A DNA stretch of 63,833 nucleotides, filler included, from Octopus bimaculoides (Eukaryota): the NCBI RefSeq assembly GCF_001194135.2. It is 5 parts of 5 records of this genome, joined end to end, with 100 filler letters (N's around TTAATTAATTAA, not from the genome) between each part and the next. Parts side by side here need not be neighbours in the genome. Positions count along the whole stretch, not along the records: positions 1 to 22,918 come from NC_069005.1; 4 more parts are not named here. One strand, written 5' to 3'. Positions 1 to 63,833 of this stretch are shown here, one piece after another; positions within the stretch are counted from its first letter, which is position 1; every line of letters starts with the position of its first letter. The position numbers and the translations under genes were made by a program. Under the pieces are notes generated by a model, which saw only the letters and a program-made list of their open reading frames with translations, did no database searches and had not been told where the DNA came from.

Positions 1-13900: not shown

Positions 13901-16900
13901 NNNNNNNNNNNNNNNNNNNNNNNNNNNNNNNNNNNNNNNNNNNNNNNNNNNNNNNNNNNNNNNNNNNNNNNNNNNNNNNNNNNNNNNNNNNNNNNNNNNN
14001 NNNNNNNNNNNNNNNNNNNNNNNNNNNNNNNNNNNNNNNNNNNNNNNNNNNNNNNNNNNNNNNNNNNNNNNNNNNNNNNNNNNNNNNNNNNNNNNNNNNN
14101 NNNNNNNNNNNNNNNNNNNNNNNNNNNNNNNNNNNNNNNNNNNNNNNNNNNNNNNNNNNNNNNNNNNNNNNNNNNNNNNNNNNNNNNNNNNNNNNNNNNN
14201 NNNNNNNNNNNNNNNNNNNNNNNNNNNNNNNNNNNNNNNNNNNNNNNNNNNNNNNNNNNNNNNNNNNNNNNNNNNNNNNNNNNNNNNNNNNNNNNNNNNN
14301 NNNNNNNNNNNNNNNNNNNNNNNNNNNNNNNNNNNNNNNNNNNNNNNNNNNNNNNNNNNNNNNNNNNNNNNNNNNNNNNNNNNNNNNNNNNNNNNNNNNN
14401 NNNNNNNNNNNNNNNNNNNNNNNNNNNNNNNNNNNNNNNNNNNNNNNNNNNNNNNNNNNATTTACACCACCTGTCCTCGTCTGTTGTTATTTTTTGTATA
14501 TTCTCCCATATATATATATATATATACACACACACATACAGATATGTATATATATATATATGTATATACATATATGTGTGTGTGTATATACTAAATTTTA
14601 CATAGTAGCTTTAAATGATATTTTTGTTTGTTTTTTTTTTGTTTGTTTTTTTCTATTTTTCAGGTCGCTACTTTTAGTAACGGTGTCTTAAAACCATCTG
14701 TACCTAACTTCAAAACGGTCACAGAAGAAGTTCTTCAGACCATCCTGTTTTGTCCTGGCTGTCGCTGTCTAAATGACCAAGGAAACGCAGAATCTAACAT
14801 ACCAGGTTCGAGTTCTTTTGTTGGTGTAACAAACTTAATGCTGAAAGAATTGACAATTCGCAACTACTTCCACTACGACGACGACGACGTTCGCCTCTTC
14901 GACTGGCCGCTATGGGCAATTATTCTGGCAGTATTGACCAGTATCGGCATAATTTTCACCGTTCTGCTTTTCTTCTACCTTCTCATTGCCTATCCGATCC
15001 GTGGTGGAACTACAAGTCTAGGATTCTTGTTCTTAATCGGTATTCTTGGAATTTATGGCGTTAATTTCGCGTTCTTCGCCCAAGCGAGCATCACCGTATG
15101 CGCAGCCAGAAGGTCAGATGCAAATAATTTTCATTCCTATTTTCTTTACTTTCAAAACACGTTAAATTCTTCATAGCCCTGTCCATATATATATATACAT
15201 ATATATATACATATATATACATATGTATATATATATACATATGTATATATATATATATATATATANNNNNNNNNNNNNNNNNNNNNNNNNNNNNNNNNNN
15301 NNNNNNNNNNNNNNNNNNNNNNNNNNNNNNNNNNNNNNNNNNNNNNNNNNNNNNNNNNNNNNNNNNNNNNNNNNNNNNNNNNNNNNNNNNNNNNNNNNNN
15401 NNNNNNNNNNNNNNNNNNNNNNNNNNNNNNNNNNNNNNNNNNNNNNNNNNNNNNNNNNNNNNNNNNNNNNNNNNNNNNNNNAGAAGGTCAGATGCAAATA
15501 ATTTTCATTCCTATTTTCTTTACTTTCAAAACACGTTAAATTCTTCATAGCCCTGTCCATATATATATATACAAGCATAGATCGGTACAGGACGTTACCA
15601 ACGGTGCAAATAACATGAAATACGTAAACAACTAGGAAAATGGAAAACAGACAAGTAAACACAGGAAAAGGACCCTTCATCAGTTGTCGGCTGTTTATCT
15701 TCTCCTGATTTCGAGCATTCAACGACAATATGAGTCTTGAAAGACAGTTGCTCCCATAAATTCTAAAATAAAATTTAGGATCTATGGAGAGTCAAATTTG
15801 GGAACAAAGTCTCTACATGCAGGCGTACGCATGGTTGGGTGGTGAGAAGCTAGCTTCCCAACCACATGGTTCCGAGTTCAGTCTTACTGCAAAGCACCTT
15901 CTGCTAGTGTCTTCTACTATTGCTTCGGGCCGGCTAAAGCCTTGTGAGTGGATTTAATAGACGGAAACTGAAAGAGTCGTGTCTATGTGTGACTGTCTTT
16001 GTGTCTATGTTTCTCCACCACAACCTTTGACAACCGGTGTTGGCGTGTTTACGTTCGCGCGACTTAGCGATTCTGCCAATGTCTCCGATAGAATAAGTAC
16101 CAAGTTTTAGAGAGAAATTGGTACTAAGCTAGATTCATTCGGCTAAAAATTCTTCGAATAGATATAAGCTAATAATTCTTTTTAAAAAGATGTTTTCTGT
16201 GTTACGTCGTTTTTCGTGTTAAGTCGCATGTCTTGGAAACCAGTTACCGACGTAAGTTGAAGTCTGCTCATACTCCGATATTTACACTGATACACACCGA
16301 TTGTAATGTGTTATACTCTGTTATACTCTGTTATACTCTGTTATGCTTTTTCCATTAAAAAGTTTACTGACGAGCGGTTTCTTTTGTTGAAACTAGGTTC
16401 ACCATGGCTGTCGTTTATGTTCTCTGCTTTGCCTGCTTATGTGTAAAGTCTGTAGACAACTGGAGATATCGTAGTAATGAGATCGATAACCACGACTACC
16501 GCCGACTGTCCAGTAGCCTAGCTTTGGGTATTGTTACGCTACTCATCGTTCTCGTGCAGGTAAAGTTATAACGTTTATCTTTTTTTTCTAGACATCCAGC
16601 ACGGATGTGTAAACTGGCGCTCCGTCGGTCACGACGACGAGTGTTCCAGTCGATCCGATCAACGGAACAGCTTGCTCGTGAAATCAACGTTCAACTGGCT
16701 GAGTACTCCACAAACACGCATACCAGTAAAACAGTTCTTAGAGAAATTCAGCGTGACACAGAATGTGACAAGGCCGGAGCCTTTCAATTACAGCTACTCT
16801 TCATTTTTACCAGTTGACTACTACTACTTTTTCTTCATCTCCTCCTCCTTTTCGTCGTCGTTGTCGTCCTCGTTCTCCTCCTTCCTCTTCTATGTATATT

Positions 16901-19569
16901 GTCGTATTTTGGAAGGGTCATAATACCAATAAAAATACGCACTGGTTGTGTTCTACTTCAGGTTTTTTTTTTAATTAATCAGTTAATCAAAACCAATCAA
17001 TTATCAAATATTTATAAGGTTGTCAGCAAAAAAATTCGTTGCATTATTGATTTTCTTCTTTTTTCCTTCTCCCTCTACCTTTTTCTTCTTCTTCGTCTTC
17101 TATATGCGTGCATTGTTGTACTTTAGGAGGTTCGTTTACCAGTTAACATACACACTGGTTGTACATCACTTCTTGAATATAGTAATGCGATGTAAAGTTA
17201 TAACAAACCAATCAATAATCAACGAACTGATTGATTAGTTAAGAATAAGACAAAAGTGAACAATAACCAATGCATCTGTTTGTTGGCAAAATGACCCTTC
17301 CAAAATATGACAGTATTGGTTTCAGCACGCGGTTTTACATTAAAATTCTAGTAGAACAAATTCAAAACTGAAATATGTGTTTGTGTGCATGCTTGTGACA
17401 AAGAGAGAGAGAGAGAGAGAGTGAGAGAGAGAGAGAGAAGGAGAGAAAGTGGGAGAGAGAGAGAGAGAAGGAGATAAAGTGGGAGAGAGAGAGAAGAGAA
17501 AGTGGGAGAGAGAGAGAAGGAGAGAAAGTGGGAGAGAGAGAGAGAAGGAGAGAAAGTGGGAGAGAGAGAGAAGGAGAGAAAGTGGGAGAGAGAGAGAAGG
17601 AGAGAAAGTGGGAGAGAGAGATGGTGTGTGTGTGTGTGTTGTTGTACTTTGGGTTGGTCCTTTTGTCAATAAACACACGTACTGGTTGAACATCACTTCA
17701 GTTTTACTGTTAGACAATCTGTTGATAAATGAAGTATTGATTTTAATGTGCGTATGTATATGTATGTGAGTGTGTGTGTGTGTGTGTGTGTGTGCAATCA
17801 TGTATATGTATGTGTGTGTGTGTTTTTTTTGTTTATGTACGTACGCATGTATATAGAATCATATGTGTGTAAAATTTTCTCCGCTTCCTCTGTTTTTCCA
17901 GATCATCCTAAATATTGAATGGCTGCTTCTTGTCAAGCCTTCATCAGTGACCCTATATCCTACGATGAGCGTGCGCAGAGGTTATCCAGATACCCCCATC
18001 AAACTGCGGCACGATTACGAATGGTGCACCCCAGCAGACACCTATGACACCGGCATGGCACTTTCTTTCATATTCGTCATAATACTCGACGTTTTTGCCA
18101 TATGTTTCGGTTCGTTGCTCTGGGACAACGAGAAGAACTACTACGAGTCGCGTTGGATCGTGGTCGCTTGTCTATGTTCCAGCAGTTGTTTCCTCGTCTG
18201 GATGGTAGTCTCGACCTCTTCCGATGCAGTGTTCCGCGACCCAGCTGTAGCTATCGGCAACTTCATCAACGCCACCGCGCTACTGGCCGTCATGCCACTG
18301 CGCAAAGCCATTTTGTTAGTGAAAATCAAAAAAGAAGTCGAGGAAGAGGAAAAGGAGAAACCTTATTCTACGATCTATCGTGAGTATAAAAGATTTCCGG
18401 GCGTGACCATCCTGTCTTTTTTTTTCGGGCACAGTGTACCTAGAACAAACAAGTCTCATCGAGTATACGATGTCTTTCCTAGACTATAAACCAACGCAAC
18501 TTTCATTGAGGAATGTCATGTCTGGAGCTATTTTCTTGTTCAGACGTGTCTGTGTGTAGACACAGGCAAATAGCTTACAGTAGGCGTGGTTGTGAGGTTA
18601 TGAAGCTTGCTTCCCAACCATGTTGGGTTCCTGTCCCACTGTGTGGCTCCTCAAGCAATTGTCTTCTACGATAGCTTCGAGCCGATCAAAACTAAGTGGA
18701 TTTGTTAAGCGGAAATATATGAAGGAGCTTTAGCTGCTGTTTCTAGCATATCGAGTGTCCAGGTGCAGTTTTAGTATGCCAAGCTTTTCTGAACACATCT
18801 GTTACCAAAGGTGTTTCAATCATGACCATTACGTCTTATTGTATATCTAAAACTACGTTGCTTATTGTGTCCTGTTTTTCTATCTTTTGCAAAATGGTAG
18901 GGGTAGTCCCAAGAAAATATATTGCTGTTTACAGCAGGTCAACTGAACTGCGTAGAAAAGCCCTCATTCAAAACAGAATATTACTTGGTAATCTCTTTTT
19001 CGCTCGCCTCGAGCGAATAAATGCTCCGCTAACAACGCAGCTTAACTTAATGCCTCGCCTCGTGCATTTCAATGAATCAATTTGCATTTTAATCTTTTGG
19101 AATGTATTTAGAATAAATAGACAAATTATCATTCGAGATCTCGCTCTGCACAGAACAAATAATGATTTTTTTATCGGTTGGCAGATGTAAGCACTGATCA
19201 GAAAAAACAGCTGTGTTCGCTGACATTAGAAACAAAGCCAGTGGCTCGTTTAGGCTCACGTCTCCGGATGTTTCTAACTGACGAGACAGAGCATGTCGAA
19301 ACACTGGTGAACCAGAATCCCTTGCGCCAATGAGCAGCGAGAGTTATGAGCATATTGTCGCCGTAAAAAGGAGAAATCATTCTCCTGTGACGAGAACAAC
19401 AGCGACTAACATTTTTGCATTTGAATCTACTGAAATGTATTAAGAATAAATATGAGAATCATTGTCATTTAATTAATAATTGATTGCATGATTGATTTCA
19501 GATAACATTGACAGCAACAAAGTGTTCAGTGATTATACAGGGAACAACTACTCAGAGAAGTTTGCTTAA
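1..19569 (+). CDS. Gene model (5'-partial, gapped): multi-Venus-flytrap class C GPCR, >=4 VFT domains + 7TM
   Basis: Exons 1-483, 1713-2339, 3483-3804, 4596-5044, 6177-6324, (gap)7876-9079, (gap)11134-12082, 13391-13726, 14664-15112, 16397-16559, 17902-18379, probable 19502-19569. All visible junctions are GT/AG and phase-compatible. Class C motifs recur (GIFDVH, LDSC/LDTC, RTVP, WFxE(Y/F)Y..FxC, IN(A/S)VY/F), followed by seven hydrophobic segments. Confidence 0.9.
1713..2339 (+). CDS. GPCR exon: Cys linker + N-terminal lobe of VFT-b
   Basis: Acceptor CAACAG|ATC; IGSYD...[10 protein letters not shown]...IGAIFGVH...LDSC...SPAATS...YRTVPGE...FIQ; donor CAG|GTAAGT, phase 0. Confidence 0.92.
2541..2935 (+). 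mobile_element. R4/Dong-type non-LTR retrotransposon fragment (RLE domain), inactivated
   Basis: Conceptual translation with stops: [27 protein letters not shown]...[21 protein letters not shown]...LIDMSIP...K..KYKDL, the zinc-knuckle/RHD/PD..D pattern of RLE elements. Confidence 0.75.
3483..3804 (+). CDS. GPCR exon: middle of VFT-b
   Basis: Acceptor after a pyrimidine tract AACAG|GTG; VVLSGDD...EGICII...; donor ACAA|GTAAGA, phase 1. Confidence 0.85.
4596..5044 (+). CDS. GPCR exon: C-terminal part of VFT-b
   Basis: Acceptor TTTCAG|TC completes the phase-1 codon (Ile); [15 protein letters not shown]...STINAVY...QQK; donor AAG|GTAAGA, phase 0. Confidence 0.9.
6177..6324 (+). CDS. GPCR exon: Cys linker + start of VFT-c
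   Basis: Acceptor TCGCAG|GTC; VGTFNG...[10 protein letters not shown]...YIPGDIVIA; donor GCAG|GTATAA, phase 1. Confidence 0.88.
7022..7249 (+). mobile_element. Internally deleted mariner (MITE-like), 228 bp
   Basis: ~28-bp TIRs (TTGGGTTGTCCGGAAAGTTTGTGCCGAT / ATCGGCACGAACTTTCCGGACAAATCAA), TA on both sides; interior encodes a mariner C-terminus ([30 protein letters not shown]). Confidence 0.85.
7876..9079 (+). CDS. GPCR exon (5' end in N gap): body of VFT-c, the most mGluR-like module
   Basis: Frame open from the gap edge: [24 protein letters not shown]...GGGTSDSS...GYGATT...LRTVPTD...[14 protein letters not shown]...GYKE; donor GAG|GTAAGT, phase 0. Confidence 0.93.
9285..9530 (+). mobile_element. 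tRNA-derived SINE, family B (related copies ~15820-16045 +, ~18581-18712 +, ~23690-23805 -, ~49535-49650 -)
   Basis: Shared head GGCGTGGCTGTGTGGTAAG...GGTTCAATCCC (pol III A/B-box-like) and body AAGTGTCTTCTACTA...GGATTTGGTAGACGGAAACTGAA across several copies. Confidence 0.75.
9531..9620 (-). mobile_element. Short RLE-type LINE fragment
   Basis: Minus strand reads [25 protein letters not shown] (W..P..T.....N.PDIV motif). Confidence 0.5.
11134..12082 (+). CDS. GPCR exon (5' end in N gap): most of VFT-d, a degenerate module
   Basis: Frame open from the gap edge: [22 protein letters not shown]...LALDTC...[16 protein letters not shown]...YSK; donor AAA|GTAAGT, phase 0. Confidence 0.9.
12245..12450 (-). 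mobile_element. tRNA-derived SINE, family A (other copies ~9960-10120 +, ~21635-21806 -, ~21921-22068 +, ~22515-22562 +, ~24119-24334 +, ~29090-29225 -, ~41270-41400 +, ~41700-42070 +, ~51480-52170 mixed)
   Basis: Recurrent consensus AAGGCGGCGAGCTGGCAGAATCGTTAGCACG...GAGTTCAAATTCCGCCGAGGTCGACTTTGCCTTTCATCC...AAGTACCAGT...GGGGTCGATGTAATCGAC, often ending in (ATT)n tracts. Confidence 0.8.
13391..13726 (+). CDS. GPCR exon: C-terminal part of VFT-d
   Basis: Acceptor TGAACAG|CCG; PCTRYE...[12 protein letters not shown]...TFQT; donor ACA|GTAAGT, phase 0. Confidence 0.87.
14664..15112 (+). CDS. GPCR exon: reduced Cys linker, TM1, TM2, start of TM3
   Basis: Acceptor TTTCAG|GTC; VATF...FCPGCRC...[11 protein letters not shown] (TM1)...[20 protein letters not shown] (TM2)...VCAAR; donor AG|GTCAGA, phase 2. 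Confidence 0.9.
16397..16559 (+). CDS. GPCR exon: TM3, ICL2, start of TM4 (absent from the ORF track)
   Basis: Acceptor AACTAG|G completes Arg; [25 protein letters not shown]...[14 protein letters not shown]; donor CAG|GTAAAG, phase 0; 163 nt fits both neighbours. Confidence 0.88.
17400..17620. repeat. GA-derived minisatellite (~24-26 bp unit)
   Basis: Tandem GAGAGAGAGAAGGAGAGAAAGTGG units in the TM4 intron. Confidence 0.85.
17902..18379 (+). CDS. GPCR exon: end of TM4, ECL2, TM5-TM7, start of C-tail
   Basis: Acceptor TTTCCAG|ATC; IILNIEWLL...EWC...NYYESRWI...[18 protein letters not shown]; donor TATC|GTGAGT, phase 1. Confidence 0.9.
19502..19569 (+). CDS. Probable last coding exon of the GPCR ([22 protein letters not shown])
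   Basis: Acceptor GATTTCAG|AT fits phase 1; stop TAA at 19567-19569; strong donor AAG|GTAAGC at 19612/19613. Alternative 3' ends exist (see findings). Confidence 0.5.
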
Positions 19570-21072
19570 CAGTCTCCAGGACCACGCAGCCTTCTTTCAC
19601 CTGACAGACAAGGTAAGCAACTAACATCTTAAGTAAACGGCCATTATTTTCCATCTTCCATTTATAGAGAACTAAATTTTGTGGCTTCAATTATATAAAG
19701 AATATGTATGTATGTATGTATGTATTCCAGTGGGTGACAGCTTCGAAAAGAAAGCTTGTCCGGCCATTCAGAATACAGTACTCAAAGATAAGTCTGCGAG
19801 TGCTTAGTGTATATNNNNNNNNNNNNTGTATATATATATATATACACTCACACAAACTTACGCAAATATATAATAGAACAATCAGTACATTTTTTCCATA
19901 TCTGCCATCTTTGAAGGCCAAGTGGTGTTAGTTAACTGTGCGGTTATATAATATACGGTGTGAAACCGGTTGGTAAGATTCGCTGAAATGGATCTATAAT
20001 ACTGTATAGTTTGATTAATATATCCACTCTATTGACAAACATACGAGTGCATATTTTTTTCTGGCTTATAGATTCTTAGATGACTATAAACGGTCAATCT
20101 CTTGCGGATAATCAGGATATATGTCCGTGTATGTATGGGGATGTCTGTCTTTCTGTGTATGTGGTTGCGTGTGTGTATTGGGACAGACGAGTGTCTATAT
20201 CTTTTTGTATATGTACGTGTAGTTAACGCTCATTTGTATCCCATATATTTTTATTAATCCATAATATTTTCCTTTTATACTTTTAGAATTTCTGGTAATC
20301 CTGAATGTGACGTACGTAAAGCAGAAAAAAGTCAAGATTGAAATAATACAAAAGAACTATTCAAACAATGAAAATTTAATTAATTACAAAATAACCATAA
20401 CAGTAACAACTACAACTTAATGACAATTGAATTTTAAAAAAAATTCGCTGATCTCTCGAAACTATTTCGAAACGTTCCAATCAGCAACAGAATTTGGTCG
20501 TAAAATTGCATTATAAAACCATTTTGACAGCCACTAATCTGAGACAGCCTGTAATTTTATGATGCAATTTCATGTTTGAAAGTGTTTTTTTTATTTAAAT
20601 TAAAACATTCTATCATATTTTTTTAAAGAACGGATTTTTGTTTAGTTATATTCCAAACAGAAACTTCATGTGACAAATATATATATTTTTTTACTAAATC
20701 TCTCTAAAATCTTGATTTTCAAAATTGATGGAAGCATAAAGACAGAATTTTTTTTTTCTCATTAGAAATACGGCCTCGATAGGACGGAAGTTAAAATGCC
20801 ATTCTTTCAAATTACTTTCAAATATTGTATCGGTATCGGTTGTATATATTCTAAAGTTGAAAGTTGGTAGTCCGACATCTCGAAATAATATCGTTCTTAT
20901 AAAAACCACGTCCTTTTACTTTCTGAGTTAAAATCCGGCAGTAGTCAATTTTACCTTTCACCCTCTCAGACGGATAACTATCTTACTTCTGGGAATGATA
21001 AAAACAAAAGTACCACTTAAAATAATAGTGACGTCGATTGTCCCTCCTCACAAGTGTCTGTTCTTGTGCGTC

Positions 21073-21427
21073 TATTCCTAGCACTGGGCTTTATTAAGAG
21101 AGTACAGCCATGTGTGTACTTCTTGAACTGAACTGTATTAAGAGAGCACAGCGCTATGTGAACTTCTAGTACTGAACTCTGAGTACAGCGCTGTGTGTAC
21201 TTCTACCTCTGAGCTTTATTGAGAGAGTACAGCCTTATGTGTACTTCTAGCACTGAACTCTATTAAGAGAGTACATCACTGTGTGTACTTCTAGCACTAA
21301 ATTCTGTTAAGAGAGTACATCGCTTTGTATACTTCTAGCACTGAACTCTATTAATAGAGTACAGTGCTATGTGTACTTCTCTCTATGGGCTTTATCAAGG
21401 TGGTACAGCCTATGCGCACTTCTAGCA
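21073..21427. repeat. 44-bp minisatellite, ~8 diverged copies
   Basis: Unit approx. GTGTGTACTTCTAGCACTGAACTCTATTAAGAGAGTACAGCGCT, repeated head-to-tail without spacers. Confidence 0.85.
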
Positions 21428-22064
21428 TACACTTTCTTGTACTTTATTGTAAACAACCCAGCAGAAGAAAGTAAAGTAAAAATCGGCTATGGCGGGATTT
21501 GGATTCAAAACGTAGAGGGATTGCAAACTACGTGTCACAATATATTTTCCCCGATGCTCTGCCGATTCTACCATTCACCAAATTGTATTGTAAATAATTA
21601 TAATAAAAATAAACTATTACAATTTTTTCTGTTTAATTGAAAGAACTAATCCTTTCAAGACCTGAAATTTGTGGGGAGGGGAATAGTCGATTACATCGAC
21701 CCCAGTGTTTCACTGGTACTTAATTTATCGACTCCGAAAGGCTGAAAGGTAAAGTCGACCTCGGTGGAATTTGAACTCAAGAATGTCAAGGCGGACGAAA
21801 TGCCTTGACATTCCGAAGAAGAGATGTCGAACCTTCTCGTCTATTATTTAAGTATTTGTTCATTCATTCATCATCATCATCATCATCGTCATCATCATCA
21901 TCGCCGCTATCGTCATCATTAAGGCGATGAGCTGGCAGAATCGCTAGCACGCTGGGCGAAATACTGTCTCTATGTTCTGAGTTCAAATTCCGCCTAGGTC
22001 GACTTTGCCTTTCATCCTTTAAGGGTGGGGCGATAAATTAAGAACTAGTGAAACATTGGGGTCG

Positions 22065-22135
<71 letters not shown>

Positions 22136-22461
22136 CAACATCATTATTGTTGTTGCTGTTGTTGTTGATGTTGTTGTTATTTTTACTTTTAATCTGCATA
22201 TTTGTTACAGTCACTTGCCGAGACACACCTAGCGTCCTGGGGTGAGTGAGGGATAAGAGACGATACAATATGACTGAAAGCTTGGGGAGGGGAGGTAGTG
22301 AAATATCTTCATGTAATACAACACAGACATTTAAATGGATAGGATTTTTCTAAGGATGTGGGCAGTACTTGTCAGCACAATCTTTTGGATTTCTCTGAGA
22401 CATGGTTCTCCTGGGATGTCATCTAGATGTTTATGATATCCCTTTATTATTATTATTATCA

Positions 22462-22516
<55 letters not shown>

Positions 22517-22562
22517 GGTGGCGAGCTGGCAGAATCGTTAGCACGCCGGGTAAATTGCTTAG

Positions 22563-22810
22563 GCCATGACCTTCCCTGGAGAGGAAACGGCCATGGCATT
22601 CTTCGGAGCAGGTGCAGAAGAGTGCTTCCACTACATGGATTGTCTTTTTTTTTATCTCTGGCTCGAAGTGTTGAACCCAACACTTATTCCGGCTTAGGGA
22701 ACGTTCCAGGAAACCAGTTGGACCTACCTGAAACAGCAACGGATTTTCCTGCGATGTGATCAGCCTGGTGCGCTTTTGATCAGGTGTCACAAGACGTGGC
22801 ACCACTGAGC
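22563..22810 (-). mobile_element. Mariner transposase fragment (degraded)
   Basis: VPRLVTPDQKRTRL...FLERSLSRNKCWVQHFEPEIK matches the WVPxxL...FL.R..T.DE.W linker/first-D region; abuts a SINE head. Confidence 0.7.
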
Positions 22811-22918
22811 AGAAATTTACGTCATACCAAGTTCATTGTGCAGAATATTCTCAACTCTCTCACAGGATATGCTAATAATTTTGGTTATGTAGTTTATAGC
22901 CAATCGTAGCCATCCATC

Positions 22919-23018
22919 NNNNNNNNNNNNNNNNNNNNNNNNNNNNNNNNNNNNNNNNNNNNTTAATTAATTAANNNNNNNNNNNNNNNNNNNNNNNNNN
23001 NNNNNNNNNNNNNNNNNN
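22919..23018. other. Artificial scaffold join (same at 32448-32547, 43472-43571, 54768-54867)
   Basis: Each is 44 N + TTAATTAATTAA (stops in all six frames) + 44 N = 100 bp. Confidence 0.9.
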
Positions 23019-23190
23019 ATTGTCCTGGGTACGACATTAAACTGCTTCCGGAGGTGAGGCCGCGGTTCGGGAGTTCTGGAATTGTGAGGAACGTGGAGTC
23101 GCCCCCTTAATTAACATTACTCTCACGTCCGTTCTGATCCGGACAGTAACACCTACTTGGGTCCCATCTATGGGTTAAATAGATCACCCA
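23019..23190 (+). mobile_element. Probable SINE body fragment (third family)
   Basis: ...ATTACTCTCACGTCCGTTCTGATCCGGACAGTAACACCTACTTGGGTCCCATCTATGGGTTAAATAG resembles a SINE central domain as I recall it; not verified. Confidence 0.4.
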
Positions 23191-23533
23191 GGGGTAGAGG
23201 ATGCTCCCGTTATTTTTCACAGAGCCGTGGAAAAGGCAGCTCTTCTAGGAGAAAAATACTCCGACGTAAAACTTGCAATCAGAATATTACCAGTCATCTT
23301 GCAATGCTTGTCACCAGAACCTAATATGGTTCAAGTTTTTGGCACTGAAATTCAGTGACGTACAGATGTCTCACTATCATTTCATTTTTTGATCCGTGTT
23401 TGTATTTTATAAAGACCTATGGCGATGGACACGTGGCATGAAGTCTTATCCGTGCTCATGCATGGATGAAAGTAAATCAGAACAAAACTAGCTGAACATG
23501 AGACATATATCCTCTGACAAGATGAGGCAATCA

Positions 23534-23572
<39 letters not shown>

Positions 23573-37959: not shown

Positions 37960-39080
37960 CGGGGGTATCCCCAAAATACATACACATCTTAGCAGCTGAT
38001 AACTGTCATGTCCTTTTCATTTTAGATTGAATCCAATCAAAATAATGAAGAAATCCAGACTAGACTTTGCACCAAAAATAGATTTATAAATTCAACTGTA
38101 AGTCTGAAAACGTTATCGAAATGCAAATACAGTTTAGGAGGGACAGACGCACCTACGTGACTTACCGTCACTGGAATTAAAGATAAGTTTGAAGCAGATG
38201 GGACTCTTCGGAATGTCTACAAAACGGTCCAGAAGACAGTGGATATCGATGAGCCTCTTAAAGCAAGAATGTGTACTGGAAACATATTGCCAGATTTCAA
38301 GAAAATATGTGCGGCAAGCGAATCGTCTGATAGGAATTTCAAAATTCAATGTCTATTGCATTTTGAAGCGCTGTCATTGGAAAAGTTACATTTCAAGAAT
38401 AGTCCATGCTCTCAATGAAGATGATAAGAACCCAAAAATGGAGTTTGGCGAATGGTACTTGACAAGATATGTACAAGATGTGCAGTTTCCAACAAATGCG
38501 TTTGAGATGATGAAGGTATACTTAAATTAAACGGCTCGGTTAACCGCCACATTCGCATCTCATGGGATCCTGAGAATCCGCACTTTACTACGAGAGGAAC
38601 ATCTTGTTAATTTATCTGGAGTTACAGTGTGGAGCAGTTCATCATCAAAAAGATTAATTGAGCCATTATTATTTTAACGGTCCTATTTATTAGAACTTCT
38701 TGCGAGATTCTGCCATCAAGCATTCAAGTGGTCTTTGAAAACGTGTTTTTTTTTTAATATTCAGCAAGATGGGACGCCCCCACACTTCCATAAGTAATGT
38801 AACGGCGTTACTTGATAAGATTTTGCCAAATAAGCGGATTGAGCAAATAGTTGTCCGCGTTCATCGATCTCGTACTGTGAGCACTTTTTATGGGAATATT
38901 TAAAAGATAAAGTTTGCAGTACAAAACCTGCAACAGCCAACCAACTGAGGGCTGTTATTGAACGAGAATGCGCGCAAATACAGAGCGAAAGGTTTCTTGA
39001 TGTCTGCGATTCTATAGTTTCACGCTGGCAACCGTACTCGGAACATGAAAGTACCCGGAACATGAAAGTACATTTCAATT
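37960..39080 (+). mobile_element. Degraded Tc1/mariner-superfamily transposase (non-DD34E motif type)
   Basis: Fragments: IGISKFNVYCILK...WKSY...VHALNEDD; KLNGSVNRH; QQDGTPPH; FLWEYLKDKVCSTKP..ANQLRAVIERECAQI. Multiple frameshifts; TIRs not identified. Confidence 0.75.
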
Positions 39081-39381
39081 AAATAGCTCAGTTTGAATGG
39101 CGCTGAACAGTAATTTATTAGAAAACACGTTTACAGAAAAATTATATTCAGTTTGTAGATTCCGTTATATTTTTAGAATGAAATGTATTTTAATAAGCAC
39201 TGCCTTTATAATCATTCAATATGCTTACACACACATGCGCGCGCGCGCGCACACACACACACACATACAGACACGCACACATGCGCGCGTGTACACACAC
39301 ACACACACACACGCAGACACACGCACGCGCGCATGCACACGCACACACAAAAGTGCGTGTGTATACATACATACGCACATA

Positions 39382-39603
39382 GGATCTTTCTCAATGACAG
39401 TCTTTAATTGACCGTCATCGATGACATGGGCGTCAACTACGCTCACGATCTGTGAAATCGTTTAAACCATTTTCGAGCCGACCACTCACTGACCATTTCG
39501 TAACCAAACGTTTCGTGATATCGCGAGCAGATTCTGCTGCGTTACGTCCTTTTTTAAAGTTGAATAGTAAAATTGCTCGAATATCGTACTTTGACAGTTC
39601 CAT
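39382..39603 (-). mobile_element. Mariner transposase N-terminal (HTH) fragment
   Basis: MELSKYDIRAILLFNFKKGRNAAESARDI / ETFGYEMVSEWSARKWFKRF / [14 protein letters not shown], with frameshifts. Confidence 0.75.
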
Positions 39604-39973
39604 TTCAGATAGATGATTGTAGCAACGGTGAAAAANNNNNNNNNNNNNNNNNNNNNNNNNNNNNNNNNNNNNNNNNNNNNNNNNNNNNNNNNNNNNNNNN
39701 NNNNNNNNNNNNNNNNNNNNNNNNNNNNNNNNNNNNNNNNNNNNNNNNNNNNNNNNNNNNNNNNNNNNNNNNNNNNNNNNNNNNNNNNNNNNNNNNNNNN
39801 NNNNNNNNNNNNNNNNNNNNNNNNNNNNNNNNNNNNNNNNNNNNNNNNNNNNNNNNNNNNNNNNNNNNNNNNNNNNNNNNNNNNNNNNNNNNNNNNNNNN
39901 NNNNNNNNNTATGTATATAAATACATATATACATGCCTATATATGTGTATACATACTTACGTATGTATGTATG

Positions 39974-40016
<43 letters not shown>

Positions 40017-40072
40017 GCACGTGTGTGTTTGTATACATATATGCGTACACCCACGTGTGTGTGTGTGTGTGT

Positions 40073-40110
<38 letters not shown>

Positions 40111-40654
40111 TGCGTGTCTAGGCTAAGGAGAGAACAAGGCCGGTATTGTTGTGTGTGAGAAAGATTGTAACATTTCAAACGCTGCAGAAATGAAGAGTGA
40201 AAATGACATAAATATCAGATCAAAGATGGTGATGACAGAGAAATGTATGGAAGGCAAGTATGGACTATTTAGAAATATTCTTCGCTGGCAAGATTATTAG
40301 AAGTTCAAGGTTATCCATGGACAGATCTACGTCTATGTTCGTTGGTAAATTATCTCCTGTATGTATGTACGTATGTATGTATGTATGTATGTATGTATGA
40401 TATGTATGTATGCATGTATATATGTATGTATGTATGTTTGCATACATATATGTNNNNNNNNNNATGTATGTATGTATGTTTGCATACATATATGTATATG
40501 TATATGTATGTGTGAATGATTGTATGTGTTAATGTATGTATGTATGTGTGTGTGTGTGTGTATGTATATATAATTATATGTATGTGTGTGCGTGCGGCAT
40601 GTGCGCGTGTGCGTATGAGAGTGTTTATGCATATGCATACACACACACACACAC

Positions 40655-40698
<44 letters not shown>

Positions 40699-42292
40699 CT
40701 TTCTGTCTATAAACATGCTTCTGATATATGTACGAATATATACACGGTCATAGATGCTGATATTTATACATACATACATACATACATACATACATACATA
40801 CACACATACATACATACATACATATATATAAATATAAATATATATNNNNNNNNNNNNNNNNNNNNNNNNNNNNNNNNNNNNNNNNNNNNNNNNNNNNNNN
40901 NNNNNNNNNNNNNNNNNNNNNNNNNNNNNNNNNNNNNNNNNNNNNNNNNNNNNNNNNNNNNNNNNNNGCCATTAGCTAAAAACGGGAGTTTCTAGACCAT
41001 CGTAGGCAAATTGCGGCCCGCAGGAGTTTATGAATGACGCGCCTTATGTAAACGTTTCTTGAATTTCTATAGTGCTGCGGCCTAACTGATGACGAAACTG
41101 ACTCATGCGGCCCTCTTTTGAAAAAAGATGCGTATGCCTATTGTTGATGCTAGAAATACCAGTCAAAACTCCTTTAAAACCCTTCCTCCTATCTCGAAAC
41201 CGATTATAGCAAATGTTACATGAGATAAAGTAGCATTTGATATGAGTGAAAAAAAGAAGAGACAGCGAATTGGCAGTAGCCTTAGAATGTCCGAAAGAAT
41301 GCATGTCGTTGCTTGTCTTGACGTTAAACTCTTTGAGTTCAAATTTCGCTGAGGGGCGCATTACTCTTCATCCTTTCCGGATCAATTAAAAAATGCTGTT
41401 TCTTATTTGTAAACACATTTTCATTTTTTATGATCATGAGGTTGTCCCTTCTCTCCTTTATTTAGGATTTGGATTACATTTGGATCTTCTTTGTCATTAT
41501 TTAACATACGAAGTCGATAAAGTAAGTACTAGGTGCTTTCCCCAAAATTTTAGGGTATTGTAGAAAGGGTTACATATTATAAAATTAAATTAAATTAAAT
41601 AAAAAAAAATTAGTTTATGTAATATTTCGTTCTGTTTCTGTCTTTATAAAAGAAAAAAAAAACTGAATGTATTTCTTTGCCAGAGAATTTGTCAGAAACA
41701 TTCGGGAGGTCCTTCCATGTCAGGGTTGGCAAAATCATCTGGGTAGAATCAGTTCGTTGGATAAAATGTCTTGCGCTGTTTGCTCTACTTCACTGCGCTT
41801 TGAGCTCAAATACACCCAACGTCACTTCCTTTAAGTTTGGCTCTTTGTTAAAACAAACTGCCGATCTCGAGCAATTAACTAGTAGAATTGTAAGAGGTAA
41901 AGGTGCCTTCTAGCATTTGTGTCCAGTCTTATTTTTTACGTTCTGAGTTCTTGGGTACCACTACCACCATCACCACCGTCATCACTATCATCGTCATCAC
42001 AGTCAACTGGTCCTTTAATGCCTTTTGCAGAATTCACACTGGGGCAAGCATTCGACTCAGACTTTCGGTTTCAGAATACCTTCTTCACTTCTCTCTACTA
42101 GTAAAATAGATAGATAGATAAATAAATGAATGAATAAAGGATCTTGGACGCTCCCTGACATGTGAGCATGTCTGAAACCAAATTATTACCTATTATATAA
42201 TTATTCTATCCTGTGCCAAAGTACCATCTTTGACCAATAGTCAGACATATATATATGGACATGCATACACATATATATGCTTATATACATAT

Positions 42293-42370
<78 letters not shown>

Positions 42371-42380
42371 NNNNNNNNNN

Positions 42381-42395
42381 GTGCTCTTCCGATCT
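42381..42395 (+). other. Illumina adapter remnant
   Basis: GTGCTCTTCCGATCT directly after a 10-N gap matches the TruSeq adapter 3' end. Confidence 0.85.
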
Positions 42396-43007
42396 ATACA
42401 TACATATATATATACATACATATATATATGTGTGTGTATATATATAGAGAGACATACATATAAGTGAGTGCGTGTATGTGTGCATGTAAGTAGGTAGGTA
42501 GATATACATGCATGTATTCATGTATAAAGCTATTTACCATTTCTTTTTCATTGGTAATGCTTCAATGAAGGGGTTATGCTCCTGTCTTTCCTATTATCTC
42601 TGAACCCTGTCGGGTAGATGTATCGGATGGTTCAGTAAATAATAGGTTTGAATTTGTGCGATGTTCTCTAAAAAAATTGGTGAAAATCCAGTTTTAAATT
42701 TTTCGTGAACGGCTTCGACTATCTGATCTGTCGATTTGTGATGTTTGTCTGAAGTGTTTTATGCTGAATTTCGCATTTAACCACTAAACGTCTTGATTTA
42801 ATAGTCTCTCCCAACTGATAAGACCGTTCTGTAATTTACCGAGCAGTAAACTATAATGTCGAGATGGTTGTTCACTCCCTGTGTGGGACTTTTTGCATTA
42901 TTTGCATGTCTGAAGTTGATGATAAATCCGATGTAGATAAGAGCATTTATCTAAAGCCACGGCTTCTAAACTAACCACATACATTTTGTGTCTGCTGCAA
43001 GCTGTAG

Positions 43008-43100
<93 letters not shown>

Positions 43101-43422
43101 CAGAAAAAAAGAGAAAGAGAGGCGAAAAGGGAGTGAGAGAAAGACTGAGGTAGATATTTTAATCTGCCTTACAATCAATGTTTATCTTTAGAAGGAGCAT
43201 GTTCATAGATTTCTAATTTTCCCTGTAATTCCTATTAAACAATTTTGCAGAAATTCGAAATATCAGTAGAGGAGATTGTTTCTGCTTTATAATTTTTGCT
43301 TAAAAAAAACAACAAAAACACGTTCGCTAATCTCTGTCATCTATCTCATCTGTCTCGTCTGTGTGCACACTCACACAGACAGACAGATAGACAGACACAC
43401 GTTTATACATATATATGTATGT

Positions 43423-43471
<49 letters not shown>

Positions 43472-43571
43472 NNNNNNNNNNNNNNNNNNNNNNNNNNNNN
43501 NNNNNNNNNNNNNNNTTAATTAATTAANNNNNNNNNNNNNNNNNNNNNNNNNNNNNNNNNNNNNNNNNNNN

Positions 43572-43651
<80 letters not shown>

Positions 43652-44023
43652 ACATATACACACATAACTGGAAACGACCAAAGACTTATGATAATTCCGT
43701 AACAATTCTTCACATAATCACTTTTGTGCCATTGAATGTATTGGAAATATCATTGATTTGTCTCTGATTTCATTCTAATAGTAGGAGGCTGTGGCCTCTG
43801 AAGATTTGCCCTAAACCTGTATAGTTAAATCTAATCACAACGTAGTATGAGTATGGACTCTGAATGTCAATTTAAACATTGAGATATAAATATCTGGCTA
43901 GAAATCAAACAACAAATATATATGTGGGTGCTTGTGTTTATCTAGACATTCACTCACGTGTGCACATAAACACACACATTCACACATACACACATGTATA
44001 CACATATATACACATATTATGTG

Positions 44024-44402
44024 GAGGCGCAATAGCCCCATGGCAAGGGCGCTGGAGTCGTGGTCATAGGATCATGGTTTCGATTCTCAGGCCGGGTGTT
44101 GTGAGTGTTTATTGAGCGAAGACATCTAAAATCTTCACAAGTCTCCGGCAGTGGGTGGTGTCGAACCCTGCTGTATTGTTTCACCACAACTTTCTCTCAC
44201 TCGTTCTGTCTGTTTCTGTTGTACCTGTATTTCAAAGAGCCAGCCTTGTCACACTCAGTGTCACGCTGATTCTCCCCGAGAACTACGTAAAGTGTACACG
44301 TATCTGTAGAGTGCTCAACCACTTGGACTTTAATTTCACGAGCAGGCTGTTCCCTTCATCAGATCAAATGGTACACTTGTCGTCGCAACCGACGGAGTGC
44401 CC
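44024..44402 (+). mobile_element. tRNA-derived SINE (fourth family)
   Basis: Head GGAGGCGCAATAGCCCCATGG...GGTTTCGATTCTC with A/B-box spacing, followed by a non-tRNA body. Confidence 0.6.
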
Positions 44403-46049
44403 CTACATATATTATATGTATATGTTCTTGCAGAGAAGTAGTGTACTGAATATACTAGCTTAGTTTGATTTAAAGCATTATTAATTTTATAATGCAGAAA
44501 TGTATAAATACAATATGTCAAATATTATTGATTGCTTTTATTGGAACATTCTTGTTGGTGATGACAATTTAGCTTGTAATTCATAATCAATTCATTTCTG
44601 ATAAAAGATCTGTACTGCTCAGGTACACATGTGTGCCATGTCTCATATGAGAAACTTTTATAAAACAATAATCTCTAATGGAAAATTCTTGTTTGAGCAT
44701 ATTTGTTTTTTTTTTTTTTTTTAAGTGGCAGACTTTGAAGTAAAGAAATCGAATTCAATGTTCATTTGAATATCCTTTTTAAATTTCCTTATTCAACCAT
44801 CTGTGATAGAATGTCTTGAGATAATGTTAGTGAAGTCATGATAATTTTGCTAGATATAACTTTGCAAGTCAGCATATAATTCGTTAAAAAATAGATAACA
44901 CACTTCAGTTAATGATTTGCTTGAAATAACTTTTGTTTTAAATTTACATTAAATATCTTTTACTCACATGGATACTGACGGAAAATAGACTCCAGGTCTG
45001 CTACACTGCTTGAAAGAGAACAAAACCATAAAGAAATCATTATAATACTTACTGTTTTCTCATACAAAAATAGAATATTTCGCATGACTCAGAACTTTGC
45101 TACTGTCAGAAAAACGGAACATAGATGCCTGTAGCAAGTCATTGTTAAACATGTCGTTTTTATTGTACAGCCTAAAACTAATGGAATCCAAGTTCTTCAG
45201 TAAATGATTCCTCAGCAAGTTTAATTCGTAATGTAGATATAAGCGTGTCAAAAGTAATTTGATTGCATAATGGGCTACAAAGTTTTAATTGTTACACATT
45301 TGCAGCCTTCGTGTATCTGGAGGCGTGGACCTAGATAAAAAGCATTTTAAGAATTCTAAATATGGATTTTATAAAGATTAACTTGATTGAGTTATACATC
45401 AGAAACCTTGTAAAATTAAACCTACATTTTCTATGTCAAATATTCCATAACATGTAAAAATATCATTTACAGGAGGTAGGGCCAAGATGTAAGTAAATGC
45501 TGCGTTAAAACAGACAGAAATGCCATTCTAAATCATTATTTATGCTTTATAATACTCTACTTACAGTTATTTCTACCGCTCAAAAAGTAAGAATTTAAAT
45601 ACAATTCTAAATCATGATAATCAATATCAAAATGTAATAATGCACCATTCTAATAGAGAGATATGCACTTCGTTATATTATTTATTCTGCTACACCTTAT
45701 ATATAGGGAAGTGTATAAGAAGTGACTCTGGAAAATAGATAGGGTATACTTATTTGAATATTCTGAACCGGGAATTGAACGGTAAAGCAAATGATACTGA
45801 TTCGTACCTTTTTGATACGTTATACCTCGCACACACACACAGACACACGCGCGCGCGCACACACACATAGACATGTACAAGCAGGCACACAGACACATAC
45901 ACATATACATGTACGATAAGTAGTCCATCGGTATCCGACGACGAAAATGTGTTTTCTGAGTGATGGGAGCGCATGTGACACCCACATGTGTCACAATGAT
46001 AGTCTAGATTAAGGTGGATGCTTCCCTGTGACAACTTTCTTTTGCATCA

Positions 46050-46460
46050 TTGAGACGCTATCGCCAGTCCTCTTCGAAGACTTCCACGCTGGTCTGTCTG
46101 CAGCAGAGGTTTCGAGTTCGTGTGGGCTAACGCGCTCCATCTGAGGTTACATTTCGAAGTGTCTTTGTACCTCAGTGTAGGTCTTCCTCGTTTGTGTGAG
46201 ATTGCCGTAACACAGCTGTCTGAAAAGACGGTTGTTAATCATTCTGATGGTATAACCAGTCCAGTGTAACTGAGTCTTCGGTAACATTGACTCAGTGCTC
46301 GTTGAACGAGCTGTGTCCAACACTTTTTGGTCTGTTACACTGTCCTGCCAGTGAATGCTCATGATATTGCACAGTGCCCGCGTGAAAATATTCCGTCTGT
46401 CTGATGTGTGCCGACGGTAAAGGATCCATATTTGACATCCATAGAGAAGTGTAGAAATAA
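46050..46460 (-). mobile_element. RTE-clade LINE 3' fragment
   Basis: LLYGCQIWILYRRH...LCNIMSIHWQDSVTDQKVL...ESMLPKTQLHWTGYTIRM..NRLFRQLCYGNL is the post-RT region typical of RTE/BovB. Confidence 0.8.
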
Positions 46461-48238
46461 TTACATATATATATATATATATANNNNNNNNNNNNNNNNN
46501 NNNNNNNNNNNNNNNNNNNNNNNNNNNNNNNNNNNNNNNNNNNNNNNNNNNNNNNNNNNNNNNNNNNNNNNNNNNNNNNNNNNNNNNNNNNNNNNNNNNN
46601 NNNNNNNNNNNNNNNNNNNNNNNNNNNNNNNNNNNNNNNNNNNNNATATATATATATATATATATATACACAATCATTTATACATGTATGATTTATACAT
46701 CATATATGTAAGTATATTTGTATATAAGTTTGTGTGTGTATGTATGTGTGATGCATCTAGATTGACCATTTTAGGGCGCGTGCACGCACAACTATATTAC
46801 AGATGAACCACCAATTAGGTAACTCAAAAAGGTGGCAGTGTATAGAGTTAACAGGAATCCAAAGAAATCATACTTATATAACAAGGTGCTCTGGTTTGAA
46901 ATTAATAACATATTTAATCTTATACACTCGAAATAAAGAAAAAGGAAACCGTTTGAAAATTTCCGAGGGCTTCACTTAAAAGGATTGCTTCGCCAGCTTT
47001 CTGGAGATAAGTAAACGTCACACACGTCTATTTAACGTGTCATGGTACCTAGTTTACATACACACTCACAAACTTTCTCATAGCTTTGGGGAAGTTTTTT
47101 TATAGAAATGTAAATTGAAAAAAGAGAAATTCTAAATCATTAATAAACAAATAATGTAAAATAAGAGTTAAATTCTGTAATTTAATCAACTTAAATACAT
47201 CAATTCTGACTTAGCTTTTTCAAGAGAGACCTCTTTGAGAATTTTTTTAAAAAGATTGTTGCATTCCTCAGGGTCGTAATTCAATAAAAATAAAAGAAAA
47301 TCTAATAGAATCGCAAAGGAAAACAAAGCAATAAATGTATTTTTAGTTCATGTGATTTGTATTGTTTAGAGTAGAGATAAAATGGTTCTCTAGACTGAGC
47401 GTTAATCTTCATGTGACAAGGTTTTCTGTATGGAAAGATCAGACGATTTTGATGACAAGAATTCATAATGAAGTGAAAAGGAGAAACAAACAGTTGCAAG
47501 TTGGCTTAAGTAAGGGATTACTCATATAATCTACTTAGAGAGAAGGATTATTAAGAAAGTCGTGATTAGTTACCTAATGCTCTGAGGACGAAATAGCTCT
47601 GGAATGAACTTCATATATCATATACTAATTCACCTTAGCGCATGATACATTTACAGAACGAACGTATATATATCCACGAGAAACTGTTAACATGTTAAGA
47701 TTTCTTTTCAACGTATTATTGACAGGGTAAAACACAAATTATAACACAAGGCAGATTCGACAATGGTGATACATAGAATTTTAATGGCAGTTATATTTTC
47801 TGCCGAATCAACACTTCTTGTGTTTGTAAACATAAAATTGGATAAAATTAAACTCTACCAAGTGACGCCAAGAGTATACGGAACGAAATACTGTCAAACA
47901 ATGTCCGCTGCTCTATGGATTTGGCAATTCAAACAACCCGTTTTAACGGAAATAAGGGAAGATTCACTTGCACCAAGTCACGGATATGTAAGAAATTTGT
48001 AGTCGATGTAATCGACCTAACTATTTGGCTCAACTTTTCTATAAACATTTTGGCAAGAAAAGCCTATTCGAATAAGATTTGAACTGAGAGGTCCAAGGAC
48101 GTATCTAAATGTCAAATGGTATAGATACATGACTTTTGTAGATTCCGACACTTAGCATTTAGGATGTTTTGCTTATGAACTAAGTAAAACTTAGCGCACC
48201 TAGCATTCATTTATACATACATGCATACGTACATATAA

Positions 48239-48270
<32 letters not shown>

Positions 48271-48469
48271 AAATTTAAAAAAACTGTTAATACACACACT
48301 TCACATAGTTTTGTAAAGTGTTTGCATTTTCCTTCGTTTATTTCATATATATTTTTTTTTGTCACGTGGGAATAATCGAACTTCCCTCCTTTGTGTTATA
48401 TATATGATGGCCGTTCAGTTGAATATACTATAAAAACGTTAAGCGTCGAAGACAGCGGGTAAGGAAATG

Positions 48470-49042
48470 AGAAATACCGACACCCCAGGCTAAAGAAGGT
48501 CTTCACCAACGTAAGGTGCTGTTATCTGTTTGTTGGCTATGAATGATTAGTCGATTAGTCCACTTTGAACTTTAAAAACCCAAATTAAGCGATAACAAAG
48601 GCGATTTACTGCGAGCAGCTTACCATTTAACGTCAGCACTGGAAGAAAAAAATGACCATCTTTGGTTTCAAGCCGAAAGTTGTTCCTTCATGATAATGCT
48701 CGGTTACATACAGCGAGGGTGACATTCCACAGGTTGAAGCAGTTTCAATGGGAAACGATGCCCCACCCACCATATTCGCCGGATATTGGCCCATGTGATT
48801 ATCATTTATTCTGCAGTCTTCAAAATCCTTTGGAAGGAAACAATATGAATTCTGTAGAGGAGGTCAGAACAGCACTGGAGGAGTATTAGTATTTTTCGTC
48901 ACGGACAAGTAAAGTTTACCAGATAGATTGAAGAGCATTTTAGAAAATTAAGAATATATTTTAGATAAAAAAAAAAGAGTTTATCTTAAGTTTGAAAAAT
49001 AAAAGAAATATAAAAATACGCATTATTTATGAGAATACCCAA
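48470..49042 (+). mobile_element. Mariner (DD34D) 3' half with right TIR
   Basis: LHQRKVLLSVCW; HDNARLH...PHPPYSPDIGPCD with D34D spacing; ends ...GAGAATACCCAA|TA. Confidence 0.85.
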
Positions 49043-49046
49043 TATA

Positions 49047-49083
<37 letters not shown>

Positions 49084-49488
49084 TTGTATCGATTTCTAAA
49101 TTGTACAAAATACAAAAAGATACGATGACAGAGACAGATGAAGAAATAAGAAAAAAGGAGTAGTTTAAAACAAAGGTGAAGACGAATTATGTCCCTTTTT
49201 TCTTCCAGTAATGTTATTGTATACAAAATCAATATTCTTTTATTATTTTATTTTTTTTAGTCATTTGATTGGGGCCATGCCGGAGCACCGCCTTCTTTCA
49301 ATATCCGCCAACCAAACGCTCTATGAATCATACGATTGGAGACATGAATGTATTTTACCTATTCTTTTGGTCTGTATTTCTTGCTTGCTTCATAATTTGA
49401 TTTACGTTAAATTCCCGTCGTAAGCAAATTACTGTGACTAACTTTCCTAGTTTCAGCTTTAAAGAATCGTCCCTCTCTCTCTCTCTCC

Positions 49489-49530
<42 letters not shown>

Positions 49531-52500
49531 CTTGTCGGCCCCGAAGCTATAGTAGACGACACTTGTCCAAACTGTCACGCAGTGGGATTGAATCCGGAAC
49601 CATGTGGTTGCTTAGCAAGCTACTTACCCCACAGCCACTCCTGCGTATACTATTTCTTATCAACCTCTGTTTACTTTTAAATTTGCCAACTTGAAATATA
49701 TTATGGTTTATCGACCACTTTTGGTGTGTTGACTTACATTTATTGTGAATAAATCAGGTTTACAGTGTATGGGTATAACTGAAACTTACACAGTCATTTC
49801 GAAATGGTACAAATAACATGGTACACTTTTTGAATCATATCCACAGCATTCCGCAAAGAGTATTCAAGATACAAATATACTTTGAAAATGATCCTTGGGA
49901 TATACGCAACATTTTGCAGTGTATTTACATAGAGTGCATAACATAATATCTAATGTTTTTTTTTTTCGGTGCCATTTGTAGAACGACTTTTTATATTCAA
50001 GGTGATAATGTTACTATCTTTGTCGAAGTCATTTAAAATTTAAAATTTTCCAATGAACTTAAATTATGTCCCATCAACGGATTTAAACTGTCTCACAATT
50101 GTTTTACAATTACGTCTGCTCTTTTAGCAATATTTTGTTATCCTGTTTTTACGCTGGAAAGAGTTCTTGTTTGTATTACAAAGAAATAGCTTTCACTTGT
50201 GCAATTTCAGCGCTAAATAATTCTATTTAACTCAATTTTTTTACTTGTAGAGTATTTTCTGTTTCAATTTTAACAAATTACTTCTGTCGGTTAATGTTTT
50301 CTGATTTATTTTCCATTATGTTATAGCTTTTGCTCTCATCCGGTTTGTGTAATATGATTTCATCGTTCAAATCATTCAGGGTTCATTTGAGTCTTTTGTT
50401 AAGGAAATTTAATGTTGTATATATAGCTATGTTTATTGGATTAGCTGCGGAATAAGACTTGAATATGTCGTCAATTTGTATTATATTCCTATATGTAAAG
50501 GTCTCTAGAGATTGGTATGGTACATCTAATTCGATTTTTTCCGGTTTAAGTCTTATTCTTTTTTACCATTTCATAACAATTGTGTGAATGAACAGACTAG
50601 TTTTTTAATTAAAAAAAATACTGGCACTAGTTTGCTTGTTATAAAGCAAGAAAACATACTAAACATATTCTTCTAGCTATCGTTTTGGTAGTACAAGTCT
50701 AATTTTAATTTAAAGCAACCCCATTATCGGGAAAGAAACCAATTTTACAGTTTCCAACTTAACACTTGCATTTTTTATTAGGTAAAAGAAAATTAAATTG
50801 GTTCGTGTATTAGTACTCGTTTTTTAACAATTTTTATGAAATACGAAAGCAGGCCTTCGAAACAAATAAATATTTCTAAGATCTAGAATCACCTACTCAC
50901 TAATTAGATTAAGTGACCACAAAATATGCACCAAAGCTAGTAACCCTGTATTTTAAACCAAGGAATAAATAGGCGACACAAACATACAAAGCGTTACAAA
51001 TGTACAGAGAACTACAAGTGTTAGAGACAAATGTACAGTCAAAGCTATTAAATAGTGCGGCAATAACATTCACTTATTGTTGTAAACAGGTAACACTTGA
51101 GACTTGCATGCATAACCAACGCCAGGCAGACAGATAGTACTTCGAATTATCACCCAGACTCATTTCACTGTCATTCGCCAATTTTTTGGAATGACAATAT
51201 ATATATCCTACCCTGAAAAGTTTCCCAGAATTTTAATTAGTAATTCTATAATATAATTAGTAATTCTATAATTTAATCTTTTGCTTAAACAATATTTCAG
51301 CAATTTCAGTTCAGTTTTCATCCCGTTCGATACCCGAAACCTTCATTTATTTATTTCCTTTTGGACCAGAGTTAATTGAAGGAAGCACTCGTATTAACAA
51401 CGGTGACTTTATTTTGATGAATTAAGAGTGTATAAAGAAAGCCATATTATTTAACAAAAATTAGTTTTAAATTTTGGAACCAAGTCTGCAAATTTGCGAA
51501 GTGGGTAAGTCGATTACGTCGACCCCTCCACCCAGTGTTTAACAAGTACTTAGTTTATCTATCCCGAGAGTGTGAATGGCAACGTGGACCACAGCAATAT
51601 TTGAACTCAGATCACAAAGGTGGTGTGCTGGCGGAAATGTTAGCACGGCGGACAAAATGCTAGGTAGCAATTCGTCCTTCATTCTTTAAGTTCTAATTTC
51701 AAATTCCACCTAGGTCCATTTTGAGTTTAGCCTTTCGTTGTCGATAACAGAATCCCTACCTGAACACTGGGTTCAATGTAATCAACTTAATCCCCATTCT
51801 GCAATTGCTAGCCTAGTTCCAAAATTTGAAACACGTATTATAAATCATAACAAAGCAACGACGTGGCAGAGTCGTTAGCGTGTCACCGAAAATCTTACCA
51901 ACATTTCTTCTGGCATTACTTTCCGAGTTCCAGTACTGCCGGAGTCGATTTGCCTTTCATCTATTCAACGTTAAAATAAATACTAATTGGACACTGGGGT
52001 CGATGTCATCGACTTAACCTACTCTCATAATTGCAGGCATTGTGTCAAATCGTCAGTGTGTTGGACAAAATGTGGTACGGCATTCGGCCCAGTTGCGTAC
52101 TGGGGTCGATCTAATGGACTAGCCTGCTCCCTGCTCCCCCCAAATTTCGGGCCTTGTGCCCTGAATAGAAAATAATTTATCATACTTTTCTCGTCATAAT
52201 TACTGTCTCCAGTTGATGCACCTAACTAAGGTGGATATGAATTTACTTAACTTTTATTATAATTATATATTATAGTATTATTATTATAATTTCACCTTTC
52301 ATACGACATTAAGGATCCCGTGAAGTATTATGTAGAAAAAGAAATGTCATACTTACAAAATAGGAAAAGCAGTATACTGAGGTATTGATGTAAGGGAAGA
52401 GTAAGTTGGATCTTCAAAGAGCTTGTAACTGAGCTGATACGGTTACTTGGCGTACAATTTGGGAAGTTATTTCTATCTTTCGTCTCATATTAACACTTAT

Positions 52501-52908
52501 ATGTTATGTACTTATGGTTAGGGTGTTGAAATCATGATTGCAAGATCGAGATTTCGATTCCTAGACAGAGATATGCGTTGGGTTTTCAGGAAAACATTTC
52601 ATTTCACGTTGATCAAGCTGTTAATAAATAAGGAGTTCAAATCAATGACTACTTATTGACGACGAATGTTGTAATTTTGACCACTTTTACACTATGGAAA
52701 CCGGGTAAACGCTGTAATGAGTCCTACGATTGGAGACAATAATGTATTTTTCATTTCTATTTGGTCTGTATTTCTTGCTTCCTTCATAATTTGATTTACG
52801 TTAAATTCCCGTCGTAAACAACAAATTAATGTGTCTAACTCCCCTAGCTTCAGCGTTAAAGAATCTCTCTCTCTCCTGCTACCCATCTATCTATCCATCT
52901 ATCCATTC

Positions 52909-52960
<52 letters not shown>

Positions 52961-53441
52961 GTCAATCTGTCTGTCTGTCTCTTTCTCGCTGTATATATAT
53001 ATATATATATATATANNNNNNNNNNNNNNNNNNNNNNNNNNNNNNNNNNNNNNNNNNNNNNNNNNNNNNNNNNNNNNNNNNNNNNNNNNNNNNNNNNNNN
53101 NNNNNNNNNNNNNNNNNNNNNNNNNNNNNNNNNNNNNNNNNNNNNNNNNNNNNNNNNNNNNNNNNNNNNNNNNNNNNNNNNNNNNNNNNNNNNNNNNNNN
53201 NNNNNNNNATATACATATGGAGATTTCGGTCACTAGTTTCTGTAGGTATTCGTTGGAAGTAACGGAACTGTGCTGTGTAATCGGTAACTCTATCGCTGGA
53301 AAAGCGATATATATACCTGGAGACACTGAGAACACTTTCAATATTCTACCTTAAATTGATAGTTATATCACATGCCATTTTAATACATACATACAAACAT
53401 ACCTACATACAGGTGTGTGCGCGTGTGTGTTTGATTGTCTG

Positions 53442-53507
<66 letters not shown>

Positions 53508-53776
53508 TGATCATGTGAGCGAGAAAGATGAAGACATATTTAAATCTATAATATGCGTTATTATAGAGGCGTAAAAACGGAGAGCAGACAGAAAAAGTAT
53601 TAAATTATATATGTATCAGATATTAACTTCGCTATTTGATTTCACACAAGTTTTCAATTTTATTGTTATAAATGGCAGAATTACAACACACCCCACCAAT
53701 ACCACAAACAACATACATACGTGTGCGTGTACACACACATACACACATATAACGTGTATTACAAAATACTTGATTC

Positions 53777-53827
<51 letters not shown>

Positions 53828-54399
53828 TGAGATCAAGTATTCTGTAATAGACATTTTTATATGTCTTTGAATAATCAAAAAACAGAAACATGTTTTGTAA
53901 ACTGTCTGTTATATTTGAAACGTTCCTTCAAATATTTCTCGAAAATCGATATTAGTATCTCTACAAAAGATTACCTTATTACACAATGTGCGTGTATAGA
54001 TAATATGAAGCAATTTTTAAAATAGAATTTTAACTGTTATCATTCAATGTTATTTCTTTCGAAGGTCTTTCAATTTCTTTTCCCATTGATCTGTTTTTCA
54101 TCTTTTATTCTAATATCTTTTCTCTTGTTTTAATTTCTCGGCTAGATAAATTATTTCTTCAAATTATTTCTAATGTCCTTTCATCCCATTTGCACTGCTC
54201 TAGAAAATTAACATATAGCTAACACACTAGTTTACATGTCAGTATTTATTTCACTCATTGTGTGAACCTATTTCCTCTTCCACTTAGCTAAAGTTATGTT
54301 CTTTAATCTCATTTAGATGATCAAGTCAAATAAAGCAAATTTGTAAGAAAATACGTTTTTAGTGAAAATCAGATTTTGTTATTATTGTTTATTGATAAT

Positions 54400-54767
54400 T
54401 ATATTAATAATAATAAACGCATTCAACACCAAATTAAGCTGCTTAGATCTGACATAGAATGTTTGAAAAACCTTAAATTTGACAAGAGTATCAAACCTAC
54501 AAAGACCCAAAAACTAAAGAAAAAATATAACATGAAAACCATAGTTGACATTGATGCCACCATAGAAACCATCAAGCAAAAGGTATGTGCTAAAGCTGCC
54601 CGCATAGCAAGGTATGAAAAGCGTGTTAAATTCTTCCGAGATAATAACATGTTCAAAAATAACCCCAACAATTTCTACAGGAAGATAGGGAAAACACCAG
54701 TAACAATAAAGTCTGTCCCATCAAAAGAAGAAGTGCAAGAATTTTGGAATAAAATCTGGGCAGAAGA
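54400..54767 (+). mobile_element. R4/Dong-type LINE ORF fragment (pre-RT region)
   Basis: ETIKQKVCAKAARIARYEKRVKFFRDNNMFKNNPNNFYRKI...PSKEEVQEFWNKIW; truncated by a scaffold join. Confidence 0.7.
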
Positions 54768-54868
54768 NNNNNNNNNNNNNNNNNNNNNNNNNNNNNNNNN
54801 NNNNNNNNNNNTTAATTAATTAANNNNNNNNNNNNNNNNNNNNNNNNNNNNNNNNNNNNNNNNNNNNT

Positions 54869-55170
54869 GTTCGTCCACCAGAGACCGAATGGTGGCTTTG
54901 TTGCCCTGTTGCGCCTCTGCCACCCGGGCCTCTCGCGCGGCTCCAACACCTTCGTTTCTTAGAGCACGCATCCTAGCCCTGACAACGCACCCTTCGTGTT
55001 TGGCGTTGAAGTGTTGGTCAAGGGCCAACCTCGCCGCCAAAACGTCGGATGCGATGCCACTTCTAATTGCCTCTTCTAGCTTCTTAACTAGCTCACCCTC
55101 TACTCTGTTTCTGTCTATGGCTAGTGCTTTGCTATACCTAACCGCTTCTGCTTTTATTGCTCTCTTGCAG
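54869..55170 (-). mobile_element. Tx1/L1-type LINE ORF2 fragment (endonuclease-RT linker)
   Basis: CKRAIKAEAVRYSK...KHEGCVVRARMR..NEG...AREARVAEAQQGNKATIRSLVDE; truncated by a scaffold join. Confidence 0.6.
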
Positions 55171-55182
55171 ATAGATCTATGC

Positions 55183-55199
<17 letters not shown>

Positions 55200-55244
<45 letters not shown>

Positions 55245-55900
55245 ATAGACAAGCAGGCGGAAAGCTAGCTTGATAGACAATCAGACTGATAGAGAGAAAG
55301 ACGGTCACCTAAACCGATAGCTAACCTAGCTAAAGACATAGAATATAGACAAAAGTTAGACCGATAGCTGGCTAGCTTGAGACAAAATGATTAAAAGCTA
55401 GCTGGACAGACAGATGTATAGACCGACAGCTTGCTAGCTAGACCGATAGCTAAAGAGATAGCTAGAGAGATAGATATTTGGACAGGACAATAGCAAGCTA
55501 ATCAGACAGATAGACCAATGGCCAGGGAGATAGACAGTCACATAGACAGGTAGATAGATTGAAAGCAAGCTAGATAGCCTGAGAGATCGATAGCTAGTGA
55601 GATAGACCGTTAGCTAGTGAGATAGACAGATAGACCGATAAGTAGATAAAATAAATAACCTGACAGTCAGATAACTAGATAATATGAACAGAGATATACC
55701 GATAAGTAGATAGACAGATAGCCCGATAGGTAGGTGAGACAAACAGGAAGATAGACCAATACCAAAATAATATAGACACAGATAGACTAATAGTTAGATA
55801 AGATAGGCAGAGACTGGTAACTATTTAGATAGACAGAGAGAAAGACCGATTGCTTGCTAGAAAGACAGGTGGATCAACGGACAAACTGATACACAGACAT
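55200..55900. repeat. Degenerate GATA/GCTA-derived low-complexity tandem array
   Basis: Recurring GATAGAC/GATAGCTAG/AGACCGATAG units following a (GATA)n tract. Confidence 0.75.
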
Positions 55901-56379
55901 AGCTTTCAACCAACAATAAGCACGCTTCGGATAACTTTCGTTGGCTATGTACCGCCTCAGCGAAAAGTTGAGTCACGGACAGACACTAAAATGAGTTAGT
56001 GCTGTGTTTCTAAAACCGAACAAAAACAAACAAATATCAGGGTTTCCCACGCAAAAACGTATTGAAACTTTTTGGCACTCCAACACTTTATTAATTAAAA
56101 GACAAAATAGATTCATTTTTTTTTTTCGCATTTATATAAATATTTTTTTCTTAGCTATGATGCTTGGACAAGTTTAAACAGTTTAAATATATGTATGTGA
56201 TCGATCTAAAATAATTTCTCGTAAAAAGAAGCTAATCGATAAATTATTTCTTACGTTTTCTGGTGGTAAAAATGGCAGTTTCGTTTGTTGAAGTATAACT
56301 TGTTTTAGTCTATTTCCTGTATAAGACTAAAAATAAAATAAATAAATAAATAAATAAACAAACTATCTATCTCTATATA

Positions 56380-56790
56380 TATCATCATAAATATACAGGG
56401 ATTAGCATTGAGTTGCTTCTCCAACATACTGAAAATTTAGAAATAGCAGTCAAAGAACTACTGATTCTAAACTACAAATTTTTCTCTAAACGGATGGCGA
56501 TATTTATGGCACACATAGAACAAAAAACCGGAGGGAAAAGCGTAAACAAAACAAGTCTTTAGTTAATTGGATACGAATCGTTTCATGGTTAAGCGAATGA
56601 AAATTTCACTATTCCAATCTTCAGTCCAAATATTCTGATAAATTTGGTGTCGCATGGCCAAAAATTACCGTGAATTTTTTTTAAAGACACTTTCAAAGTT
56701 TAGAATCAGTAGTTCTTTGACTGCTATTTCTAAATTTTCAGTATGTTGGAGAAGCAACTCAATGCTAATCCCTGTATATTTATGATGATA
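56380..56790. repeat. Perfect 94-bp inverted repeat with 223-bp spacer
   Basis: 56380-56473 is the exact reverse complement of 56697-56790. Confidence 0.9.
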
Positions 56791-57044
56791 AATGGTTTTA
56801 CCGATAAAGGTTTTTTCATACTGAACTACTTGGCAAAATTGTTAATTATTAATTCTATTATTAATTGACGATTCCCTGCCCTTATTCTTGTATATCTCTC
56901 TATATATATATGTAAGGTGGTACTCCAGCATGGCCGCAGTCAAATGACTGAAACAAATAAAAGGAATAAAAGGAAAAGGATATTTATATTTATGCATATA
57001 TACATACACTCACATACACACCCACGCACTCACATATATATGTG

Positions 57045-57135
<91 letters not shown>

Positions 57136-59799
57136 TTTAGTTGGAGCTGATTATTTAATTTAAGGATCATTAAAAAGCTGATTGGAATTAATAATGGGGC
57201 GATAAGCGATAGTTAAGAAGTAGTGCTAGTTTATTTAATACAGATAGTCTTAAAAAGCTAATTAAAAATATCATGGGACGAAGCTAAAATATTTTTAATC
57301 AACGATTAGCATTAGTTTTTAATTTAGTTTTCTCTTGCCCGAAATAAAGAGTTCAATATGTTGTTAGTAGTGTTTGCTGGTTCCTGTACGTTTGTGCGCG
57401 CACACATATTTATAAGTAGTTCCTCCTACGCTGTGTGCTTGTGTGCGAACACACATTTACAATTAATTCCCTCTAAACCAAGTGCTTGCAAACGTGCACA
57501 CACGTTTTATAATTAGTTCGTTCCAAGCTGTGCGCTTGTGCGCACGCACACATTTTGCAATTAGTTCCTACTAAGCTATGCGTCTGGGTATGTGCAAACA
57601 TGTTATACAACTGGAGACGGGAAGGAAAATTTGTGTTCACAAAATGTTCATCAGGAATTGGAATTTTTTTTTTTAAATTGAAGAAATTTGAGCGATGGTT
57701 ACTCGCATGGATGCGCACACATGTTCCAAAGAAAGTCAAAATTTCCACATAATGCAAATTTCTGTGCACATCTCAGAAAAATAAAAATTATAAAAAACAT
57801 TGGTTGTCAGTGTTAAGATATCATGGTTATGTTACACATGTATAAATTAAATAATAAATAATAATAATAAAAGTTTCTGCTTTTAATTACTGTTTTAATT
57901 TACTGTTCATTTTTTTTGTTATATTATCTAAAAAAAAAGACAACCCCAAAACAAGAACATAATTAAATGCCGGTTGAAGCCACAGGAAATAATAATATCT
58001 CTTTGCTTAATGTATTGGAAAATTATCACAGATTGACTTGCTTGCCTTCGAATGATATATGTAATCTATCTACAACAATTTCCTGTAACATGAAGCTAAT
58101 AAATAAATTATTTCTTACTTTTTCTGGAGGTAAAAATGTCGCTTTCGTATGTTGAAGTAGCCACGTTTTTATCTATTTCCTGTGCAAGATTCAAAAAGCT
58201 ATAAATTTGTAGTTTGCACAAGTATGAAATTATAAATGTCGCCATGGATCTATTAGATAAATTCTGTCATCTCTGTCTGTAACTTACTAGTCGCTGCTGA
58301 TTTGTACTAGCGATAATGCTATAAAAAATATTTCAAAATATTTACAGTTGTTTACTTCCATCTTTTCACTGTTGACAGAACGATTCTAACATCTGTTGCT
58401 AAAACAAGTGAGACCACATCTTCGTCACCCTTATCAATATTCTCTGTTGGTCTCGTTGTATTATTTATATGCCAGGTAACCAGCTCTTCGTCTGTTGGTA
58501 TGGTGTAAAAACTCTTGATCAACACCGTGGGTAATATACTCTTCAAACTGTTCTCCTGTTGCCTTGAACTGAGGGGTTACCTCTCCTTATTTAGCGGGAG
58601 CGCATCTACAACAGTAAAACCAGTTTTTTTTTAGAAACAACTGATGAGCATGGAAATCTTAAGACCTGTAACTAAATGAATACTAGCGTACTTCAAAACT
58701 ATGGTAAATATCTGTACCATTTCTTTGCATTACACTTTGTTTTATGAGTCATCAGTAACACATTGTAAAATGCAGACTAATTTTTTTACGAACCCTTGCT
58801 TTCTCTTTATCAATTAACTCTTAACTCTAAGTCACTTTCGTTTTAATCAGCTCACTTTACTCGACAACAACGCAAAAATGCAGCTTTGTATGGTTTAGCG
58901 ACACCAAATAAAAATTGCAGTTTGGTATATAATGAAACGAACAAAGAGATTTAGCAAAACAGGATATGGTGACGATATCGACATACAGGCCTATGAAAAC
59001 CAGTGAATTGGCAAACGAACAAAAATGTAACGAAAAAAAAACATAAACAATTACTATAAAACAGGATATGATGACGAAATCAGAATATAAAGAAAAGACA
59101 ATCATCAAATTGATCAATGGAATACGATAATATGTGAGTGATCAAAACGTTATTTATTAAATACAGATAGCAAATGCATGACTGACCAATAATGACAGAA
59201 CAACATACAAATTAGCGAATGAAAAGCGGGGGGAACACCTCCATAAAGTAACATTTTAGAAACCGGTTAATGAAAGAAATATACAAACCAGCTCTAATTA
59301 ATACAAAAGTAACTTGAAATACCCAACAAAAACAATTCATCAGCTGATCACAGAAGTATGATACAAGAACTGTAGAAATAAAAGATTTTTATTTAAATAA
59401 GCAGTAAATTCTACATAATTTATTAAATAATTTCATTTTCTTTCATTGACAAACTATTGCATTTAAATGTGCGTACATATACACTAACAGTTTTACATAT
59501 TTCCATACCAAAACTCTCAGGTTGGCATCCAGGGATTTCGCCATTACGATCTTCAGCAGATTCTGCCATAGCTATTGTAGCGAAAAATAAAGTTGTGTGT
59601 CTGTGACGTTACCTGTGATGTTTGACGTTAGGCTGTCTGTTGCTCCGAAAAGCAATAGTAAAAATATCACAATGTGTCTGCAAGTCGATTTTAACTCCAT
59701 CATTTTATTCGTGTGGTATGATTTATATAGTGATATTTCTCTGTAAAATATAAATTGCATCGTCTTGAACTATCATTTTATAGGATGGTTTTATTCAAG

Positions 59800-60075
59800 A
59801 TAGACCAAGCAAAGTCGGTAGATTCACCCATATGTTTTTTTTTGTAAAGTTCTCTGTTTCGCGTGTCTTTTTTTCTTTTTTACAGTGAGAGAGGGCTGTA
59901 GCCTTTTCTTTGCGACAGTGTTTGAAAGCGCTCATTTGATGGTACTTTCGACTATTAAATGTATTTTCTGTTAAGCCAATGTAAAACAATACTGTCGTTG
60001 TTTATTACTTTTAGTAATAGTGGTCAGATACAATGAGTTACTCAAGCAGTTTTTCTTCATCTAAGAGACACAGCA
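59800..60075 (-). mobile_element. Penelope-like GIY-YIG endonuclease fragment
   Basis: KNCLSNSLYLTTIT...(frameshift)YIGLTENTFNSR...SAFKH..KEKATALSH. Confidence 0.6.
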
Positions 60076-60280
60076 CAGTGTTTTGGCATTTCCGTTGTCT
60101 TCTTTTAGATTTATATTGTTTTGAGGATTTCTAGGTTTATGTAACGAATTCAATTTTTAAGATTGGCGTTTTAGAATTATTCTCTTGTATAGTGTTCCTG
60201 TTGAATAATTTATGAAATTTGTTGTTTTGTGGAAGTGTTATTTAGACTATATAGCTATTTAGAATAAAAAAGCTAACATT

Positions 60281-60311
<31 letters not shown>

Positions 60312-60529
60312 ATATGTATATCAATCAGTTTCATTTCTGTATTTCTTGTCCATAGAGAAAGAGCCGGACTCTAACATAGATTCAAGGCTCCTTCATTGGA
60401 ACTTTTATCAACATCATCTAGGTATTTGTGCATATGTGTGTGTGTGCAGTATTTGGTGTTAGTGTATGCACAGATTTGTATGTTTGTTTTATGGATGCGT
60501 TTTTATGTCTAGATGCATGCATATGTATT

Positions 60530-61750
60530 TATGTGCTAAATTTTTGGAAAGTTTTACATATCTTTACAGTTCCATTGATGGCTTGAATCTGTAGTCTTCT
60601 AATCAGCCTTTTTNNNNNNNNNNNNNNNNNNNNNNNNNNNNNNNNNNNNNNNNNNNNNNNNNNNNNNNNNNNNNNNNNNNNNNNNNNNNNNNNNNNNNNN
60701 NNNNNNNNNNNNNNNNNNNNNNNNNNNNNNNNNNNNNNNNNNNNNNNNNNNNNNNNNNNNNNNNNNNNNNNNNNNNNNNNNNNNNNNNNNNNNNNNNNNN
60801 NNNNNNNNNNNNNNNNNNNNNNNNNNNNNNNNNNNNNNNNNNNNNNNNNNNNNNNNNNNNNNNNNNNNNNNNNNNNNNNNNNNNNNNNNNNNNNNNNNNN
60901 NNNNNNNNNNNNNNNNNNNNNNNNNNNNNNNNNNNNNNNNNNNNNNNNNNNNNNNNNNNNNNNNNNNNNNNNNNNNNNNNNNNNNNNNNNNNNNNNNNNN
61001 NNNNNNNNNNNNNNNNNNNNNNNNNNNNNNNNNNNNNNNNNNNNNNNNNNNNNNNNNNNNNNNNNNNNNNNNNNNNNNNNNNNNNNNNNNNNNNNNNNNN
61101 NNNNNNNNNNNNNNNNNNNNNNNNNNNNNNNNNNNNNNNNNNNNNNNNNNNNNNNNNNNNNNNNNNNNNNNNNNNNNNNNNNNNNNNNNNNNNNNNNNNN
61201 NNNNNNNNNNNNNNNNNNNNNNNNNNNNNNNNNNNNNNNNNNNNNNNNNNNNNNNNNNNNNNNNNNNNNNNNNNNNNNNNNNNNNNNNNNNNNNNNNNNN
61301 NNNNNNNNNNNNNNNNNNNNNNNNNNNNNNNNNNNNNNNNNNNNNNNNNNNNNNNNNNNNNNNNNNNNNNNNNNNNNNNNNNNNNNNNNNNNNNNNNNNN
61401 NNNNNNNNNNNNNNNNNNNNNNNNNNNNNNNNNNNNNNNNNNNNNNNNNNNNNNNNNNNNNNNTATATATATATATATATATATTTGGAGTCAATGCATG
61501 AGTAGATTTGTACGGTTTGTTTTATGTATGTATCCTCGTGCATATGGTTACATGTCTAGACATGCGCGTATATACTTAAATGATAAACTCCTGGAAAGTT
61601 TTATAGATTCTTACAGTTCCAGTGATGGCTTGGATCTGTAGTCTTGGAATCAGCTTTCTTCTTTCTGGTTTTGAGAAGCCTAATTTCTCAATATTGGTAC
61701 TCAGGGCCACAATAATTACAGGTATAAACCTGTACTTGTTATCTGTATTC
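60530..61750 (-). mobile_element. Two 3' ends of one RLE-type (R4/Dong-like) LINE family flanking a gap
   Basis: 60530-60613 KRLIRRLQIQAINGTVKICKTFQKF* and ~61580-61750 RFIPVIIVAL...RKLIPRLQIQAITGTVRIYKTFQEF; similar but not identical. Confidence 0.6.
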
Positions 61751-61796
61751 TTGAAACTAAATGCAAAGAGTGCATGCATGCATGTATGTATGTATG

Positions 61797-61827
<31 letters not shown>

Positions 61828-61929
61828 GAATATGAATATACTGAAAATCGTCGATACTCTGTTACCCCATCCTCCCATTATAGACAACTCGGGCACCAAC
61901 CAGAGACCAATACTACCACCAGCATCAGT

Positions 61930-61977
61930 ATGGAACTAAATAGCCCACCATCAATTCTAGCACCACCGCATCCTACC

Positions 61978-62041
<64 letters not shown>

Positions 62042-62054
62042 CACCACCACTATC

Positions 62055-62091
<37 letters not shown>

Positions 62092-62715
62092 ACACCATCA
62101 CACCAAATTACACCTTCATTCCTATAACCCGCACCACCGTCTTTACTCCCACGCCAACACTTCTGCTCCTACACAGCCAACCTCTACTCCATTACCGACA
62201 CCATTATGCTCCACTCCTATCGCCACAACCCTANNNNNNNNNNNNNNNNNNNNNNNNNNNNNNNNNNNNNNNNNNNNNNNNNNNNNNNNNNNNNNNNNNN
62301 NNNNNNNNNNNNNNNNNNNNNNNNNNNNNNNNNNNNNNNNNNNNNNNNNNNNNNNNNNNNNNNNNNNNNNNNNNNNNNNNNNNNNNNNNNNNNNNNNNNN
62401 NNNNNNNNNNNNNNNNNNNNNNNNNNNNNNNNNNNNNNNNNNNNNNNNNNNNNNNNNNNNNNNNNNNNNNNNNNNNNNNNNNNNNNNNNNNNNNNNNNNN
62501 NNNNNNNNNNNNNNNNNNNNNNNNNNNNNNNNNNNNNNNNNNNNNNNNNNNCCATCACTACATCCACTACTTCTCACCATCACCAATACCTCCACCATTA
62601 CACTCCATCACCCCTACTATCACCGCCACCGCCACCGCCGCCGCCACCACCACCACAACCACCAACCCATTATTCTTTCTCACCTCTCCTGCCGCCGCCG
62701 CAACCACCCCCAACC
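61930..62715. repeat. (CCA/CTA/CCG)n trinucleotide low-complexity region
   Basis: Visible directly, on both sides of an N gap. Confidence 0.85.
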
Positions 62716-63581
62716 ACTAAAGTAACTATGTATGTGTCTACTTCTTCCTTCAAGTAATGAGATTTGTAAATCTACACCAAAGACTTGTTCTTCGTTCATT
62801 TCAAACTTTGAGACAGTTAATTGACGGAGCTGTTTTAGTTTAATGACGTCACCAATATAATTATCTCCGCTCTCCAACACCATCATCACCCTCATTACTA
62901 TTCATTGATCACTGATTTGTGCAAATCAACATCTGCCTGCCTGTCCGTCAGTCTATGTGTCTCTGTCGGCTGTCTGCTCTCAGTCTGCCTGCCTGTTGGT
63001 CTATCTATCTATCTATCTATCTAATGCTAAATTATCATAAAATACACCTCTCTAATAAACAATAAAGCTGTGCCCACATTCCGTAAATGTTATGCTAAAC
63101 TCTTGAACCAGTCCTTCTTTCTACCGCCATTTGTTGTTTAGAATGTTAAAACCACTTAATACGCCATTCCATTATCGCTAAAACTGCACAGGGGGGTGCA
63201 AAGAGACGTGATTAATATTCAATGCCATTCGTTTCCATTGTCTTTGTGTTCAAATCGCTTGCAATCTTGGTCGAAGTATGTTTAGCTTATGTTAAATCTC
63301 TGAGCGAGGTATTTAGCTTAGTTTCGAGAGAAATATGAAAAATGTGCCGCAGAGTAGTATGTTAAGACTGATAAAGACGACCTATGAGTAAAGACGTTCC
63401 AGATGTGACCTTTCCGTCTGATTATATAGATATTATGTCCAACATGCGGTTAATTCTTTCCTCTCTAGAGCGTTAGAAGTCTTGTAGTAAACAACGCTTG
63501 TCCACGAGGTATTTCTGTTGCTTTATATTTAATGTCATTTCCGACTGTTTTGAAAAGTAAACTGTGACATCTTTCTCTATT

Positions 63582-63637
<56 letters not shown>

Positions 63638-63666
63638 TGCTAGTTTGTTTCTTTCTTATGTGCTTT

Positions 63667-63703
<37 letters not shown>

Positions 63704-63757
63704 ATGTATGTATGTATGTACGTATGTGCGTACTACGTATGTACGTACATATGTATG

Positions 63758-63833
<76 letters not shown>

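What the first reader, a model, noticed from the sequence alone, without database searches (positions are those of the whole stretch)
14664..19569. 7TM looks GPRC5/RAIG-like, a subfamily that normally has no VFT
Seen: TM2-TM3 [46 protein letters not shown]7 [14 protein letters not shown], and candidate tail NKVFS. From memory, vertebrate GPRC5 proteins have FLLGTLGLF...TCASRRFLFGVLFAICFSCL, WDDPTLAIALAANA and tail ENKAFS, and have only short N-termini. Inference: this receptor may join a GPRC5-related 7TM to mGluR-like VFTs, which bears on whether GPRC5/BOSS-type receptors lost an ancestral VFT or this lineage gained VFTs by shuffling.
Basis: partly seen in the sequence, partly recalled or inferred. 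Interest (0 to 1): 0.75.

Follow-up and report, generated by a model that had tools for sequence, protein, structure and literature searches.

The report
Octopus five-flytrap receptor, GPRC5-related 7TM
These exons encode the membrane part of a giant octopus class C receptor with five glutamate-receptor-like ligand-binding modules in a row; its membrane domain falls in the same branch as the vertebrate orphan GPRC5 receptors, which suggests GPRC5 lost such modules.

Summary
Window 14664-19569 holds four clean coding exons: linker plus TM1-3, TM3-4, TM5-7, and a tail ending in a stop. The N gap lies in an intron and hides no coding sequence.

The gene is the ortholog (88-95% aa) of Octopus vulgaris CAI9740512 and O. 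sinensis XP_029653751, which are annotated only as "mGluR3-like". It belongs to an uncharacterised bilaterian family with 4-5 tandem VFT modules, no nine-cysteine domain, and one 7TM.

The GPRC5 reading is partly supported.
- A GPRC5 profile matches this family's 7TM far better than mGluR (hhalign E 6e-35 against 3e-14).
- Window identity is 21-23% to GPRC5C/D and 15% to mGluR2/5.
- In NJ trees rooted on GABA-B, GPRC5 and these receptors share a clade apart from mGluR and CaSR in 96% of bootstraps.

Three things limit it.
- The 7TM is not a GPRC5 member.
- The exact sister of GPRC5 is unresolved.
- The TM3 motif is generic to class C.

The VFTs are clearly mGluR-like. BOSS and GPRC5A/B could not be tested. 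The most likely history is that GPRC5 lost its VFTs.

The parts
1..483 (+). C-terminal exon of VFT module 2 (V2); the gene continues upstream of the window
   Evidence: tblastn to O. vulgaris P0181 residues 797-958, 88% identity. Donor GTAAGA follows codon AAG at 483.
1713..2339 (+). Inter-module linker (IGSYD...CPSFCYEC) plus the N-lobe of VFT module 3 (V3)
   Evidence: Open frame with acceptor cag|ATC and donor CAG|GTAAGT. It resembles other VFT N-lobes. It is absent from the O. vulgaris protein model.
3483..3804 (+). Middle exon of V3
   Evidence: 93% identity to O. sinensis P0037 residues 1-107. The exon ends in phase 1 and the spliced frame stays open.
4596..5044 (+). C-terminal exon of V3
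   Evidence: 88% identity to P0181 residues 1064-1215. Donor AAG|GTAAGA.
6177..6324 (+). Linker (VGTFNG...CPGKCDNC) plus the first strand of V4
   Evidence: Acceptor cag|GTC and donor G|GTATAA. It matches P0181 residues 1211-1265.
7877..9079 (+). Main exon of V4; its 5' end lies in assembly gap 7260-7875
   Evidence: 91% identity to P0181 residues 1301-1705. Against PDB: mGluR3 170 bits, CaSR 68 bits. Donor GAG|GTAAGT.
11135..12082 (+). Main exon of V5, the membrane-proximal VFT; its linker and first strand lie in gap 10137-11133
   Evidence: 90% identity to P0181 residues 1757-2071. Of the window's VFTs, it is the closest to the single VFT of relatives L001 and L002.
13391..13726 (+). C-terminal exon of V5
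   Evidence: 90% identity to P0181 residues 2071-2185. Donor ACA|GTAAGT, phase 0, joins the exon starting at 14664.
14664..15112 (+). Linker (VATFSNG...CPGCRC), TM1, TM2 and the first half of TM3
   Evidence: Acceptor ttttcag| at 14662-3, donor GT at 15113. 95% identity to P0181 residues 2184-2333. Pfam 7tm_3.
15266..15481 (.). Assembly gap, intronic
   Evidence: It lies between the donor at 15113 and the acceptor at 16396. The ortholog and single-exon relatives are continuous across this junction.
16397..16559 (+). Second half of TM3, intracellular loop 2 (VKSVDNWRY) and TM4
   Evidence: Acceptor ag at 16395-6, donor CAG|GTAAAG. 91% identity to P0181 residues 2333-2390.
17902..18379 (+). Extracellular loop 2 (with its conserved Cys), TM5, TM6, the [14 protein letters not shown] motif with TM7, and the proximal tail
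   Evidence: Acceptor cag|ATC, donor C|GTGAGT in phase 1. 86% identity to P0031. Helices in the AlphaFold2 model.
19502..19569 (+). Terminal exon: ...[22 protein letters not shown], then stop
   Evidence: Acceptor ag at 19500-1, and phase 1 fits the preceding donor. It matches the last 24 residues of P0181. Tail motif analysis.

Best explanation
The segment encodes the linker, seven-helix domain and tail of a very large class C GPCR.

Shown:
- The full protein is about 2,800 aa. The window holds its last ~1,900 aa.
- The ectodomain is five Venus-flytrap (VFT, ANF_receptor) modules in tandem. Short linkers with three cysteines (C-x2-5-C-x2-C) join them.
- There is no nine-cysteine domain.
- The same layout, with modules orthologous by position, occurs in bivalves, snails and a nemertean.
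- Four-module versions occur in chelicerates and a hemichordate. A starfish model has at least three modules, and amphioxus has two.
- The 7TM belongs to a class C branch that also contains vertebrate GPRC5 and is separate from mGluR, CaSR and GABA-B.

Inferred:
- The protein works like other class C receptors. Small ligands close one or more flytraps, and this reorients a receptor dimer and its 7TM domains.
- In slowly evolving species several modules keep the Ser/Thr/Asp/Tyr/Asp residues that hold the alpha-amino-acid part of glutamate in mGluR3. None keeps the Lys that holds the side-chain carboxylate. Amino-acid-like ligands other than glutamate are therefore the best guess.
- The 7TM keeps the TM3-ECL2 cysteine pair, the TM3 Lys and TM6 Glu of the class C 'ionic lock', and the TM6 Trp. 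It probably still signals, but its coupling partner is unknown.
- GPRC5 is most simply explained as a chordate offshoot of this branch that lost its flytraps.
For: Gene model and continuity.

Pfam:
- 7tm_3 on the window protein.
- Relatives carry ANF_receptor x4-5 plus 7tm_3 and no NCD3G.

Family and architecture:
- The exhaustive profile search of 1.84 billion proteins gave many 2,200-2,870 aa hits with the 7TM at the C-terminus.
- Genomic loci L001-L003 have VFT exons upstream of the 7TM on the same strand.
- Short assembled contigs carry uninterrupted ORFs spanning both a VFT and the 7TM, for example P0063 (817 aa on 4.7 kb).

GPRC5 kinship:
- Fish GPRC5C scores 60-76 bits against this family's 7TMs. 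Its best non-GPRC5 PDB chain, mGluR3, scores 27 bits.
- hhalign of the GPRC5 profile: protostome multi-VFT 237 (E 6e-35), ambulacrarian multi-VFT 206, mGluR 101 (E 3e-14).
- Quartets group GPRC5 with multi-VFT against mGluR and CaSR in 100% of cases.
- Bootstraps: 100% unrooted and 96% rooted on GABA-B, with GPRC5 never basal.
- Identities are and shared motifs.
- Foldseek ranks GPRC5D first.

VFTs are mGluR-like. Ligand-residue table.
Against: - All trees are neighbour-joining on about 265 columns. No likelihood or Bayesian analysis was run.
- The sister of GPRC5 inside the clade is unresolved.
- From the octopus side, mGluR is as similar as GPRC5. Human GPRC5D scores only half as much as mGluR3 against the family profile.
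- The sequence sample came from the best hits to this family's own profile. Only GPRC5C and GPRC5D were available. BOSS, GPRC5A/B, the Ciona and amphioxus GPRC5-like genes and GPR156/158/179 are missing from the tree.
- No transcript of the octopus gene itself was examined. Three assembly gaps fall inside coding parts of the VFT array.
- Ligand, dimerisation and G-protein coupling are inferred from family knowledge only.
- In octopus, V4 and V5 have lost part of the ligand-holding residues.
Confidence: 0.75

Rival explanations
1. It is simply a divergent metabotropic-glutamate-type receptor, as the public annotation says ('mGluR3-like'). The resemblance to GPRC5 reflects shared loss of mGluR motifs or a tree artefact, not common descent.
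For: - The best PDB hits of the window 7TM and of the family profile are mGluR6/2/3, ahead of GPRC5D.
- hhalign from the family side scores mGluR 238 against GPRC5 229-237.
- The VFTs are strongly mGluR-like.
- Foldseek margins between GPRC5D and mGluRs are within tenfold.
- Only NJ trees were made.
Against: - CaSR and mGluR 7TMs score 130-167 bits against each other, while this family scores 30-100 bits against mGluRs.
- It lacks the nine-cysteine domain.
- It lacks the KTNRI and PKxY motifs shared by mGluR and CaSR.
- With a GABA-B root it is separated from mGluR+CaSR in 96% of replicates, and long-branched GPRC5 never moves to the root.
- GPRC5 matches this family about 20 orders of magnitude better than it matches mGluR.
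Confidence: 0.15
2. A GPRC5-type receptor without a flytrap was ancestral, and this lineage gained mGluR-derived VFT modules by exon shuffling and then duplicated them.
For: - The VFTs are much more mGluR-like (170 bits) than the 7TM is (about 30 bits).
- Module boundaries fall on phase-0 exon junctions, which would permit shuffling and duplication.
Against: - Every other lineage in the clade carries one or more VFTs: protostome and ambulacrarian multi-VFT receptors, amphioxus 2-VFT receptors and a single-VFT group.
- GPRC5 is reported to be restricted to chordates (PMC3238225), so one loss is more economical than several gains.
- The five modules are orthologous by position across spiralian phyla, so the array is ancient.
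- BOSS, held to be GPRC5B-like, is predicted to keep a degenerate VFT without a cysteine-rich domain (PMC11743138).
Confidence: 0.07
3. The VFT array and the 7TM are separate neighbouring genes, or an assembly join, so the long proteins are annotation artefacts.
For: - The window has nine assembly gaps, three of them inside VFT coding parts.
- No octopus transcript was examined.
- The public O. vulgaris model misses one exon.
Against: - There is no stop codon, signal peptide or membrane helix between modules.
- Each junction has canonical splice sites in matching phase, and the 7TM exon begins with the same 'V/I-G/A-T/S-F/Y..C..C..C' linker that follows every VFT.
- The same order and strand occur in three unrelated loci.
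- Independent annotations in at least eight phyla or classes give one protein.
- Uninterrupted VFT+7TM ORFs occur on short contigs.
Confidence: 0.03

Closest known systems
GPRC5A-D (RAIG1-4), vertebrate orphan class C receptors
   Same: - Same rooted clade of 7TM domains (96% NJ bootstrap).
- Best profile-profile partner of GPRC5.
- Shared [WYF][RD]DP..IA...NA motif at TM7 and 'FAF' in TM2.
- Both lack the KTNRI and PKxY motifs.
- A similar N-x-[AGV]-[FY]-[SEK] motif occurs in the tails.
- GPRC5D is the top Foldseek hit.
   Different: - GPRC5 has a 30-50 aa N-terminus and no VFT and is reported as chordate-specific (PMC3238225). This protein has five VFTs and comes from a mollusc.
- Identity is only 21-23%.
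- GPRC5 forms its own clade that excludes this protein.
- GPRC5 has lost the TM3 Lys that this family keeps.
Bride of sevenless (BOSS), insect class C orphan and Sevenless ligand
   Same: By the literature, BOSS joins a GPRC5B-like 7TM to a flytrap-fold ectodomain without a cysteine-rich stem (PMC11743138; InterPro PBP-like I on a hemipteran boss, supplement of PMC8660763). Arthropod members of this family include proteins of about 880-1,080 aa, at least two of them from mites, with one degenerate VFT, a layout like that of BOSS.
   Different: BOSS has one 'pocketless' flytrap, not five. No BOSS sequence could be obtained, so homology beyond this architectural likeness is untested.
Metabotropic glutamate receptors (groups II/III)
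   Same: The VFT modules are clearly of the mGluR type (V4 against mGluR3: 170 bits, about one third identical). Several modules keep the alpha-amino-acid-holding residues. mGluRs are the best PDB sequence hits of the 7TM.
   Different: - One VFT against five.
- mGluRs have the nine-cysteine domain; this family does not.
- The 7TM lies outside the mGluR+CaSR clade.
- The KTNRI and PKxY motifs are absent.
- The glutamate side-chain Lys (K389 of mGluR3) is never conserved.
GABA-B receptors
   Same: Class C receptors whose flytrap joins the 7TM without a cysteine-rich domain.
   Different: They are the most distant group in 7TM sequence (mean distance 2.3-2.5) and were used here as the outgroup. 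They have a single VFT.

Membership tests
Class C (glutamate-family) GPCR | 7TM domain matching Pfam 7tm_3 above the curated cut-off | tested here: met
   99.8 bits against a cut-off of 33.5, E 2.7e-28.
Class C (glutamate-family) GPCR | Conserved TM3 Cys paired with an ECL2 Cys, TM3 Lys with TM6 Glu, and TM6 Trp | tested here: met
   Residues seen in the alignment: VCAARR; a conserved ECL2 Cys (C180 in A1); VK in CVKSVDNWR; E in YYESRW; W in FLVWMVV. Their roles are taken from established knowledge of mGluR structures.
GPRC5 / RAIG | Short extracellular N-terminus (30-50 aa), no VFT | tested here: not met
   Five ANF_receptor modules lie upstream in the same reading frame.
GPRC5 / RAIG | 7TM falls inside the GPRC5A-D clade | tested here: not met
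   GPRC5C+D is monophyletic without it in 100% of replicates. The window groups with the multi-VFT receptors (87-96% scoredist, 61-64% Kimura). Only GPRC5C and D were sampled.
GPRC5 / RAIG | 7TM more closely related to GPRC5 than to mGluR, CaSR or GABA-B | tested here: met
   100% unrooted and 96% rooted NJ bootstrap. hhalign and pairwise scores agree. This rests on distance methods only.
GPRC5 / RAIG | Chordate-restricted distribution (Kurtenbach et al. 2011, PMC3238225) | tested here: not met
   The window is from an octopus. It is 88-95% identical to O. vulgaris and O. sinensis proteins.
GPRC5 / RAIG | Conserved stretch at the N-terminus/TM1 transition (YF.LCD...WGI) | tested here: inconclusive
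   The family has (R)NYF.YD...WP.WAI before TM1 and GPRC5C/D have YF.LCD...WGI. These look similar, but mGluR and CaSR also have a W..(A/G)I element there, and no statistic was computed.
Metabotropic glutamate receptor | Nine-cysteine domain (NCD3G) between the VFT and the 7TM | tested here: not met
   No NCD3G hit in five full-length family members, including the octopus ortholog. The window linker has only CPGCRC.
Metabotropic glutamate receptor | 7TM inside the mGluR clade, with the KTNRI (ICL2) and PKxY (TM7) motifs | tested here: not met
Metabotropic glutamate receptor | Full set of glutamate-contacting residues in the VFT (mGluR3 S151, T174, Y222, D301, K389) | tested here: not met
   Window V4 has S, T, F, G, S. 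V5 has E, T, S, E, S. K389 is not conserved in any module of any species examined (alignment-based).
BOSS | Sequence membership (PRINTS/InterPro 'Bride of sevenless' signature) | not testable with these tools
   No BOSS sequence or model was available. A PDB search with a mite/arthropod single-VFT ectodomain profile found only weak mGluR VFT hits.
BOSS | Flytrap-fold ectodomain joined to a GPRC5-like 7TM without a cysteine-rich domain | tested here: met
   for this family. The BOSS description comes from PMC11743138.
Tandem multi-VFT class C receptors (unnamed family found here) | Four or five ANF_receptor modules in one chain, short Cys linkers, a C-terminal 7tm_3 of this type, and modules orthologous by position | tested here: met

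The most novel reading that the evidence does not exclude
The vertebrate orphan GPRC5 receptors, and possibly insect BOSS, are flytrap-stripped or flytrap-degenerate descendants of an ancient bilaterian class C receptor that carried several tandem flytrap modules. Together they would form a major class C branch, beside mGluR/CaSR/taste receptors and GABA-B, that has gone unrecognised because its invertebrate members are filed as 'mGluR-like'.
Probability: 0.35. Interest if true: 0.75.

Novelty: new variant of a known kind. Interest (0 to 1): 0.6.

Why it matters
GPRC5A-D are clinically important orphans. GPRC5D is a myeloma immunotherapy target, yet these receptors have no known ligand and no ligand-binding domain. 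BOSS is equally puzzling.

If their closest relatives are receptors with intact, mGluR-like flytraps, three things become possible.
- The ancestral ligand class and activation mode of the GPRC5 branch can be tested directly in invertebrate proteins.
- The question of whether GPRC5 lost a VFT gets a concrete answer.
- The idea of what a class C ectodomain can look like widens, because a chain of five flytraps on one 7TM has no described counterpart in the papers searched here.

It also flags a systematic mis-annotation ('mGluR3-like', 'uncharacterized') across many invertebrate genomes.

Tried and rejected
1. The third large homolog search, with a GPRC5C/D plus amphioxus profile, was saturated by fish GPRC5C. 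It returned no GPRC5A, GPRC5B or BOSS.
2. A search for a BOSS chain in the PDB, using an ectodomain profile of the mite/arthropod single-VFT members, found only weak mGluR VFT matches. No BOSS sequence turned up in paper supplements.
3. Foldseek on the AlphaFold2 model (pLDDT 70) put GPRC5D first, but mGluR8/2/3 were within tenfold. It does not discriminate.
4. My first bootstrap printout gave '84%' for GPRC5 with the protostome multi-VFT clade. That label had shifted when the tree was re-rooted. Recounting gives 21-37%, or 77% after removing seven unstable sequences.
5. The TM3 'C..RR' similarity was rejected as evidence because every class C group has it.
6. A hidden exon in gap 15266-15481 was considered and rejected.
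7. Four literature searches for tandem or multiple VFT class C receptors found nothing relevant.
They were used only after PDB searches showed gap-free, contiguous matches at about 2.1-2.2 bits per residue (residue by residue only for CaSR).
Full report
WHAT IS AT THE COORDINATES

The window is eukaryotic DNA, rich in microsatellites, with nine N gaps inside the piece. On the + strand, 14664-19569 contains four coding exons with canonical splice sites and matching phases.
- 14664-15112: acceptor ttttcag, donor GT at 15113.
- 16397-16559.
- 17902-18379: donor GTGAGT, phase 1.
- 19502-19569: ends in TAA.

Spliced together they give a 385-residue product. It starts with a short Cys linker (VATFSNG...CPGCRC), continues through seven helices, and ends ...[28 protein letters not shown]. 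Its linker and seven-helix part, without the last exon, matches Pfam 7tm_3 at 99.8 bits against a cut-off of 33.5.

The assembly gap 15266-15481 lies in the first intron of this segment. The codon split across that intron (AG|G) restores 'AARR|FTMAVVY' in the middle of TM3. The Octopus vulgaris ortholog runs through the junction without a break. Relatives that encode the 7TM in a single exon show no additional residues there. Nothing coding is hidden in the gap.

THE WHOLE GENE

tblastn shows the window is the ortholog, at 88-95% amino-acid identity, of O. vulgaris CAI9740512 (2,570 aa, 'glutamate receptor 3-like') and O. sinensis XP_029653751 (partial, 'mGluR3-like'). It covers roughly residues 797-2570.

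Upstream of the 7TM exons, in frame and on the same strand, lie the end of VFT module 2 and all of modules 3, 4 and 5. Module 3 is fully read; the first ~30-55 residues of modules 4 and 5 lie in assembly gaps. Each module ends on a phase-0 donor. The next exon opens with the same linker pattern (V/I-G/A-T/S-F/Y ... C-x2-5-C-x2-C) that also opens the 7TM exon. This is direct evidence that the 7TM continues the array and is not a separate gene.

One intact exon, 1713-2339 (the N-lobe of module 3), is missing from the O. vulgaris model. That probably explains why the model is about 230 aa shorter than the 2,730-2,870 aa orthologs in other spiralians.

A second cephalopod-like contig (L003, 58-71% identical) has the same exon layout, with two VFT ORFs within 7 kb upstream. 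Two more distant loci (L001, L002) have a VFT exon, a small Cys-linker exon and a single 7TM exon in the same order.

THE FAMILY

An exhaustive profile search of 1.84 billion representative proteins returned 920 hits.

Many of the best hits are 2,200-2,870 aa proteins with the 7TM at the extreme C-terminus. Local HMM counting and Pfam give five ANF_receptor modules in these species:
- scallop (Argopecten XP_069135753),
- freshwater mussel (Sinanodonta),
- pond snail (Physella),
- nemertean (Tubulanus).

Other counts are as follows:
- four modules in a tick, in Limulus and in the hemichordate Saccoglossus (XP_002735016);
- at least three in a starfish;
- two in amphioxus.

No member has the nine-cysteine NCD3G domain. 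Single-VFT relatives also exist (P0024 in Sinanodonta, 825 aa). Uninterrupted ORFs spanning a VFT and the 7TM occur on short assembled contigs, as expected of spliced mRNA. Among spiralians the modules are orthologous by position: V1 matches V1, and so on to V5. The five-module array therefore predates the split of molluscs and nemerteans. The chelicerate V4 matches the spiralian V5. All public names are 'uncharacterized' or 'mGluR-like'.

IS THE 7TM GPRC5-LIKE?

Several independent measures were taken.

(a) From the GPRC5 side the answer is clear.
- Fish GPRC5C scores 151 bits against human GPRC5D. Its next best PDB chain, mGluR3, scores only 27 bits. That PDB copy also holds CaSR, GABA-B and a taste receptor (TAS1R2).
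- The same fish GPRC5C scores 60-76 bits against 7TMs of this family.
- Profile against profile, GPRC5 matches the protostome multi-VFT group at 237 (E 6e-35). It matches the ambulacrarian multi-VFT group at 206, a single-VFT invertebrate group at 168, and true mGluRs at 101 (E 3e-14).

(b) From the octopus side the picture is flatter.
- The family profile scores mGluR3 at 72.6 bits and GPRC5D at 36 bits in the PDB.
- It scores fish GPRC5C at 81 bits in the large library.
- hhalign gives mGluR 238 and GPRC5 229-237.
- In the multiple alignment the window is 21-23% identical to GPRC5C/D, 15% to human mGluR2/5 and 17% to CaSR. CaSR and mGluR2 are 32% identical to each other.

This asymmetry is what a fast-evolving GPRC5 lineage derived from a slower multi-VFT-like stock would produce.

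(c) Trees were neighbour-joining on scoredist distances over about 265 columns, with 117-119 sequences. The human CaSR, mGluR2, mGluR5 and GABA-B1/2 7TMs in them were first verified against the PDB.
- The split between two sets appears in 100% of 200 bootstraps. One set is {mGluRs, CaSR and an mGluR-motif invertebrate group}. The other is {GPRC5, all multi-VFT groups, amphioxus 2-VFT, a single-VFT group and a short group}.
- Rooted on GABA-B, the second set is a clade in 96% of replicates and the first in 83%. Long-branched GPRC5 never goes to the root.
- Quartets put GPRC5 with multi-VFT against mGluR and CaSR in 100% of cases.
- Inside the clade resolution is poor. The sister of GPRC5 is the protostome multi-VFT group in 22-37% of replicates, the amphioxus 2-VFT receptors in 23-26%, and another group in 10-21%. 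GPRC5 with the protostome multi-VFT group reaches 77% only after seven unstable sequences are removed.
- An '84%' printed was a label displaced by re-rooting and should be ignored.

(d) Motifs.
- The stretch [WYF][RD]DP-x-[VL]-x-I-[AG]-x-x-x-N-A at the start of TM7 is shared by this family, GPRC5 and amphioxus P0169. It is weaker in the other groups of the clade and absent from mGluR and CaSR.
- 'FAF' in TM2 behaves the same way.
- The KTNRI (ICL2) and PKxY (TM7) motifs of mGluR and CaSR are absent from both this family and GPRC5.

(e) Tail.
- NKVFS is conserved in O. vulgaris as NNKVFS.
- Bivalves and a nemertean have Y-x-N-x-[AGV]-[FY]-[EK] at the same place.
- The pattern N-x-[AGV]-[FY]-[SEK] occurs in 8 of 42 family tails (0.6 expected by shuffling). 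It occurs in 4 of 10 GPRC5 tails (0.1 expected) and in 0 of 7 canonical mGluR-like tails.
- I defined the pattern after seeing the data, so this is suggestive only.

(f) Foldseek on an AlphaFold2 model (pLDDT 70, pTM 0.74) ranks GPRC5D first, but by a small margin.

VERDICT ON THE INTERPRETATION

The 7TM is GPRC5-related in the sense of sharing a well-supported branch of class C with GPRC5, outside mGluR, CaSR and GABA-B. It is not a GPRC5 family member. It fails the defining features of a short N-terminus, clade membership and chordate distribution.

Every other lineage in that branch, except a small group of short and possibly truncated sequences, carries one or more flytraps, and the array is ancient. 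A loss of flytraps on the line to GPRC5 is therefore more economical than a gain here.

This agrees with two published remarks. Kurtenbach et al. 2011 (PMC3238225) found that the closest invertebrate homologues of GPRC5 have long N-termini, and concluded that GPRC5 is chordate-specific. A 2025 study (PMC11743138) predicted that BOSS, whose 7TM resembles GPRC5B, carries a pocketless flytrap without a cysteine-rich stem.

Members of this family that include two mite proteins have about 880-1,080 aa and one degenerate VFT (ANF_receptor only 17-37 bits), so they look like BOSS in layout. I could not obtain a BOSS sequence to test this.

HOW IT PROBABLY WORKS

Shown:
- The flytraps are of the mGluR type. 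V4 scores 170 bits against mGluR3 and 68 against CaSR.
- The residues that hold the alpha-carboxylate and alpha-amino groups in mGluR3 (S151, T174, D194, Y222, D301) are kept, or conservatively replaced, in many modules of the nemertean, the bivalves and Saccoglossus V3.
- The Lys that binds the glutamate side chain (K389) is never kept.
- In octopus, V3 keeps most of these residues, V4 keeps S/T/D but has F and G at the last two positions, and V5 is degenerate (alignment-based).
- The 7TM keeps the TM3/ECL2 cysteines, the TM3 Lys and TM6 Glu, and the TM6 Trp.

Inferred from established class C mechanism:
- Ligand-driven closure of one or more flytraps is passed to a dimeric 7TM. Here this would go through a short three-Cys linker rather than a rigid cysteine-rich domain, as in GABA-B.
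- Several modules may bind different amino-acid-like ligands, or serve packing or adhesion.
- The coupling partner is unknown.

NOVELTY AND CAVEATS

The proteins exist as unreviewed predictions. I found no paper describing class C receptors with tandem flytraps. I therefore rate this a new variant of a known kind.

Caveats:
- Only distance trees were made.
- Sampling was biased towards hits of this family's own profile.
- GPRC5A/B, BOSS, GPR156/158/179 and the basal-chordate GPRC5-like genes are absent from the trees.
- There is no transcript evidence for the octopus gene itself.
- Three assembly gaps fall inside the VFT coding region.

Noticed in passing
window 1713-2339: An intact, well-spliced exon (linker plus N-lobe of VFT module 3) has no counterpart in the O. 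vulgaris protein model CAI9740512. That model jumps from the end of module 2 to the middle of module 3, so the public model is probably about 209 aa short.
   Followed up: partly
window 1-13726, and proteins P0034, P0036, P0041, P0047, P0181: The five flytrap modules are orthologous by position across octopus, scallop, snail and nemertean. V4 is the best conserved and the most mGluR-like. The membrane-proximal V5 is the most diverged in octopus (23 bits against mGluR3, compared with 165 for V4).
   Followed up: yes
window 6177-6324, 1713-1800 and 14664-14790; L003 5118-5300: Every module is followed by a short linker with three cysteines ([22 protein letters not shown]; ACSEC in L003), and module junctions fall on phase-0 exon borders. 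The linker may be a remnant of the 'CCWxCxxC' part of the mGluR cysteine-rich domain. This was not tested.
   Followed up: no
P0024 and P0036 (Sinanodonta woodiana ACJMK2_011308 and ACJMK2_011309): A single-VFT receptor (825 aa) and a five-VFT receptor (2,798 aa) of this family have consecutive locus tags on the same contig. Their 7TMs are each other's closest relatives, and the single VFT is of the V5 type. This could be a local duplication with loss of four modules, or a split gene model.
   Followed up: partly
P0073, P0075, P0084, P0088, P0183: Proteins of about 880-1,080 aa, including two from mites, have one degenerate flytrap (Pfam ANF_receptor only 17-37 bits) and a 7TM of this family. 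The layout resembles Drosophila BOSS (896 aa). They may link BOSS to the multi-VFT receptors.
   Followed up: partly
window 19502-19569; tails of P0024, P0034, P0036, P0041, P0114: A short tail motif, Y-x-N-x-[AGV]-[FY]-[SEK]-x-[DE], recurs in spiralian members and resembles the (F/E)-x-N-[KR]-[AG]-F-S motif of GPRC5C tails. It may be a sorting or phosphorylation site. The pattern was defined after seeing the data.
   Followed up: partly
P0148, P0127, P0130, P0155, P0157: A group of ~630-870 aa single-VFT receptors, known only from unnamed assemblies (organisms not identified), keeps the mGluR motifs (KTNRI, NEAKF, PK). It sits next to true mGluRs and CaSR. It ranked among the top hits of this family's profile.
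   Followed up: no
P0162, P0152 and relatives ('mGluR2' of Lingula, 'mGluR3-like' of Physella): Single-VFT proteins of about 980 aa, named mGluR2/3-like by automatic annotation, fall in the GPRC5/multi-VFT clade and not with true mGluRs. Another case of misleading names.
   Followed up: partly
window 1022-1606, 2958-3330, 5117-5650, 7260-7875, 10137-11133, 12518-13047, 13901-14459: Introns are packed with mono-, di- and trinucleotide repeats, and the assembly breaks at them. Two gaps (7260-7875 and 10137-11133) swallow about 30-55 codons each of modules V4 and V5.
   Followed up: partly
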